Shown here piece after piece: positions 1-64,000 of a stretch of DNA of 64,000 nt. The stretch is from assembly GCA_050950285.1 (NCBI GenBank), contig JBMNHG010000011.1, positions 186,001 through 250,000 of the forward strand, written 5' to 3'. This DNA comes from Kiritimatiellia bacterium. Lineage in GTDB: Bacteria; Verrucomicrobiota; Kiritimatiellia; RFP12; JBMNHG01. The notes beneath the pieces were generated by a model. The model saw only the letters and a list, made by a program, of their open reading frames with translations. It was not told the DNA's origin and ran no database searches. Position numbers and translations under genes: made by a program. Position 1 is the stretch's first letter; the number at the start of each line of letters is the position of its first letter.

Positions 1-125
1 GCGCCACGCCCGAGGTCGCGGCGCGCCTTGCGAACCTCGCCGCAGGCGTGGTGGTGGGGAAGGTCGGCACCGCAACCGCCACGCCGGAGGAGATCCTGGC
101 CTACGCGGCGGAGGTGGGGGCGTGA
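1..125 (+). CDS. rfaE: 3' end of PfkB-family heptose 7-phosphate kinase (HldE/RfaE domain I), partial
   Basis: Frame 3 reads ATPEVAARLANLAAGVVVGKVGTATATPEEIL...*, the typical RfaE kinase C-terminal motif. The TGA stop (123-125) overlaps the gmhB GTG start. Confidence 0.8.
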   Translation, partial: ATPEVAARLANLAAGVVVGKVGTATATPEEILAYAAEVGA

Positions 126-700
126 GCGCGGGAGGGAAGTCGACGCCGCGCGCCGGCTTGTTCCTGGATCGCGACGGAACGCTCATCTACGACCTGGTCT
201 TCGTGAAGGATCCAAAGCGCGTGCGCCTGCTGCCCGGCACACGCGAGGGGTTGCGGCTCTTGCGCGACCGCTTCCTGTTTTTCCTGTTCACGAACCAAAG
301 CGGCGTGCCGCGCGGATACTTCGGCTGGGACGACGTGGAGAAGGTGATCGCCCGCATGACGCGCCTGATCGGCATGGGGCCGGATCTCTTCGCGGCCTCG
401 TGCATCGCCGCCGAGATGCCCGGCGGCGTTGCGACCTACCGCAAGCCGTCGCCGCGCTTCATCCTGGAGTGCATCGACCAGTTCGGGCTCGACCCGGAGC
501 AGTGCTGGATGCTGGGGGACCGTGCCAGCGACGCGCTCGCGGGCCTCCGAGCGGGCATCCGCGCCGCCTTCATCCGCCCCGAAAAGGGACTGGACGACGA
601 AATGAAGGCGCTTTCCGCCGGGCGCGGCGTGCCGGCCTACGACTCGGTCTTGCAGTTCGCGGAGGCTTTGCCGGAACCCGTCCGCCCGCAGGGCCATTGA
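122..700 (+). CDS. gmhB: D-glycero-D-manno-heptose 1,7-bisphosphate phosphatase (HAD-IIIA)
   Basis: FLDRDGTL (DxD motif I), FTNQSGVPRG, RKPSP and GDRASD motifs; coupled to rfaE. Confidence 0.85.
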   Translation: MSAGGKSTPRAGLFLDRDGTLIYDLVFVKDPKRVRLLPGTREGLRLLRDRFLFFLFTNQSGVPRGYFGWDDVEKVIARMTRLIGMGPDLFAASCIAAEMPGGVATYRKPSPRFILECIDQFGLDPEQCWMLGDRASDALAGLRAGIRAAFIRPEKGLDDEMKALSAGRGVPAYDSVLQFAEALPEPVRPQGH

Positions 701-764
701 CGCCGCAAGCCGCCGCCCGGGCGCGGCGTGCCGCGGAATGGACGTCCGCCGGACGGCCGGTTCC

Positions 765-1679
765 CTAGGAAAACCGGCGCCGGTAGAGGAGGTAGTCGCG
801 CAGGACGGTCTCGATGGGCGCGGCGGTGGAGAGCGGCTGGTAGTCGGCGCCGGCGGAGAGGCAGGCGGAGCGGATGGCGGAGCGGAAGGCCGACACGCGC
901 CGACGGTAGGCGCGAGCCTGGCGGAGGGGATCGCACATCACTTCGCGGCCGGTTTCGAGATCCCGGAAGCGGGCGAGCGCCTGGAAGGGGAACGACTCTT
1001 CGTCTTCGTCGAGCAGGTGGAAGACGATGACGTCGTGGCCGCGGGCGGAGAGTCGGCGGATGCCGTCGGCCACGCGTTCCTCGGGGCCGTGGAGGTCGCT
1101 CACGAGCACGACCATCCCGCGCGATCCGAGGCGCAGCGCGAGTTTGTGGAGGACGGCGGGGAGGTCGGTTTTCCCGGATGGGACGACGTCGGCCATGCGC
1201 GAGAGGAGGGCGTAGAGGTGGCGCTGGCCCTGGCGCGGGGGGACGAAGACGCGGAAGTCCTCGTCGAAGGTCACGAGCCCGGCAGCGTCCTGCTGGCGCG
1301 AGGCCAAGTAGGCGAGCGCGGCGGAGAGGGTGCAGCCGAACTCGAACTTCGTGAGACGGCCCGGGGCGTCGGCCGGCCGGTAGCCCATGGAGGCGCTGGT
1401 GTCCAGCGCCACGACCACCTTCATGTCCGATTCCATCTCGAAGCGCCGCACGAAGGTGCGTTCGGTCCGGGCGAGCAGCTTCCAGTCGATGATGCGCGGT
1501 TCGTCGCCCGGCGTGTACTCGCGGTAGTCCTTGAACTCCACGCTGAAGCCGTAGGAGGGGCAGCGGTGGCGCGAGGCGTACATCCCTTCCACGAGCAGGC
1601 GGGAGCGCAGTTCCAGCGACTGGATCGCCCGCAGCGTGTCGGCGTCGAGGAAGCGCAGGGGCCTGGAGGGGGCGGGCAT
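765..1679 (-). CDS. DUF58 (vWA-like) protein
   Basis: GFSVEFKDYREYTPGDEPRIIDWK and DTSASM motifs; directly downstream of MoxR. Confidence 0.9.
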   Translation of the reverse strand: MPAPSRPLRFLDADTLRAIQSLELRSRLLVEGMYASRHRCPSYGFSVEFKDYREYTPGDEPRIIDWKLLARTERTFVRRFEMESDMKVVVALDTSASMGYRPADAPGRLTKFEFGCTLSAALAYLASRQQDAAGLVTFDEDFRVFVPPRQGQRHLYALLSRMADVVPSGKTDLPAVLHKLALRLGSRGMVVLVSDLHGPEERVADGIRRLSARGHDVIVFHLLDEDEESFPFQALARFRDLETGREVMCDPLRQARAYRRRVSAFRSAIRSACLSAGADYQPLSTAAPIETVLRDYLLYRRRFS

Positions 1680-1703
1680 GGGCGGCGGGCCGGGGAAGGG
1701 AGG

Positions 1704-2717
<1,014 letters not shown>

Positions 2718-2896
2718 GGGAACGGGATTCCTTTCGATTCGACCGGAAAGAAGCAAAGACTATGCCAGTCCTCGGGATTCCGCGATTGGGTCCATGGAGA
2801 GGCTCTATCGACACGTATCGACACTTTCATGCAAACAGCCCCCGATCGCGCAAACCCCGTTAATCCCCCGACCCATCGGAATCAAAATCTTCGGAG

Positions 2897-2980
<84 letters not shown>

Positions 2981-3034
2981 AGGGAGACCGCCGTCTTTCG
3001 GGGAGGGTAGGGGACGGCGGAGGATGCGGCCGAA

Positions 3035-4039
3035 TCAGCCGGCCTTTTGGAGCAGGCCCCGTAATTTTTCGCGGACGTCGTCGAGCCCGGTCCGGTCCAG
3101 GGCCGAGACCTGGATCGGGGCGTTGCGGATGCGCTTGCGGAACTCCACGAGGTTCTCGACCGCGCCCGGCAGATCCATTTTGTTCGCGAGGATCATGGAA
3201 GGGCGTTTGGCGAGCGCCTTGTCGTAGAGCGAGATCTCGCGGCGGAGCGAGCGGAGGTCGTCCCACGGGGTCCGGCCGTCCACGCCCGCCATGTCCACCA
3301 CGTAGGCCAGCACCCGCGTGCGCTCGAGGTGGCGGAGGAATTCCACGCCGAGGCCGACGCCTTTGTGGGCGCCTTCGATGAGGCCCGGGATGTCCGCGAT
3401 GCGGATTTGCGTGTAGTCGGGGTTGACGAGCGTGCCGATCACGGGGCGAAGGGTGGTGAAGGGGTAGGCCCCGACCTTGGGCGTGGCGGCGGTGAGGGCG
3501 CGCAGGAGGGAGGATTTGCCGGCGTTGGGGTATCCCACGAGGCCGACGTCGGCCAGGCATTTCAACTCGAGGCGAAGGCGGAACTCCTCGCCGGGAAGCC
3601 CGGGCGTGTACTCCCTGGGGGCTTGGTTGGTGGAGCTCTTCCAGTGGACGTTGCCCCAGCCGCCCTTGCCGCCCCGGGCGACGACGGCGCGCTGCCCATG
3701 GCCGGTGATATCCACCACCAGTTCGCCGGTGTCGTCGTTGAACACCTGCGTGCCGCAGGGGACGCGCACTTCCACGTTCGCGCCGTCGCGGCCCGTCCGG
3801 CGCTGTCCGGCGCCACGCCGGCCGTCTTCCGCCTTGATCTCCGGCATGAAGTAGACGCGGAGGAGCGAGTCTTCGTCGTGGTCGCCGATCAAAACAACAT
3901 GGCCCCCCCGGCCGCCATCGCCGCCGTCGGGGCCACCTTTGGGCACGAACGCCTCCCGCCGGAAGCTGAGACTGCCGGATCCGCCTTTCCCTGCGCGCAC
4001 GGAGATGGTGACGCAGTCGACAAACTGCCGGACTTTCAA
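3035..4039 (-). CDS. obgE: GTPase ObgE/CgtA
   Basis: FVDCVTI..GGPDGGDGGRGG Obg fold, GYPNAGKSS, YPFTTL, DIPGLIEGA and NKMD; follows rplU-rpmA. Confidence 0.96.
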   Translation of the reverse strand: MKVRQFVDCVTISVRAGKGGSGSLSFRREAFVPKGGPDGGDGGRGGHVVLIGDHDEDSLLRVYFMPEIKAEDGRRGAGQRRTGRDGANVEVRVPCGTQVFNDDTGELVVDITGHGQRAVVARGGKGGWGNVHWKSSTNQAPREYTPGLPGEEFRLRLELKCLADVGLVGYPNAGKSSLLRALTAATPKVGAYPFTTLRPVIGTLVNPDYTQIRIADIPGLIEGAHKGVGLGVEFLRHLERTRVLAYVVDMAGVDGRTPWDDLRSLRREISLYDKALAKRPSMILANKMDLPGAVENLVEFRKRIRNAPIQVSALDRTGLDDVREKLRGLLQKAG

Positions 4040-4075
4040 CGCTTCACCTCGGGAGGATCCGTCTCCCGCCCCGGG

Positions 4076-4327
4076 CTATTCCGCAACGGGCTCCTCGGGG
4101 ACGATCGTCACCACGCGCCCTTCCTTCGTGAACTTGACCTTGCCGTCCTTGAGGGCGAACAGGGTGTCGTCGTTGCCCCGGGCCACGTTCAGGCCGGGGT
4201 GGATGCGCGTGCCGCGCTGGCGCACGAGAATCGAGCCGGCGGTGACCACCTGGCCGTCATAGCGTTTTACGCCCAAGCGCTTGGCGTTGCTGTCGCGGTT
4301 GTTGACGCCTTTGCCTTTGCGTGCCAT
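4076..4327 (-). CDS. rpmA: 50S ribosomal protein L27
   Basis: [11 protein letters not shown]...[35 protein letters not shown]. Confidence 0.96.
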
Positions 4328-4377
4328 GGTATTGCTCCTCTATATCGTTTGGCCAGACCGGAGTCCGGCGCGGTTGT

Positions 4378-4692
4378 TCAGCCAATGGCCTTGACAGTGA
4401 CGACGGTCAGCTCCTGGCGATGACCGACCTTTCGCTCGTAGCCCTTGCGGCGGCGGCGCTTGAAGTTGACGACCTTGTCGCCGCGGATGTGCTCCTTGAC
4501 GGTGACCGTGACCATCGCGCCCTCGACGGTGGGGGCGCCGATCTTGAGTGCCGCGCCATCGGAAAGCGCGAGAACCTGGTCCAGCGCCACATCCTGGCCG
4601 GCTTCGGCCTCCAGGCGCTCGATTTCCAGCGTGTCGCCGACGGACACGCGATATTGCTTCCCGCCGGTCATGACAACCGCATAAGCATCCAT
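4378..4692 (-). CDS. rplU: 50S ribosomal protein L21
   Basis: YAVVMTGGKQYRVSVGD...KRRRRKGYERKVGHRQELT; start at MDAYAVV. Confidence 0.96.
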   Translation of the reverse strand: MDAYAVVMTGGKQYRVSVGDTLEIERLEAEAGQDVALDQVLALSDGAALKIGAPTVEGAMVTVTVKEHIRGDKVVNFKRRRRKGYERKVGHRQELTVVTVKAIG

Positions 4693-4850
4693 TTCAACAT
4701 CCTCGGGGATTGCCGTGCCTTCCGCCCCGGCGGACACCCGCCATCCCGGACGAAAGAGAAACGCCAAGGAGGGTAGCAGAACGGCGGAAGGGGCGCAACT
4801 AATACTTTGTATGTAATCCTTTGGTATCATGCGGACGCATGTCATTTGGT

Positions 4851-4879
4851 TTGCCGCCCGCCATGGCTTCCGGTATACT
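4851..4879 (+). promoter_or_regulatory. sigma70-type promoter (probably leaderless) for the wzm-like gene
   Basis: TTGCCG-17 nt-TATACT, then 7 nt to ATG 4887; no Shine-Dalgarno. Confidence 0.65.
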
Positions 4880-4886
4880 CGCGGCC

Positions 4887-5729
4887 ATGACCCCCTCTTC
4901 CGATTCCGGATTGGCGGCGCAGCTCTTCCGCCGCCGCGAACTGGTGCGCATGCTCGCCGTGCGCAACCTGAAGATCCGGTACAAGAATTCGGCGCTGGGC
5001 TTCCTCTGGTCGCTTCTCACGCCCGGATGCTTCATCCTCATCTACGCGGTTTTCGCCGGCATCATCGGCATGCGCGGCGAGCTGCTGGGCGTGGACGGTT
5101 CCACGAAGATCCAGTTTCTTCCCTTCCTTGTGACCGGGATCGTCGTCTGGCAGTTCACCGCCACCTGCTTCAACGACGGTCTCCATGCGGTGACCGGCAA
5201 CGCCAACCTCGTGAAGAAGGCCGCCTTCCCGCGGCTCATCCTGCCGGTGTCGATGACGCTTGCCAACACCGTGAACTTCCTCCTCACCCTCGCCGTGTTG
5301 GCCCTGTATCTCTTCTTCGAGCCCAGCGTCTCGTTCCAGGGCGTTTCGCTCCTCTGGCTTCCCGCCGCCGTGGCCGCCCAGTTCGCCCTCGGCCTCGGCC
5401 TCGCCCTGCTCGTCTCCACGGCGAACGTCTTCTTCCGCGACACCGAGCACATCGTGGGCGTCGCCTCGCTCGCCTGGTTCTTCCTCACGCCCATCTTCTA
5501 TCCCACGCAGATGCAGCTCGACCTTGTCGCGGAAAAATGGAACGGGCCTCCCTGGCTCGTCTATCTGAACCCGATGACGGGCATCGTCGAAGCCTACCGC
5601 CAGGCCCTGCTGGGCGGCGGCTGCTCCTGCACGGGGATCCTCCTCTCCTTCGGCCTGTCGCTGGTCTTGCTCGCGGCGGGGCTCTTCGTGTTCCAACGGG
5701 CCGAGGGATCGTTCGGCGACGTCCTCTGA
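4887..5729 (+). CDS. wzm: ABC-2 polysaccharide export permease (Wzm/RfbA-like)
   Basis: RNLKIRYKNSALGFLWSLLTP, NANLVKKAAFPRLILP, VFFRDTEHIV, WFFLTPIFYP and LNPMTGIVEAYR motifs. Confidence 0.88.
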   Translation: MTPSSDSGLAAQLFRRRELVRMLAVRNLKIRYKNSALGFLWSLLTPGCFILIYAVFAGIIGMRGELLGVDGSTKIQFLPFLVTGIVVWQFTATCFNDGLHAVTGNANLVKKAAFPRLILPVSMTLANTVNFLLTLAVLALYLFFEPSVSFQGVSLLWLPAAVAAQFALGLGLALLVSTANVFFRDTEHIVGVASLAWFFLTPIFYPTQMQLDLVAEKWNGPPWLVYLNPMTGIVEAYRQALLGGGCSCTGILLSFGLSLVLLAAGLFVFQRAEGSFGDVL

Positions 5730-5945
5730 CCCCACGCCCCGCACGTTTGGCCCCGGCACCCCGTCCCTCCTCCCCTTCCGAACGGAAGCCCGTCGTTTCG
5801 CGATGGGATGCGCCCGTTGCGCCGGCACGGATGGGAGAGAAGCCTTGAACCGGGGGGTCGGAAGCGGTATCCTTTCCCGCCATGCAACTGTGGACCATCC
5901 CGCTTCCGGCTTGTTGCCGCGGAACGGACGCGAAGGCTTCTCCGT

Positions 5946-6551
5946 ATGGCGCATGAATGGAACATCCGCCCCAGGGGGCGCCTCTGCACCCTTTGCGGGA
6001 AGCCCTTCGAGGACGGGCAGGAATGCGTCTCGGCCCTGTACGACCGGATCGACGGGTTTGTCCGCGAAGACAGTTGCATGCCCTGCTGGGCAGGGAGGGC
6101 CACATCCTCCGGGGAGCAGCCGATCAGCGTCTGGCAGGGGACCTTCGCCGCTCCGGACGAGGCGGGAAAGACCGAACCGGTTCCAAAGGAATCCGCGGAG
6201 CAGCTTCTCCGCCGCCTCATCGGGCTCGACGATCCTGCCCAGGCCCCGGTGGCGTATGTGCTTGCCGTGATGCTCGAACGGAGCCGCCAGCTTGTGGAGC
6301 GCGATGCGCGGCCGCATGAGTCCGGCGGCACCTTGCGGGTGTACGAGCACCGCAAGACGGGCGACGTCTTCACCGTGCTGGATCCGCACCTCCGTCTCGA
6401 CGCCATCGCCGATGTCCAGCGGCAGGTCGTCGAACTTCTGGGCGGTTCCTCCGACGCCTCCGGCGACACGGCCGCGCCTCCGCCGCCGGCGGCCGCCGCC
6501 ACCGACGCCGCTCCGGCCGAACCTCCGGAAGTTCCCTCGTCCGCCCCATGA
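5946..6551 (+). CDS. Conserved hypothetical protein with N-terminal CxxC...CxxC zinc-ribbon-like motif
   Basis: MAHEWNIRPRGRLCTLCGKPF...CMPCW...YVLAVMLER; typical codon usage; overlaps the next gene (ATGA). Confidence 0.7.
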   Translation: MAHEWNIRPRGRLCTLCGKPFEDGQECVSALYDRIDGFVREDSCMPCWAGRATSSGEQPISVWQGTFAAPDEAGKTEPVPKESAEQLLRRLIGLDDPAQAPVAYVLAVMLERSRQLVERDARPHESGGTLRVYEHRKTGDVFTVLDPHLRLDAIADVQRQVVELLGGSSDASGDTAAPPPPAAAATDAAPAEPPEVPSSAP

Positions 6552-7513
6552 GAGACGTCCTTTCCCCGTTTCTGCTCGTCGCGACCGCGCTGATCTGGGG
6601 CGGAGCCTTCCTTGCGCAGAAGGAGGGGGGCACCTATCTGGGGCCTTTCGCCTTCACGGTGGCGCGCAGCCTTCTGGGCGGGATCGCGCTCCTTGGGGTG
6701 CTGGCGGTTCGCCGTGCGTGCGGCGTGCGGGCGCCCCATGCCGACGAGCCCGGCTACTGGAGGAATGTCCTCCTGGGCGGCTTCGGGTCGGGGTTCTGGC
6801 TCTTCGTGGCGTCGATGTTCCAGCAGACGGGGCTTCAGACTACCCTCCCCGGCGTTTCGGCCTTTCTCACCACCACCTACGTGTTGCTTGTGCCCCTGCT
6901 GGGGATCTTCGCGGGGCGCGCTCCCCGGGCGTTCATCTGGCCCATGGCTCTCCTCGCCGTCGCCGGCCTCCACCACATTTGCATTCCGGGCGGGGCCGCC
7001 TTCGCCCCTTCCATCGGGCGGGGCGAAGGGTTGACGCTGGCGGGCGCGTTCCTTTTCGCGGTGCAGATCCTGGTGGTGGATCGCTACGCCTACCGTACGG
7101 ACGTGGTGGCCATGACGTGCGTGCAATTCTTCACGGGAGCCCTGCTGGGGCTTCCCTTCCTGCTCCTGCCCGCCGAATCGGCCCGGCTCGCCCTTGGCAA
7201 CCTTCGTCCGGCGCTTCCGGCGATCGTCTTCTGCGGCGTGATTTCCTCGGGCGTTGCCTACACGTTGCAGAACATGGCGCAGGCGAGGACTCCGCCGGCA
7301 GTCGCCGCGCTCCTGCTGAGCCTGGAGTCGGTCTTTGCCGCCCTCTTCGGCTATTTCATCCGCCACGACGTGCTCGCTCCGCGCCAGGTGGCGGGATGCG
7401 GCCTCGTCTTCCTGGCCGTTGCCGCGTCGCAGATCCTGGACATCGTCGTCCCGCGGAAACAGAGGCCTCCGCTTCGCGGCGCGCCGTCCGCGCCGGAAGC
7501 CCCGTCCCCCTGA
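6548..7513 (+). CDS. DMT/EamA family transporter
   Basis: IWGGAFLAQK, about 10 TM segments, two EamA repeats, LLLSLESVFAALFG. Confidence 0.9.
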   Translation: MRDVLSPFLLVATALIWGGAFLAQKEGGTYLGPFAFTVARSLLGGIALLGVLAVRRACGVRAPHADEPGYWRNVLLGGFGSGFWLFVASMFQQTGLQTTLPGVSAFLTTTYVLLVPLLGIFAGRAPRAFIWPMALLAVAGLHHICIPGGAAFAPSIGRGEGLTLAGAFLFAVQILVVDRYAYRTDVVAMTCVQFFTGALLGLPFLLLPAESARLALGNLRPALPAIVFCGVISSGVAYTLQNMAQARTPPAVAALLLSLESVFAALFGYFIRHDVLAPRQVAGCGLVFLAVAASQILDIVVPRKQRPPLRGAPSAPEAPSP

Positions 7514-7603
7514 CGTCCCTGCGGGGCGGGGAGTCAATGCAGGGCTTCGCGCCCTCCCCCGTGTTCGCGGGAGGGGCGCGTCGGGGATCCCGGAATCCGG
7601 GAT

Positions 7604-8173
7604 TCAGGCTTCGGCGCCCGCCTTGGCGGCGGGCTTTGCCGCGGCGGGTTTCGCGATGCCCTTTTGCGAGCGGGGGCTCAGCATGGCGCCGAGGAGACGC
7701 CCCAGAAGCTTGGGCTGCTGCTCGCAGACGGCGATGGGCTCGAGTTCGCGGATGATGCGGTTGATCAAGTCGAAACCGATGTCCTTGTGGGCGTTCTCGC
7801 GGCCGCGGTACCGGAGGGTCAGCTTGATCTTGTGCCCATCGGCGAGGAATTCGCGGATCTTGCGAAGCTTGATCTGGATGTCGTTTTCCTCGCAGTTCGG
7901 ATGGAACTTGATCTCCTTGACCTGCGTCTTCTGCTGCGATTTGCGCGCTTCCTTGCGGCGCATGCCCTCGTCATAACGGAACTTGCCAAAATCCATGATC
8001 TTGCAGACCGGCGGTTCCGCGTTGGGCGAAACCTCCACCAGGTCGAGGCCTTGGTCCTGCGCCATGCGCTGGGCGTCGCGGGTTTGCATCACGCCGAGCA
8101 TGGTCCCATCGGCCGCGACGACGCGGACGCTGGGGACACGGATCTTGAAGTTGGTACGAACGAACGTTGCGAT
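7604..8173 (-). CDS. infC: Translation initiation factor IF-3 (non-canonical ATC start)
   Basis: GLDLVEVSPNAEPPVCKIMDFGKFRY...VKEIKF. The frame extends upstream to ATC at 8173-8171 (IATFVRTNFKIRVPSVRVV), which follows GGAGGT at 5 nt; gene follows thrS. Confidence 0.93.
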   Translation of the reverse strand: MATFVRTNFKIRVPSVRVVAADGTMLGVMQTRDAQRMAQDQGLDLVEVSPNAEPPVCKIMDFGKFRYDEGMRRKEARKSQQKTQVKEIKFHPNCEENDIQIKLRKIREFLADGHKIKLTLRYRGRENAHKDIGFDLINRIIRELEPIAVCEQQPKLLGRLLGAMLSPRSQKGIAKPAAAKPAAKAGAEA

Positions 8174-8198
8174 AGGACACCTCCGGGTTCGGCGCGGT

Positions 8199-9938
8199 TT
8201 ACGCCTTCATTTCCTCGCGGATCTTGGCCAGGAAGGCGTCCAGGGCCATTGCGCCCTGGTCGCCCTGTTCGCGGCTGCGCACCGCGACGGCGCCCGCTTC
8301 CGCTTCGCGGCCGCCGAGAATCAACATGTAGGGGATCTTCCCCATCTGGGCATGGCGGATCTTCGCCCCGATCTTCTCGGAGTTGGCGTCCACCGTCGCC
8401 CGCACGCCCGCCGCCCGCAACTGCGCGAGCACCCGGTTCGCGTAGTCCAGCTGCTTGTCGGTGATGGGGAGCACGCGCACCTGTTCCGGGGCCAGCCACA
8501 GCGGGAAGGCGCCGGCGTAGTGCTCGATGAGGATTCCGAAGAAGCGTTCGATGGAGCCCAGCAGGGCGCGGTGCACCATGTAGGGCTGGTGCTCCCGGCC
8601 GTCTTCGCCCACGTAGGCGAGCTGGAAGCGCTCGGGGAGGTTGAAGTCGAACTGCACGGTGCCGAGCTGCCACGGGCGGCCCAGCGCGTCCTTGATCTTG
8701 AGGTCGATCTTCGGGCCGTAGAAGGCGCCGCCGCCTTCGTCCACCTCGTAGTCCATCCCCTCGGCGTCGAGGGCGTCGCGGAGCGACTGCGTGGCCTGCT
8801 CCCAGCGCCCGGGGGCGCCCACGGCCTTTTCGGGCTTGGTGGAGAGGAAGGCCTGCACCTCGTGGAAGCCGAACTTCGCGAGCATCGTCTTCGCGAAGCG
8901 AACGGTGTCGCGGATTTCGCCCACGATCTGATCGGGGGTGCAGAAGATGTGCGCGTCGTCCTGGGTGAAGCCGCGGACGCGGAAGAGGCCGTGGCGCACG
9001 CCATCCTTCTCGTAGCGGTAGACGGTTCCGAGCTCGGCGTAGCGCAGGGGGAGGTCGCGGTAGCTGTGCTTTTCGAACTGGTAGATCTGGATGTGGAAGG
9101 GGCAGTTCATCGGCTTGACGTAGTAGTCCTGGATGTCGGCGCGGTCGTCATCGCCTTCCTGGACCTTCATCGGCGGGAACATGCCGTCCTTGTAGAAGCC
9201 GAGGTGGCCGGAGGTCTCCCAGAGGCTGGATTTGCCGACATGCGGGGTGTAGACGATCTCGTAGCCGGCCTCGTCGTGCCGCTTGCGCCAGTAGTCCTCG
9301 ATGGCCCTTCGGACGCGCGCGCCGTTGGGGAGCCAGTGGGCGAGGCCGGGGCCGACCTCGTCGCTGGTCGTAAAGAGCTTGAGTTCGCGCCCGAGCTTGC
9401 GGTGGTCGCGCCGCTTGGCCTCCTCGATGCGCGCCAGCACGGCGTCGAGCGCCTCTTGCGAGACGTCCGCCATGCCATAGACGCGCTGGAGCATCGCGTT
9501 CTTCTCGTCGCCCCGGAAGTACGAGCCGGCCACGGAGGCCAGGCGGAAGGCCGCCAGTTCCCCGGTGGAGGCCACGTGGGGTCCGCGGCAGAGGTCGACG
9601 AAATCGCCGGTGCGGTAAAGGGACACGGTCTCGCCTTCGGGGATGTCGGCGAGGCGCTGGAGCTTGTAGGGCTGGTCGGCGAGCATCGTCGCGGCTTCGT
9701 CGCGGGAGACTTCGATGCGCTCGAAGGGGAGGTCGGCGGCGACGATCCTGGCCATCTCCTTTTCAATGGCCGGAAAATCCTCGGGTGCCAGACGGTGCGG
9801 GAGGTCGAAGTCATAGTAGAAGCCGTCGTCCGTCGCCGGGCCGATGTCGTACTTCACGTTGTCGAAAAGCTTGCCGATGGCCGCCGCCATCACGTGCGCG
9901 GTGCTATGACGCACCATCGCCAGACTGTCTTCGTTCAC
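8199..9938 (-). CDS. thrS: Threonine--tRNA ligase
   Basis: RHSTAHVMA, DLCRGPHV, RDHRKLG, KPMNCPFH, FRVRGFTQDDAH, GAFYGPKID and HYAGAFPLWLAPEQV motifs; GTG start. Confidence 0.97.
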   Translation of the reverse strand: MNEDSLAMVRHSTAHVMAAAIGKLFDNVKYDIGPATDDGFYYDFDLPHRLAPEDFPAIEKEMARIVAADLPFERIEVSRDEAATMLADQPYKLQRLADIPEGETVSLYRTGDFVDLCRGPHVASTGELAAFRLASVAGSYFRGDEKNAMLQRVYGMADVSQEALDAVLARIEEAKRRDHRKLGRELKLFTTSDEVGPGLAHWLPNGARVRRAIEDYWRKRHDEAGYEIVYTPHVGKSSLWETSGHLGFYKDGMFPPMKVQEGDDDRADIQDYYVKPMNCPFHIQIYQFEKHSYRDLPLRYAELGTVYRYEKDGVRHGLFRVRGFTQDDAHIFCTPDQIVGEIRDTVRFAKTMLAKFGFHEVQAFLSTKPEKAVGAPGRWEQATQSLRDALDAEGMDYEVDEGGGAFYGPKIDLKIKDALGRPWQLGTVQFDFNLPERFQLAYVGEDGREHQPYMVHRALLGSIERFFGILIEHYAGAFPLWLAPEQVRVLPITDKQLDYANRVLAQLRAAGVRATVDANSEKIGAKIRHAQMGKIPYMLILGGREAEAGAVAVRSREQGDQGAMALDAFLAKIREEMKA

Positions 9939-10021
9939 CAGGACCTCGCAGGAAACAAGAAACCAAACGATCGCGGCCGTTCAAAGCCCACAATCATGGA
10001 AATCCATTGATTTCGCAGGGA

Positions 10022-10051
10022 AGTATGCGGAAAGCCCTTTTGATTTGTCAA
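10022..10051 (-). promoter_or_regulatory. sigma70-type promoter of thrS-infC
   Basis: Minus strand TTGACA-18 nt-CATACT. Confidence 0.55.
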
Positions 10052-10145
10052 GCCACATCCGGGAAATTTTGGAAGTTCCGGCAAAAATCCCGCGCGCGTT
10101 TTTTTGGCGGAAAACCCTTGCATCAGCCCGGCCGATGTGGGATGC

Positions 10146-10179
10146 TGAACGCTCGTTCAAAAAACTGAACGTCCATTCA
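10146..10179. promoter_or_regulatory. Tandem palindromic operators, probably for the adjacent TetR
   Basis: TGAAC-GCTC-GTTCA (10146-10159) and TGAAC-GTCC-ATTCA (10166-10179), 20 bp apart, overlapping the predicted start site of a TTGCAT-17-GATGCT promoter (10118-10146). Confidence 0.65.
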
Positions 10180-10222
10180 AGAACAGGATTTCGAGCCCTG
10201 TCTTGAACAGGCGGTGGAACGC

Positions 10223-10843
10223 ATGAGCCCTGCAACGATATCGCGCCACGAGCGAGAACGCGAGAATTGCCGGCTCCAGATCCTGGACGCTGCAGAGGAG
10301 ATTTTCAGTACGCGTGGATACAGCGGCGCGACCATCGAAGACATTGCCGGGCGCGCGGGATTCTTCGTGGGCGGCATCTACAATTTCTTCAAGGGGAAGC
10401 AGGACCTTTTCGACCAGGTGTTGCATCGCATTGCCCAGAGCCGCATCGACGATCTCGACCAATGGGTGTTCCCGCTGGCCGGCCGCCCCTGGGAGGCCCT
10501 GCGGCTGCTGTGCCGGTTGTGGGTGGCGCATCATGAAAAGCATCTCGTCTTCCTGCACGTCGTCATCGGCAGCAAGATGTCCGGCGGAACCGAGGGGCTG
10601 CCTCGCGACGACAAGGGCCAGTGTCTCGTTGAAACCTACACCCGCCGGTCGCTGGAATTCTTCACGCTCTTCGTCCGGGACGCCGGCATCCGCGATTTCA
10701 CCCCCACGGAGTGCCACCACCTCTTCGAAGGGGTCGGCCGCTCCATGCTCTACCACCACAATCGTCCCGGAAGCCCCCTGGCGGTCGCCGAACCGTTGGA
10801 CCAGACCTTTTACGACCTCCTTGCGCGACTCTTCCGCCGGTAG
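10223..10843 (+). CDS. TetR/AcrR family transcriptional regulator
   Basis: ILDAAEEIFSTRGYSGATIEDIAGRAG...IYNFFKGKQDLF HTH; first gene of the efflux operon. Start may be 10214 instead. Confidence 0.9.
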   Translation: MSPATISRHERERENCRLQILDAAEEIFSTRGYSGATIEDIAGRAGFFVGGIYNFFKGKQDLFDQVLHRIAQSRIDDLDQWVFPLAGRPWEALRLLCRLWVAHHEKHLVFLHVVIGSKMSGGTEGLPRDDKGQCLVETYTRRSLEFFTLFVRDAGIRDFTPTECHHLFEGVGRSMLYHHNRPGSPLAVAEPLDQTFYDLLARLFRR

Positions 10844-10892
10844 CGCGACGGGGGTGTCGTCCTCCTTCACATCCCGACTGTTTTTTCTCGCC

Positions 10893-12365
10893 ATGAAACC
10901 CACTCCGATTTTGTCCTGCATGGCCCTTGTGGCGACGGGTTGCATCTCGATCGATTCCTCCCGGACCTCCGGGGAGCTCGCCGCGGCCCGCCGCGAGGCC
11001 GCGCGGGAGATTGCGGCCGCCGCCGTTCTTCCCGCGCCGGCCGGCACGGCCGACGAAGCGTCCGGAAGCCGGCCCGCGTGGGTGCTGGCCGAGAGCGCGG
11101 GGGCGCGCCTTCCCCGCATCGCGGGCGAACTTTCGCTCCCCGACGCCGTGGGAACCGCCCTCGGGAACAACCTTTCCCTCCGCGCCGCGCTCTTCCGCCG
11201 CGACGAAGCGTCCGCCGCGGTTGTCGCCGCGCGCTCCGCCGCCTATCCCGATCTCGGCCTTTCCGCCGGCGTCGACAGCGACCTCGGCGAACGGGACGGC
11301 AACCCCGACACCTTCTCCGCCGGCGCGAAGATCACCCAGCCCCTCTGGCGTTCCGGCGCGGTTTCCGCCGGCATCCGCTACGCCCGCCTCTACGCCGCCG
11401 CCGCGGACGCCTCCATCGAAGCCCAGACGCAGGCCACCATCGAACAGGCCGCCCGCGAATACCTCGACGTGCTTCTCGCGCAGAAGCTCGTGGCCGTCTA
11501 CGAGGAGTCCGTCGCCGTGGCCGAACGCATGCTCGCCACGGCGAACAACAAGCGCGCCGCCGGCATCGCCGCCGACTACGAGGTGCTCCGCGCCGAAGTC
11601 GAGGTGGCCAGCTCCCGGTCGGATCTCCTCAAGAAGCAGAACGCCCTCCTCATGGCGAGGGTCGCCCTTCTCCACACGATGGGCGTGGACCAGGACAGCG
11701 ACATCTCGATCTCCGGCGAAATCGGCTACGCGCCCTGCGATGCCGACCGGGGCGAACTCGTCGCCATCGCCCTGGCGAACCGCCCCGACCTCGTGCAGGC
11801 CGAGGCCGCGGTACGGATGGCCGAGGAGAACGTCTCCATCGTCCGATCCTCCTACGGCCCTTCCGCCGACCTCTACGCCAGCGGCGTCTTCCGGAACCCC
11901 GACCCCTACGACGGGACGAAAGACGAGTGGGGCGACTCCTGGAAGGCCGGCGCCACGCTCGCCTTCACCCTTTTCGATGGCCTCGAACGCCGCGGAAAGC
12001 TCGATCAGGCGATCGCCAGACAGCGCCAGGCCGAGGCCGAGCTGCGAAACGCCGAGGAAGCGGTCCGCGTGGAGGTCGCCCAGGCCGTCCTCGCCCTCCG
12101 CAACGCCGACGAACTCTACCAGTCGCAGAAGAAGAACATCGACCTCGCCCGGGAAGCGCTCCGCATGGTCGAGTCCGGGCACCGCATCGGGCGCAACACC
12201 CAGATCGAAGTGCTCGACGCGCGCTCCGCCCTCACCGAGGCCGTGGGCGGCTACCACCAGGCCCTCCACAACCTCGCCACCGCCCGGTTGCGTCTCCAGC
12301 TCGCCATCGGGACCCTTTCGGCGGAAACCCTCGTGGCTTCGGAAAACGGGGTGGAAGTGCGTTAG
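10893..12365 (+). CDS. TolC-family outer membrane efflux protein (lipoprotein signal)
   Basis: Lipobox LVATGC; two OEP repeats (ALGNNLSL...; ALANRPDL...GRNTQIEVLDAR). Confidence 0.88.
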   Translation: MKPTPILSCMALVATGCISIDSSRTSGELAAARREAAREIAAAAVLPAPAGTADEASGSRPAWVLAESAGARLPRIAGELSLPDAVGTALGNNLSLRAALFRRDEASAAVVAARSAAYPDLGLSAGVDSDLGERDGNPDTFSAGAKITQPLWRSGAVSAGIRYARLYAAAADASIEAQTQATIEQAAREYLDVLLAQKLVAVYEESVAVAERMLATANNKRAAGIAADYEVLRAEVEVASSRSDLLKKQNALLMARVALLHTMGVDQDSDISISGEIGYAPCDADRGELVAIALANRPDLVQAEAAVRMAEENVSIVRSSYGPSADLYASGVFRNPDPYDGTKDEWGDSWKAGATLAFTLFDGLERRGKLDQAIARQRQAEAELRNAEEAVRVEVAQAVLALRNADELYQSQKKNIDLAREALRMVESGHRIGRNTQIEVLDARSALTEAVGGYHQALHNLATARLRLQLAIGTLSAETLVASENGVEVR

Positions 12366-12445
12366 TCGCGCATGCCCCGGACCCGCCGCCCCGTCCCCCC
12401 GTCCTCCCCACACCGTTTGTTCCGTCCTTCCCATCGAGACCTCCC

Positions 12446-13534
12446 ATGAAATCACCGGCATCCTTCCTGCTCCCCGCGCTGCTCGCATCGGCGGCGTTCG
12501 CCCAGGGCCCCGGCCCCGGTCCCGCACGGACCTTCATCGTGCGCACCGCCCATCCGTTCCGCACGACCATCGCGCGTTCGATCGTCAAGACCGGCGAGCT
12601 GTCGTCGCCCGCGATCGTGGACGTCAGCGTTCGCGTTGCCGGGCGCCTGGAATCGCTCGAGCTCGAGGACGGCACGCGCCTGGAGGAAGGCGTGAAGGTC
12701 GTGAAGGGGCAGCGCATCGCGACGATCGAAGCGCGCGACTACGCCGCCCGGAAGGCCGCCGCCGAAGCCGCGCTCTCCGCCGCCGAGGCGATGCGCAAGG
12801 ACGCCGAGCGCGAATTCCAGCGCTCCGAGACGCTCTTCCGGGAAGGGACCGCCACCGAACAGGAGCGCGACCGGGCCGGCGCCAGCTTCGAACGCGCCGC
12901 GGCCGACGTCGCCCAGGCGAAGGCCCAGCTCGATCTCGCCCAGCTCGATCTCGACGAAACCGTGCTCTATGCGCCGATGGATGGCGTCGTCTCCGCCCGC
13001 CACGCCGAACCGGGCACCCTCCTCGGCGTCGGATCGAAGGTCCTCACCCTCACCCAGCTGAACCCGCTTCGCTTCCAGCTCGCCGTGCCCACCACGCTTT
13101 TCGCCCAGCTCGCGCTCGACCGGACCGGCATCCGCATCGAGGTGGACGCCTATCCCGGACAGCCCGTCGACGGCGTCGTCTCCCGCATCTACCCCGTGGC
13201 AGACGACGCCACCCGCACCATCCGCATCGAAACGATCCTCGACAACGCCGACGGCCGCTACATGCCGGGCATGTACGCCACCGGCGTCATCGCCCTCGAC
13301 CGCCGGGAGAACGCGCTGGCCGTGCCCTACGACGCCGTCATCCGCAACGGCGACGAACGCATCGTCTACCGCATGAAAGACGGGCGCGCCGAGGCCGTGA
13401 AGGTGAAGCTCGGCATCCGGCAGGACGCCATCGTCGAAGTCCTTGAAGGCCTCGCCGACACGGACGAAATCATCGTCGCCGGCCAGCACCGCCTCTCCGA
13501 CGGCGTCCCCGTGAAGCTCGAAGCCGCCCCGTAG
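12446..13534 (+). CDS. RND efflux periplasmic adaptor (MFP)
   Basis: VSVRVAGRLESL..EEGVKVVKGQRIATI, coiled-coil hairpin, APMDGVVS, TRTIRIE, PGMYA. Confidence 0.9.
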   Translation: MKSPASFLLPALLASAAFAQGPGPGPARTFIVRTAHPFRTTIARSIVKTGELSSPAIVDVSVRVAGRLESLELEDGTRLEEGVKVVKGQRIATIEARDYAARKAAAEAALSAAEAMRKDAEREFQRSETLFREGTATEQERDRAGASFERAAADVAQAKAQLDLAQLDLDETVLYAPMDGVVSARHAEPGTLLGVGSKVLTLTQLNPLRFQLAVPTTLFAQLALDRTGIRIEVDAYPGQPVDGVVSRIYPVADDATRTIRIETILDNADGRYMPGMYATGVIALDRRENALAVPYDAVIRNGDERIVYRMKDGRAEAVKVKLGIRQDAIVEVLEGLADTDEIIVAGQHRLSDGVPVKLEAAP

Positions 13535-13590
13535 CGGCGCGCCGTTTTCCCCCAGCCCTTCCCTCCCCGCGCCCCCGCGCAGGCAAAACC

Positions 13591-16500
13591 ATGAAAATTT
13601 CCGAATTGGGCGTCAAAAGGCCGGTGACGGCGCTGATGGTCTTCTTCGCCATCCTCCTCCTCGGCTACGTCTCCTACACGATGATTCCGGTGGACATGAT
13701 GCCGGAAATCGAAAGCCCCACGGTGTCCGTGATCACCCGCTGGGACGGCGCGAGCCCCCAGGACGTCGAGACCAAGGTCACGCGCGTCGTCGAAAGCGTG
13801 CTCGGCAGCGTGACGGATCTCGACGAAATCTCCTCCCTCACCCGGGAGGGCTTCTCGGCCGTCACCTGCAAATTCGTCTGGGGGACCGACCTGGGCGAGG
13901 CCTCGAACGACATGCGCGACCTCATCGAGCGCGCGCGCGGCCGCCTTCCCGACAACGCCGACGAACCGATCCTGCTGAAGTTCAACACGGCGAACATGCC
14001 GATCCTGTTCTACGGCATCACCGCCCGCGAGAATCGCGAGAGCATGGATGAAATCGTCAACGATGAAATCGTGGACGTGCTGAAGCGCGTTTCCGGCGTG
14101 GGTTCGGTCGAGGCCTTTGGCGGCTTCAAGCGCCAGATCAACGTCCATCTCGACCCCGCGAAGCTTTCCGCCTACGGGCTTTCGCTGGCGGAGGTGGCCC
14201 GGTCGATCCACGGCGACAACCAGACCGATCCCGCCGGCAGCCTCAAGATCGGCTCCGTGGACTACACCATCCGCGTTCCCGGCGAGTTCTCCCGCCCCGA
14301 GGAGATCGGCGACGTGGTGGTGAAGCGACGCGGCGACACCCTCGTGCGCCTCTCCGATGTCGCGACCGTCGAGGACGGCTTCGTCGAGATGGACGGCGTG
14401 GTCGAGACCAACGACAAGTGGGCCATGATGATGATGGTCCAGAAGCGGTCCGGCGAAAACACCGTGGCCGTGGCCGGGCGCGTCCGCAAGCGCATGGACG
14501 AGATCGCCCGCACCCTTCCCGCCGACTACGAGGTGGTGCTCATCAGCGACGCTTCCGAAACCATCGTCCGTTCCATCCATTCCGTGAGTTCCACGGTGCT
14601 CTGGGGCGGGCTCTTCGTGATCCTCACCACGCTGGTCTTCCTGCGCAACCTCCGCGCCTCGCTCGTGATCGCCCTCACCATCCCCTTCTCGCTCATCATC
14701 GCCTTCATTTTCATGTTCCTCATGGGCTGGACCATCAACATCATGTCGATGTCCGCCCTGGCCGTGGCCATCGGCATGGTGGTGGACAACGCGGTGGTGG
14801 TGCTGGAGAACATCCTGTCGCACATCTCGCGCGGCTCGAAGAAGCGCGAGGCCGCGATGTTCGGAGCCGACGAGGTGGGCCTCTCGATCATGGCCTCCAC
14901 GCTCACCACCATCGTCGTGTTCCTGCCGCTCGTCTTCGTGAAGGGCGTCACCGGCATCCTGTTCAAGCAGCTGGGCGGGCTCGTCACCATCACGCTCGTC
15001 GCCTCGCTCTTCTGCTCGCTCTACCTCACGCCCATGCTCGCCTCCGTGCTGCTGCGCACGCGCGCCCGGCGCTCCCGCGACGCGAAGAAGTGGCACGGGC
15101 GCCTCGTGGCCTGGTCGGAAGACCTGTTCCTCCGCTTCGAGGCCGGCTACGGGAAGCTCGTGGACAAGGCGATCCGTGCCCGCTGGGCCGTGGTCTTCGC
15201 CTCCGCCGCCGTGATCGCTGGGACGGTCTTCCTCTTCGGCCGGCTCGGATCGGAAATGATCGCCTCCGAGGACACCGGCGAGCTTCGCATCACCTTCGAG
15301 CTCCCCGTGGGGACCCGCTACGAGAACACCGCCGCCGTGGGGCGCCGCATCCTCGACCTCGTCCACGAGACCATCCCGCGCCAGTACATCCAGTCGTACT
15401 CCTTCAATGCCGGCGGCGGCGGCGGCGGCTTCGGCGGGAGCCGCAATTCCCACTCCGGCACCATCCGCGCCCGCCTGGTGAAGGAGTCCGAACGCGACCG
15501 CTCCACCGACCAGTACGGCGAGGCCATCACCTCGAAGGTGCGCGAATGGCCCGAGATCGCGAAGGTCTACGCCACGTCCGACAACTTCATGAACCGCATC
15601 CTCATGGGCGGCGGCGCGAACCTTGCGATCGACATCTACGGCTTCGATCTCGACGTCACCACCGACATCGCGAAGCGTATCGCGAGGATAGCCGAGGAAA
15701 CGCCCGGCTCGCGCGACGTCCGCATCTCCCAGGATCTCGGACAGCCCGAGTTCGCCCTGCGCATCGACCGCAGGAAGGCCGCGGCCTTCGGCTTCTCGAT
15801 GACCACCCTCACCTCCGCGCTCTCGACCCTCTTCCAGGGCGGAGGCGCCACGATGTACCGCGAGGAGGACGACGAATACGATGTGCTTCTGCGGCTCGCC
15901 GCGCCGGACCGCAGCTCCATCGAGGACATCCGGGGCGCCGAGGTCGAACTCCCCTCCGGCGGCCGCGTGCGCATCGATTCCTTCGCGGAAATCGAGGAGG
16001 TCGCCGGCCCCGTGACCATCCGGCGCAAGAACCAGGAGCGCGTCGTGACCGTGCAGTTCGACGCGTTGGACCGCCCCCAGGGAGACGTCGTGGCGGACAT
16101 ACGGAAGCGCGTGGAGGACGAGATCCTCATCCCCGACGGCGTGGGCATCGAGTACGGCGGCATGGTCGAGGAGCAGGAGGAGTCCGAGCGCTCGATGCAG
16201 CTCATGATCATCCTCGGCGTGATCCTCGTGTACATGGTGATGGCCGGCGAATTCGAGTCCTTCGTCCACCCCTTCCTCATCATGTTCTCGATCCCCTTCG
16301 CCGGCAGCGGCGTGGCGCTGGCGCTCCATCTCGCCGGCATGCCGCTCGGCATGAGCGCCTACATCGGCATCATCCTGCTGATCGGCGTGGTGGTGAACAA
16401 CGGCATCGTGCTCATCGACTACATCAACCTCATGCGCGCGCGCGGCGTGCCGCTGCGCGAGGCCGTGGTGCAGACCGGCCGCTTGCGCCTGCGCCCCGTG

Positions 16501-16719
16501 ATGATCACCACGCTCACCACGCTGCTGGGCATGCTCCCGATGGCGGTTTCGCGCGGCGATGGCTCCGCGATGTGGCGTCCCCTCGGCGTCACGGTGTGTG
16601 GCGGCCTGTCCGTCTCCACGCTCGTCACGATGTTCATCGTGCCGGTCCTGTACTACATCGTCGAAGCATTCCGCGAAAAACGCCACCAGGCCCGCCTGGG
16701 AAAGGAAGCCCGCGCATGA
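13591..16719 (+). CDS. RND efflux transporter permease (AcrB/AcrD/AcrF family)
   Basis: 1042 aa; KRPVTALM, GMVVDNAVVVLENI, GVVVNNGIVLIDY and RLRPVMITTLTT motifs. Confidence 0.95.
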   Translation: MKISELGVKRPVTALMVFFAILLLGYVSYTMIPVDMMPEIESPTVSVITRWDGASPQDVETKVTRVVESVLGSVTDLDEISSLTREGFSAVTCKFVWGTDLGEASNDMRDLIERARGRLPDNADEPILLKFNTANMPILFYGITARENRESMDEIVNDEIVDVLKRVSGVGSVEAFGGFKRQINVHLDPAKLSAYGLSLAEVARSIHGDNQTDPAGSLKIGSVDYTIRVPGEFSRPEEIGDVVVKRRGDTLVRLSDVATVEDGFVEMDGVVETNDKWAMMMMVQKRSGENTVAVAGRVRKRMDEIARTLPADYEVVLISDASETIVRSIHSVSSTVLWGGLFVILTTLVFLRNLRASLVIALTIPFSLIIAFIFMFLMGWTINIMSMSALAVAIGMVVDNAVVVLENILSHISRGSKKREAAMFGADEVGLSIMASTLTTIVVFLPLVFVKGVTGILFKQLGGLVTITLVASLFCSLYLTPMLASVLLRTRARRSRDAKKWHGRLVAWSEDLFLRFEAGYGKLVDKAIRARWAVVFASAAVIAGTVFLFGRLGSEMIASEDTGELRITFELPVGTRYENTAAVGRRILDLVHETIPRQYIQSYSFNAGGGGGGFGGSRNSHSGTIRARLVKESERDRSTDQYGEAITSKVREWPEIAKVYATSDNFMNRILMGGGANLAIDIYGFDLDVTTDIAKRIARIAEETPGSRDVRISQDLGQPEFALRIDRRKAAAFGFSMTTLTSALSTLFQGGGATMYREEDDEYDVLLRLAAPDRSSIEDIRGAEVELPSGGRVRIDSFAEIEEVAGPVTIRRKNQERVVTVQFDALDRPQGDVVADIRKRVEDEILIPDGVGIEYGGMVEEQEESERSMQLMIILGVILVYMVMAGEFESFVHPFLIMFSIPFAGSGVALALHLAGMPLGMSAYIGIILLIGVVVNNGIVLIDYINLMRARGVPLREAVVQTGRLRLRPVMITTLTTLLGMLPMAVSRGDGSAMWRPLGVTVCGGLSVSTLVTMFIVPVLYYIVEAFREKRHQARLGKEARA

Positions 16720-17027
16720 AAGAACTGACCGTCGTCTTCAACGTCTCGATCTCCGGCGAAGTGGAGGAACTGCTCCGGGCGCAGGGCATCGGGGAATACA
16801 CGCTTTTCCCCCGTTGCCACGGCACGGGGAAGGGGACCGGCCCGCGCAAGGACGACCATGTCTGGCCCGGATTCAACGTCGCGGTGGTCGCGGTGACGGA
16901 GGACGCCCGCGCCCGGCGGGCGATGGACGCCCTCCAGCGCTTCCGCGAAGGCGTCGCGGGCCGCCAGGCCGGGATCTTCGCCTACACCAAGCCCGTCGAC
17001 GCCGTGCTCGAGCCGCCTCGCGGGTAG
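16716..17027 (+). CDS. PII-like small protein (PG0541-type, transporter-associated)
   Basis: MKELTVVFNVS...GIGEYTLFPRCHGTGKGTGPRKDDHVWPGFN, a GlnB-like pattern; overlaps the RND stop (ATGA). Confidence 0.75.
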   Translation: MKELTVVFNVSISGEVEELLRAQGIGEYTLFPRCHGTGKGTGPRKDDHVWPGFNVAVVAVTEDARARRAMDALQRFREGVAGRQAGIFAYTKPVDAVLEPPRG

Positions 17028-17108
17028 GGCTGCGCCCCGCGCGGTCGCGCGCCGGCCGATGCCTTCCGGGGAAACGAGCCTGGAAAGATGGCGGCAGCGT
17101 GCGGCGGG

Positions 17109-17774
17109 TCAATCGTGCGCCAATTCATCGATCTTGAGATCGGGCCCGAAAACCACCAGGCGATCACCGTCCTGCACGATATCGTTGCCGGTCGCGAGGA
17201 TGACTTTGCGCGGCAGGCGCGGGTCCTCGGCCTGCCGCCGGATGGCCAGGACCGTCACGCCGAGCTTTTGGCGGACCTGTCCTTCGACCAGGGTCTTGCC
17301 GACCAGTTCCTTTGGCGGGATAATTTCGGAAACGCTGACGCCATCGGCGATTTCAAACAAGTCGATGGGACTCCGGGAGAGCAGGGAACGGGCCAGCCGC
17401 AGGGCACGATCGCGGTCGGGATAGACCACGATGTCGGCGCCGACCCGCTTCAGTACTTTGCCGTGCAGGTCCGAGACCGCCTTGGACACCACCGTCGGGA
17501 CCCCGAGCTCCTTGCAGTTGACTGTCGCCATGATGCTCCCTTCCATGTTGTTGCCGATGCAGACGACAACGACTTCGCAGGAGTCCAGGCCGGCCTCCTT
17601 GAGGGTGCGCACATTCGTCGCATCGCCCTGCACGGCCTTGGCGACATAGTCGGCGAGGTCGCGGATTCTTTCCTCGGAATTATCCAGCAGGATGACTTCC
17701 GTGCCCTTTTGGACCAGGCTTTCGATGAGGGCCTGGCCGAAACGGCCGGAGCCGATGATGCCAATGCGTTTCAT
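17109..17774 (-). CDS. ktrA: TrkA/KtrA potassium uptake regulatory (RCK) subunit
   Basis: IGIIGSGRFG Rossmann motif, GDATN and a TrkA-C domain; overlaps the ktrB stop. Confidence 0.88.
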   Translation of the reverse strand: MKRIGIIGSGRFGQALIESLVQKGTEVILLDNSEERIRDLADYVAKAVQGDATNVRTLKEAGLDSCEVVVVCIGNNMEGSIMATVNCKELGVPTVVSKAVSDLHGKVLKRVGADIVVYPDRDRALRLARSLLSRSPIDLFEIADGVSVSEIIPPKELVGKTLVEGQVRQKLGVTVLAIRRQAEDPRLPRKVILATGNDIVQDGDRLVVFGPDLKIDELAHD

Positions 17775-19153
17775 CCGACGACAACCTCCTCTTCGGGATA
17801 GTGGATATGGTCTTCCTTCCTGGGAGAACCGATGAAGCATACGATGGTGAGCGGTCCGAGCCGGCCGACGAACATGGCCAGCATGATCAGAATGCGCCCC
17901 ATCCACGAAAGCTGCGGCGTCAGGTCGAGCGAGTAGCCCACCGTACCCAGGGCGGAGACCGTTTCAAACAGGAGCGGAAGCGACGCATTGCCCCCCGGTG
18001 GCGGTTGTTCGGTGATCAGCAGCAGGCCGAAAACACCCATGGCGAAGAAGAGTCCCAGCAGGAAGATCGCGATCGACTCGCGGACGATCGTTTCGGGGAT
18101 GGCGCGCACGCCGAAGTGGGTCGCGTGGCGGTTTTGGATGATGGCCCGGACCGTCAGGAGCAGGACCATGAAGGTCGTGGTCTTGATGCCCCCCGCCGTC
18201 GACCCCGGCGAACCGCCGATGAACATCAGGACGATCAGGAGAAGTCGGCTCCCCTCCGTCTGCCGGGGCATCTCCACGAGGTTGAATCCGGCCGTGCGCG
18301 CGCTGACCGACTGGAAGCAGGCCCCGAGTATTTTCCCGGCGACCGACCGGTCCGCCAGAGCCTGCCGCCACTCCAGCATGGCGTACAGCAGGGCGCCTGC
18401 CAGGATCAGGAGCAGGGAGGCCTGCAAGACCATCCGGCTGTGGGTGTTGATCCGCCCGCGCTCCATCCGGTTGCGCTTCCAGAACCGGTAGCTGCCGAGG
18501 TTGTGCAGGACGATGAAGCCGAGGCCGCCCAGCACGACCAGCCCGAGAATCGTGACCACATAGACCGGGTCGTCGCGCATCGACAGGAGATTGTCTGGAA
18601 ACAGGGAGAATCCGGCATTGCAGAAGGCGCTGACCGCATGGAAGCATCCATGGTAGAGGGCGCGAAGCGGGGGATGGCCGCCCTCCCAGTGCCGCCACGC
18701 GAGCAACAGCGTGCCGGCGCCTTCGATCACGGCCGAAAAGGCGATGGTTTCGCGGAGCAGGGGCAGGATGCCGCCGGAAGCGTTGTCGCCGAACGAAGCC
18801 GCGAGGATCGACTCGCTGCGCACGCTCGGACGGCGCCCCAGCAGAACCAGGAGAAAGGTGGCGAACGTCATGGTGCCGATCCCGCCGATCTGGATGAGCG
18901 CCAAGATGACGATTTGCCCGAACGTGGAGAAGCGGCTGCCGATGTCCACCACGCTCAGCCCCGTCACGCAGGTCGCGCTGGTCGCGGTGAACAGCGCCTC
19001 CCCCGACGCCACCGGCCTGCCGGCTGCGCCGGCAACCGGCAGCCTCAGCAGGAGCGCGCCCAGGAGAATGACGACGAGGAATGCCTTTACGGGTGTCCAT
19101 TGCGGACGCTTCGCCCCGCGCTGGCTCCAGGCGATGATCCGGTTTACACTCAT
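17771..19153 (-). CDS. ktrB: TrkH/KtrB potassium uptake membrane subunit
   Basis: ATSATCVTGL, SAFCNAGF, SARTAGF, FIGGSPGSTAGGIK and SALGTVGYS pore motifs. Confidence 0.92.
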   Translation of the reverse strand: MSVNRIIAWSQRGAKRPQWTPVKAFLVVILLGALLLRLPVAGAAGRPVASGEALFTATSATCVTGLSVVDIGSRFSTFGQIVILALIQIGGIGTMTFATFLLVLLGRRPSVRSESILAASFGDNASGGILPLLRETIAFSAVIEGAGTLLLAWRHWEGGHPPLRALYHGCFHAVSAFCNAGFSLFPDNLLSMRDDPVYVVTILGLVVLGGLGFIVLHNLGSYRFWKRNRMERGRINTHSRMVLQASLLLILAGALLYAMLEWRQALADRSVAGKILGACFQSVSARTAGFNLVEMPRQTEGSRLLLIVLMFIGGSPGSTAGGIKTTTFMVLLLTVRAIIQNRHATHFGVRAIPETIVRESIAIFLLGLFFAMGVFGLLLITEQPPPGGNASLPLLFETVSALGTVGYSLDLTPQLSWMGRILIMLAMFVGRLGPLTIVCFIGSPRKEDHIHYPEEEVVVG

Positions 19154-19216
19154 GGGTGAAGGGCCACGTGCCTCGTCGAAGAAGGTGGGTTCATGTTTCC
19201 CCAAAGAAGCGGGCTC

Positions 19217-19256
19217 TTGTCCGCATGTCGCGGTTTATTGTCCGCATGTCGCGGTT
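19217..19256. repeat. Perfect 19-bp direct repeat (21-bp period) upstream of ktrB
   Basis: TTGTCCGCATGTCGCGGTT at 19217-19235 and 19238-19256. Confidence 0.8.
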
Positions 19257-19295
19257 GCGGGTCAAGGGTGTTCCGCGCGCCCCTCCAGGACAACG

Positions 19296-19342
19296 GACAA
19301 CCCTCGGAAGCCGTGGGTTTCCGCGGGGTTCCGAGGGTTGTC
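19296..19342 (-). terminator. Long hairpin immediately 3' of tRNA-Tyr
   Basis: GACAACCCTCGGAA...TTCCGAGGGTTGTC inverted repeat; no clear U-tract. Confidence 0.5.
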
Positions 19343-19346
19343 GACA

Positions 19347-19432
19347 TGGTGGTGGGGCAAGGATTCGAACCTTGGAAGCCAGTTGGCGACAGATTTACAG
19401 TCTGCCCTCGTTGACCACTTGAGTACCCCACC
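19347..19432 (-). tRNA. tRNA-Tyr(GTA)
   Basis: Minus strand GGTGGGGTACTCAAGTGGTCAACGAGGGCAGAC-TGTAAA-TCTGT...GGTTCGAATCCTTGCCCCACCACCA. Confidence 0.95.
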
Positions 19433-19779
19433 AAAAGGGGAAAAGAAACGGTGGGGAATATGCCATTGGACGGCCGGGATGTCAAACGCCAATTTCCGCG
19501 GCCGGGTGCCGCATGGCGTTTCACGCCGGCGGTGCCGCGCCTTGCCGGGCCTGTCGCTTCCCATGGAGAGGGTCGTCGACGGGGACGTGAAGCATGCCCC
19601 CCGAACCAGGAGGATGACCGGGAACGGCATCCCGGCAAGAGCGCCCGGCTTCCGCATTCGCAGCATGGAGTGCGTCGTCGGGCAACCCTCAACGCCCCCG
19701 TCGCGCCGGCGCTTGCGCCCGCCCGCCGCGAAGGGATCGCCGTTCCGGGAGGGTCTTCGGGGGCGTGCCGCAGGCGGGG

Positions 19780-20568
19780 CTAGCCGGCGAGGTTGGAGAG
19801 GAAGGCCCGGGTGCGTTCGTTGGAGGGGTTGTCGATCACGTCGGCAGGGGTGCCTTCTTCGACGATCACGCCCCCGTCCATGAAGACGATGCGGTCGGAG
19901 ACGTTGCGGGCGAAGGAGATTTCGTGGGTGACGATGACCATCGTCCAATGCTGGGTGGCGAGGTCGCGGATCACGCGGAGGATTTCGCCGGTGAGTTCGG
20001 GGTCGAGGGCGGAGGTGGGCTCGTCGAAGAAGAGGATTTCGGGATCCATCGCGAGGGCGCGGGCGATGGAGACGCGCTGCTGTTGTCCGCCGGAGAGTTC
20101 GTACGGGTAGGCGTCGGCCTTGTCGGAGAGCCCCATCCGCTTGAGCAGGTCGTGGGCGCGGGCTTCGGCTTCGGCAGGGGTGCGGCGCAGCACGGAGGTC
20201 TGCCCCGCGGTGATGTTCCGGAGGACCGAGAAGTGCGGGAAGAGGTTGAAGTTCTGGAAGACGAGCCCGAAGCGGCGGAGCGCGGCCCGCCGCACGGGCT
20301 TCGGGGCGTAGAGGCCGTTCTCGACGACCCGCAGGTCGCCGTATGCGAGATCGCCGGCGTCGAGCGTCTCCAGGCCGGTGGCGCAGCGGAGGAGGGTGGA
20401 CTTCCCGGATCCCGAGGGGCCGAGGATGGAGACCACCTCGCCCTTGCGGACGTCCAGGGAGATGTCGCGGAGGACGCGGACGTCTCCGAAGGATTTCGCG
20501 GCGCGCCGCATGGAGAGCACGGGGAGGGCCGCGGCGCGTCCTTCGGATGTGGAGGGGTTCGGATGCAT
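19780..20568 (-). CDS. Polar amino acid ABC transporter ATP-binding protein
   Basis: GPSGSGKST, VFQNFNLFPH, LSGGQQQRV and DEPTSALDPEL motifs. Confidence 0.93.
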   Translation of the reverse strand: MHPNPSTSEGRAAALPVLSMRRAAKSFGDVRVLRDISLDVRKGEVVSILGPSGSGKSTLLRCATGLETLDAGDLAYGDLRVVENGLYAPKPVRRAALRRFGLVFQNFNLFPHFSVLRNITAGQTSVLRRTPAEAEARAHDLLKRMGLSDKADAYPYELSGGQQQRVSIARALAMDPEILFFDEPTSALDPELTGEILRVIRDLATQHWTMVIVTHEISFARNVSDRIVFMDGGVIVEEGTPADVIDNPSNERTRAFLSNLAG

Positions 20569-20589
20569 GTCGCGTGTGGTCCCGGTTGT

Positions 20590-21243
20590 CTACCGGTAGT
20601 AGTCGAGCGCCTTTTCGATCCGTTCCATGGCGGTGGCGACGAGGAAGTTGAAGAGATAGTAGAAGAGGCCGACCACGAGGAAGGGCGCCATGGTGGTGTT
20701 TGCGCTGGCGATCATCTTGGCTAGGGTGAACATCTCGAGCACGGAGAGGGCGAACGCGAGCGAGGTGTCCTTCACCAGGGTGATCACCTCGTTGGTGACG
20801 GGCGGGAGGATGCGCTTCACCACTTGCGGGAGGATGATGAGGAAGAAGGTGCGGGTTCGGGTGAAGCCCAGCACGTGGGCGGCTTCGAACTGTCCGATGG
20901 GGATCGATTCGATGCCGGCGCGGTAGATTTCGGCAAAGTAGGCGGCGTAGTTCAGCGAAAAGGCGATGATGGTCGCGATGAAGCGGTAGTTGGGGCCCAA
21001 CGGGATGTTGAAGAGATAGTAGGGGCCGAAATAGACGAAGAGCAGTTGCAGCATGAGCGGCGTGCCGCGCAGGATCGAGATGTAGATGCGGAAGATCCAC
21101 CGCACCACGCCGATGCGGGACATCCGCCCGAAGGCCACGAGGAGGCCGAGGGGGAGCGAAAAGAGGAGCGTGAGGAAGAAGATCGCCACGGTGACCCGAA
21201 ACCCGCCGAGGAGTTTCACGACCATGGAAAGGAAGGGGGACAT
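20590..21243 (-). CDS. Polar amino acid ABC transporter permease
   Basis: RGTPLMLQL, NYAAYFAEIYRAGIESIP.GQFEAA and LVKDTSL motifs. Confidence 0.93.
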   Translation of the reverse strand: MSPFLSMVVKLLGGFRVTVAIFFLTLLFSLPLGLLVAFGRMSRIGVVRWIFRIYISILRGTPLMLQLLFVYFGPYYLFNIPLGPNYRFIATIIAFSLNYAAYFAEIYRAGIESIPIGQFEAAHVLGFTRTRTFFLIILPQVVKRILPPVTNEVITLVKDTSLAFALSVLEMFTLAKMIASANTTMAPFLVVGLFYYLFNFLVATAMERIEKALDYYR

Positions 21244-21347
21244 GGGGAGGAGTCCGTCGTTGCCGAAACGGCCGCGGGGGCTGGCTGGGCTCCCGCGGCC
21301 GCTTGCGTGGGCAATGCGTCGTGGGTGGGGCGACGCGGCGTGGCGGA

Positions 21348-22133
21348 TCAGTGGATCACGCCGTCGATGCCGTACTGCTCGGCGAGCTTGTCGACGGTGC
21401 CGTCGGCGAGCATGTCCTGGTAGGTGGCCCAGACGAGGTCGCGGAGTCCGGTGTTGCCCAGCTTGAAGCCGATGCCGTAGGTTTCGGTCATCACGATTTC
21501 ATCGAGCATCACGAATTTGCCCTCCATGTCGGCCATTTTCTGCTTGGCCACGCCGATGTCGACGGCCACGGCATCCACGGCGCCGGAGTCGAGCTCCATG
21601 ACGGCGTTGTTGTAGTTGGGCGTGACGACGAGCCGCTGGAAGGTGGCGCCGAGTTCGGCCTTGCTGCCGCCTTCGGAGAGGGCCTTCTGGACGGGGGTGT
21701 CGGTTTGGACGGCGACGTTCTTGCCGGCGAGGTCGGCGAGGGTCTGGATGGCGGAGCCGGCCTTCACCATCACGACCTGCGAGTTGTCCACGTAGGCGTC
21801 GGTCCAGGTGTAGCCGGCCTCGCGGCCCTGCATGGTGAAGCCGTTCCAGATGCAGTCGATGGCGCCGGAGTTGAGCTCCATGTCCTTGGCGTCCCAGTTG
21901 ATGGGCTTGGCGACGAAGGTCTTGCCGGTGCGGGCGCAGACTTCGCGCGCGAGGTCGAGGTCGAAGCCCTTGTACTCTCCGGATGCTTCGTCAAGGTAGC
22001 CATACGGGGGGAATTCGGCATCGAAGCCGACGGTGAAGGTATCGGCGGGGGCGTCGCCCCTCTTGCAGCGGCAACCGGTGAAGAGCGCGGCGGCGCAGAG
22101 GAGCGCGGACGAAACAACGAGGAGTTTCTTCAT
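21348..22133 (-). CDS. Amino acid ABC transporter substrate-binding lipoprotein (SBP family 3)
   Basis: MKKLL...LFTGC lipobox; VGFDAEFPPYGY, GFDLDLAREVC and IDCIWNGFT motifs. Confidence 0.92.
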   Translation of the reverse strand: MKKLLVVSSALLCAAALFTGCRCKRGDAPADTFTVGFDAEFPPYGYLDEASGEYKGFDLDLAREVCARTGKTFVAKPINWDAKDMELNSGAIDCIWNGFTMQGREAGYTWTDAYVDNSQVVMVKAGSAIQTLADLAGKNVAVQTDTPVQKALSEGGSKAELGATFQRLVVTPNYNNAVMELDSGAVDAVAVDIGVAKQKMADMEGKFVMLDEIVMTETYGIGFKLGNTGLRDLVWATYQDMLADGTVDKLAEQYGIDGVIH

Positions 22134-22253
22134 GGAGATTCCTTTGTTTTTTTGGGGGGGTGGACGACAGGGAAGCGGGACGATACGGGGTAAAGCATAC
22201 GATAGGGGAAGGAAGCGGCGCAACCCCTTTCCGATTATGCGGTCCGTTGTCCC

Positions 22254-23063
22254 TCACGCCTTGCGCGGGCTTGGCATCGTTCCGATGGCCTTGCGGGCCA
22301 CGGTGATCGTCCAGCGGACGATGGCGGCGAGGGCGTCGCCGGTCCAGAGGTATGCGTCCAGCGTTTGTCCGAGGAAGATGGCGCCGAATTCGCAGAAGGT
22401 CGCGGGAGTGGTGGCGACGACCCAGATGCAGACGCCGAGGAGGTTCAGCAGGTAGATGGCGGTGTACGAGAAGAGGCGGCCGTTCTCGAGGATGTCCTGC
22501 TGGCGGATGGCGAGCGATGCGAGGGTGTAGGTCACGTGGTGCCCCCACGCCGCCCCCACCACGAAAAGCCAGAGCGGCCGCCAGGGGGAGAGGTCCACGA
22601 AAAAGTGGAGGATCCACCAGGCCAGGATGGCGAGGATCGCGTACAGCGGGAAGAAATACGGGGCCAGCCCGATGAGGGCGTTGGTTCGCGAGAGGGTCAC
22701 GTATCCGCCGTCGTCGCGGACCCGGATCTTCCCCACCTTCACGCCTTGCACGAGCGCCCAGATGGCGTGGGAGAGTTCATGGGCCCAGATGTACGAGCGG
22801 GCGGAGAGCGGCAGAACGAGATAGACCACGAGCCACAGCAGGAATCCGCCGGGCAGCGCCACCATCTCCCAGGTCAGCCGCGGCGCGCCGGCCCCCGGCG
22901 GCGAAGCCGGCCGGAGCAGAAGGAAGAGCGTGGCGGTGAGCGACCAGCACGCCGGCAGCAGGAGCAGCGCCGAGACGACGCGAAGGAAGGGGCGCGGCCG
23001 GCGGGGGGGTGCATCGCCCTTTGCGGATGCGGAAGGTTTTGCGGGGGGGCGGGGCATCCTCAT
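22254..23063 (-). CDS. Membrane zinc metalloprotease-like protein (M50B-like, HExxH)
   Basis: YIWAHELSHAIWA followed by IGLAPYFFP; several TM helices. Confidence 0.65.
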   Translation of the reverse strand: MRMPRPPAKPSASAKGDAPPRRPRPFLRVVSALLLLPACWSLTATLFLLLRPASPPGAGAPRLTWEMVALPGGFLLWLVVYLVLPLSARSYIWAHELSHAIWALVQGVKVGKIRVRDDGGYVTLSRTNALIGLAPYFFPLYAILAILAWWILHFFVDLSPWRPLWLFVVGAAWGHHVTYTLASLAIRQQDILENGRLFSYTAIYLLNLLGVCIWVVATTPATFCEFGAIFLGQTLDAYLWTGDALAAIVRWTITVARKAIGTMPSPRKA

Positions 23064-25228
23064 CTCCCTTGCGCGGGCGGGACCAGGGGGCCCACCCCGC
23101 GGATTTCAGGCGGGGAGCGGTCCCAGCCGATGCGGAGCGGCGTGCCGTCGGCACGGACGAACTCCAGTTCATAGGCGGTGCGGGGATCGGCTCCCGGAGG
23201 CACCGGACGGCGGCGGACGAAGGTGCCGCCCGCGAGTTCCGCGAAGAGCCGCTTCAGCGCCTCGAAGGCGGGGCGGCGGCGGAAGTCCCCGCCGGGCGGG
23301 GCGTCGACCAGTCCGAAGCCGTGCGCGGCGAGCCGCCACACCACGGTCTGCTCGACCATCCCGGAGGCAAGCGCGATGAGCAGATAGCGGATGAGGTAGT
23401 CGGCATAGTCCCGCTCGGAGACGCTGGGGTCGTTGAAGCGCGGGCCGGGTGTGACGTAGGGCGATCCGACGGGCGAATAGACGCCGGTTCCGAGCAGCGG
23501 CCAGTTCACTTCGGAGACGATGAAGCGATCCGCGCAACGCCCTCCCGAAGCCCGGGCGGCAGCGCGGGCCAGGATGAACTTTCCAAGGGCGTCCTGGCGG
23601 CCCTGGAGGTTTTCCGGCGCGCCGCGGCGATCCACGTAGAGGTGCATGGACAAGGCGTCCCACGAGAAGCCGTCCGGCAGGCGGCGGAGGGCGGCCTGGA
23701 GGAAAGGCGGATCCCAGTCGATTACGGCGGGGCCTACGATGCGCAATCCCGGATGGGCGGCGCGCAGTTCCGGAAGCGGGGCGAGGAGGGTCTCGTATTC
23801 ACGGAGGCTCCAGAGCCCCCATTTCACGCGGTTGATGGCATGGCCGAACTCGAGCCAGGAAAGGTGGGGTGCGGCGGAATCGACGACGCGACGGCAGAAC
23901 TCCCTCCAGCGCGAAGGATCGTTCACGCTGGCGCGGTCTTGCAGGAGCGCGCCCGCCACGCGGAAGCCTTCGCGGGAAAGGGCGGCGGCGATGTCGAGCG
24001 CGTCGCGGAGGAGGGCGGGGGCGTCCTGGGGATTGAAGCGCACCAGCGTGTCGCGCGCGCCCAGTTCGCGGAGCAGCGAACGTTCGCGTTCGAAGGTGGC
24101 GGCGCGTCCGGAAAGGGCCACGGCGATGCGCCCGTCGAACCCGACCGGCGCGGCGAAGGCGGCGGCGCGAAGCGCGCGGGCGGCGCGCGAGGTGGCGCCG
24201 TGCGCGGCGGCCGTCGCGGCGGCGAGCTGGAAGGGAAGGCGTGGATCGATCCATTTGCGGCGCTCGGGCGAACGCCATGCCTGCACGGGCTGCTCGGTGC
24301 GGGAGTCCCAAATCCACAAGTCGCGCGGAGGGGGCATCGCCTCCCATCCGCCGGAAGGCGTCTCGCCCGCCGCCTTGGCCTCCCTCGCCGCGGCGCGCTG
24401 CCTCAGGGTGCGGAGGGGGCGGCGGACGAGGCGGGTGGCACTGTGAAAGGCGAACGCGCGACGGTGGAAGCGCTCGGCCCTCGCGAAGGCGCGGGGAGGG
24501 GGCGTTTCCCCCCAGACCATCGCGAAGAAGACGCGCAGGAGGTCCGTGGGAAGCGCAATGCGCGAAAGGTCGCGGGCCCGTTCCCTGGGGGTGAGCGGGC
24601 GCGCATGGCACACGCCGCGGTTCAGGTCGATGAAATACACGCGCCGTTCGGCCATGGTGGCGCCGGGGCCAAGGAGGATGTTCTGGTTCCCGAGGTCGCG
24701 ATGTTGGAAGCCGGCGTCATGGAGCCGCCGGACGGCTTGCGCCACGCGGTCCAGAAGCTCCATGAAGCAGGCGCACTCGGCGCGGGTGCGGAAAAGGCGG
24801 ATCAGTTCGTCGCGGAAGTCGGTCATCCCGTCCACGTGCCGCGAAAGGAAGTAGCTTTCGACGAGGCGCGAGCCCTCCCAGCGTTCGAGGCAGGCGATGG
24901 GCGGCGGCGTGTCGATCCCGTGTTCCGCGAGATGAACCGCCGCCATGCAGGTGCGCATGGCCTTGGTCCCGCGGCCTGCCCGGGCGAAGCGGTCCATCAG
25001 CGGAGACTGTCGTCCGAAGGCCTTCACCACGGCGTCGAGCGGCGCGTCGGCCGGGCCGAGCGGAAGGCGCACGGTGCGATGCCGCCCCTCCTGCAACACG
25101 CGCACGGCGGGCGAAGCGAGGCGGACGGAAAGTTGCGCGAGGTCGGCTTCCAGCGCGGGCGAAGCAAACGGGGGATTCACCCAGCATCGGTAGGGGCCGA
25201 CCGCGGACCAGTCAAGGGAAGGAGGCAT
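23060..25228 (-). CDS. LPS kinase (Kdo/WaaP/InaA family) fused to a C-terminal TIM-barrel glycoside-hydrolase-like domain
   Basis: N-terminal VVKAFG...LHDAGFQHRDLGNQNILL...FIDLNR kinase motifs; C-terminal EFGHAINRVKWG, SMHLYVDRRGAPE and FIVSEVNWP. An extended -10 (TGGTATAGT) lies 12 nt upstream of ATG 25228. Confidence 0.75.
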   Translation of the reverse strand: MPPSLDWSAVGPYRCWVNPPFASPALEADLAQLSVRLASPAVRVLQEGRHRTVRLPLGPADAPLDAVVKAFGRQSPLMDRFARAGRGTKAMRTCMAAVHLAEHGIDTPPPIACLERWEGSRLVESYFLSRHVDGMTDFRDELIRLFRTRAECACFMELLDRVAQAVRRLHDAGFQHRDLGNQNILLGPGATMAERRVYFIDLNRGVCHARPLTPRERARDLSRIALPTDLLRVFFAMVWGETPPPRAFARAERFHRRAFAFHSATRLVRRPLRTLRQRAAAREAKAAGETPSGGWEAMPPPRDLWIWDSRTEQPVQAWRSPERRKWIDPRLPFQLAAATAAAHGATSRAARALRAAAFAAPVGFDGRIAVALSGRAATFERERSLLRELGARDTLVRFNPQDAPALLRDALDIAAALSREGFRVAGALLQDRASVNDPSRWREFCRRVVDSAAPHLSWLEFGHAINRVKWGLWSLREYETLLAPLPELRAAHPGLRIVGPAVIDWDPPFLQAALRRLPDGFSWDALSMHLYVDRRGAPENLQGRQDALGKFILARAAARASGGRCADRFIVSEVNWPLLGTGVYSPVGSPYVTPGPRFNDPSVSERDYADYLIRYLLIALASGMVEQTVVWRLAAHGFGLVDAPPGGDFRRRPAFEALKRLFAELAGGTFVRRRPVPPGADPRTAYELEFVRADGTPLRIGWDRSPPEIRGVGPLVPPAQGR

Positions 25229-25355
25229 GTGTCGAGCCGCACTATACCATCTTTCGCCGACGAAGAACAACGCGGGAAGGAAAAGTGGCCTTTCCCCTTG
25301 CGGCACGCCGTTTTCCCTTTACCGGACAGGCCCGATGCGCTATGATGTCGCCACC

Positions 25356-25832
25356 ATGAAAAAACTCCTTTCTCTTTGCCTTGCGACGACGTTCGCCCTC
25401 GGCATGATCCTTTCCAGCGGCTGTGCCACCGACTATTCCGGTTCGGCCTACGATCCGGAGTTCGTGCGGCAGCCCCATTCCGTCCAATACGGCACGATCA
25501 CGCGGATGGCATACGCCCAGGTCCAGGGTCAAGCCGACGCGCTCGGCGGCATCGCCGGCGGTGTCGTTGGCGGAGCCCTCGGCCACACGGTCGGCGGCGG
25601 TTCCGGCAAAGTGCTCGCCACGGCCGTCGGGACGGTGGGCGGAGCGGCCATCGGCGCCGCGGCCCAGAAAAAGGCCGGCACGCAGGATGTGGTCGAGTTC
25701 ACCATCCTCCTCGATGGCTCCGATACCGAATTCAGCCTGGTCCAGAACCCCGGCCCGGACACCTTCGCCGTCGGCCAGCGCGTTCGCGTGCTGACGGCTT
25801 CGAACGGTGTGACCCGGATCCGTCCGGAATAA
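25356..25832 (+). CDS. Glycine-zipper 2TM outer membrane lipoprotein (SlyB/Pcp-like)
   Basis: LSSGC lipobox, GGIAGGVVGGALGHTVGGGSG glycine zipper, FAVGQRVRV. Confidence 0.85.
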   Translation: MKKLLSLCLATTFALGMILSSGCATDYSGSAYDPEFVRQPHSVQYGTITRMAYAQVQGQADALGGIAGGVVGGALGHTVGGGSGKVLATAVGTVGGAAIGAAAQKKAGTQDVVEFTILLDGSDTEFSLVQNPGPDTFAVGQRVRVLTASNGVTRIRPE

Positions 25833-25855
25833 TCCCGTTCCCGGCGAGTTGGCAT

Positions 25856-25899
25856 CCCAGGGTGCGCCGAGAGGATCGGCGTGCCCTGGGTTGTTTTTA
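25856..25899 (+). terminator. Rho-independent terminator after the SlyB-like gene
   Basis: CCAGGGTGCGCCGA-gagga-TCGGCGTGCCCTGG followed by GTTGTTTTT. Confidence 0.6.
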
Positions 25900-25922
25900 T
25901 AATGACCTTGCGGAGGATGCCC

Positions 25923-26390
25923 ATGAAAACGCTGTTTCTTGTGTTGGCGATTTGCGCCGCGAATGCGTTGGCGGACGACAACCTCGCCTTCTTCAACAAC
26001 GTGACGAACCTCTGGTACCAGGGGCATAAAAGCAACGTCCTTGCCATCGCCGAGGACCGGCTCGCCTGCAACAGTAATGACATCGCGGGACTGATCCTGA
26101 AGGTGGAATATGACTTGGAGTTTACGAATGCCGATTCTATCTCCAACGGAATTCAACGAATCATTTGCGTTGGTTCGGATATATCCAGTCCTCAATTTCG
26201 AATCCGTTACCCTGAACTCAAGGCTGACTTGGAGGATCTGATGGATTCAATCGCTCTCCACCCAATTCAAAACCTGGACGCTGAAAGGGCCAAAGCCCAG
26301 ATTCCGCACAAACCTTTGTTGACGGAAGCGGATTTACGGCTTGTTTGCCTCGACGGTCTGGTTACCAATTACCCTTCGCATCATCCATGA
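25923..26390 (+). CDS. Secreted hypothetical protein, AT-richer than the flanks
   Basis: SD GGAGG; signal peptide MKTLFLVLAICAANALA; A/T-ending codons in the 3' two-thirds. Confidence 0.7.
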   Translation: MKTLFLVLAICAANALADDNLAFFNNVTNLWYQGHKSNVLAIAEDRLACNSNDIAGLILKVEYDLEFTNADSISNGIQRIICVGSDISSPQFRIRYPELKADLEDLMDSIALHPIQNLDAERAKAQIPHKPLLTEADLRLVCLDGLVTNYPSHHP

Positions 26391-26431
26391 TGGCTGTCGT
26401 GTCAACACCGAGGCCCTCTTGGAGAACGTAT

Positions 26432-26587
26432 ATGGAAACGCTGTTTCTTGTGCTGGCGATTTGCGCCGCGAATGCGTTGGCGGACGACAACCTCGCCTTC
26501 TTCGACAGCGTGACGAACCCCTGGAGCCAGGGGATCCTGTTTTTTAGCGACGTCCTTTCCGTCGCCCCGGTGGTAATCGGCTGGTGA
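26432..26587 (+). pseudogene. Truncated duplicate of the 5' end of the preceding secreted-protein gene
   Basis: METLFLVLAICAANALADDNLAFFDSVTNPWSQG is near-identical to the start of 25923; it then diverges and stops. Confidence 0.7.
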
Positions 26588-26798
26588 CAGGGGGTACGGG
26601 CGAGTCGGGTGCGTGCCTTGTGCGCCCACGCTCCCGTCTCGCCAGCCCCTCCTTCGCCAGAACGCCCGTTCGCCCCCGATCCATTTCGCTTGCTTTCGGG
26701 GAGGGCACTTGGTATCCTGCGACATATTTTATTCAGGCCATTCAACCCCGACACCGGGTTTCGCGGCACGCCGCCGTTTCCAGAAGGATTTCCGATCG

Positions 26799-27122
26799 AT
26801 GAACAGACTTCCATTCCGCCCCGCCACCCTCCTTCCCATCGTGGGGCTTGCCGCCCTTCTCGGCGCCGGGTGCGCCACGCACGTGACCGTCACGTCCGAT
26901 CCGCCGGGTGCCGCCGTGTACGCCCGCGGCAAGGGCCGTTCCATCTATCGCGCCGAATTCAAAGGCACTACGCCCGTCACCTTCAAGATGTACTACAGCG
27001 CCATGCAGGCGCAGGTCCGTTGGCCCGGCGCAGGCCGCAGCGAGATCCGGTCGCAGGATCTCCACTTCAAGCGGAACGTCCACATGGACTTCCGCCAGGG
27101 TGAGCAGAATCCTGCGAAGTAG
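26799..27122 (+). CDS. Small PEGA-domain lipoprotein
   Basis: LGAGC lipobox followed by VTVTSDPPGAAVY...GTTPVTF. Confidence 0.7.
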   Translation: MNRLPFRPATLLPIVGLAALLGAGCATHVTVTSDPPGAAVYARGKGRSIYRAEFKGTTPVTFKMYYSAMQAQVRWPGAGRSEIRSQDLHFKRNVHMDFRQGEQNPAK

Positions 27123-27184
27123 CCCTTTCCTGCGGATTTCCCCGCAGGGTTCCGACGCCCATACCCCGACCCAGGAGATCGGCC

Positions 27185-28483
27185 ATGCCCACGAAAAAAA
27201 AGCAGACTGCCCAGTCCATCGCCAAGCCCGCTTCCTCTCCGAAGGTCGTCGTTCCCAGGAAGGTCGCTCCGCTTTCCGCGAAGGCGGCGAAATCTCCTTC
27301 CGCCGCGAAGCCCGCCGCGAAACCGTCCGTTCCGGCATCCGTCGCACGGCCTGCCGCGAAGCCCGCCGTGAAACCTGCGGCGAAGCCTGCCGCGAAGCCC
27401 GCCGCGAAATCCGGTGTCAAACCTGCCGCCAAGACTTCGACGAAACCTGCCGCGAAATCCTCCTATGCGATGGCGGGGGTGGACATCGATTCGAAGATGG
27501 ACGGCGTGAAGGCGATCCGCGAGATGGTCCAGTCCACCGCCACGCGCGGCGTCGTGGGGGGCATCGGCCATTTCGGAGGGCTCTTCGCCTCTCCGGGCGA
27601 GGGCAAGCTCCTCGTGGCCAGTTCGGACGGCGTCGGGACGAAGCTGAAGGTGGCCGTGATGGCCCGGAGGCACGACACCGTGGGCCAGGATCTGGTGAAC
27701 CACTGCGTGAACGACATCCTCGTGCTCGGCGCCAGTCCGCTCTTCTTCCTGGACTACATGGGGATGTCGTACTTCGACGGCGACCTCTTCAAGTCCGTGG
27801 TCTCCGGCCTCTGCAAGGCCTGCCGCGAGAACGGATGCGCCCTCTTGGGCGGCGAGACCGCCGAACTCCCCGGCCTCTATCCCGCCGGCGAATACGACCT
27901 CGTGGGCACCATCGTGGGTGTCGTCGAGAAGAAGAAGGTCATCACGGGGAAAACCATCAGGCCCGGCGACGTTCTGATCGGCCTTCCCTCGCACGGTCTC
28001 CAGACGAACGGCTACTCGCTCGCCCGCAAGGTGCTCTTCGACCAGTGCGGCTTCACGGTGAACGACACCCTCCCCGGCACCAGCACCACCATCGGAAACG
28101 CCCTGCTGGCCATTCATCAGAGCTTCCTGCGCCCGGTCGAGGCCGTGAGGAAGAAGGTGCCCGTCCAGGGCATGGTCCACATCACCGGCGGCGGATTCAT
28201 CGACAACATCCCGCGCGTGCTCCCCGACAAGTGCCGGGCCGTGATCGACCGCGCTTCCTGGAGGATCCCCACGATCTTCCAGTTCATCGGGCGCCAGGGG
28301 CGCGTCGAGTCCGACGAGATGTACCGCGTGTTCAACATGGGCATCGGCTTCATCCTCATCGTCCGCTCCGCCGACGCCTCGAAGGCCCTCGCCGCCCTCA
28401 ACGCCGTCCACGCCTTCCCCACTGTGATCGGGAAGATCGAAAAGGGCAACAAGGACGTCGTTTTCCGCGACAACTCGCTGTAG
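27185..28483 (+). CDS. purM: AIR synthase (phosphoribosylformylglycinamidine cyclo-ligase) with N-terminal Lys/Ala/Pro-rich extension
   Basis: SYAMAGVDID, SSDGVGTKL, LLGGETAELPG, GLQTNGYSLARK, HITGGG and EMYRVFNMGIG; about 95 aa of AAKP repeats come first. Confidence 0.95.
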   Translation: MPTKKKQTAQSIAKPASSPKVVVPRKVAPLSAKAAKSPSAAKPAAKPSVPASVARPAAKPAVKPAAKPAAKPAAKSGVKPAAKTSTKPAAKSSYAMAGVDIDSKMDGVKAIREMVQSTATRGVVGGIGHFGGLFASPGEGKLLVASSDGVGTKLKVAVMARRHDTVGQDLVNHCVNDILVLGASPLFFLDYMGMSYFDGDLFKSVVSGLCKACRENGCALLGGETAELPGLYPAGEYDLVGTIVGVVEKKKVITGKTIRPGDVLIGLPSHGLQTNGYSLARKVLFDQCGFTVNDTLPGTSTTIGNALLAIHQSFLRPVEAVRKKVPVQGMVHITGGGFIDNIPRVLPDKCRAVIDRASWRIPTIFQFIGRQGRVESDEMYRVFNMGIGFILIVRSADASKALAALNAVHAFPTVIGKIEKGNKDVVFRDNSL

Positions 28484-28544
28484 AACGCGGCGGGCCGCCC
28501 TTCCCATTCCCCCCGATCTCCCATCCCTACTGGACACGCAAGCC

Positions 28545-30473
28545 ATGTGTGGCATCGCCGGTCTTATCGCACCCCGTCACCCGGAACTCATCCGCCCCAT
28601 GACGCGCCTGATGGCCCACCGCGGGCCGGACGAGGAAGGCTACTACTCCGACGACACCATCTCCCTCGGACAACGCCGCCTGGTCGTCAGCGACCTCTCC
28701 GGCGGACGCCAGCCCATCCCGAACGAGGACGAATCGCTCTGGATCGTCGCCAACGGCGAAATCTACAACGGCCCCGCCCTCCGCAGGGAGCTCGAGGCGA
28801 GCGGCCACGTCTTCCGCACCTCCACCAGCGTGGAGGCCGCCCTCCACCTCTTCGAGGAGGAAGGCCCCGCATCCGTCGCGCGCCTTCATGGCATGTTCGC
28901 CATCGCCATCTGGAACACGGAATCCCGCGAGCTCTTCCTCGCCCGCGACCACATGGGGCAGAAGCCCGTCTTCTTCGCCACGAACGGCGCCTCCATCGCC
29001 TTCGCCTCCGAGCCCAAGAGCGTGCTCGCCTCCGGCATCGTCGAACGGGCGGTCGATCTCGAGGCCCTCTGGCACTACATGTCGCTTCGCTATCTGCCGG
29101 ACGATCGCTCGCTGTTCCAGGGCGTGAAAAAACTGCCCGCCGCCACCTATGCCGTATGGAAAGAGGGCCGGATCCGCATCGAACCCTACTGGAAGCTCGA
29201 CACCTTCCGGGACAAGCTCGACGGCGACGAGACGGAACTCACCGACCGCCTGGAGCAGCTCCTCCTCGAAACCATCGAGATGCACCTGCTCTCGGACGTG
29301 CCCGTCGGGACCTTCCTCTCCGGCGGAGTCGACTCTTCGCTCGTCACCGCGATGACCGCCCGGATCACCGGGAAGCCCTTCAACACCTTCTCCATCGGCG
29401 TCAACGACCAGATCAACGAGCTCCCCTGGGCCGGGAGGGTCGCCCGGCAGTACAACCTGGACTGGCGCACCGAAACCGTCGAGGCGGACGTCATCGGCAT
29501 GCTCCCTTCGATGATCTGGCACATGGACGAACCCGCCGACCCCTTCGGCGTGGGCGTGTACCTCGTCTCCCAGGTCGCCGCCAAATTCGACAAGGTGGTG
29601 CTTTCCGGTGACGGCGGCGACGAGAACTTCGCCGGCTACGACCGCTTCGCGGGACAGAAGCTCGCCCGTCTGTACGGCCTCATCCCCGGCTTCCTCCGCC
29701 GCGGCGTCCTTGCGCCCCTCATCGGCCTCATCCCCGAATCCTTCGGCTACAAGTCGCTCGCCGGGAAACTGCGCTGGCTCAACGACGTCGGCGGCCACGC
29801 CACGACCCCCGGCGACGCCTACGCCCGCTCGATGTGCGTCCTCCGCTTCACCCAGGAGCAGAAGGAGGCGCTCTTCACCGACAAGGCCATGCGGCAAATC
29901 GCGGACACCGATTCCATCCGGCAGATCCTCCGCTATTTCGACGACGGCACCGCGACCGAATACCTCGACAAGATGCTCTACACGGATCTGATGACGCGCA
30001 TCCCCGACCAGCTGCTCGCCGTCTCCGACCGCATGGCCATGGCCCATTCCATCGAAATCCGCGCGCCGCTGATCGACTGCAAGGTCACCGAGTTCGCCGC
30101 GTCGCTCCCGTGCTCCCTCAAGCTGCGCGGAACCGGGCGCGGCCTCAAGTACATCCTCCGCAATGTCGCCAAGCGGTACCTGGACGCCGACCTGGTGGAC
30201 CGCCCGAAGCAGGGGTTCGGCTTCCCCGTCGCGAAGTGGCTCCGCGGCGACCTCGTGAACCTCCAGCGGAATCTCTTCCGCCAGTCCCGCTTCGTCGAGC
30301 TCGGCCTCTTCCGGCAGGAGGAGATCGACCGCCTGATGGACGAGCACATCGGCGGCAAGGCCGACCACAACTTCCGCCTCTGGATCCTCATCAACCTCGA
30401 AATCTGGCACCGCATGTCCTTCGAAGGCATGTCGCGGGAAGCCGCCGCCGATTTCATCCGCCAGGCGATGTAG
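28545..30473 (+). CDS. asnB: Asparagine synthase (glutamine-hydrolysing) family amidotransferase
   Basis: MCGIAG, HRGPDE, NGEIYN, LSGGVDSS, VLSGDGGDE.FAGY and RPKQGFGFP motifs. Confidence 0.92.
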   Translation: MCGIAGLIAPRHPELIRPMTRLMAHRGPDEEGYYSDDTISLGQRRLVVSDLSGGRQPIPNEDESLWIVANGEIYNGPALRRELEASGHVFRTSTSVEAALHLFEEEGPASVARLHGMFAIAIWNTESRELFLARDHMGQKPVFFATNGASIAFASEPKSVLASGIVERAVDLEALWHYMSLRYLPDDRSLFQGVKKLPAATYAVWKEGRIRIEPYWKLDTFRDKLDGDETELTDRLEQLLLETIEMHLLSDVPVGTFLSGGVDSSLVTAMTARITGKPFNTFSIGVNDQINELPWAGRVARQYNLDWRTETVEADVIGMLPSMIWHMDEPADPFGVGVYLVSQVAAKFDKVVLSGDGGDENFAGYDRFAGQKLARLYGLIPGFLRRGVLAPLIGLIPESFGYKSLAGKLRWLNDVGGHATTPGDAYARSMCVLRFTQEQKEALFTDKAMRQIADTDSIRQILRYFDDGTATEYLDKMLYTDLMTRIPDQLLAVSDRMAMAHSIEIRAPLIDCKVTEFAASLPCSLKLRGTGRGLKYILRNVAKRYLDADLVDRPKQGFGFPVAKWLRGDLVNLQRNLFRQSRFVELGLFRQEEIDRLMDEHIGGKADHNFRLWILINLEIWHRMSFEGMSREAAADFIRQAM

Positions 30474-30509
30474 CCCCGTCCGCCCGCCCGTCGGGGCTGT
30501 CCCCCGCTT

Positions 30510-32123
30510 TCAGGGGCGGATGCGGAACGCCCTGCGGCCTTCCGGGAGTTCGACGGCCTCGGCGCTTCGTCCATAGGGGCGGAGGCGGGAAAGGGCTTCG
30601 CCGCAGAGTCCGTTGGTGGTGGTGAGGAGCACGGGGGCGTCGTGGAAGGCGATGCGGGCGGCGGCGGCGCGGGGTTCGAGCCCATGCCCTTCGAGGAAGG
30701 GGGGGACCACGGAGACGAAGTCCAGGTCCGGGCGGTCGACGGAGGGGAGGCGGGCGATCCATTCCATGGAGTGCTGGAAGGCCATGTCGTCCACCACGAG
30801 CGCGCCGTGCGGCGCCGTCGCGACCAGGATGGCGGCCGTCCGTTCGAGCGATCCGCGGTCGTGGAAGACGGGATCGGCGAGCATTCCCACGAGGTCGCCG
30901 CGGTGTTCGTAGTCCCTGGCGATGGCGCCGAAGCGTTTGGCCCAGTAGCCGGAACCCGACTTCGACCATGCGGGAATGCGGGGATAGATCCCAAAGGCGA
31001 GGAGAACCGAGGCGGCGGGCAGGAGGATTCGGAGGCCGCGAAGGAGGGGTGCGCGCTTTCCGGGCAAGCGGACGCGCGCCAGCAGGAGCGAGCCGAGGAA
31101 GGAGGAGACGGCGAAGACGGGGAGGAAGAAGGCGAAGCGATCCCACGCGCCGTAGGAAAGGGCGAAGAGCGCGGTCGGGAGCGCGAGAAGGGAACAGTGC
31201 CAGCGGAAGGCGCGTCCGGCGGATGCGGAAGTGCGCTTCTCCGGGCTTCCCTGGCGATCGGCGAAGAGGGGGGCCGGCAGGATGGGGACCAGCGCGAGGA
31301 CGAAGCCCGCGCCGGCGGCCAGCGCGAAGGGGGTCGGGTGTTCGAGCGTCCAGAGGTCGGCGAGGCGGCGCGCGATTTCGGTTCCGGAGAGGGGCTGGAA
31401 CATCTGCGATCGGAAGCCGCCGCCCGCGAGGAGGGAGAGGGCGTCCGGATGGCGGAGGATGTCGCGGACGAGCAGCGCGAGGAAGGGAGTCAGCCCCAGC
31501 AGGCCCGCCAGCAGGGCGGGGAAGACGGCCCGTGCGCCGCGCCGCCGGCCGGCGTGGAGCAGCCACGGGATGCAGCCCGGGCCCAGCACGCCCAGCGCGA
31601 TATGGTTGGCCAGCGCGAGCGAGGCGGTGAAGCAGAGCAGGCACAGGGCGGGCGAGGCGCGGGACGAGGGTTGCCCCGCGTCTTCCTGCACCAGTCGGAC
31701 GCCGGCGTAGAGGGCGAGCGAGACGAAGAGCGAACCGATGGCATAGTTTTCGGCGACGGTGCCATGCCACCACGCCGAGTGCCCCGTGGCATGGGCGAGG
31801 GCGCAGGCGAGGGCGAGGATGCGCGGGACGCCGGCGCGCACCAGGGCGAGCGCGAAAAGCCCGATGGCGGCGGCCATCGGGAGGATCGAAATCCAGACCA
31901 GACGGGAGGGGAAGGCTTCCGGCGGCGCGCCGCGGGTGACGAGCCACCCGAGGAGGTTCGCGAGCGGATGGTTCCAGGCGGCGACGGAGGGTTCCAGGCG
32001 GCGCGCCGCATCCGCCAGGACCGCCCAGTCGGGGAGGCCGATGCCGCGATGGGCCGTCAGCGCGTACAGCGCAAGCGGGAGGAGGAACGCGAGGACGGCG
32101 AAGGTCCGGTCGTGGCGCCGCAT
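30510..32123 (-). CDS. Multi-pass membrane protein, GT-C/DUF2723-like
   Basis: LALYALTAH..GLPDWAVL...HPL...WWHGTVAENYA...LANHIAL pattern; many TM helices. Confidence 0.55.
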   Translation of the reverse strand: MRRHDRTFAVLAFLLPLALYALTAHRGIGLPDWAVLADAARRLEPSVAAWNHPLANLLGWLVTRGAPPEAFPSRLVWISILPMAAAIGLFALALVRAGVPRILALACALAHATGHSAWWHGTVAENYAIGSLFVSLALYAGVRLVQEDAGQPSSRASPALCLLCFTASLALANHIALGVLGPGCIPWLLHAGRRRGARAVFPALLAGLLGLTPFLALLVRDILRHPDALSLLAGGGFRSQMFQPLSGTEIARRLADLWTLEHPTPFALAAGAGFVLALVPILPAPLFADRQGSPEKRTSASAGRAFRWHCSLLALPTALFALSYGAWDRFAFFLPVFAVSSFLGSLLLARVRLPGKRAPLLRGLRILLPAASVLLAFGIYPRIPAWSKSGSGYWAKRFGAIARDYEHRGDLVGMLADPVFHDRGSLERTAAILVATAPHGALVVDDMAFQHSMEWIARLPSVDRPDLDFVSVVPPFLEGHGLEPRAAAARIAFHDAPVLLTTTNGLCGEALSRLRPYGRSAEAVELPEGRRAFRIRP

Positions 32124-32125
32124 GA

Positions 32126-33103
32126 TCAATGCCCGGCGTGGGTGCGGATGTCCGGCTCGGGCTCCTGGTTGTAGACCTTCGAGAAGGGGGGGACGGAGTG
32201 GATGAGCCACACGTTCGCGCCGATCACGGAGTCGTGGCCGATGCGGGTGTTGCCGCCGAGGATGGTCGCGCCGGCGTAGACGACGACGTTGTCCTCGACG
32301 TCCGGGTGGCGTTTGATGCCCTTCACGAGATTGCCGTCCGCGTCCTTCGCGAAGCTGAGGGCGCCGAGGGTGACGCCCTGGTAGAGCTTCACGCGGCGGC
32401 CGATGGTGCAGGTTTCGCCGATGACCACGCCGGTCCCGTGGTCGATGAAGAATCCGGGGCCGATGGTGGCGCCGGGATGGATGTCGATGCCGGTGAGCGA
32501 GTGGGCGTGTTCGCTCATCACGCGCGGGATGATGGGCACGCCGGCCTGGTGGAGGGCGTGGGCGATGCGGTGGACGATCACGGCGTAGAGGCCGGGATAG
32601 CTGAGCACGACCTCCATGGTGGATCGCGCGGCGGGATCGCCTTCGTAGGCGGCGGTGATGTCCTCCTGGAGCATGTCCCGGATGGAGGGGAGGGCGTCGA
32701 GGAGGAAGCCGACGGCCGTTTCGGCCTCGGTGCGGCAGGTTCCGCAGTCGCGGCAGAAGGGGCAGGGGCGGTGGAAGGCCAGCATCTGGAAGATCTGGTC
32801 GCGCAGGAGGAGGGCGACGTCGGCGAGGGCGCGGGTGTGGAGGGCGGGATCGTTGGCGCCGCCCCTTTCGCCGCGGCCGTGGCAGCCGGGGAAGAGCAGG
32901 CCGATCAGCTGTTTCAGCACGTCGACGATCGCCTGCTGCCCGGGCAGGGCGTCGCTACGGCGCGCACGGCTGCTTCCCGCGCAGTTCGCGCAGGGGGCGA
33001 GGGCGCGCGAAAGGCGTTGGAGGCGGGGTCCGAGCCAGTCTTCGGCGGCGCCGGATCCGGCGTCGGGGGAGGGGGGCGGCGAGTCGGCGGCGGGGGAGTC
33101 CAT
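32126..33103 (-). CDS. cysE: Serine O-acetyltransferase (EpsC/CysE type)
   Basis: GDPAARS...SYPG, TGIDIHPGATIG, FIDHGTGVVIGET, YQGVTLGA and KRHP motifs. Confidence 0.93.
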   Translation of the reverse strand: MDSPAADSPPPSPDAGSGAAEDWLGPRLQRLSRALAPCANCAGSSRARRSDALPGQQAIVDVLKQLIGLLFPGCHGRGERGGANDPALHTRALADVALLLRDQIFQMLAFHRPCPFCRDCGTCRTEAETAVGFLLDALPSIRDMLQEDITAAYEGDPAARSTMEVVLSYPGLYAVIVHRIAHALHQAGVPIIPRVMSEHAHSLTGIDIHPGATIGPGFFIDHGTGVVIGETCTIGRRVKLYQGVTLGALSFAKDADGNLVKGIKRHPDVEDNVVVYAGATILGGNTRIGHDSVIGANVWLIHSVPPFSKVYNQEPEPDIRTHAGH

Positions 33104-33107
33104 GGGG

Positions 33108-34934
33108 CTAGGCGCGCGTGTCGGAGCGGCCGATCTTCACGATCACATGCTCCGCGCCGTAGTTGGGCGCGTTGAGGGCGAGAAGGAACCGGCCGAGGAG
33201 GCTGGTGGTGACGTAGCGGCGTTCGAGCACGCGGATGCCTTCCTTCTTGCAGAGATCGAGGAAGTCGTGCAGGGTGAAGAGGTGGATGTTCGGCGTGTCG
33301 TACCAGGCGAAGGGCAGGTGCTTGCTCATCGGCATGCGGCCCCGGAAGAAGAGATACGAACGCACGGGCAGGTAGCCGAAGTTCGGGAAGGCGATGACGG
33401 CGGTGCGGGCCACGCGCAGGATCTGGCGGAGCACGTGGAGCGGGCGCTTCATGGCCTGGAGCGTCTCGCTCAGCACGACGAAGTCGAAGCTGTCGTCCGG
33501 GACGGTCGCCAGGCCGTCGTCCACGTCCTGGCGGAGCACGTTGGTTCCCAGGTCAATGGCGCGGACCACCTTGTCGAGGTCGATCTCGACGCCGGTGCCG
33601 ACGACCTTCCGTTCGGCGGCGAGCTGGCGGAGCAGGGAGCCGTCGCCGCATCCGAGGTCGAGCACGCGCGAGGTGGGCGGAACCATGTCCAGGACGGCGG
33701 CGCGCTCGAGGGTTTTGTGCTTCCCGAGCGGGGGATCCGGGGGGACCAGGGCGGTGCGCGGGCCGACCCACGGGAGGTAGGAGCGGATGACCACCTTGAG
33801 TTCGGAGAGGTGGGTGATGAAGGCGTCGTGCCCGGCGCGCGTGTGGAGGTGGCAGTACGAGACCTCCTTGCGGCAGGCGATGAGCGCGCGGACGATGTCT
33901 TCGGACTGTTCGGGGTGGAAGAGCCAGTCGCCGCTCAGGGCCACGATGAGGAACTTCGCCCGTACCGATTCGAAGGCCTTCTCCAGCGAGCCGAAACGTT
34001 CGGCAAGGTCGAACTCGTCCAGCGCGCGGGTGGCGTGGAGGTAGGAGTTCGCGTCGAAGCGGTTGACGAACTTGTCGCCCTGGTGTGCGAGGTAGCTTTC
34101 GACCTGGAAGGTGGTGCGGAACTCGCGGCGCGCCTTTTCGTGGGCGTCCGCATCGGCATGGACCCATTCCGGGCGGCGCTCGCGGCCGAACTTGTCCTCC
34201 ATCAGGTCGAGCGAGAGATAGGTGACGTGGGCGATCTTGCGGGCCCGGGAGAGGCCGTGCATCGGGGAGCGGCCGCTCTCGTAGTAGTCGCCTTCCTGCC
34301 AGTTCGGATCCTGGGTGATGGCTTCGCGGCCGATGATGTCGAAGGCGAGCGCCTGGGGGTTCAAGGAGGCGGCGGAGGCGATGACGATGCAGTGGTCGAT
34401 CGCGTCGGGGTAGCGGACGGCCCATTCCAGGGCCTGCATGCCGCCGAAACTTCCGCCGATGACGGCGGCGAGGCGCTGGATGCCGAGCTGCTGGAGGAAC
34501 ATCCGCTGGACGGCCACCATGTCGCCCACCGTGATTTCGGGGAAGCTCGAACCGTAGGGGCGGCCGGTTTCGGGGTTGATGGAGGAAGGCCCGGTGGTGC
34601 CTTTGCATCCGCTGAGGAAGTTCGTGCAGATGACGCAGTAGTGGCGGGTGTCGATGCCGCGGCCTTCGCCGACCATCCCTTCCCACCAGCCGGAGGGTTT
34701 CGTCTCGCCGGGCCGCAACCCCGCGACGTGCGCGTCCCCGGTGAGCGCGCAGCACACGAAGACCACGTTGGAACAGTCGGGGGCGAGCGTGCCGCACATC
34801 TCGTACGCCACGTCGACCTCGGGGAGCATCCCGCCCCGCTCCAACTGGAATCCGCCGGGCGGAAGCCGAAGCTTGAGTGTCTTCGGCTCGACCACGCCAA
34901 CGCATCCTTCGGGAATGGAAATCGTTTCGCCCAT
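33108..34934 (-). CDS. metX: Homoserine O-acetyltransferase MetX fused to methionine biosynthesis protein MetW
   Basis: ALTGDAH, GWWEGMVG, GCKGTTGP, GGSFGGMQ, RFDANSY and GHDAF; C-terminal VLDLGCGDG...FPNFGY...WYDTPNIH (MetW). Confidence 0.92.
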   Translation of the reverse strand: MGETISIPEGCVGVVEPKTLKLRLPPGGFQLERGGMLPEVDVAYEMCGTLAPDCSNVVFVCCALTGDAHVAGLRPGETKPSGWWEGMVGEGRGIDTRHYCVICTNFLSGCKGTTGPSSINPETGRPYGSSFPEITVGDMVAVQRMFLQQLGIQRLAAVIGGSFGGMQALEWAVRYPDAIDHCIVIASAASLNPQALAFDIIGREAITQDPNWQEGDYYESGRSPMHGLSRARKIAHVTYLSLDLMEDKFGRERRPEWVHADADAHEKARREFRTTFQVESYLAHQGDKFVNRFDANSYLHATRALDEFDLAERFGSLEKAFESVRAKFLIVALSGDWLFHPEQSEDIVRALIACRKEVSYCHLHTRAGHDAFITHLSELKVVIRSYLPWVGPRTALVPPDPPLGKHKTLERAAVLDMVPPTSRVLDLGCGDGSLLRQLAAERKVVGTGVEIDLDKVVRAIDLGTNVLRQDVDDGLATVPDDSFDFVVLSETLQAMKRPLHVLRQILRVARTAVIAFPNFGYLPVRSYLFFRGRMPMSKHLPFAWYDTPNIHLFTLHDFLDLCKKEGIRVLERRYVTTSLLGRFLLALNAPNYGAEHVIVKIGRSDTRA

Positions 34935-35022
34935 GCTCGTTTCGCTTCTCCACGGGCTTCTTCAGACAGACGCCCGCCCGTGCAACGGCCCATTGCTCGC
35001 AATCGCCCGGGAAATTGGCGGA

Positions 35023-35051
35023 AGTGTAACGCATCCCCGCCAAAGGGACAA
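35023..35051 (-). promoter_or_regulatory. sigma70-type promoter of metXW-cysE
   Basis: Minus strand TTGTCC-17 nt-TACACT. Confidence 0.55.
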
Positions 35052-35141
35052 GAGGCAAAACCGCGTCACGGGCGCCTGGAAAGGCAGGGCGAATCCAAGG
35101 CGCCCTTTCGAAAATCCCGCGACAGGAGCAACACGCTTCCC

Positions 35142-35170
35142 TTGACTCCAACGCCAAACAAGCTTACGCT
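35142..35170 (+). promoter_or_regulatory. sigma70-type promoter upstream of a structured leader and xseB
   Basis: TTGACT-17 nt-TACGCT. Confidence 0.6.
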
Positions 35171-35176
35171 CACATC

Positions 35177-35295
35177 GGGCCACGTGGCCGGCATCGTCGT
35201 ATCCCACCGGCTTGACACGGAGCACATGGCGGACCACGTGGCCCTTCCGATGCCCGGCAGTGTACGGGCCGGTTCCCCGCAGGCTTCCCGGCCCG
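35177..35295 (+). ncRNA. Candidate structured RNA or 5' leader of unknown family
   Basis: Begins 7 nt after the -10. GGGCCACGTGG (35177-35187) pairs with CCACGTGGCCC (35234-35244); a second hairpin is CGGGCCGG/CCGGCCCG (35265-35295). Confidence 0.35.
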
Positions 35296-35353
35296 CATCC
35301 TGCCTCTGCCGTTGACCGACACCCCGACCTTCTCCTGTCGAATGGGGGATTCC

Positions 35354-35602
35354 ATGCCCGAAAAGAAAAACGCCGAACCGTCCTTTGAGACCGCCCTCGA
35401 ACAACTCGAAACCCTCGTCCGGCAACTCGAATCCGGCACGATGGGGCTGGACGAGATGGTCGCTTCGTTCGAGCGGGGCCAGAAGCTCGTCTCCCTCTGC
35501 ACCGCGAAGCTGGACGAGGTCGAGAAGAAAATCGAAGTGCTCGTGAAATCCGCAAGCGGCGAACTCTCGACGAAGCCGCTCGATGCCGGCCCCGCGTCTT
35601 GA
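35354..35602 (+). CDS. xseB: Exodeoxyribonuclease VII small subunit
   Basis: SFETALEQLETLVRQLESG...FERGQKLVSLC..KLDEVEKKIEVL. Confidence 0.93.
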   Translation: MPEKKNAEPSFETALEQLETLVRQLESGTMGLDEMVASFERGQKLVSLCTAKLDEVEKKIEVLVKSASGELSTKPLDAGPAS

Positions 35603-35609
35603 GCCCATC

Positions 35610-36806
35610 ATGGCGCTGAAGCACACCCCCATTCCGCTGGCCATCGTCGGCGGTGGCGCCGCGGGCCTCTTCGCCGCCTCCGTCGCGGCGGGCCGCGCGC
35701 TTCCGTCGCTCGTCTTCGAGCGGAAGGCCCGCCTCGGGACGAAGTTGCTGATGACCGCCAACGGCCGCTGCAATTTCACCCGCGACCTCTCGCCCGAAGC
35801 CATGGCGCAGGATCTGGGCGACCCGGTCGGCCCCTGGGTCCTCCCGGCGCTGGAGGCGTGCCCTCCTTCGCTCATCGCAGGCGGCTTCCGCGCCCTCGGC
35901 GTGAAGCTCCGGCGCATGGACGACGGCCGGCTCTTCCCCGCCTCCGGCGAAGCCAGGACCATCGTCCATGCCTTCGGCGACTTCCTGCGCGACGAGGGCG
36001 TCCCCCTTTGCACGAACTGCCCGGTCACCGGCATCCAGCCGATGAAGAACGGCTTCCTCGTGGCCGCCGGCTTCTTCACGGTCTGGGCCGAGAAGGTGCT
36101 GGTTGCCACGGGCGGGCTCTCGTTCCCGAAGACGGGCTCCGTGGGCGACGGGTTCCGCATGGCGCGCGAGACCGGCCACACGGTCGAACCATGCCGCGCC
36201 GGGCTCATCGGATACGAGACGGCCGACCCGCAGGCCGTCCGCCGCGCCGGCGAACGCATCGCGGACTCCTGCGCCCGCGTGCTGGACAAAAACGGCGCGC
36301 CGCTTTTCGAGGCTTCCGGCGAGGTCGCGTGCGAGACGTGGGGGGTCGGCGGCGCCGCCGTCTACAACTGCTCCCGCTACGTCGCCCGCCACCCGCCCGC
36401 AGGCGGCTGGACGCTGGAGGTCCGCTTCGGCGACGGCCCCGTCCTGCGCCTCGCATCCCCCGCGCCCCGGCCCATCCAGGAGGCCATCGTCACCATCGGC
36501 GGCGTCTCGCTCTCCGACGTCAATCCCGCCACGATGGAATCGCGCAAGCTCCCCGGGCTCTATTTCGCCGGCGAGGTGCTTGACATCGACGGGCCCACCG
36601 GCGGCTACAACATCACGCTCGCGTTCGCCACCGCGCGCCTCGCCGTCGAATCCGTCTGCGACGCCCGCGGCATGCCGCCCTCCCGCCCCGCGCCCCGCGC
36701 GTCCGGGCGCCCCCGCGGCGGAAAAACGCAGAAACCCCGCCCCCGCCGCCCCCGCCGCGATTCCCGCGGCCGCGGCAACCACCCCGATCCCGGAGAAATA
36801 CCATGA
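35610..36806 (+). CDS. HI0933/BaiN-family flavoprotein
   Basis: IVGGGAAG, KLLMTANGRCNFT, ATGGLSFPKTGSVGDG and GLYFAGEVLDIDGPTGGYN motifs. Confidence 0.9.
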   Translation: MALKHTPIPLAIVGGGAAGLFAASVAAGRALPSLVFERKARLGTKLLMTANGRCNFTRDLSPEAMAQDLGDPVGPWVLPALEACPPSLIAGGFRALGVKLRRMDDGRLFPASGEARTIVHAFGDFLRDEGVPLCTNCPVTGIQPMKNGFLVAAGFFTVWAEKVLVATGGLSFPKTGSVGDGFRMARETGHTVEPCRAGLIGYETADPQAVRRAGERIADSCARVLDKNGAPLFEASGEVACETWGVGGAAVYNCSRYVARHPPAGGWTLEVRFGDGPVLRLASPAPRPIQEAIVTIGGVSLSDVNPATMESRKLPGLYFAGEVLDIDGPTGGYNITLAFATARLAVESVCDARGMPPSRPAPRASGRPRGGKTQKPRPRRPRRDSRGRGNHPDPGEIP

Positions 36807-38062
36807 ATCCCGCCAGTTTCGCCGATTTCGACGCCCGCGCCCGGGCGGGCGAACGCCTCGTCGTCGCCTTCTTCGGCGGCTCGCTCACCTGGAGCGCCAA
36901 CGCAAGCGACCCCAACCGGACCGGCTTCCGCGGCCGCATGGCGGACTACCTCGAAGAGAAGTATCCCGCCGCGCACTTCACCTTCGTGGACGCCGCGCTC
37001 GGCGGCACCGGCTCCAAACTCGGCATCTTCCGCCTCGACCGCGACGTGCTCGCGAAGAAGCCGGACCTCGTCTTCCTCGACTTCATCTGCAACGACGGCG
37101 GCGAAGGCCTCGAACTCTCCAACACCTGCTGCTACGAGTCCCTCCTCCGCCGGATGATCGGCGCCGGCGTCCCCGTGGTCCAGATGTTCTTCACCTTCAA
37201 GTTCTGGGCCGCCCACGGCGCGCCGTTCGACGCGGACGACTGCCACCCGCGCCTGGTCCCCTACTCCCGGCTCGTCGAAGCCTACGCCACCGGCGTGGGC
37301 AACGTCTACCGGGACGGCCTGATCGACGCCATCGAATCCGGCGCCATCGCCCCGACCCGCCAGGAGGCGCTGGACACCCTCTGGCCGATCGACGGCGGAC
37401 ACCCCGTCGACCTCGGCTACGCCTACTTCGCGCAGGCCGGCATCGCCGGCTTCGAGCGCGCGGTCGCCGCCCGGCTCGTCTGCCGCGTGCCCGAACGCCC
37501 CGTCTTCGGAACCGTGCGGGACGTCCGGCGCTTCGATCCCGTCGACGCGCCGCTCCCCGCCGGGTGGACGCGCAAGCTCACCTACCGGACCTCGCTCTGG
37601 TACGACGGCCTCTCTTCGCGCTGGATGGGCGATGTCGCGGCCTTCGGCGGCACCGAGCCTTCCCCGCTTTCGTTCCGTGCGAAGGGGAATCTCTTCGGCC
37701 TCTTCGGCGAGGCGGATCAGGACGCCTTGGAGTTCGATGTCCTCTGCGACGGCGCACCCGTCGCGCGCTTTGACGCCTATCATCGCGCGGGGCCGGGGCG
37801 CCTCTTCATCTGGCGCGCCCAAAATCTCGAAGGATGGGAGGCGGGCGAATCGGCCGGACACGAGTTCGCCATCGTCCCCATCCCCTCGCCCGACGGCAAG
37901 GGCGAACTCCGCATCGGGTCGCTGTGCACCGCCACGCTCGCGCCCGAACCCGAGGCCGTGGAGGAAAGCCGCCGCCGCGAAGCCGCGTCGGCCGCACGGA
38001 AGGCCGCCGCCGAAGCCGCGAAACCCATCGAGGCCCTCGACCACGCCCGAGGCAAGAAGTAG
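36803..38062 (+). CDS. SGNH/GDSL hydrolase family protein
   Basis: VAFFGGSLT (block I), AALGGTGS, PDLVFLDFICND and DGGHP motifs. Confidence 0.8.
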   Translation: MNPASFADFDARARAGERLVVAFFGGSLTWSANASDPNRTGFRGRMADYLEEKYPAAHFTFVDAALGGTGSKLGIFRLDRDVLAKKPDLVFLDFICNDGGEGLELSNTCCYESLLRRMIGAGVPVVQMFFTFKFWAAHGAPFDADDCHPRLVPYSRLVEAYATGVGNVYRDGLIDAIESGAIAPTRQEALDTLWPIDGGHPVDLGYAYFAQAGIAGFERAVAARLVCRVPERPVFGTVRDVRRFDPVDAPLPAGWTRKLTYRTSLWYDGLSSRWMGDVAAFGGTEPSPLSFRAKGNLFGLFGEADQDALEFDVLCDGAPVARFDAYHRAGPGRLFIWRAQNLEGWEAGESAGHEFAIVPIPSPDGKGELRIGSLCTATLAPEPEAVEESRRREAASAARKAAAEAAKPIEALDHARGKK

Positions 38063-38077
38063 GGGCGGGGAAACAAA

Positions 38078-38155
38078 GGAAACGCGCGTCCGACGCAGGA
38101 ACGTCGAACGCGCGTTTCCCGTTTCCGGGATGCCTGCGGCGCGCCGCAGGCATCC
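38078..38155. terminator. Two hairpins between convergent genes
   Basis: GGAAACGCGCGT...ACGCGCGTTTCC and GGATGCCTGCGGC-GC-GCCGCAGGCATCC. Confidence 0.55.
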
Positions 38156-38175
38156 GTGCCGGGGTGGAGAACACC

Positions 38176-39333
38176 CTATTTGATGGCGACTTCCTTGCCG
38201 GCGGCGGCAGAGCGGTAGACGCCGTCGAGGATCTTCTGGACGTTCAGTCCGTCCTCGCCGGAAGCACTCAGCTCCGTGTCCTTGAGGCAGCCGCTCGCCC
38301 AGTCCTTCAGCTTGGCCGTGAACATGGCATCCCAGCCGTCATCGCCGAGGTAGTGCGGGGTGATGTCGACCATCGTGTTGTTCTGGTCGGTGTAGACAAC
38401 CGGGTCGGGCCACTTGCAGCCGGCGCGGGTGCCGATCGCGGAGAAGCAGTGCTTCTCTTCGGGCACGTGGGCGGCGAAGGAAGACTCGATCTGCATGATG
38501 GCGCCGTTGGCGAAACGAATCTGGCCGATCGCGAGATCCTCGACCGTGTAGGTCTTCCAGTCCCATCCCGGCCACGGGCAACGCACGTCGGTGGCCTCTT
38601 TCTTGTTGCCCATGTAGGTCCAGCAGTTCGCGCTGGCGGCCACCGGCTTCGGGCAGCCCATGAACTCGTAGGCGGCCTCGATCATGTGCACGCCGATGTC
38701 GATCATCGGGCCGCCGCCCTGCTTCTCCTTCTGGCCGAAGACACCCCAGTTCGGGATGCCGCGGCGACGGAGGGCCTGGACCTTCACGAACAGGATGTCG
38801 CCAAAGACGCCATTGTCGCGCGCCTCGAGGAGCGCCTGCATCCCGGGACGGTAGCGGTGCTGGAAGCCGACGGAAAGCTTGACCTTGCTCTTCTTGGCGG
38901 CCTGGATCATCTTCTCGCACTCGGCGGGGTTCATCGCCATGGGTTTTTCCACGATGGCGTGCTTGCCGGCGTTGCAGGCATCGACCACGGGCTTGCAGTG
39001 CCAGCCGTTCGGCGTGCAGACGTCCACGGCGTCAATCCGGTCGCCCATCTTCTTGAGCATCTCGACCCATCCGGTCTGCGACGTGGTCTTGCCGGTCTTG
39101 AAGCTGGCTCCGAAGAGGCAGTCCTCGGGGATTCCCCAGGTGTCGCGCATGATCTTGAGGCGTTCGATGTCCACATCGACGCCCGCGACGACTTCGACTT
39201 CGGGGATGTTCTTGAAGTTGTGGAGGTGGGTCTGGGCGATGCCGCCGCACCCGATGATCGCGACGCGAAGCTTCTTGCCTTTGTAGGCTTTCTTGGGGGC
39301 TTCCATCGCCGTGGAGACGCTCTTCTGTGCCAT
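38176..39333 (-). CDS. Gfo/Idh/MocA family oxidoreductase
   Basis: VAIIGCGGIA, DAVDVCTPN.H, GKHAIVEKPMA and GGGPMIDIGVH motifs. Confidence 0.92.
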   Translation of the reverse strand: MAQKSVSTAMEAPKKAYKGKKLRVAIIGCGGIAQTHLHNFKNIPEVEVVAGVDVDIERLKIMRDTWGIPEDCLFGASFKTGKTTSQTGWVEMLKKMGDRIDAVDVCTPNGWHCKPVVDACNAGKHAIVEKPMAMNPAECEKMIQAAKKSKVKLSVGFQHRYRPGMQALLEARDNGVFGDILFVKVQALRRRGIPNWGVFGQKEKQGGGPMIDIGVHMIEAAYEFMGCPKPVAASANCWTYMGNKKEATDVRCPWPGWDWKTYTVEDLAIGQIRFANGAIMQIESSFAAHVPEEKHCFSAIGTRAGCKWPDPVVYTDQNNTMVDITPHYLGDDGWDAMFTAKLKDWASGCLKDTELSASGEDGLNVQKILDGVYRSAAAGKEVAIK

Positions 39334-39548
39334 GATGCCTGCTCCTGCGCGAGTCCGCGCAATTGCCGCCCGGCGTGCCTCTCCGGACCGTCCGTCCGCA
39401 CTCGCGGGGGCGGGGATCGCCACGCATGGGGGCAGGGAATGCGTTGAAATGCTTGAGGGGAAGGGTAGCACACCCGGGAGAGCAACACAACCCGGCGATG
39501 CGTCCCGTTGGATCGGACGCACCCTCCGCGGCGGCGGCGTTCCCTGTC

Positions 39549-39577
39549 TTTACTTCGCACCCGGGCCGCGCTATGCT
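39549..39577 (+). promoter_or_regulatory. sigma70-type promoter (probably leaderless) of folE
   Basis: TTTACT-17 nt-TATGCT, 7 nt before ATG 39585. Confidence 0.6.
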
Positions 39578-39584
39578 TTCCACC

Positions 39585-40196
39585 ATGGCCACCCGAAAGA
39601 AATCTCCCGGCGACCCGCCATCCGATTCCGTCCGCAAGCCCGATCCCCGGCGAATCGCCGAACTCGTGCGCGCCCTCCTTGTGGAACTGGGCGAAGATCC
39701 CGGCCGCGAGGGGCTCCTGCGTACGCCGGAGCGCGTCGCGCGATCGCTTTCCTTCCTGGTGAGCGGCGAGGGCATCTCGCCCTCCCAGGTCGTGAGCGAC
39801 GCCGTCTTCCATTCCCCCACGAACAACATGATCGTCGTGCGGGACATCGAGGTCTACAGCCTCTGCGAACACCACATGCTGCCGTTCTACGGACGATGCC
39901 ACGTGGGCTACATCGCGAAGGGGCGCGTGCTGGGCGTGAGCAAGATCGCGCGGATCGTCGACACCTTCGCGCACCGTCTCCAGATCCAGGAACGCCTCAC
40001 CGCGCAAATCGCCGCCGCCATGCGCGACACCGTGGGCGCGGAGGGCGTGGGCGTGGTGATGGAATGCCGCCACCTCTGCATGATGATGCGCGGCGTCCAA
40101 AAACAGAACTCCGTCATGACCACCTCGTCGGTGCTCGGCTGTTTCCACCGGGATGGTCCCACGCGGGCCGAATTCCTCAGCCTCATCGGGAAGTGA
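39585..40196 (+). CDS. folE: GTP cyclohydrolase I
   Basis: [41 protein letters not shown] and HLCMMMRGV motifs. Confidence 0.96.
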
Positions 40197-40236
40197 GGCC
40201 TTCGGCGCACGCAAACCCCGAAGCAAGGACAATGCC

Positions 40237-41565
40237 ATGAACGGGATGACGAAGCGGCATGCGCCGGACACTCCGGACGCCGCCCCCCGGGCTCTGCCGG
40301 GGACCGGGAGACGCCTCCCCCTCCGTGCCGCGATCGCGGTCACGGCGATGCTGGTGTTCGCCTGCGGTGCCGCCCGGGGGCAGTGGCTGGACGGCTGGCG
40401 CGAGACGGGACGCTCCGCGGGCGCGATGTCGCCGGCCGATTTCTGCGAGTTTCTCGACCGCTCCGCCGGCGTTGCGGATTCGGCGGACGCCGCACTCGCT
40501 CCATCCGCGGACGCGCGCGGGCTCCGGCAGTTCGTCTCGGATCCCAAGGGATACCTCCATCGGCATGGACTGGGCTGGACGCTGCTGCTCGCGATGCTGG
40601 CGGGAATCCTCCTCAACCTGACGCCCTGCGTGCTGCCCATGATTCCCGTGAACCTCGCGCTCATCGGCGCGGGCACGGAAGGCGCGACGCGCCGGCGCGG
40701 CGCAACGCTGGGCGGGGCCTACGGAGCCGGCATCGCCCTGGCCCACGGCATCCCCGGCGCCCTGCTCGTCGCGGCGGGCGGCGGCTTCCTGGGCGCACTC
40801 CAGTCTTCACCCTTTTTCAGCCTCGGCGCGGCGCTTTTCTTTCTTGTGCTGGGGCTGGCGCTGCTGGACGTCATCGTGATCGATCTGGCCCGCTGGCGCG
40901 GTACCGGCGGAGGCGCCACGAAGGGCCTCTTCGCCGCCGCGGCCGCCGGCGTGCTCTCCATGCTTCTCGCCAGCGCATGCGTCTCGCCGGTCGCCCTTGC
41001 GATGTTGTTGCTGGCGAGCGACCTCTATGCCTCCGGAATCCATGCCGCCGTCCTCCTCCCCTTCGCGCTCGGCCTCGGCATGGCCCTCCCTTGGCCCTTC
41101 CTTGGCGCGGGACTCGCGCGGATGCCGCGCCCCGGCGCGTGGATGCTCTGGGTGAAGCGCGCGTTCGCCTTGTTCGTGCTGCTCCTCGCCATCCACTATG
41201 CGCGCCTCGCATGGATCGGCTTCCGGAACAGCCCGGCAGCGGGAAAACCCGCCCGCATGGCCCGCGACGGCGCATCCCGTCCGATCGAGATCCAGGCGGG
41301 CGATGGCGACGCCTGGCATGCGGCGTTGCACGACGCCCATGCAGGAGGCCGCCCCGTCCTGGTCGATTTCGGAGCCTCCTGGTGCCGCAATTGCGGCACC
41401 ATGGACAAACGGCTCGAATCCGATCCCGACATCCGGGAACGCCTGCAAGGCTTCACCCTGCTTCGCGTGCGCGCCGAACGCCCGCGCGACCCCGCCCCGC
41501 GCCAGATGCTCGAAGACCTCAACGTGCTGGGACTCCCCACCTTCCTCGTCCTCCTGCCGGACTGA
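40237..41565 (+). CDS. DsbD/CcdA-like thiol:disulfide interchange protein with C-terminal thioredoxin
   Basis: LNLTPCVLPMIP, ASACVSP, PRPGAWM and VDFGASWCRNC motifs. Confidence 0.88.
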   Translation: MNGMTKRHAPDTPDAAPRALPGTGRRLPLRAAIAVTAMLVFACGAARGQWLDGWRETGRSAGAMSPADFCEFLDRSAGVADSADAALAPSADARGLRQFVSDPKGYLHRHGLGWTLLLAMLAGILLNLTPCVLPMIPVNLALIGAGTEGATRRRGATLGGAYGAGIALAHGIPGALLVAAGGGFLGALQSSPFFSLGAALFFLVLGLALLDVIVIDLARWRGTGGGATKGLFAAAAAGVLSMLLASACVSPVALAMLLLASDLYASGIHAAVLLPFALGLGMALPWPFLGAGLARMPRPGAWMLWVKRAFALFVLLLAIHYARLAWIGFRNSPAAGKPARMARDGASRPIEIQAGDGDAWHAALHDAHAGGRPVLVDFGASWCRNCGTMDKRLESDPDIRERLQGFTLLRVRAERPRDPAPRQMLEDLNVLGLPTFLVLLPD

Positions 41566-41753
41566 CATCCGTGGACGCGGCCAGCAAATGGCCCGACCCC
41601 TCTCGTGATGCCCTCGCGGTTCGCCCTTGCCGACACCTCGCCTGCGTGTCAAACTAACGTCCATCCTGCACCTGTAAGGAAACGTTCGTCCGTTCGCCGG
41701 CGGCCGATGCCGCGTCGGCTGTCGGTTGACGGAGGGTGCTCGAGGAATCGGCC

Positions 41754-43719
41754 ATGATATTCGATGATCTGCTGGGGTTGATGATCGGGCTGGGAATCAT
41801 CGCGATTCTCTTTGTGATTCCGGTGATCCTGCTGGTCCGCGTTTCGAGCCTGTGCCGCGGCGTGAAGGAGCTGCAACGGCGGCTCATCCGGCTGGAGGGG
41901 CGGCTGGACGAACCCGCAAAGCCCGCCGCGCCGCGCGCGGCGCCGCGCCGGCCCGGCCGAACCCATCCGGCAAGCGGCGCCCGAGCCCGGCCCCGTTCCC
42001 GCCGCTGCTCCGCCGCCCATACCGCAACCGTCGCGTGTGGCGCCCGCCCGTTCGGCCGACTCCGCGCCGCCGCAGGAGCGGAGCGCGGCCGGGCGCATCG
42101 TGGCCCGGGCATGGAATTGGCTCATCCTCGGCGAAGCGTACCGCAAGCCCGGCGAGTCGTGGGAGTATGCGGCGGCGACCCACTGGCTGCTGCGGGCGGG
42201 CATCCTGATCGTGCTCGCGGGCGTCGCCTTCTTCCTCAAGTATTCGATCGAGAAGGGCTTGATGGGGCCGCTCGGGCGCGTGGCCCTGTGCCTGGCGGCC
42301 GGCGTGGCGTTGATCGTGCTGGGCCTGCGCCTGCTCTTCAAGCGCTACCATCTGCTGGGCCAAGGCCTCGCCGGCGCGGGTTTCGTGATGCTCTATTTCG
42401 CCTTCTATGCGGCCTCGATCCTCTACCGCCTGATGCCCCAGCCCGCGGCCTTTGCCCTGATGGCCTGCGTGACCGCCGCGGCCGGCACCCTCGCGGTGCT
42501 CTACCGGTCGCTCGGCATCGCCCTGCTCGGCGTGGTCGGCGGCTACGCCACGCCGCTGATGATGGGCGGCGCCTCGGCGAATCCGCTCTTCTTCTACGCC
42601 TATGTGCTGGCGCTGGGCGTCGGCGTGCTCGGCATCTCGTGGGTGCGCCGCTGGCCGGTGCTGAACGGACTCGGCATGCTGGCGGCCTATGGGCTGTCGT
42701 TCCTCTTTTGCTCGCGCCACACGGAGGCCGGCCGGCTTTTCCACGACCTGCTCTTCACCTCGGGCATCCACCTGCTCTACCTGCTTTCGGTGGTCGCGCT
42801 GCACCTGCGCGCGCAACGCAAGACCGGCGCGTTCGAGTGGACCGCGCTCAGCCTCAACGCCGTGCTCTATTGGACATGGGCCTTCCTGCTCTTCAAGCCG
42901 GTCTTCGGACGCACGGGGACGGGGCTGGTCGCGCTCGCCGTGGCGGCGGTCTACGTGGCGCTGGTCTACGCCTGCATCCGCCGTACGGTGCTGGACCGCG
43001 CCGCGCTCGCGCTCTTTGTCGCGTTTGCGGCGGTCTTCCTGGCCATGAGCCCGGTCTTCATGCTGACGGCGCAGTGGCTGACCTTCGCCTGGTGCCTTCA
43101 AGCGCTGGCCATGCTCTGGATCGCGCGGCGCATCGGACAGCCCTTTCTCGCCAAGGCCGCCGTCGCGCTCTTTGCGCTGGCCAGCGCGCGCGGGCTGTTT
43201 GTCGATCTCCAATGCTTCTACGACACGTTGCGTCCCTGGAGTTTGACCGGCGCCGCCTTCTGGAAGGCGGCGGGCCTTCGCGCGCTGCTCTGCGGCGTGC
43301 TGCCCGTCACGCTGACCGTGGCGTGGCGTCTGGCGCGCACGCACCGGCATGCCGCCAAGATGCTGGGCCTGGTGCTGCTGCAAGCGTGGTTGCTGCTCAC
43401 CTTGGAAGCCGGATTGCTGGCGCGCGTGTTCGCGCCGGGATTCCGCGGCGGAGCCGTGACGCTGGCCTGGACCCTCTTCGCCTTCGCGCTGGTCTTCGCC
43501 GGGATCCGCCTGCGCGGGCGCTGGCTGCGCTGGTGCGGGCTGGCGCTCTTCGCGCTGGCGGTGGCCAAGCTGCTGTTCTTGGATCTCGTCGGCCTGGCCA
43601 CGCTCTACCGGATCATCGCCTTTGTCTCCACCGGCGTGCTGCTGGTGCTGGGATCGTTCGTGTATTTGACCTACAAACCCCTGTTCGAGACGGATGGACA
43701 CGCCGATCCCGACAGGTAG
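41754..43719 (+). pseudogene. DUF2339-family membrane protein interrupted by a +1 frameshift at about 41925-41960 (or a sequence error)
   Basis: The N-terminal TM and coiled coil (MIFDDLLG...LEGRLDEP) are in one frame. The Pro-rich linker and the DUF2339 body (WLLRAGILIV..FFLKYSIE...YRIIAFVSTGVLL) are in another. Confidence 0.7.
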
Positions 43720-43731
43720 GAGGGACCGTTC

Positions 43732-45117
43732 ATGCGCATGCTGTTTTGTGCGGGAGGATGTTGCTGCGCGGCTGCGCTGGGCCTGGCCGCTGCGGACGGC
43801 GCGCGGGTGACGCGCGCGATCCAGGGCGAGGCCGCCGCCACTGCGGTCGTCGCCGTGCCGCTGGACGAGCACGTGTTCGCCCACACGCAGCCGCAGTGGG
43901 CGGACCTTCGCGTGACCGAGGTCGGCGGGCGCGACATCCCGCGCGCGGTCGAGCCCGAGCGCGTCTACCGCTTCGAGGAGAGCCATGCCGAGCGGAAGGC
44001 GGTCCTCAAAGACATCGAGCAACTCCCCGACGGCGGGCTCGCCGTCGTGTGCGAACTGGAAGGCACCAACGCGCTCACGCTCACGCGCCTGACGGTGCGC
44101 ACGCCGCTGCGCGATTACGAGCAGAGCGTGACGGTCTCGATCCAGGGCGCGGACGGCACTTGGACGCCGTTGCGCGCCGCGGAACCGCTGTTCGACTACA
44201 GCCGCTACGCCGACGTGAAGAAAGAGAGCATCGTGCTGCCGAACCTCACCAACCGGCTCTTCAAGCTGGAAATCGCCCGCGCCGACGACACGGTGTTCTC
44301 GAACTACGCATCCCTGACCGAAGAGCACGACGCTTCGGAGGCCCGGCAGCGCACCTTCAGGCGCTACGACGTGGAACAACGGCCGTTCCGCATCGATGCC
44401 GTGCTCTTCCGCGACACCCGGCAGGTGGCGGTGGAAGGGGCGTTGCGCATCGAGCGGTCGGCCGTGCCGTCGTTCACGATCGAGGAGCAGCGCGACCGCA
44501 AGCAGACGGTGATCCTGATCGAGACCGCGCACTGGCCGCTGACCGGCCTCGCGCTGCTGCCCGAGCAGCAGAATTTCGACCGGAACATCACCGTGGCGTG
44601 CGAGGCGCCGGGCGGGTGGCGCCTGCTGGCCGCCGGGCGCCTGACGCGCGTGCGCCTGCCGGATACCGCGCCGGTCGAACGGTGCGAAATCGCGCTGCCC
44701 GAGACACGCGCGGCGCGGATGCGGGTGGTAATCGCGAACCACGACAACCCGCCGCTGACCTTCGCGCCGGACAGCGTGCGTGCCCTGCGCCAGGCGTACC
44801 GCGCGCTCTTCATCGCCGAGCCGGGCATGCGCTATGCGCTGGCCTACGGCGCGCCCGAAGCGGTGGAGGTGCCGGTTTACGAACAGAGCGTGCTGAGCTA
44901 CCTGCGCACCGGGCGGGGGGCGGAGGTCTGGCCGCTCGCCGCCGCGCCGGAAGGCGGACTCCATGTCGGCATCGCCGTGCGCGTGCGCCGCTTCCTCGTC
45001 CGGCACGGCCTGCCGCTCGTCTCGCTGGCGGTGATGGCCGTGCTGCTCCTCCTCGTCCTGCGCGCCGTGCGCCGCCTGCCGCCGCCGGAGTCCCCCGATA
45101 ACGGCGACCCGCCATAG
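43732..45117 (+). CDS. Secreted/membrane-anchored partner of DUF2339 (DUF3999-like)
   Basis: Signal peptide, ADLRV..GRDIP, IANHDNPPL, LAYG and a C-terminal TM; follows DUF2339. Confidence 0.6.
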   Translation: MRMLFCAGGCCCAAALGLAAADGARVTRAIQGEAAATAVVAVPLDEHVFAHTQPQWADLRVTEVGGRDIPRAVEPERVYRFEESHAERKAVLKDIEQLPDGGLAVVCELEGTNALTLTRLTVRTPLRDYEQSVTVSIQGADGTWTPLRAAEPLFDYSRYADVKKESIVLPNLTNRLFKLEIARADDTVFSNYASLTEEHDASEARQRTFRRYDVEQRPFRIDAVLFRDTRQVAVEGALRIERSAVPSFTIEEQRDRKQTVILIETAHWPLTGLALLPEQQNFDRNITVACEAPGGWRLLAAGRLTRVRLPDTAPVERCEIALPETRAARMRVVIANHDNPPLTFAPDSVRALRQAYRALFIAEPGMRYALAYGAPEAVEVPVYEQSVLSYLRTGRGAEVWPLAAAPEGGLHVGIAVRVRRFLVRHGLPLVSLAVMAVLLLLVLRAVRRLPPPESPDNGDPP

Positions 45118-45296
45118 ACGATCCGGCCGATCCGACGGATTTGGGCCGCTCCGCGCCCCTTCGCTTCGCGTTTGACGAGGTTGGACCCTTTTGCCCTTGC
45201 GCCACCGATTTCTTTCCGCCAGGTTTTTCAACGGGTTGCGTGATGTTTCACGCCATGCAAGGGAAGAATGCGGTTTGTCCGATGTGGGAAAACGAG

Positions 45297-46802
45297 ATGG
45301 CCGACAAGCCCCGGAAACAGATCAAAAACAGCGACAAGCGCCGATTTCCCGCCTTGTTCCGGGTTGGCGCGATGGCCATGGCCTGGGCGCTGGCCTTTTC
45401 GGCTTTTTCGTCGTTCTTGCACGAGGTCTTCCGGTCGACGAGCTTGGACATGGCCTTGCATTCCCAGATTTTGTGGAACCTGGCTCATGGCCGTTTCATG
45501 GAGACATCGCTTTTGCCGCATTCCTTTGCGGCGAACCATTTCTGGCCGGGCTTCTACCTGCTCGTTCCCGTCTACCAACTTTTCGGGGTCCATGGGATTC
45601 TCGCCTTGCAGTGCCTGACCGTCGCTTCGGGTGCGTTTGCCGCGTTCTGGCTTTCGCGGGACATCACGAAAAGCGACGCCTGGAGCTTGGCGCTGGCGCT
45701 CGCCTATCTGCTCCAGCCCACGCTGTCCGCCGGGGTGTTGTTCGACTGCCATCTGGAGTTGTTTTCGGTGCCGTTCGCGCTTTTCGCCTTGCTGGGCCTG
45801 CGCCGGAATCGGCCGTGGTTCTGGCTGTGCCTGCTTGTCTCCGTCGCCTTCTACGAAATTGTCGCCGTCGTGTTTTTCTTCCTGGGCCTTGGGCTTCTCC
45901 TGGTTCGTGGCAGACGTCGAACCGGCGGTTTGATCGCGCTGTTTTGCCTGATGTATCTTGGGATGGTGTTTTTTGTGGCGATGCCGCATTCCGGAGGCGG
46001 CACGATCCCGCATTGGGGACGCTATTCGCACTTGGGGCGCAATTTTGCGGAAGCCACGGCCAACGTGCTCCTCCATCCCCTTCGGTCGTTGTCGGGCGGC
46101 GTCACGCTCCGGGAGGTCGCCAAGCTGAGGTATCTGTTCCTTGCATTTGGGCTGCTCCCGCTTTTCAGCCTGAAGCACCTCCTGCCCGCCCTGCCGCTCG
46201 TGTTCGTTCTCCTCCTCAGCAACGTGGGCATCAATGCCGACATCCGTTATGGATACATGGCGCCTGTTCTGCCTTTCCTCTTTCTTTCGGCTGCACACGG
46301 GGTGGCGAAGCTGAAACGCGCGGGTTGGCTGGACCCGTGGCGTTTCAACCGATATGGCCCTTATGTCCTCGTCGCCTGTTCGGTTCTCGTTTGTGGCTAT
46401 TTCCAGGTCAAGCGACCGTTGCGGCGCGCCCCCTTCCGGGTGCGTTCGAATCTTGTGGAACTCCGCGCCGTGCGTGGACTCGTCCCCAAGGATGCCGGTT
46501 TGTCGGCCGACAACCATCTCGGCCCGCATTTTGCCGACCGTGCGCTCCTCCTCGTGACGCCTTCGACGAAACGAGGCGGCACTGCCGTGGACTACGTGCT
46601 GGCCGACTTGCGCGAGATGGAATTCAAGGATTCCCGGTGGTGGGAGGACATGAAAACAATGCTGCTCGACGGCGAGTACGGCCCCGTGTATTTTTCCAAC
46701 GATGTACTGCTCTTGCAGAGGGGCCACGAAAACGAGCCCTTGGCCCGGCAGGCTTTGGAGCGGATCGGGGCACGACAGCAAGCAGTTCGGCAACGGCACT
46801 AG
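45297..46802 (+). CDS. DUF2079-like GT-C membrane protein
   Basis: DMALHSQILWNLAHG...NHFWP...FDCHLE...RYSHLG pattern; AT-richer codon usage. Start is uncertain (45243-45297). Confidence 0.65.
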   Translation: MADKPRKQIKNSDKRRFPALFRVGAMAMAWALAFSAFSSFLHEVFRSTSLDMALHSQILWNLAHGRFMETSLLPHSFAANHFWPGFYLLVPVYQLFGVHGILALQCLTVASGAFAAFWLSRDITKSDAWSLALALAYLLQPTLSAGVLFDCHLELFSVPFALFALLGLRRNRPWFWLCLLVSVAFYEIVAVVFFFLGLGLLLVRGRRRTGGLIALFCLMYLGMVFFVAMPHSGGGTIPHWGRYSHLGRNFAEATANVLLHPLRSLSGGVTLREVAKLRYLFLAFGLLPLFSLKHLLPALPLVFVLLLSNVGINADIRYGYMAPVLPFLFLSAAHGVAKLKRAGWLDPWRFNRYGPYVLVACSVLVCGYFQVKRPLRRAPFRVRSNLVELRAVRGLVPKDAGLSADNHLGPHFADRALLLVTPSTKRGGTAVDYVLADLREMEFKDSRWWEDMKTMLLDGEYGPVYFSNDVLLLQRGHENEPLARQALERIGARQQAVRQRH

Positions 46803-47066
46803 ACCAAAAGCCGGGGCGGCGATGCAGAGTTGGGTATCGCCACAAAACATCTGCAGGGCATCGGCGCGAAGGGCGTCGCGGTGGTTTCGCGTTGCGTGTC
46901 GTGCGGGTTTTTGGTACGGTCCGCCGGTTTTCGATTCCGCGTTTCCGGCACAATGGGCTTCTTCCAGTTGTCGCGCAAGCTTCGGAACCGGTCTCGGCGG
47001 ACACGGGGGGTGTGACGGATCTTCCTGCTTTTGTCCGATTCCTCCATCCCGCATCGTTCCATCGCC

Positions 47067-48800
47067 ATGACCTTTCAGGACTTCCCTCTTTCGGAGCCGC
47101 TTCGCCGCGCCATCGCCGATCTCGGTTTTACCACGCCCACTCCGGTGCAGGAGAAGGTGATCCCGCATGTGCTCGAAGGAAGGCGCGACCTCATCGCGCT
47201 CGCCCAGACCGGAACCGGCAAGACGGCCGCCTTCGGCCTTCCGCTCCTCCAGGGCATGGATCCGGAGTCGCGCGAGATCCAGGCGTTGATCCTCAGCCCC
47301 ACCCGGGAGCTGTGCAACCAGATCGCGGCGGACTTCCGCGACTTTTCGCGCCACCTGCCCGCACTGCGCACCGTGCCTGTCTACGGCGGCGCTTCCATCG
47401 AGGCGCAGATCCGCGAGGTGGTGCGCGGCCCGCAGGTTCTCGTGGCCACCCCCGGGCGGCTGCTCGATCTGATCCGCCGCAAGAAGGTGCGCCTCGACCG
47501 CGTGCGCGACGTGGTGCTGGATGAAGCGGACGAGATGCTCGACATGGGCTTCCAGGAGGATCTCGAGGCCATCCTCGAGGCCGTGCCGGACGACGCCCGC
47601 ACGCTGCTCTTCTCCGCCACCATGCCCGCGCAGGTGGAGCGCATCGCCGGAACCTACCTGGAGAATCCGCTCCGCATCGTGGTTGGCACGCGCAACGCGG
47701 GCGCGGAGAACGTCCGCCACGAATACTGCCGCGTCCGCGCCAAGGACCGCTATCCGGCGCTTCGCCGCTTCCTCGACGCCACGCCGGGCTTCTACGGGAT
47801 CCTCTTCTGCCGGACCCGCCTCGAAACGCACGAGCTCGCCTCGAAACTGGCGAACGACGGGTACAATGCCGACGCGCTCCACGGCGACCTTTCGCAGCAG
47901 CAGCGCGACCGCGTGATGGACCGCTTCCGCCGCCGCCACCTGCAGATCCTCGTGGCCACGGACGTCGCCGCCCGCGGCCTGGACGTGGACGACCTCACCC
48001 ACGTGGTCCACTACAGCCTCCCCGAGGATCCCGGCCAGTACATCCATCGCAGCGGGCGCACCGGGCGCGCCGGCAAGACCGGCATCTCCCTTGCGATCGT
48101 GAACCTCCGCGAGGAGGGGAAGATCGCCTTCCTCGAACGGCAGCTCAAGCGCCCCTTCGCCTTGCGCCCCATCCCGTCCGGCGAGGAGGTGTGCGACGCG
48201 CGCCTCGCCGATCTCCTCGAACGCGTGAAGGCCATGGAGCCGGACGACGGACGTTTCGCGCCGCTGCTTCCGCGCCTCGACGCCCTCCTCGCCGAGATGC
48301 CCGCCGCCGAAATCCTCCGGCGCTTCTCCGCCCTCTGCCTCGGCGGGCTTCTCGACCGCTATCGCGACGCGCCCGACTTGAACGTGGCCTCCGCGCTTCC
48401 CCGCTCCCGCCGCGACCGTCCCTCCGCCCTTGTCGCCGAAGACGCGGCGGAAGACGCCCGCAGCGGCGCGCCGCGGCCCAAGCGGGCCGCCCGCGACGGC
48501 GAGGGCCGGCCGCCGGCACCCTTCGCCCGCCGGGGCGCGGCCCGGAACCGCGCGACGCAGGACGGCCCGGCGACGAAGATGACGGTGAACCTGGGGCGTC
48601 GCAACGGCTTTACGCCGCCGGATCTGCTGGGGATGCTCAACCGTGCGCTGGGCGGCGAACGCGTGGAGGTGGGGCGCATCGAAATCGGCCCGAGCCACAC
48701 GGCCTTCGACGTGCTGGGCAATCCCCCCAAGGCGCTCTTCGGGAAGCTTCCCCTTCCCGATTTCCGCGGCCGGCGCGTCTTCCTCCGCCGCATCGGCTAG
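47067..48800 (+). CDS. deaD: DEAD-box RNA helicase with DbpA-type RNA-binding domain (DeaD/CsdA-like)
   Basis: Q motif, AQTGTGKT, PTREL, DEADEM, FSAT, ARGLD and HRSGRTGRAG. Confidence 0.9.
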   Translation: MTFQDFPLSEPLRRAIADLGFTTPTPVQEKVIPHVLEGRRDLIALAQTGTGKTAAFGLPLLQGMDPESREIQALILSPTRELCNQIAADFRDFSRHLPALRTVPVYGGASIEAQIREVVRGPQVLVATPGRLLDLIRRKKVRLDRVRDVVLDEADEMLDMGFQEDLEAILEAVPDDARTLLFSATMPAQVERIAGTYLENPLRIVVGTRNAGAENVRHEYCRVRAKDRYPALRRFLDATPGFYGILFCRTRLETHELASKLANDGYNADALHGDLSQQQRDRVMDRFRRRHLQILVATDVAARGLDVDDLTHVVHYSLPEDPGQYIHRSGRTGRAGKTGISLAIVNLREEGKIAFLERQLKRPFALRPIPSGEEVCDARLADLLERVKAMEPDDGRFAPLLPRLDALLAEMPAAEILRRFSALCLGGLLDRYRDAPDLNVASALPRSRRDRPSALVAEDAAEDARSGAPRPKRAARDGEGRPPAPFARRGAARNRATQDGPATKMTVNLGRRNGFTPPDLLGMLNRALGGERVEVGRIEIGPSHTAFDVLGNPPKALFGKLPLPDFRGRRVFLRRIG

Positions 48801-48872
48801 CCGGGCCGGGCCGCACAGGCCACGCACGGCCGCGCGCCTGCGGCGTCGCGCTCTCTCTTCGGGAAGTGCCTC

Positions 48873-50234
48873 CTAGGCCTCCGCTTCCGCGAGGAAGGGG
48901 GCGAGGGCGCGTTCCGCGGCGGCGCGCCGTTCGGCGAGGAGATCGGGGGTGGCGGCTTCGAGGAGGAGGCGCACGTACGGCTCCGTGTTGGATTGCCTCA
49001 CGCTGATCCACCAGCCGGCAAATTCGATGCGGTATCCGTCGAAGTCCAACGTGCGCAGCGGCGCGCCGCAGGAGAGCGCATCGCGGCGGACCGCCTCGAT
49101 GGCGGCGTCCTTGTCGGAGACCGTGTAGTTGAGTTCCCCGGAGTTGGCGTAGCGGTCGAATGGCTTCACGAGGGCGGAAAGCGGCACGCCGCGCCGATGG
49201 GCCGCGGCGATTTCCCCGAGGGCCACGAGTGCGGCGAGCTCGCCGGAGTCGCACCAGAAGAAGTCGCGGAAGTAGTAGTGCCCGGCGAGTTCGCCGCCGA
49301 ACACGGCGCCCAGCTCGCGCATCTTCCGCTTGGCGTTGGCATGGCCCACCTTCCAGATCGCGGAGACCGCGCCGACCTCTTCGATGGCTTCGGTGACGCC
49401 GCGCGACGTGCGGATGTCCTGGAGGATCGTGGCGCCGGGGGATTCCCGGAGGAAGCGCTGCGCCATCACCGCGATCATCAAGTCCGGCCGCACGAAGTCG
49501 CCCCGCTCGTCGAGGACCATCATCCGGTCGGCATCGCCGTCGAAGAGGATCGCCACGTCGGCGCCGATGCGGCGGACGGTCTCGACGGCGGGGGCTCGTC
49601 CGGCGGCTTCGAAGGGGTTCGGCGGGTGGCTCGGGAAGGTGCCGTCCGGCGTGTCCGCCAGGAAGGTGGCGTCGGCGTCCGCGAAGAGGTCGCGGGCGGT
49701 GAGGGAGCCCATGCCGTCGGAGCAGTCGACCACGATCTTGAGCCCGGAGAGGTCGGGCAGCCAGCCGCGCAGGAAGGCGAGGAAGTCGGGGCGGAAGTCC
49801 ACCTGCGAGAGTCCGGCCGGACGTGCGGCGGGGGAGGGGAGGGTGCCCGCGCGGACGAGCCGCTCCAGCTCGGCAAGGCCGCTGTCGCCGCCGACGGGGA
49901 ACGCGCCGGCGCGTGAAATCTTCAGTCCGTTGCAGTTCGCGGGATTGTGCGAGGCGGTGATTTGCACGGAGAGGTCGTAGCCCTTGCGAGCGGTGGCGAA
50001 GTAGACCATCGGCGTGGAAGCGAGCCCCATGTCGTCCACGGCGCAACCGGATTCCAGGAGCCCTTCCACCAGGGCGTCGCGGAGCACGGGGGAGGAGACG
50101 CGCGCGTCGCGGCCGACCACGGCGCGTCCGGCGGGGACGACCCGCGTGAGGCAGCGTCCGATGCGATAGACGAGATCGGGCGTGACTTCGGTACCGAACT
50201 CGCCCCGGATGTCGTAGGCTTTGAAGGGAGTCAT
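48873..50234 (-). CDS. Phosphomannomutase/phosphoglucomutase
   Basis: FKAYDIRG, ITASHNP, FDGDADR, GGELAGHYY and VRQSNTEP motifs. Confidence 0.94.
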   Translation of the reverse strand: MTPFKAYDIRGEFGTEVTPDLVYRIGRCLTRVVPAGRAVVGRDARVSSPVLRDALVEGLLESGCAVDDMGLASTPMVYFATARKGYDLSVQITASHNPANCNGLKISRAGAFPVGGDSGLAELERLVRAGTLPSPAARPAGLSQVDFRPDFLAFLRGWLPDLSGLKIVVDCSDGMGSLTARDLFADADATFLADTPDGTFPSHPPNPFEAAGRAPAVETVRRIGADVAILFDGDADRMMVLDERGDFVRPDLMIAVMAQRFLRESPGATILQDIRTSRGVTEAIEEVGAVSAIWKVGHANAKRKMRELGAVFGGELAGHYYFRDFFWCDSGELAALVALGEIAAAHRRGVPLSALVKPFDRYANSGELNYTVSDKDAAIEAVRRDALSCGAPLRTLDFDGYRIEFAGWWISVRQSNTEPYVRLLLEAATPDLLAERRAAAERALAPFLAEAEA

Positions 50235-50242
50235 GGCGGCTC

Positions 50243-50608
50243 TCAATCCAGGATCACGATATAGCCGGGAATCCCTCCGTCGCGGAGGAGTTCGCCGGGG
50301 CTTATGCCGTTGGTGGCGCCGAAGGATTCCCGCCAGGCGGCGGCGCGGGAACGCTGGTGGTGCGACGCTCCGCCGATGCCGAGCAGCGCACCCACGAGGA
50401 GCGACGCCAGCATGGCCAGGATGAGGTTCACGGGGGTGATCATCCGCTTCGACGCGCGCTGGCGCACGTCCATCTCGTTGCGCCAGGCGTCGCGCTCCGA
50501 CTGGAGGCGGTCGCGCTCGAGGGAGAGGCGTTCGCGTTCCAGCTGCAGTTTCTCGCGTTCCAGCACGATGTCCGTGACGGTCGGGTCGGTTGACGGTTTC
50601 GCTTCCAT
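50243..50608 (-). CDS. Small coiled-coil protein with one TM helix, hypothetical
   Basis: LEREKLQLERERLSLER coiled coil, then a TM; promoter TTGCGC-17-TACACT lies 6 nt upstream. Confidence 0.65.
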   Translation of the reverse strand: MEAKPSTDPTVTDIVLEREKLQLERERLSLERDRLQSERDAWRNEMDVRQRASKRMITPVNLILAMLASLLVGALLGIGGASHHQRSRAAAWRESFGATNGISPGELLRDGGIPGYIVILD

Positions 50609-50657
50609 GGCGCCAGTGTAGCGGGGGCCACGCCGTTGCGCAACCCGAAACGAAAAT

Positions 50658-52468
50658 CCCTAAACTGCGGGAGATTTGGCGCGAGGGCGTTTCGAAGGGC
50701 CGGGAGCACGGTTTGACGGCTGTCGGGAGGGGGATCGAAGGGTGCCGGCTCTCCGTCGACGCCCTGCTTGTTCCTTTTCCAGGCGTTTCCAGCCTTGGGG
50801 AGGGCGTCGGGCGCCCTTCCAGGCGAAATCCAGGCAGGCTCCGCCGCGGCCGGGCTGTCGCCCGTCCGTCCGGAGCCGTCCGGTTCCGGCTTTTGCCTCG
50901 CGCTACGTCGATTCGGTGGGCTGCACCCGGCAGGGGAACGCCTCGAGCAGCTCCAGGACGCGCTTCACCCACTCCTTCGGGGCGGCGAAGCGCAGGACGA
51001 TCTTGCGGCTGAGCCGCGAAAGGCGCGCGCCGGCCGTCAGCACGTGGAAGCGCACGCCGCGCACGCGCCGCACGCGGTTCTCCGGCTCCGGGTCGGCCGC
51101 CCGGAGCGCGGCGGCCATGTTGTAGGCCACCGCGTTGAGCGCGAACCAGGCCGCGTTGGCCCCGAACTTCTGGCTCGGCGGGCGGGCCGCCGCCAGGTCG
51201 TTCTTCATTTCGTCGTGGACGTGCTCGACCGTGCCCGCCTTCCCGCGGTGCCATTCGACGACCTTTTCGCCCGACTCCGCCCGGTTGGTCGCCACGGCGA
51301 AGTGCTTGCGGTCGTTCCCGTCGTCGAAGAGCTCGCCCTGGGGCTTGAGGAAGCGGAGCCCGATGCAGCGCCGGGGGCGCGCATGCTTGTTCTCGGAGCG
51401 CAGGCCGGGGACGTAGTCGAGCTCGGCCCACTGCTTGAGCGTGCCGTCCGGTTCGCGGTCGAACGTCTTCCACGCATCTTCGGGGACGCGGCGCGCGGCG
51501 GCCGCCACTTCCGGGACCATCCGGACGCTGATCGCGTAGTCGATCCTGCCCCGCGGGCCGCCCTCGCGCTCCGGATCCTCGAGCCAGCCGTACAGGTCGT
51601 TGTTGTCGCAGGCGCTGTCGCCGCGAAAGCCGAACACGCGCACGCTCGGGGGGAGTTCGGCGAACGCCAGGCGCGCGCAGCGGAGGGGGTCCTTGGAGGC
51701 GGGCACGTTGCCGTCGCGGAACTCGGTGGCCAGCACCACGCCCGCCTCGGCCCAGACCGCGACCACCGGCTGGTAGCCCCGCTCCCCCGTGTAGGCGACC
51801 GTCGCCGAGCGCTTGTTGCTCTCCACGATCGTCGCGTCCAGGTCGACCGTCGCCACCGCGGGGCTCCCCCCGGGCTGGCGCGCCGCCGCGGCGCGCGCCG
51901 AAACCCCCACGACCGCCTGCAGGCCGCGAAGCCCCTCCGTGGGCTCGGGCACGCTCGACTTCAAGTCCAGCTCGAGCGCCCGCTCCCGCGCCCGCGCCAC
52001 CGCCTCCGCGTCGTGGAAGCGCTCGAGCCAGTCGCGAAGGGCGCGGGAGCCCGGCGCCTGGAAGCCCAGCATCTTCGACACCGCCGGATCCCCGCGCAGC
52101 CGGTCCACGTCCTCCACGCATCCCGCGCCGAGCATCAGCGCGCACGCCGCCGACTCGACGAACTCGCCCGCCGTGAAGCCGAGCCTGATGCGGCGCAGGG
52201 CGCCGAGGTTCGCGTCGCACGCCCCGGGAAGCCCCATGCCGCGGAAGACGCGGGAGGCCACCGCCATGCCGCCAAGGCCGGTCACGGTGCCGGGAACGGG
52301 GTCCGGGGAGATTTCGTAGGGGATTTTCCATTGGGTAGGGGTTTTCGGTCTCATGGGCGCATATTCTATCAAGACAGCCTTGATGAAACAAGCGGGAAAT
52401 TATCGCCGTTTTCCCGCTCCATTCCAGCACTTCGGAGACCCTCGCAAAAAATCTCCCGCAAAACAGGG
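50658..52468 (-). mobile_element. IS1380-family insertion sequence, complete (1811 bp)
   Basis: TIRs CCCTAAACTGCGGGAGATTTGGCGCGAGGG and CCCTGTTTTGCGGGAGATTTTTTGCGAGGG (23/30 match); 5-bp TSD AAAAT at 50653-50657 and 52469-52473. Confidence 0.9.
50903..52354 (-). CDS. IS1380-family DDE transposase
   Basis: TVDLDAT, YTGERGYQP, FRDGN, FRGDSA and WHRGKAGTVE...KNDL...FGANAAW motifs. Start is 52354 or 52372. Confidence 0.9.
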   Translation of the reverse strand: MRPKTPTQWKIPYEISPDPVPGTVTGLGGMAVASRVFRGMGLPGACDANLGALRRIRLGFTAGEFVESAACALMLGAGCVEDVDRLRGDPAVSKMLGFQAPGSRALRDWLERFHDAEAVARARERALELDLKSSVPEPTEGLRGLQAVVGVSARAAAARQPGGSPAVATVDLDATIVESNKRSATVAYTGERGYQPVVAVWAEAGVVLATEFRDGNVPASKDPLRCARLAFAELPPSVRVFGFRGDSACDNNDLYGWLEDPEREGGPRGRIDYAISVRMVPEVAAAARRVPEDAWKTFDREPDGTLKQWAELDYVPGLRSENKHARPRRCIGLRFLKPQGELFDDGNDRKHFAVATNRAESGEKVVEWHRGKAGTVEHVHDEMKNDLAAARPPSQKFGANAAWFALNAVAYNMAAALRAADPEPENRVRRVRGVRFHVLTAGARLSRLSRKIVLRFAAPKEWVKRVLELLEAFPCRVQPTEST

Positions 52469-52597
52469 AAAATGCCGGTGCACCCCCCCGCGGATTCTTG
52501 CGAAGTGCCGAATTTTTCATCCGGAATCGCCCGCGGCCCATTACAGGCGAATCGCGTGAAGAACGGCAATCCGGAAAGGACAGGCTCAAAGCCGGCG

Positions 52598-53011
52598 CTA
52601 TTCGCCCAATATGTCCCAGAATGCATCCCATTCTTGGCCTAGGGATTCAATAGCCTTGTCCATCGCATCAAGTTCTCCTCTGAAAGCATCGACACATTTT
52701 TGTGAACAAAAATAAAGATCACCCAGGTTGTACGGGGTGAGGGGAGGGTTGTCGTTCCGTATGATTTGCTCGGCTGCGCCGTACGAGCTTGCTCCGCCGA
52801 GGTATCGACCCGATGTGGAGGAGCCCCGCCAGACATAGCAGGTTCCGTCCCAATCGTCTTGTTGAACATAGTAACATTGGGTCATTTGCCTCCCGCAAGA
52901 CGGGCACTCCCGCCCCCATACCGACAGGTGCGAGGTCGTCGCGCAAGATGTCAGGAGCATTGCGGCGGTTGCCGTTGCCAACAACGTGCGAGCGAATTGG
53001 AACGCTTTCAT
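52598..53011 (-). CDS. Orphan Cys-rich lipoprotein, AT-richer
   Basis: MKAFQFARTLLATATAAMLLTSC lipobox; CPSC...C...FCSQKC. Confidence 0.65.
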   Translation of the reverse strand: MKAFQFARTLLATATAAMLLTSCATTSHLSVWGRECPSCGRQMTQCYYVQQDDWDGTCYVWRGSSTSGRYLGGASSYGAAEQIIRNDNPPLTPYNLGDLYFCSQKCVDAFRGELDAMDKAIESLGQEWDAFWDILGE

Positions 53012-53123
53012 CTGGCTTCCCCGATTTTCTTTCATGTGGAACGACGACAGGGTTGATAGGATGACGAATTATTCCCCCCCGCCAGCAGCAGGGGTGTCGC
53101 GCTGGCTGCTGGCTGACAAGCCC

Positions 53124-55129
53124 CGTATAAACGGTTCTTCCCGGAACGCCGCCCACATTGCCAACACGCCAACTGCGGTAGCCATCCCTGCCGATCCTCC
53201 AGCCCGCCGGGGACGGCGGTCCCCAGGGGCGGATCGGGAAGGTCGGACTCTGTCCCGACCGGTTTGCGCAAGGGGTTTTGCAAGCGTCCCAATGAATACT
53301 AACCCGGCCACAATTCATGCTGCAAAACAGGGGAACGGGTTTTCCAACCCATGACACGGACAGGAATGTCCGTGCCCCTTTCCCAACTCCAAATTCCAGC
53401 TCCTCATGCCTGAATCTCCGTGAGCAGCGCGATTTGTGGCCGAGTTAGTAACGACAACGATTTTTTCGTGAACGCGAACGCTTGCCGCTCCGCTGGGTAC
53501 GGATGCGGCGAAGGGCGGATGGCGAACGGCCGCGCCGGGACGGCGGGCTCCAGCGTTGCGGCGGCAGGTTCGCCCATCGTGGGCCGGGGCGCTGGGGACT
53601 GCGGTCTCCGCGGGCAATGGATTTCAAAGCCCTGCAAGGGCGGCGTATACCAGCCCTGGGCAACGCCCGGGGATTGAACGATCGTATAAACGGTTCTTCC
53701 CGGAACGCCGCCCACATTGCCAACACGCCAACTGCGGTAGCCACCCCTGCCGATCCTCCAGCCCGCCGGGGACGGCGGTCCCCAGGGGCGGATCGGGAGG
53801 GTCGGGCTCTGTCCCGACCGGTTTGCGCAAGGGGTTTTGCAAGCGTCCCAATGAATACTAACCCGGCCACAATTCATGCTGCAAAACAGGGGAACGGGTT
53901 TTCCAACCCGTGACACGGACAGGAATGTCCGTGCCCCTTTCCCAACTCCAAATTCCAGCTCCTCATGCCTGAATCTCCGTGAGCAGCGCGATTTGTGGCC
54001 GAGTTAGTAACGACAACGATTTTTTCGTGAACGCGAACGCTTGCCGCTCCGCTGGGTACGGATGCGGCGAAGGGCGGATGGCGAACGGCCGCGCCGGGAC
54101 GGCGGGCTCCAGCGTTGCGGCGGCAGGTTCGCCCATCGTGGGCCGGGGCGCTGGGGACTGCGGTCTCCGCGGGCAATGGATTTCAAAGCCCTGCAAGGGC
54201 GGCGCATACCAGCCCTGGGCAACGCCCGGGGATTGAACGATCGTATAAGCGGTTCTTCCCGGAACGCCACCCACATTGCCAACACGCCAACTGCGGTAGC
54301 CATCCCTGCCGATCCTCCAGCCCGCCGGGGACGGCGGTCCCCAGGGGCGGATCGGGAGGGTCGGGCTCTGTCCCGACCGGTTTGCGCAAGGGGTTTTGCA
54401 AGCGTCCCAATGAATACTAACCCGGCCACAATTCATGCTGCAAAACAGGGGAACGGGTTTTCCAACCCGTGACACGGACAGGAATGTCCGTGCCCCTTTC
54501 CCAACTCCAAATTCCAGCTCCTCATGCCTGAATCTCCGTGAGCAGCGCGATTTGTGGCCGAGTTAGTAACGACAACGATTTTTTCGTGAACGCGAACGCT
54601 TGCCGCTCCGCTGGGTACGGATGCGGCGAAGGGCGGATGGCGAACGGCCGCGCCGGGACGGCGGGCTCCAGCGTTGCGGCGGCAGGTTCGCCCATCGTGG
54701 GCCGGGGCGCTGGGGACTGCGGTCTCCGCGGGCAATGGATTTCAAAGCCCTGCAAGGGCGGCGCATACCAGCCCTGGGCAACGCCCGGGGATTGAACGAT
54801 CGTATAAACGGTTCTTCCCGGAACGCCACCCACATTGCCAACACGCCAACTGCGGTAGCCATCCCTGCCGATCCTCCAGCCCGCCGGGGACGGCGGTCCC
54901 CAGGGGCGGATCGGGAGGGTCGGGCTCTGTCCCGACCGGTTTGCGCAAGGGGTTTTGCAAGCGTCCCAATGAATACTAACCCGGCCACAATTCATGCTGC
55001 AAAACAGGGGAACGGGTTTTCCAACCCGTGACACGGACAGGAATGTCCGTGCCCCTTTCCCAATTCCAAATTCCAGCTCCTCATGCCTGAATCTCCGTGA
55101 GCAGCGCGATTTGTGGCCGAGTTAGTAAC
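53124..55129. repeat. Tandem array of 559-bp units (3 complete plus about 0.6), REP/MITE mosaic
   Basis: Units start CGTATAAACGGTTC at 53124, 53683, 54242 and 54801 and differ by only a few substitutions. Confidence 0.95.
53297..53450. mobile_element. 154-bp MITE-like element (copy 1; further copies at 53856-54009, 54415-54568, 54974-55127)
   Basis: 27-bp TIRs TACTAACCCGGCCACAATTCATGCTGC and TACTAACTCGGCCACAAATCGCGCTGC (23/27) enclose an inverted REP-like doublet. Confidence 0.6.
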
Positions 55130-55322
55130 ACCGCCTGCGACGTCGAGGATGCCGGTTGCCGTCGGTTGCCGGCGGCATGCGGGCGGCCTCGTCGTCCGGG
55201 CGCCCGCCGCTTCGAGGGAAGCGCCTGGATCGCGTGCTTCCGCGACAGCCCCGTCGGCCCGAAGCCCCGGCCAGGGCCGAGTCCTGTTTTGTTTTCATCT
55301 CGGCATCGCGACAGCAAAGGCA

Positions 55323-55351
55323 TTGCTGTCGGACGGGCGGTTTGCTATCCT
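55323..55351 (+). promoter_or_regulatory. sigma70-type promoter of mcsA-mcsB-clpC
   Basis: TTGCTG-17 nt-TATCCT with a TG extension. Confidence 0.55.
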
Positions 55352-55366
55352 TGTTCCCTTCTACCC

Positions 55367-55963
55367 ATGAAATGCGAAATCTGTCATGAGCGCAACGCTT
55401 CCGTCGCCATTCACAAGACGGTGGACGGCAAGGATTGCGAGTTGTACGTTTGCGCGGGGTGCGCGAAGCGGGAAGGGGCGCCTTCGGACGCCTCTCGTCC
55501 CGGCGTGGAGATTTCCGGCGAGTCCGCCGCCCCGTCGGCCGCCTCCATGGAGGCCCTCGAGGAAAAACTTTCCGGGCTGTTGTTCCATGCCATCTTCGAC
55601 GCTGTCGGCGGAGACCTTGCCGCGATGTCCGACATCCATTGCCCGAAATGCGGGCTCACCCGCGTGCAATACCGCAAGGAAGGGCGTCTCGGTTGTCCTG
55701 CCTGCTATCGCGCCTTCGGGGCGGAATTTGCGTCCATGATCCAGGGGATGCATCGCGGCACGGTTCACGTCGGGAAGATCCCCGCCTCCGTGTCGTGCAA
55801 GCGCGAGGCGGATCGCGTGGCCGCGAAATTGCGGCTTGCCGTGAAAGAGCAGCGCTACGAGGATGCCGCCCGCCTGCGCGACCGGCTCCGCCAATTGCGC
55901 CCTGACGCGAAAGAACTCCGCGACAACGGGGACGACGCCCCGCAGGGGGGAGGGGCGTTTTGA
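55367..55963 (+). CDS. mcsA: Protein-arginine kinase activator McsA
   Basis: Four CxxC motifs (CEIC, CAGC, CPKC, GRLGCPACY), HVGKIP and a C-terminal UVR motif (YEDAARLRDRL). Confidence 0.92.
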   Translation: MKCEICHERNASVAIHKTVDGKDCELYVCAGCAKREGAPSDASRPGVEISGESAAPSAASMEALEEKLSGLLFHAIFDAVGGDLAAMSDIHCPKCGLTRVQYRKEGRLGCPACYRAFGAEFASMIQGMHRGTVHVGKIPASVSCKREADRVAAKLRLAVKEQRYEDAARLRDRLRQLRPDAKELRDNGDDAPQGGGAF

Positions 55964-57021
55964 GCCGCAACCCGAAAACATTCCGCCGCCCTGCCGCGAA
56001 GTCCGCCCCCGAGGCGGACGTGGCGGTCTCCTGCCGCGTGCGTCTTGCGCGCAATCTGGCGGGCCACCGCTTCCCCGATTGGGCCGGCGATTCCGAGCGC
56101 GAGAAGATCCGCCAGCGGCTCGAGAAGGCCGTGATGGCGACGCCGGCCTTCCGGAAGGGTGTTTCGATGGCGGTCGAGCAGATGGACGACCTGATGCTGG
56201 AGGAGCTTTGGGAACGCCGGCTGATCAGTCGCGACCTGATGGATTGCGGCGCGGGTTCCGGCGTGGCGATTTCCCGGGACGCCACCCTTTCCGTGATGTT
56301 CAACGAGGAGGACCACCTCCGCATCCAGGTGCTCCGGCCCGGAATGGACGTGAAGCGCGCCTGGGAACTGGCGGACCAGGTGGACACGCAGATCGAGCGG
56401 AACGTGCGCTACGCCTTCGACGAGACGCTCGGCTACCTCACCTCCTGTCCGAGCAATCTCGGCACCGCGCTGCGCGCGAGCGTGATGCTCCATCTGCCCG
56501 GGCTCCATTACGAAGGCGACCTCCAGGCCGTGTTCCGCGCCTTGGACGCCTTGCGCGTGGAGGTCCGGGGCATGGGCGGCGAGGGGTCCGAATCCGTCGG
56601 CACCCTCGTGCAGGTCTCGAACCAGGGGACGTTGGGGCTCGACGAACCGTCCGTCGTCTCCGGACTGCTTCGCATCGTCGACGAGACCGTTCGGCAGGAG
56701 CGCTTCGCCCGGCGGCGTCTCCTGCGCGACAGGCCGCTTGTCGCCCTCGACTATGTGGCCCGGTCGCTCGCGATGCTCAAGAATGCCCGTATCATGGGCT
56801 TCGAGGAGGCCGTCTCCTTCCTCTACGCCTTGCAACTCGGCCTCGAATGGGGCATGCTCGACGGGATCGACCGGAAGACGCTCGACACCCTTGTCGAGGA
56901 TATGCAGCTCGGTTTCCTGCGGCGCTCCGCCGACGGCGTCGTTCCCGATCCATTCCATTTCGCCGCGTTTCGTTGCGTCCTGTTGGGCGAGCAACTTTCC
57001 AACGTTGAACTTCGTTCTTGA
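55960..57021 (+). CDS. mcsB: Protein-arginine kinase McsB
   Basis: SCRVRLARNL, NEEDHLRIQ, GYLTSCPSNLGTALRASVMLHLPGL and QVSNQGTLG motifs. Confidence 0.93.
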   Translation: MSRNPKTFRRPAAKSAPEADVAVSCRVRLARNLAGHRFPDWAGDSEREKIRQRLEKAVMATPAFRKGVSMAVEQMDDLMLEELWERRLISRDLMDCGAGSGVAISRDATLSVMFNEEDHLRIQVLRPGMDVKRAWELADQVDTQIERNVRYAFDETLGYLTSCPSNLGTALRASVMLHLPGLHYEGDLQAVFRALDALRVEVRGMGGEGSESVGTLVQVSNQGTLGLDEPSVVSGLLRIVDETVRQERFARRRLLRDRPLVALDYVARSLAMLKNARIMGFEEAVSFLYALQLGLEWGMLDGIDRKTLDTLVEDMQLGFLRRSADGVVPDPFHFAAFRCVLLGEQLSNVELRS

Positions 57022-57067
57022 ACCCGCTTTTCGCCCTGATTTTCCATCTCCAACCGATTTTCGACTT

Positions 57068-59698
57068 ATGAGCGACATTTTCGAATCTTTCACTCCGCGC
57101 GCGGTGCGTGCGATTCGTCTGGCGGCCCGCGAGGCCGAGCGTTTCAACCACAGCCACATCGGCACGGAACACCTGCTGCTTGGGCTCGTAGGCCTTGGCG
57201 AAGGGGTGGCCGTAGATGTGCTGGAAGGCATGGGCATCGGCATCGAGGACATCCGTCTTGCGATCGAAAAGATGGTGGGGCAGAGCGACGGCACCGTGAA
57301 AACCATCCGTCGGTTCCCCTTCACGCCGCGCACTCGCAAGGTCTTCGAGCTGGCGAAAGAGGAGGCCAAGGGAATGCGGAGCGAAGTGGTCGGCACCGAG
57401 CATCTGCTTGTCGCGCTCCTTCGCGAAGGGGAGGGCGTGGCCGCGCGCGTGCTGTCTTCGCTCGGCCTGGACCTCGGCGAACTTCGCGCCGCCGTGAAGC
57501 GCTATCTCGACGAGAATTTCCCCGCCGTGGCCGGCGAGGACGACGGGGAGGACGAGCCGTTTATCCCCGGCATGGAAGCGGCCGGCTCGATGGAGGACAT
57601 GCCGCTGGACGAGGCGGACGAAGGGATGGATTCCGGCGGCATCCCCCCGGGCGATGCTCCCGGCGACGTCTCCCCGGGCAGGCCTGCCGACCTGGCGGCT
57701 CCCCGGCAGATCCGCACGCCCGCGTTGAACGCCTTCGGCCGCGATCTCACCGAACTCGCCCGCCGCGGCGAGCTCGATCCCGTGGTGGGGCGCCAGAAAG
57801 AGCTCGAGCGCGTGGTGCAGATCCTCTGCCGCCGCACCAAGAACAATCCGGCCCTCCTCGGCGAGGCGGGCGTGGGCAAGACGGCGGTGGTCGAAGGCCT
57901 CGCCCAGGCCATCGTCGCCGGCGACGTGCCCGAGCGGATGCTCGGCAAGAAGGTGATCGCCCTCGACCTCGCGCTGATGGTGGCCGGCACCAAGTACAGG
58001 GGCCAGTTCGAAGAGCGCATCAAGGCGGTGATGGACGAAATCCGCCGCGCCGGGAACATCATCCTCTTCATCGACGAGCTCCACTCCATCGTGAGCGCCG
58101 GCAGCGCGGACGGCGCGCTGGACGCCGCGAACATCATCAAGCCCGCCCTGGCGCGCGGCGAGCTCCAGTGCGTGGGCGCGACCACCCTCGCCGAATACCG
58201 GAAGTTCATCGAGAAGGATTCCGCCCTGGAACGCCGTTTCCAGAGCGTGCGCGTGGAGGAGCCCTCCATCGAGGAAACCATTGAAATCCTCCGTGGCGTG
58301 AGCGTGCGCTACGCCGAACACCACAAGGTCGTCTACGACGACGACGCCCTCGAAGCCGCGGCCCGCCTCACCGCCCGCTACCAGCCCGGGCGCTTCCTGC
58401 CGGACAAGGCCATCGACGCCATCGACGAAACCGGGGCCCGCGTGCGCATCCGGTCCGGCGCCCGGCCGCCCGACTTGCGCGAGAGCGAGGCGAAGATCCG
58501 CAGCATCACGCGGCGCAAGGACGAAGCGATCCGCGACCAGGATTTCGAGACCGCCGCCGTCCTCCGCGACGAGGAGCGGCAGGCCAAGGAGGCCCTCGAA
58601 GCCGTCCTTGCGGCCTGGCGGAAGGAGCACGAGGTCGTCGAGGTGCGCGTGACCGCCGACGACGTCGCCGCCACCGTGGCGCGCGTCACCGGCGTCCCGG
58701 TCGAGCGGATGAGCGAAGGCGAGCGCACCCGCCTCCTCGGGATGGAGGACGACCTCTCCGCCGCCGTGATCGGGCAGAGGCCCGCCATCGAGACCATCAC
58801 CCGCGCGCTGCGCCGTTCGCGCGTCGGGCTCAAGGATCCGCAGCGCCCCATCGGCTCGTTCATCTTCCTCGGACCCACCGGCGTGGGGAAGACCCTCCTC
58901 GCGAAAAAGCTCGCCGAGCGCATGTTCGGCGACGAGAAGGCCCTCATCCAGATCGACATGTCGGAGTACATGGAGAAGTTCAACACCTCGCGCCTGGTCG
59001 GTTCGCCTCCCGGCTACGTCGGCCACGAGGAGGGCGGGCAGCTTACGGAACGCGTTCGCCGCCGTCCGTACTCGGTGGTGCTTTTCGACGAAGTCGAGAA
59101 GGCCCATCCCGACGTCCTCCACACGTTGCTGCAGATCCTCGAAGAGGGGCGTCTCACCGACGGCCAGGGCCGCTGGGTGGACTTCCGGAACACCATCGTG
59201 ATCCTCACCTCGAACCTGGGCTTCGACTTCACCCGCAACACGAGCCTTGGCTTCGGGGGCGGCGCCTCCGGGGCTCAGGAGTACGAACGGCTCAAGCAGC
59301 AGCTCATGACCACCGCCAAGCAGATCTTCAAGCCCGAGCTCCTCAACCGGTTCGACGACGTGGTGGTCTTCCGCCAGCTCGATCGCGACGACGTCGGGAA
59401 GATCCTCGATCTCGAGGTCGGGAAGGTCGCCGCCCGCCTGGCGGAGAAGGGGGTCGCGCTCGAACTCTCGCCTTCCGCCCTGAAGTTCCTCGTGGACAAG
59501 GGATACGATCCCGCCCTGGGCGCCCGCCCGCTGCGGCGCGCCGTGGAACGCCACCTCGAGGATCCGCTTGCCGAGAAGTTCCTCCGCGACGGCATCTCCG
59601 GCACCTTCGTGGCCGAGGCCGAGGGCGACCGGCTGGTCTTCACGCCCAAGAAAAAACCGCGTTCCCGCAAAGCCGAGAAAGAAGACGTTCTCGTCTGA
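57068..59698 (+). CDS. clpC: ATP-dependent Clp protease ATPase subunit ClpC
   Basis: Two Clp-N repeats (GTEHLL), [11 protein letters not shown]-type M domain, GPTGVGKT and the LGF ClpP-docking loop. Confidence 0.95.
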
Positions 59699-59750
59699 TC
59701 CTTTCCCGATCCCCTCCCGGTACACCTCGAAACCCCAAGGACCTTCCGTC

Positions 59751-61097
59751 ATGGCCAAAATCACCTTCATGGGCGCCGGTTCGACCATCTTCGCCCGCAA
59801 CATCATCGGCGACTGCATGCTCACCGAGTCGCTTCGCGATTCCACCGTCGCCCTGTACGACATCGACGCCACGCGCCTGCGCGAGAGCAAGCGCATTCTC
59901 GACACCCTCAACGCGAACATCAACCAGGGCCGCGCGAAGATTCGCGGCTACCTCGGCGAGCCCAACCGCCGCAAGGCGCTCCGTGGCGCCGATTTCGTGG
60001 TGAACGCCATCCAGGTGGGCGGGTACGATCCTTGCACCATCATCGACTTCGAGGTCCCCAAGAAGTACGGGCTCCGCCAGACCATCGCCGACACGCTCGG
60101 CATCGGCGGAATCTTCCGCACCCTCCGCACTCTTCCGGTCCTGCTCGATTTCGCGCACGACATGGAGGCGGTCTGCCCCGACGCGTGGATGCTCAACTAC
60201 TCGAACCCGATGGCCATGCTCACGGGCGGCGTGCTGCGCGGCTCGTCCATCCGGGCCGTCGGGCTCTGCCACTCCGTGCAAGGGTGCGCCGCGTCGCTGC
60301 TGCAGACGGTCGGCCTCGACAAGAAATACCCGCCGTCCGAAGTCACCCAGCATGTGGCCGGCATCAACCACATGGCCTGGCTGCTCCGCGTCGAGCACCG
60401 GAAGCGCGATTTGTACCCCGAGATCAAGCGCGCCGCCGCCGCGCTGCTTCGGAAGGCCCGCAAGACGGGCGATCCGAAGAAGTGCGCGAACCTCGTGCGC
60501 CTTGAGATGATGCTGCAGGTTGGCTACTACATCACCGAGAGTTCCGAGCACCTCGCCGAATACACCCCCCACTTCATCAAGGCGGCGCACCCCGGCCTCC
60601 TCTCCGAGTTCAACATCCCGCTCGACGAATATCCGCGCCGCTGCATCGCGCAGATCGAAGAGTGGAAGACGATGAGCAAGGAGATGGTGGGAGATCCCCA
60701 TCTCACCCATCGGCGCACGGGCGAATACGGTTCCTACATCATGGAATCGATGGAAACCGGCAAGCCCGCGCAAATCGGCGGGAACGTCCTGAACCGCGGC
60801 CTCATCCCCAACCTCCCGCCTCTCGCCTGCGTGGAGGTGCCGTGCCTGGTGGACGCCAACGGCGTGCAGGGGTGCTACGTGGGCGACCTCCCCGAGCCTT
60901 GCGCCGCCTACAACCGCACGAACATCAACGTGCAGCTCCTGGCCATCGAAGCCGTGCTGGAACGCCGCCGCGACCGCATCTACCAGGCCGCCCTGCTCGA
61001 TCCGCACACTGCCGCCGAGCTCACGATCGACCAGATCCGCAACCTCTGCGACGACCTCATCGAGGCCCACGGCGACTGGATGCCGACGTTCCGGTAG
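59751..61097 (+). CDS. melA: Family 4 glycoside hydrolase (alpha-galactosidase-like)
   Basis: KITFMGAGSTIF, QTIADTLGIGG, LNYSNPMA, VGLCHSVQ, AGINHMAW and TESSEH motifs. Confidence 0.88.
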   Translation: MAKITFMGAGSTIFARNIIGDCMLTESLRDSTVALYDIDATRLRESKRILDTLNANINQGRAKIRGYLGEPNRRKALRGADFVVNAIQVGGYDPCTIIDFEVPKKYGLRQTIADTLGIGGIFRTLRTLPVLLDFAHDMEAVCPDAWMLNYSNPMAMLTGGVLRGSSIRAVGLCHSVQGCAASLLQTVGLDKKYPPSEVTQHVAGINHMAWLLRVEHRKRDLYPEIKRAAAALLRKARKTGDPKKCANLVRLEMMLQVGYYITESSEHLAEYTPHFIKAAHPGLLSEFNIPLDEYPRRCIAQIEEWKTMSKEMVGDPHLTHRRTGEYGSYIMESMETGKPAQIGGNVLNRGLIPNLPPLACVEVPCLVDANGVQGCYVGDLPEPCAAYNRTNINVQLLAIEAVLERRRDRIYQAALLDPHTAAELTIDQIRNLCDDLIEAHGDWMPTFR

Positions 61098-61118
61098 GCC
61101 GCCGGATTCCGCCCGGCG

Positions 61119-62306
61119 TCACCCGCCTGTCCCGACGGCGCGGAATTCCACGCCGTCGAGGCGGAGACCGTCGCAGCAGATGGCCTGGAAGGGCTCCGGG
61201 TCGGGTGTTTCCACCTGCACATCGTGGAACGCCATGCCCTGGACGGGCGTGGCGGGCGTGCCTTGAAGCCGGATTCCGCGCTTCCCGCGGAAGCGGCAGT
61301 GGGAGAAGCGCATCCCCCCGAGCCGGCGGAGGGCGAACCCTTCCCACAGGTCGATCCGGACGGGGTGTCCCCCGCTGTCGATGGCGACGTTGTCGAAGGC
61401 GATGTCGCTCACGTCGAGCGGTCCTTCGGTGGTGAAGCACGAGGGGACGTAGCGCTGCGGGTTCTGGGTGGCGACGCCGTTCCCGCGGCAGGTGACGACC
61501 AGGTTCGAGAACCGGGCATGGCGGATGATGCCGTCGCCGGGGCATCCGATGCGCACGCCCTGGCACCAGCTGTCCAGGACGCAGTTCGCGACGACGATGT
61601 TCTCGCAGGCGTCCGTCCGGTTTCCGCCGGTGCGGCAGAAGCCGAGGTTGCGGAGCACGAGGCAGTCGTCGCCCGTGCGGAAGAGGCTGTCGGAGACGGT
61701 CACGTCGCGGCAGGCGTCGAAGTCGATGCCGTCGTTGTTGATCATGCGCTGGTCGCCTTGGACGCGGATGCCGCGCACGGCCACCTGTTCGCAGCAGATC
61801 AGCCAGAAGGTCCAGCAGGGGGAATCGACGAACGAGGCGTCGGCGAAACGCACGCGGCGGCACCGGTACATCATCACGAGGCGCGGGCGGGGCGTGGGGG
61901 GCTTGCGGTAGAAGCATCCGCCCCAGGAGGTGTCGGAGGTGTCGTAGAAGGCGGGACCGGCGCCGTTGATCTCGCCGGGTCCGGTGATGGCGATGTCTTC
62001 GGCGTCGGTCGCGCGCACGAGGCACTGCGTGCACCCTTCGGTGGTGGTGGGGAGGAAGGCGAGATCCGGTGCGCCGAAGGATTCGTAGTGCGCGAGATCC
62101 GTGCTTCCCTGCAGGCGGCATCCCGGGGCGAGATGCAGTTCGACATGGCTTCGGAGGGTGAGGGTGCCGGTGAGGAAGACGCCTGCGGGGCACGCCACGC
62201 GGCCGCCGCCCGCTGCGGACACGGCGTCGATCGCGGCCTGGAGGGCCTTCGTGCAGAGCGTCTTGCCGTCTGCGACGGCGCCGAAGTCGAGGGGGGAAAC
62301 GTCCAT
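61119..62306 (-). CDS. GH28/pectin-lyase-fold glycoside hydrolase
   Basis: DFGAVADGKTLCTKALQAAID, G.FLTGTL, SPCWT, NNDGID and GDDC motifs. Confidence 0.85.
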   Translation of the reverse strand: MDVSPLDFGAVADGKTLCTKALQAAIDAVSAAGGGRVACPAGVFLTGTLTLRSHVELHLAPGCRLQGSTDLAHYESFGAPDLAFLPTTTEGCTQCLVRATDAEDIAITGPGEINGAGPAFYDTSDTSWGGCFYRKPPTPRPRLVMMYRCRRVRFADASFVDSPCWTFWLICCEQVAVRGIRVQGDQRMINNDGIDFDACRDVTVSDSLFRTGDDCLVLRNLGFCRTGGNRTDACENIVVANCVLDSWCQGVRIGCPGDGIIRHARFSNLVVTCRGNGVATQNPQRYVPSCFTTEGPLDVSDIAFDNVAIDSGGHPVRIDLWEGFALRRLGGMRFSHCRFRGKRGIRLQGTPATPVQGMAFHDVQVETPDPEPFQAICCDGLRLDGVEFRAVGTGG

Positions 62307-62353
62307 GGTGAATTCTCCTGGAGGGGGCGGATGGGAAGGTTCCGTGCGGCGGC

Positions 62354-63553
62354 TCACGCGGGATCGTCCCGGGAGGGAGGCAGGGTGTCCGCCCGGCGGA
62401 GGCTGTCGGGGCCGAGCCGCTTCCGGATGTCGTCGATGGCGTGGGAGAGGGTTTCCTGCCGTTCACGGTCCGGGGCGGGGTCGTCGAAGAGGGTCATTTG
62501 CTCGCACCGGTCGTCCACGAGACCGGCGACGCCGAAGCCGATCAACCGCACGGGTTTCGGCTTGGGTTCCGCGTCGAAGAGGGCGAAGGCCGCTTCGCGC
62601 AGGGAATGGTCGTCGCAGGCTGGCGGGGAGAGCGGGCATTGCCGGGTGATGGTTTTGAAATCGGCCCAGCGGAGTTTGATGCGTGCGAGTCCGGCATAGC
62701 GTCCGTCGTTGCGGAGGCGCGCGCCCACGCTGTCCACGAGCGCGGCGAGGGCGCGCCGCACGCGGGCGATGTCGGAGACGTCGCGGAGGAAGGTGTGTTC
62801 GCGGGAAAGGCTTTGTTCGACGGTGTCGGGGGCGAGTTCGCGGGGGTCGTCGCCGAAGGCCAGCTTGAGGAGGTGGCCGGCCGTGTGGGCGCCCACCTGG
62901 GAGGCGAGGCGGACGGCGTCGGCGCGCTGGAGGTCGCCGATGGTCCGGTAGCCGTGCCTGTGGAGCGACTCTTGGAGGACGCGCCCCACGCCCCAGATCT
63001 TGCCGGCCGGGAGGGGGGCCAGGAAGGCGGCGATGGCGGCCCGCCCTTCGGGGACGACGGTGAGGCCGTCCGGTTTGTCGAGCTCGCTGGCGAGTTTCGC
63101 GAGGAACATGTTGCAGGCGACGCCGATGGACGCCGTGAGGCGGAGTTCGTCCCGGATCGCGGCGCGGATGCGCCGGGCGATTTCGGGACCGTCGCCGAAG
63201 AGCCGCCCTGCGCCGGACACATCCAGGAAGGCTTCGTCCACGGACACCTGTTCCACGAGCGGCGTGAAGCGTTCGAGGATTTCCATCACCTGGCGCGAGA
63301 CGGCGGCATAGCGCGCCATGTCCGGCGGGAGGAAGATGCCGTGCGGGCAGCGGGCATAGGCTTCGCGCGAAGGCATGGCGGAGCGCACGCCGAACGCCCG
63401 CGCCTCGTAGGAGCAGGTCGAGACCACGCCACGCTGGTCGGGCGGAGCCCCTACGATCACGGGCTTCCCGCGAAGTCCGGGACGGTCGCGTTGCTCCACG
63501 GCCGCGAAGAATGCGTCCATGTCCACGTGCAGGATGATCCGTCTGGAATCCAT
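62354..63553 (-). CDS. dinB: DNA polymerase IV
   Basis: ILHVDMDAFFAAVE, SYEARAFGVRSAMP, SVDEAFLD, LAKLASE..KPDG and VRLIG motifs. Confidence 0.96.
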   Translation of the reverse strand: MDSRRIILHVDMDAFFAAVEQRDRPGLRGKPVIVGAPPDQRGVVSTCSYEARAFGVRSAMPSREAYARCPHGIFLPPDMARYAAVSRQVMEILERFTPLVEQVSVDEAFLDVSGAGRLFGDGPEIARRIRAAIRDELRLTASIGVACNMFLAKLASELDKPDGLTVVPEGRAAIAAFLAPLPAGKIWGVGRVLQESLHRHGYRTIGDLQRADAVRLASQVGAHTAGHLLKLAFGDDPRELAPDTVEQSLSREHTFLRDVSDIARVRRALAALVDSVGARLRNDGRYAGLARIKLRWADFKTITRQCPLSPPACDDHSLREAAFALFDAEPKPKPVRLIGFGVAGLVDDRCEQMTLFDDPAPDRERQETLSHAIDDIRKRLGPDSLRRADTLPPSRDDPA

Positions 63554-63624
63554 GTTGGAAGGGGCGGCGGAGGCGAAGGGAACGGTGGAAGGCGCGGCGC
63601 GCCGCGGAAGAGCCGGGCGTCGGC

Positions 63625-64000
63625 CTAGTCCGTCTCGCTCGGCGGGACGGCGGGCGGCGGCGGCGGGGCGGGCGGTCCGGCGGCGTCCGACCAGTCGACG
63701 CGCCAGGCGGGGCGGCGGCGGAAGGGCGCATGGAAGGTGTTTTCGACGGCTCCGCGCGCCTCCATGGCCATCATGCAGGCGCGGGTGCACCCGCGCGCGC
63801 CGCACACGGCCTGCCCGGTGTTGTAGAGGTTGCGCGGCTTCTTGAAGAAGGGGCTCCACCAGCCGGGCTTGGTGCGATGGCCGAGGCAGAGGTTGTCCGT
63901 GTAGTCGGGCCGGCCGTCGTCGGCCGTCTTGAAATCGGCTCCGCGGAAGCAGACGTCGCAGCGCTCCATGTCCACATCCGCCCATTCCACGTCGTAGCCG
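63625..64000 (-). CDS. C-terminal part of a Cys-containing (probably 4Fe-4S, QueG-like) protein, partial
   Basis: WADVDMERCDVCF...VCGARGCTRACM; ORF is open at the window edge. Confidence 0.45.
   Translation of the reverse strand, partial: GYDVEWADVDMERCDVCFRGADFKTADDGRPDYTDNLCLGHRTKPGWWSPFFKKPRNLYNTGQAVCGARGCTRACMMAMEARGAVENTFHAPFRRRPAWRVDWSDAAGPPAPPPPPAVPPSETD

Follow-up and report, generated by a model that had tools for sequence, protein, structure and literature searches.

Between a small gene and the mcsA-mcsB-clpC genes, the 64,000-nt window analysed here (the whole stretch of DNA under study, on contig C11 of a Kiritimatiellia genome of 4.05 Mb, 12 contigs and 99% completeness) carries an array of 559-bp tandem repeats, the existence of which is confirmed by independent sequence data. 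The reading that we consider reasonably probable is that the array is non-coding, probably neutral, and a recent tandem amplification of intergenic mobile-element pieces, of the kind represented by atypical BIMEs and tandem REPIN clusters. The array itself is ordinary genome debris, of little import.

Structure of the array

The array, the components of its unit, and its neighbours are as follows (unit positions are counted from the first base of each copy).

53073-53115, no strand assigned: dispersed hairpin repeat left of the array, unamplified; 6 other copies (E<0.01)
53118-53167, minus strand: IS110-family left-end stub, about 50 bp; 89.8% identical over 49 bp to the element end at L119/L123
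53124-55129, no strand assigned: tandem array, 2006 bp, 3.59 copies, period exactly 559 bp
53124-53682, 53683-54241 and 54242-54800, no strand assigned: array copies 1-3; partial copy 4 at 54801-55129 (329 bp)
53198-53286 (unit 75-163), plus strand: hairpin repeat pair C, in all four copies; a dispersed family with many BLAST matches
53297-53450 (unit 174-327), also 53856-54009, 54415-54568 and 54974-55127, no strand assigned: 154-bp MITE, TA at both ends
53329-53379, plus strand: REP doublet D, within the MITE (MITE positions 33-83)
53462-53623, plus strand: dispersed repeats E (about unit 339-393) and F (unit 394-500), in copies 1-3 only
53626-53672 (unit 503-549), minus strand: hairpin G, a degenerate Acido-Lenti-1 (RF01687) motif, in copies 1-3 only
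55272-55286, plus strand: terminator-like hairpin between the array and mcsA; weak, as 1 was found against 3.2 expected from shuffles
55367-55963, plus strand: mcsA, outside the array
55960-57021, plus strand: mcsB, outside the array
to 59698, plus strand: clpC, outside the array

An earlier, sequence-only reading of this DNA had described some 3.6 near-identical copies with an exact 559-bp period, and this was borne out: three units of 559 bp are followed by 329 bp of a fourth, at 99% identity (99-100% among the copies). Tandem Repeats Finder misses the array, as the longest period it reports is 500. The copies differ at eight sites, all of them transitions, given here in the order of copies 1-4.

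unit 8: AAGA
unit 28: GGAA
unit 62: TCTT
unit 117: AGGG
unit 124: AGGG
unit 228: AGGG
unit 264: CCCT
unit 523: TCC (copies 1-3)

Copy 1 has four private variants and copies 2, 3 and 4 have one each, leaving unit position 28 as the sole site that separates copies 1-2 from copies 3-4. Stepwise amplification had been proposed from substitutions shared by neighbouring copies. Both of the substitutions then quoted exist, but only the one at position 28 is common to two copies, the variant at position 523 being private to copy 1, so that the support for a stepwise process comes from one site.

The claim that the array encodes no credible protein also held. A Pfam search with three array ORFs gave no match, and GC3 is low in the array ORFs (0.61-0.73 in seven, compared with 0.77-0.94 for mcsA, mcsB, clpC, pgm and the IS1380 gene), on which grounds a coding repeat was rejected; the 145-aa neighbouring ORF is also low, at 0.59. 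The neighbouring genes are what they had been taken to be, with Pfam matches to UVR (mcsA), ATP-gua_Ptrans (mcsB) and Clp_N/AAA (clpC). Hairpins of several classes are indeed present in each unit, namely a 154-bp element with 27-bp inverted ends, a REP doublet, which turns out to be located inside the 154-bp element, and other hairpins.

Independent evidence for the array

Logan contigs of four public runs, out of 24 listed, were compared with the window. The unit junction is crossed by a contig in X5 and in X12 (30 letters past the junction, which is one under the 31-letter rule applied). In X5 the depth is 41-43 in the flanks, 110.8 for the contig that holds the E-F-G part and the unit joint, and 115-143 in the four-copy part; the corresponding values in X12 are about 4, 10.1 and 15.4. 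Relative to the unique flanks this amounts to 2.6 for the three-copy part and 2.7-4.0 for the four-copy part, near the expected 3 and 4, with the qualification that depth is a rough guide and not a copy number, that it was taken from X5 and X12 contigs only, and that these runs may be akin to the source sample. The ratios are alike in the two runs, both represented by contigs, which cannot resolve differences in copy number.

These data make it extremely unlikely that an assembler had expanded one or two true copies. While no contig or record spans the whole array in the runs compared (X10 is too shallow), and none of the copy-1 variants turned up in the listed contigs (53646 is C in X5), the inter-unit joint occurs in both X5 and X12 with depth ratios of 2.6 up to 4.0, and X12 contigs match copy 3 without mismatch, which means that the copy-3 variants at unit positions 8 and 28 are real. 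The remaining differences between X5 and the window are at 52661 and 55356. At 52661 all three DNA runs have T where the window has C, either a strain variant or a consensus error.

In the RNA run X20, also represented by contigs and with the organism barely covered, 8 of 30 bins had matches, the pieces belonging to other MITE or IS110 copies, and the E-F-G part was uncovered. One 268-nt contig of this run (depth 62), which matches window positions 54801-54843, consists of an IS110 left end and the flank of the intact element; it possibly reflects bridge-RNA expression from another copy or organism, outside the array.

Composition of the repeat unit

The unit is a mosaic of repeats. A total of 176 BLAST matches elsewhere in the genome cover 527 of its 559 bases (94%), while 20 shuffled sequences gave 0 matches. 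The whole unit, by BLAST, occurs at one locus in the genome. In a comparison with 41 genomes, nine matched, each time through single sub-elements, and the whole unit was found in none of 40 relatives. The suggestion of a REP/MITE composite resembling a long-unit BIME can thus be kept in part: an IS630 MITE, RAYT-type REPs and an IS110 end can now be named, but the unit as such does not disperse, since it is present at one locus only and whole in none of the relatives. Its length of 559 bp also stands, but not as something unique, as the genome has REP/MITE arrays with periods of 328, 636 and 1767 bp.

The leftmost component is the IS110 stub, which in the later copies is 44 bp only (53683-53726, 54242-54285 and 54801-54844; unit 1-44). 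The element whose end it matches, at L119/L123, has a 398-aa ORF (NF033542, 170 bits; cut-off 140), and an IS110 element of this type is multicopy in G040, a genome of another family. No IS110 gene of the stub's type was found in the present genome, nor was the IS110-end pattern found among viral contigs. Two motifs of family C have 79 and 14 sites in the genome and none in the reversed genome, and the hairpins of repeat F are related to this family. Homologues of E and F occur at C8:291894-292124, C3:509044 and C8:230712, and the two stand side by side in other Kiritimatiellia loci as well. A cognate transposase for families C/F and E was not found in the genome, which has three PF01797 matches only.

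The 154-bp MITE

The 154-bp element has 27-bp inverted arms and no ORF. Near-full copies make up 55 of its 95 genomic matches, 47 of them with distinct flanks, and their median identity is 93%. Among the 44 sites scored, after dropping three with damaged ends, 35 have TA on both sides; the preceding base is a pyrimidine in 38 and the following one a purine in 39 (a YTAR target). A paralogous empty site, C2:524590-524617, has a single TA; a second candidate (22 bp, 1 mismatch) was left out of the count. IS630 elements duplicate TA on insertion, and the TA counts at the MITE flanks fit this. The MITE has probably spread by IS630 cut-and-paste transposition.

The MITE end motif, searched for in one genome per species (46 loci), was found on 1110-1111-bp elements with a 344-aa ORF at four loci. 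Two of these (L023 and L033) belong to one Kiritimatiellia MAG, in which MITE copies of 150-158 bp are also numerous, and the others (L028 and L035) to two Planctomycete MAGs. The protein encoded at L033 belongs to the IS630 transposases (PF13358; NF033545, 226 bits, cut-off 100). Judged by these common ends, the parent of the MITE is a 1111-bp IS630 known from three other MAGs. A tblastn search of this assembly (E<=1e-3) gave no cognate IS630 gene, nor is any gene in the genome framed by a long inverted pair of MITE ends, so either the MITE is an orphan in this genome or the gene is missing from the assembly. Resident IS630 elements were rejected as partners, as their ends differ. MITE-like ends with a common left flank at L016, L041, L045 and L049 proved to be coding sequence, a coincidence.

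The MITEs of the array form a group of their own. At arm position 8 they have C/T, a state confined to these four, T/C being the state of 44 of the 55 copies. Identity is 99-100% within the group, and no copy outside it comes closer to its members than 97.4%. This pattern points to one insertion that was amplified in place.

Elsewhere the MITE is itself involved in nesting. It lies within a putatively IS1595-derived mini-element of about 420 bp, which has spread in its turn to at least four sites (C3:508609-508762, C2:560167, C6:396522 and C8:227965). At C4:54333-54603, C8:78515-78875 and C2:693396 an element end is inserted in the REP doublet of the MITE, with an apparent duplication of 25-29 bp.

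The REP doublet and its RAYT gene

Doublet D flanks a Y1/RAYT gene (C2:874977-875747, 257 aa) as an inverted hairpin pair (C2:874489-875841), and does likewise at L093. In genomes G048 and G023 it is present without the inverted MITE ends, which indicates an independent repeat that was captured by IS630 ends. The gene has the motifs NHVH, WQ and YIRQNP, which are those of TnpA-Y1 subclass 2.7 (PMC6006769), and scores 74.5 with the NCBIfam RAYT model, just below the cut-off of 80. An assignment to subclass 2.3 was rejected, because the motifs fit subclass 2.7 (PMC6006769, Table 1 and Table S1), and the gene fits the description of a subclass-2.7-like RAYT. Compared with the REPtrons of this subclass (PMC6006769), the likeness lies in the gene motifs and in the stem and loop of D. 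The differences are that subclass 2.7 REPs carry a GT[AG]G foot (PMC6006769), while D has none, its hairpins being preceded by an AGGG-type sequence; that most D copies are inside a MITE; and that the gene stands between hsdS-like and hsdR-like genes and shows 98.75% DNA identity across two families.

The latter figure comes from G040, which belongs to another family and holds both the MITE and the same RAYT gene (L093), 98.75% identical over 640 bp. The gene has the same hsdS-hsdR setting there, with diverged neighbours (hsdR is about 67% identical). An identity of this order between two families does not fit vertical inheritance, and recent horizontal transfer of a RAYT cassette within a type I restriction operon is apparent from the comparison. 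According to one account (10.1101/2021.07.10.451892), transfer of RAYTs between hosts is rare and REPINs are a class apart from MITEs.

Exact motif sites of doublet D, a count that misses the array's own variant, number 60, of which 51 are in MITEs or their derivatives and nine elsewhere (five at the C2 RAYT gene, one at another Y1 gene, and three in a mosaic beside a CRISPR array). Since most sites are MITE-borne, they do not record spread of free doublets by the RAYT. It is very likely, on the distribution of these sites, that a REP family is here spreading as the cargo of an IS630 MITE. No report of a REP-carrying IS630 MITE was found in a word-matching search of a limited library of literature, which hints faintly at novelty. 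Where a RAYT REP spreads mainly as IS630-MITE cargo, the published line between REPINs, as slow and vertically inherited, and MITEs, as fast and short-lived, becomes blurred, and REP copy number cannot be read as RAYT activity.

Hairpin G and Acido-Lenti-1

The only notable Rfam match in the array is that of hairpin G to Acido-Lenti-1, with 29.7, 26.3 and 26.3 bits, below the gathering cut-off of 37. Its closest relatives in the genome score 45.2 and 41.8 bits, above that cut-off, and the relatives cluster near a 150-aa Y1 gene at C8:57440-57889. The motifs of the latter (DHVH, WQ, YLDRQAEHH) fit TnpA-Y1 subclass 1.2 (PMC6006769), for which reason a class 3 assignment was discarded; no REP is given for subclass 1.2 in that source.

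Loci of homologues of this 150-aa Y1 protein carry the Acido-Lenti-1 motif in 8 of 19 cases (E<=0.05), compared with none among 20 controls (other Y1 loci in 18 cases, IS630 loci in two). At two of the eight, inverted copies are located about 50 bp on either side. The Acido-Lenti-1 motif therefore behaves as a DNA repeat flanking subclass-1.2-like TnpA-Y1 genes, a role that was not found in print. Hairpin G aligns with the Rfam model end to end and has relatives that exceed the gathering score, but the array copies are under the cut-off, and the motif is seen as a DNA repeat at the flanks of subclass-1.2-like Y1 genes. The locus is thus a case for reading Rfam Acido-Lenti-1 as a transposase-flanking DNA repeat. 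Beside the subclass-1.2-like Y1 gene there is also a nested array (L124, C8:54498-58800), with 153-bp units contained in 636/789-bp units and repeats of the Acido-Lenti-1 type.

Gene context and possible function

A multicopy structured ncRNA had been offered as the other possible reading of the array, and this finds no support: 94% of the unit is made up of other repeats, the Rfam match falls short of its cut-off and belongs to a repeat found at transposase flanks, and the same-genus genome G001 has none of the array DNA before mcsA, where a gene is found directly 5' of mcsA. The broader possibility of a functional locus, whether as a structured RNA in several copies or as a control element, tuned by copy number, for mcsA-mcsB-clpC or the small gene to the left, is also very improbable. 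The unit RNA has a strong predicted fold (z = -4.6; the 154-bp element as DNA, z = -6.6), but the fold stems from known palindromic repeats. The weak Rfam match would be in favour, but the same motif is found at transposase flanks (8/19 loci against 0/20 controls). The array sits before a stress operon, and REP-like DNA precedes mcsA in G034 too; against this stand the situation in G001, the lack of a whole-unit homologue in 40 relatives, and the count of promoter-like sites in 53000-55400, which is 0 with 0.5 expected. A possible promoter was recognized by eye at 55323-55351, about 190 bp beyond the array and below the scan threshold. Nothing in these comparisons appears to support an RNA gene or a regulatory role; no host benefit of the array is detectable at this level, and it is probably neutral.

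The small gene to the left (52598-53035, minus strand) is a 145-aa lipoprotein-like ORF with a GC3 of 0.59, no Pfam or NCBIfam match, and no paralogue in the genome. Further left is an intact IS1380-family element (50903-52372, minus strand; NF033539, 220 bits), with inverted ends near 50657-50687 and 52439-52469 and six or more near-identical copies at other places in the genome. At C10:15276-19341 and about ten other sites there is a 4-kb gene segment, 96-98% identical, near RHS-type ORFs.

Origin of the array

A sequence of five events would account for the array. At least four REP-type hairpin families and an IS110 stub evidently gathered between the small gene and mcsA, and the 154-bp IS630 MITE, consisting of IS630 ends and a RAYT-type REP doublet, inserted once, at a TA. 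One illegitimate duplication of 559 bp would then have joined the G-hairpin spacer to the IS110 stub; in DNA so rich in hairpins, slippage during replication or a switch of template is its most likely cause. Homologous recombination among copies would have raised the number to four, and a deletion ending at the right end of the last MITE would have taken the last 230 bp. Since no pre-duplication allele was found (X5, X10 and X12 all have the same right joint, the four runs compared gave no alternative one, and a metagenome scan for an ancestral allele returned only four distant mcsA loci), the last three events are reconstructions.

Several details bear on the order of events. IS110 homology extends six bases into the left flank of copy 1 but not across the inter-unit joint, which suggests that the former joint is old and the latter new. 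Resemblance to IS110 sequence is also seen in the first ten bases of hairpin G, which leaves room for a different order. The inter-unit joint shows no microhomology. A complete MITE stands 2 bp before the end of the array, and neither flank has the E-F-G part, so that one deletion is needed. The arrangement is common to at least two sampled populations, showing that it was not purged at once. One locus of another genome (L024) has the MITE-E-F order at 71% identity, with a different insertion point.

Tandem amplification is frequent in this genome. Among 27 arrays detected at >=88% identity (two of which may represent a single locus where contig ends overlap), 13 carry the motifs of the present array, and periods range from 51 to 1767 bp. 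Arrays internal to the MITE, with units of 121, 66, 51 and 121 bp, are found at C6:189004-189762, C2:967487-968168, C2:570441-570747 and C3:713255-713529, respectively, and their joints bracket the REP doublet. Arrays at C11:590-1621 and C10:49291-50323, with 328-bp and 240-bp units made up of REP types D and G and part of a CRISPR repeat, are located at the edge of a CRISPR array; the end of C10 and the start of C11 overlap at 95-97%.

Amplification could alternatively have been driven by a RAYT, with a Y1/HUH protein nicking at its cognate REP (D or G) and the 3' end priming rolling-circle-like addition of units, a route modelled for E. coli BIMEs. We regard this as unlikely. The genome does have two intact-looking Y1 genes with cognate repeats, the inter-unit joint is about 10 bp from hairpin G, and TnpA-REP cuts away from REPs and joins strands in vitro (PMC3333891). 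Internal break points of rearranged MITEs also cluster around the doublet, 15 of 17 falling in MITE positions 31-88 where 9.0 are expected (p = 0.002), but this interval was picked post hoc and the points are not independent. Hairpins alone promote slippage, so break points around the doublet are predicted by hairpin slippage and by RAYT nicking alike. In the arrays inspected at base level the break points differ (16-87), several with short microhomologies, and the joints of the present array lie outside doublet D, which has no subclass 2.7 foot. Variable break points and the position of the joints favour host processes over the RAYT.

Aberrant transposition through the MITE ends on sister chromatids could in principle have produced both the duplication and the right-hand deletion, and is quite improbable. 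The array stops 2 bp past a complete MITE end with its TA, and MITE ends are found in three other arrays (C6:188999, C3:713287 and C4:70973), but the inter-unit joint is away from the MITE end, the assembly yielded no cognate IS630 gene, and the two extra shared bases permit a microhomology deletion.

A more ambitious proposal, to which we give a rather low probability, is that the 154-bp element is a two-enzyme hybrid: its IS630 ends would move it, its RAYT hairpins would license HUH nicking and amplification nearby, seeding arrays with units of 50-1,800 bp, and MITE, IS630 and a near-identical RAYT cassette would have travelled together from one Kiritimatiellia family to another. RAYT-driven amplification is the part of it that is in doubt. 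If true, it would provide a natural system in which REP spread is separated from REP-linked amplification, with both testable. Slippage or template switching followed by recombination, as host processes, is the origin preferred here.

Comparison with known systems

The MITE belongs with the IS630-dependent MITEs of bacteria. It has their length of about 150 bp, their inverted repeats at the termini and their duplication of TA, is dispersed in tens of copies, and has ends in common with a full-length IS630. Its cargo is unusual, as it differs from them in its interior, which is a RAYT REP doublet and not IS630 sequence. RUP, Correia/NEMIS and ERIC share TA duplication and a link to IS630. All three are named among bacterial MITEs in PMC3733652.

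A minisatellite-containing MITE of P. gingivalis (PMC4596501) likewise links a MITE with short units amplified in tandem. In that case the MITE contains the tandem repeat, an arrangement that is also seen in the MITE-internal arrays of this genome, whereas in the present array the MITE together with its neighbours is the amplified unit.

The closest parallels are the atypical BIMEs and BIME-2 of E. coli and the REPIN clusters of P. fluorescens SBW25. Tandem REPIN clusters that include flanking DNA are described for SBW25 in PMC3116915, as are locally amplified BIMEs with locus-conserved copies in PMC3333891. The array is like them in being an intergenic, head-to-tail, near-identical mosaic of REPs and flanking DNA, with copies conserved within the locus and with RAYT genes and their cognate REPs in the genome. 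It is unlike them in the length of its unit, 559 bp where the largest SBW25 cluster is given as just over 700 bp in total, in mixing at least four repeat families with an IS630 MITE and an IS110 end, and in having no GTAG foot. The array is thus an intergenic tandem REP mosaic conserved within its locus, as a BIME is, but where a BIME alternates REP and iREP of one system with short linkers, the array combines unrelated families, a MITE and an IS110 stub. By analogy, it would appear to work like an atypical BIME or tandem REPIN cluster while not being a member of either by composition.
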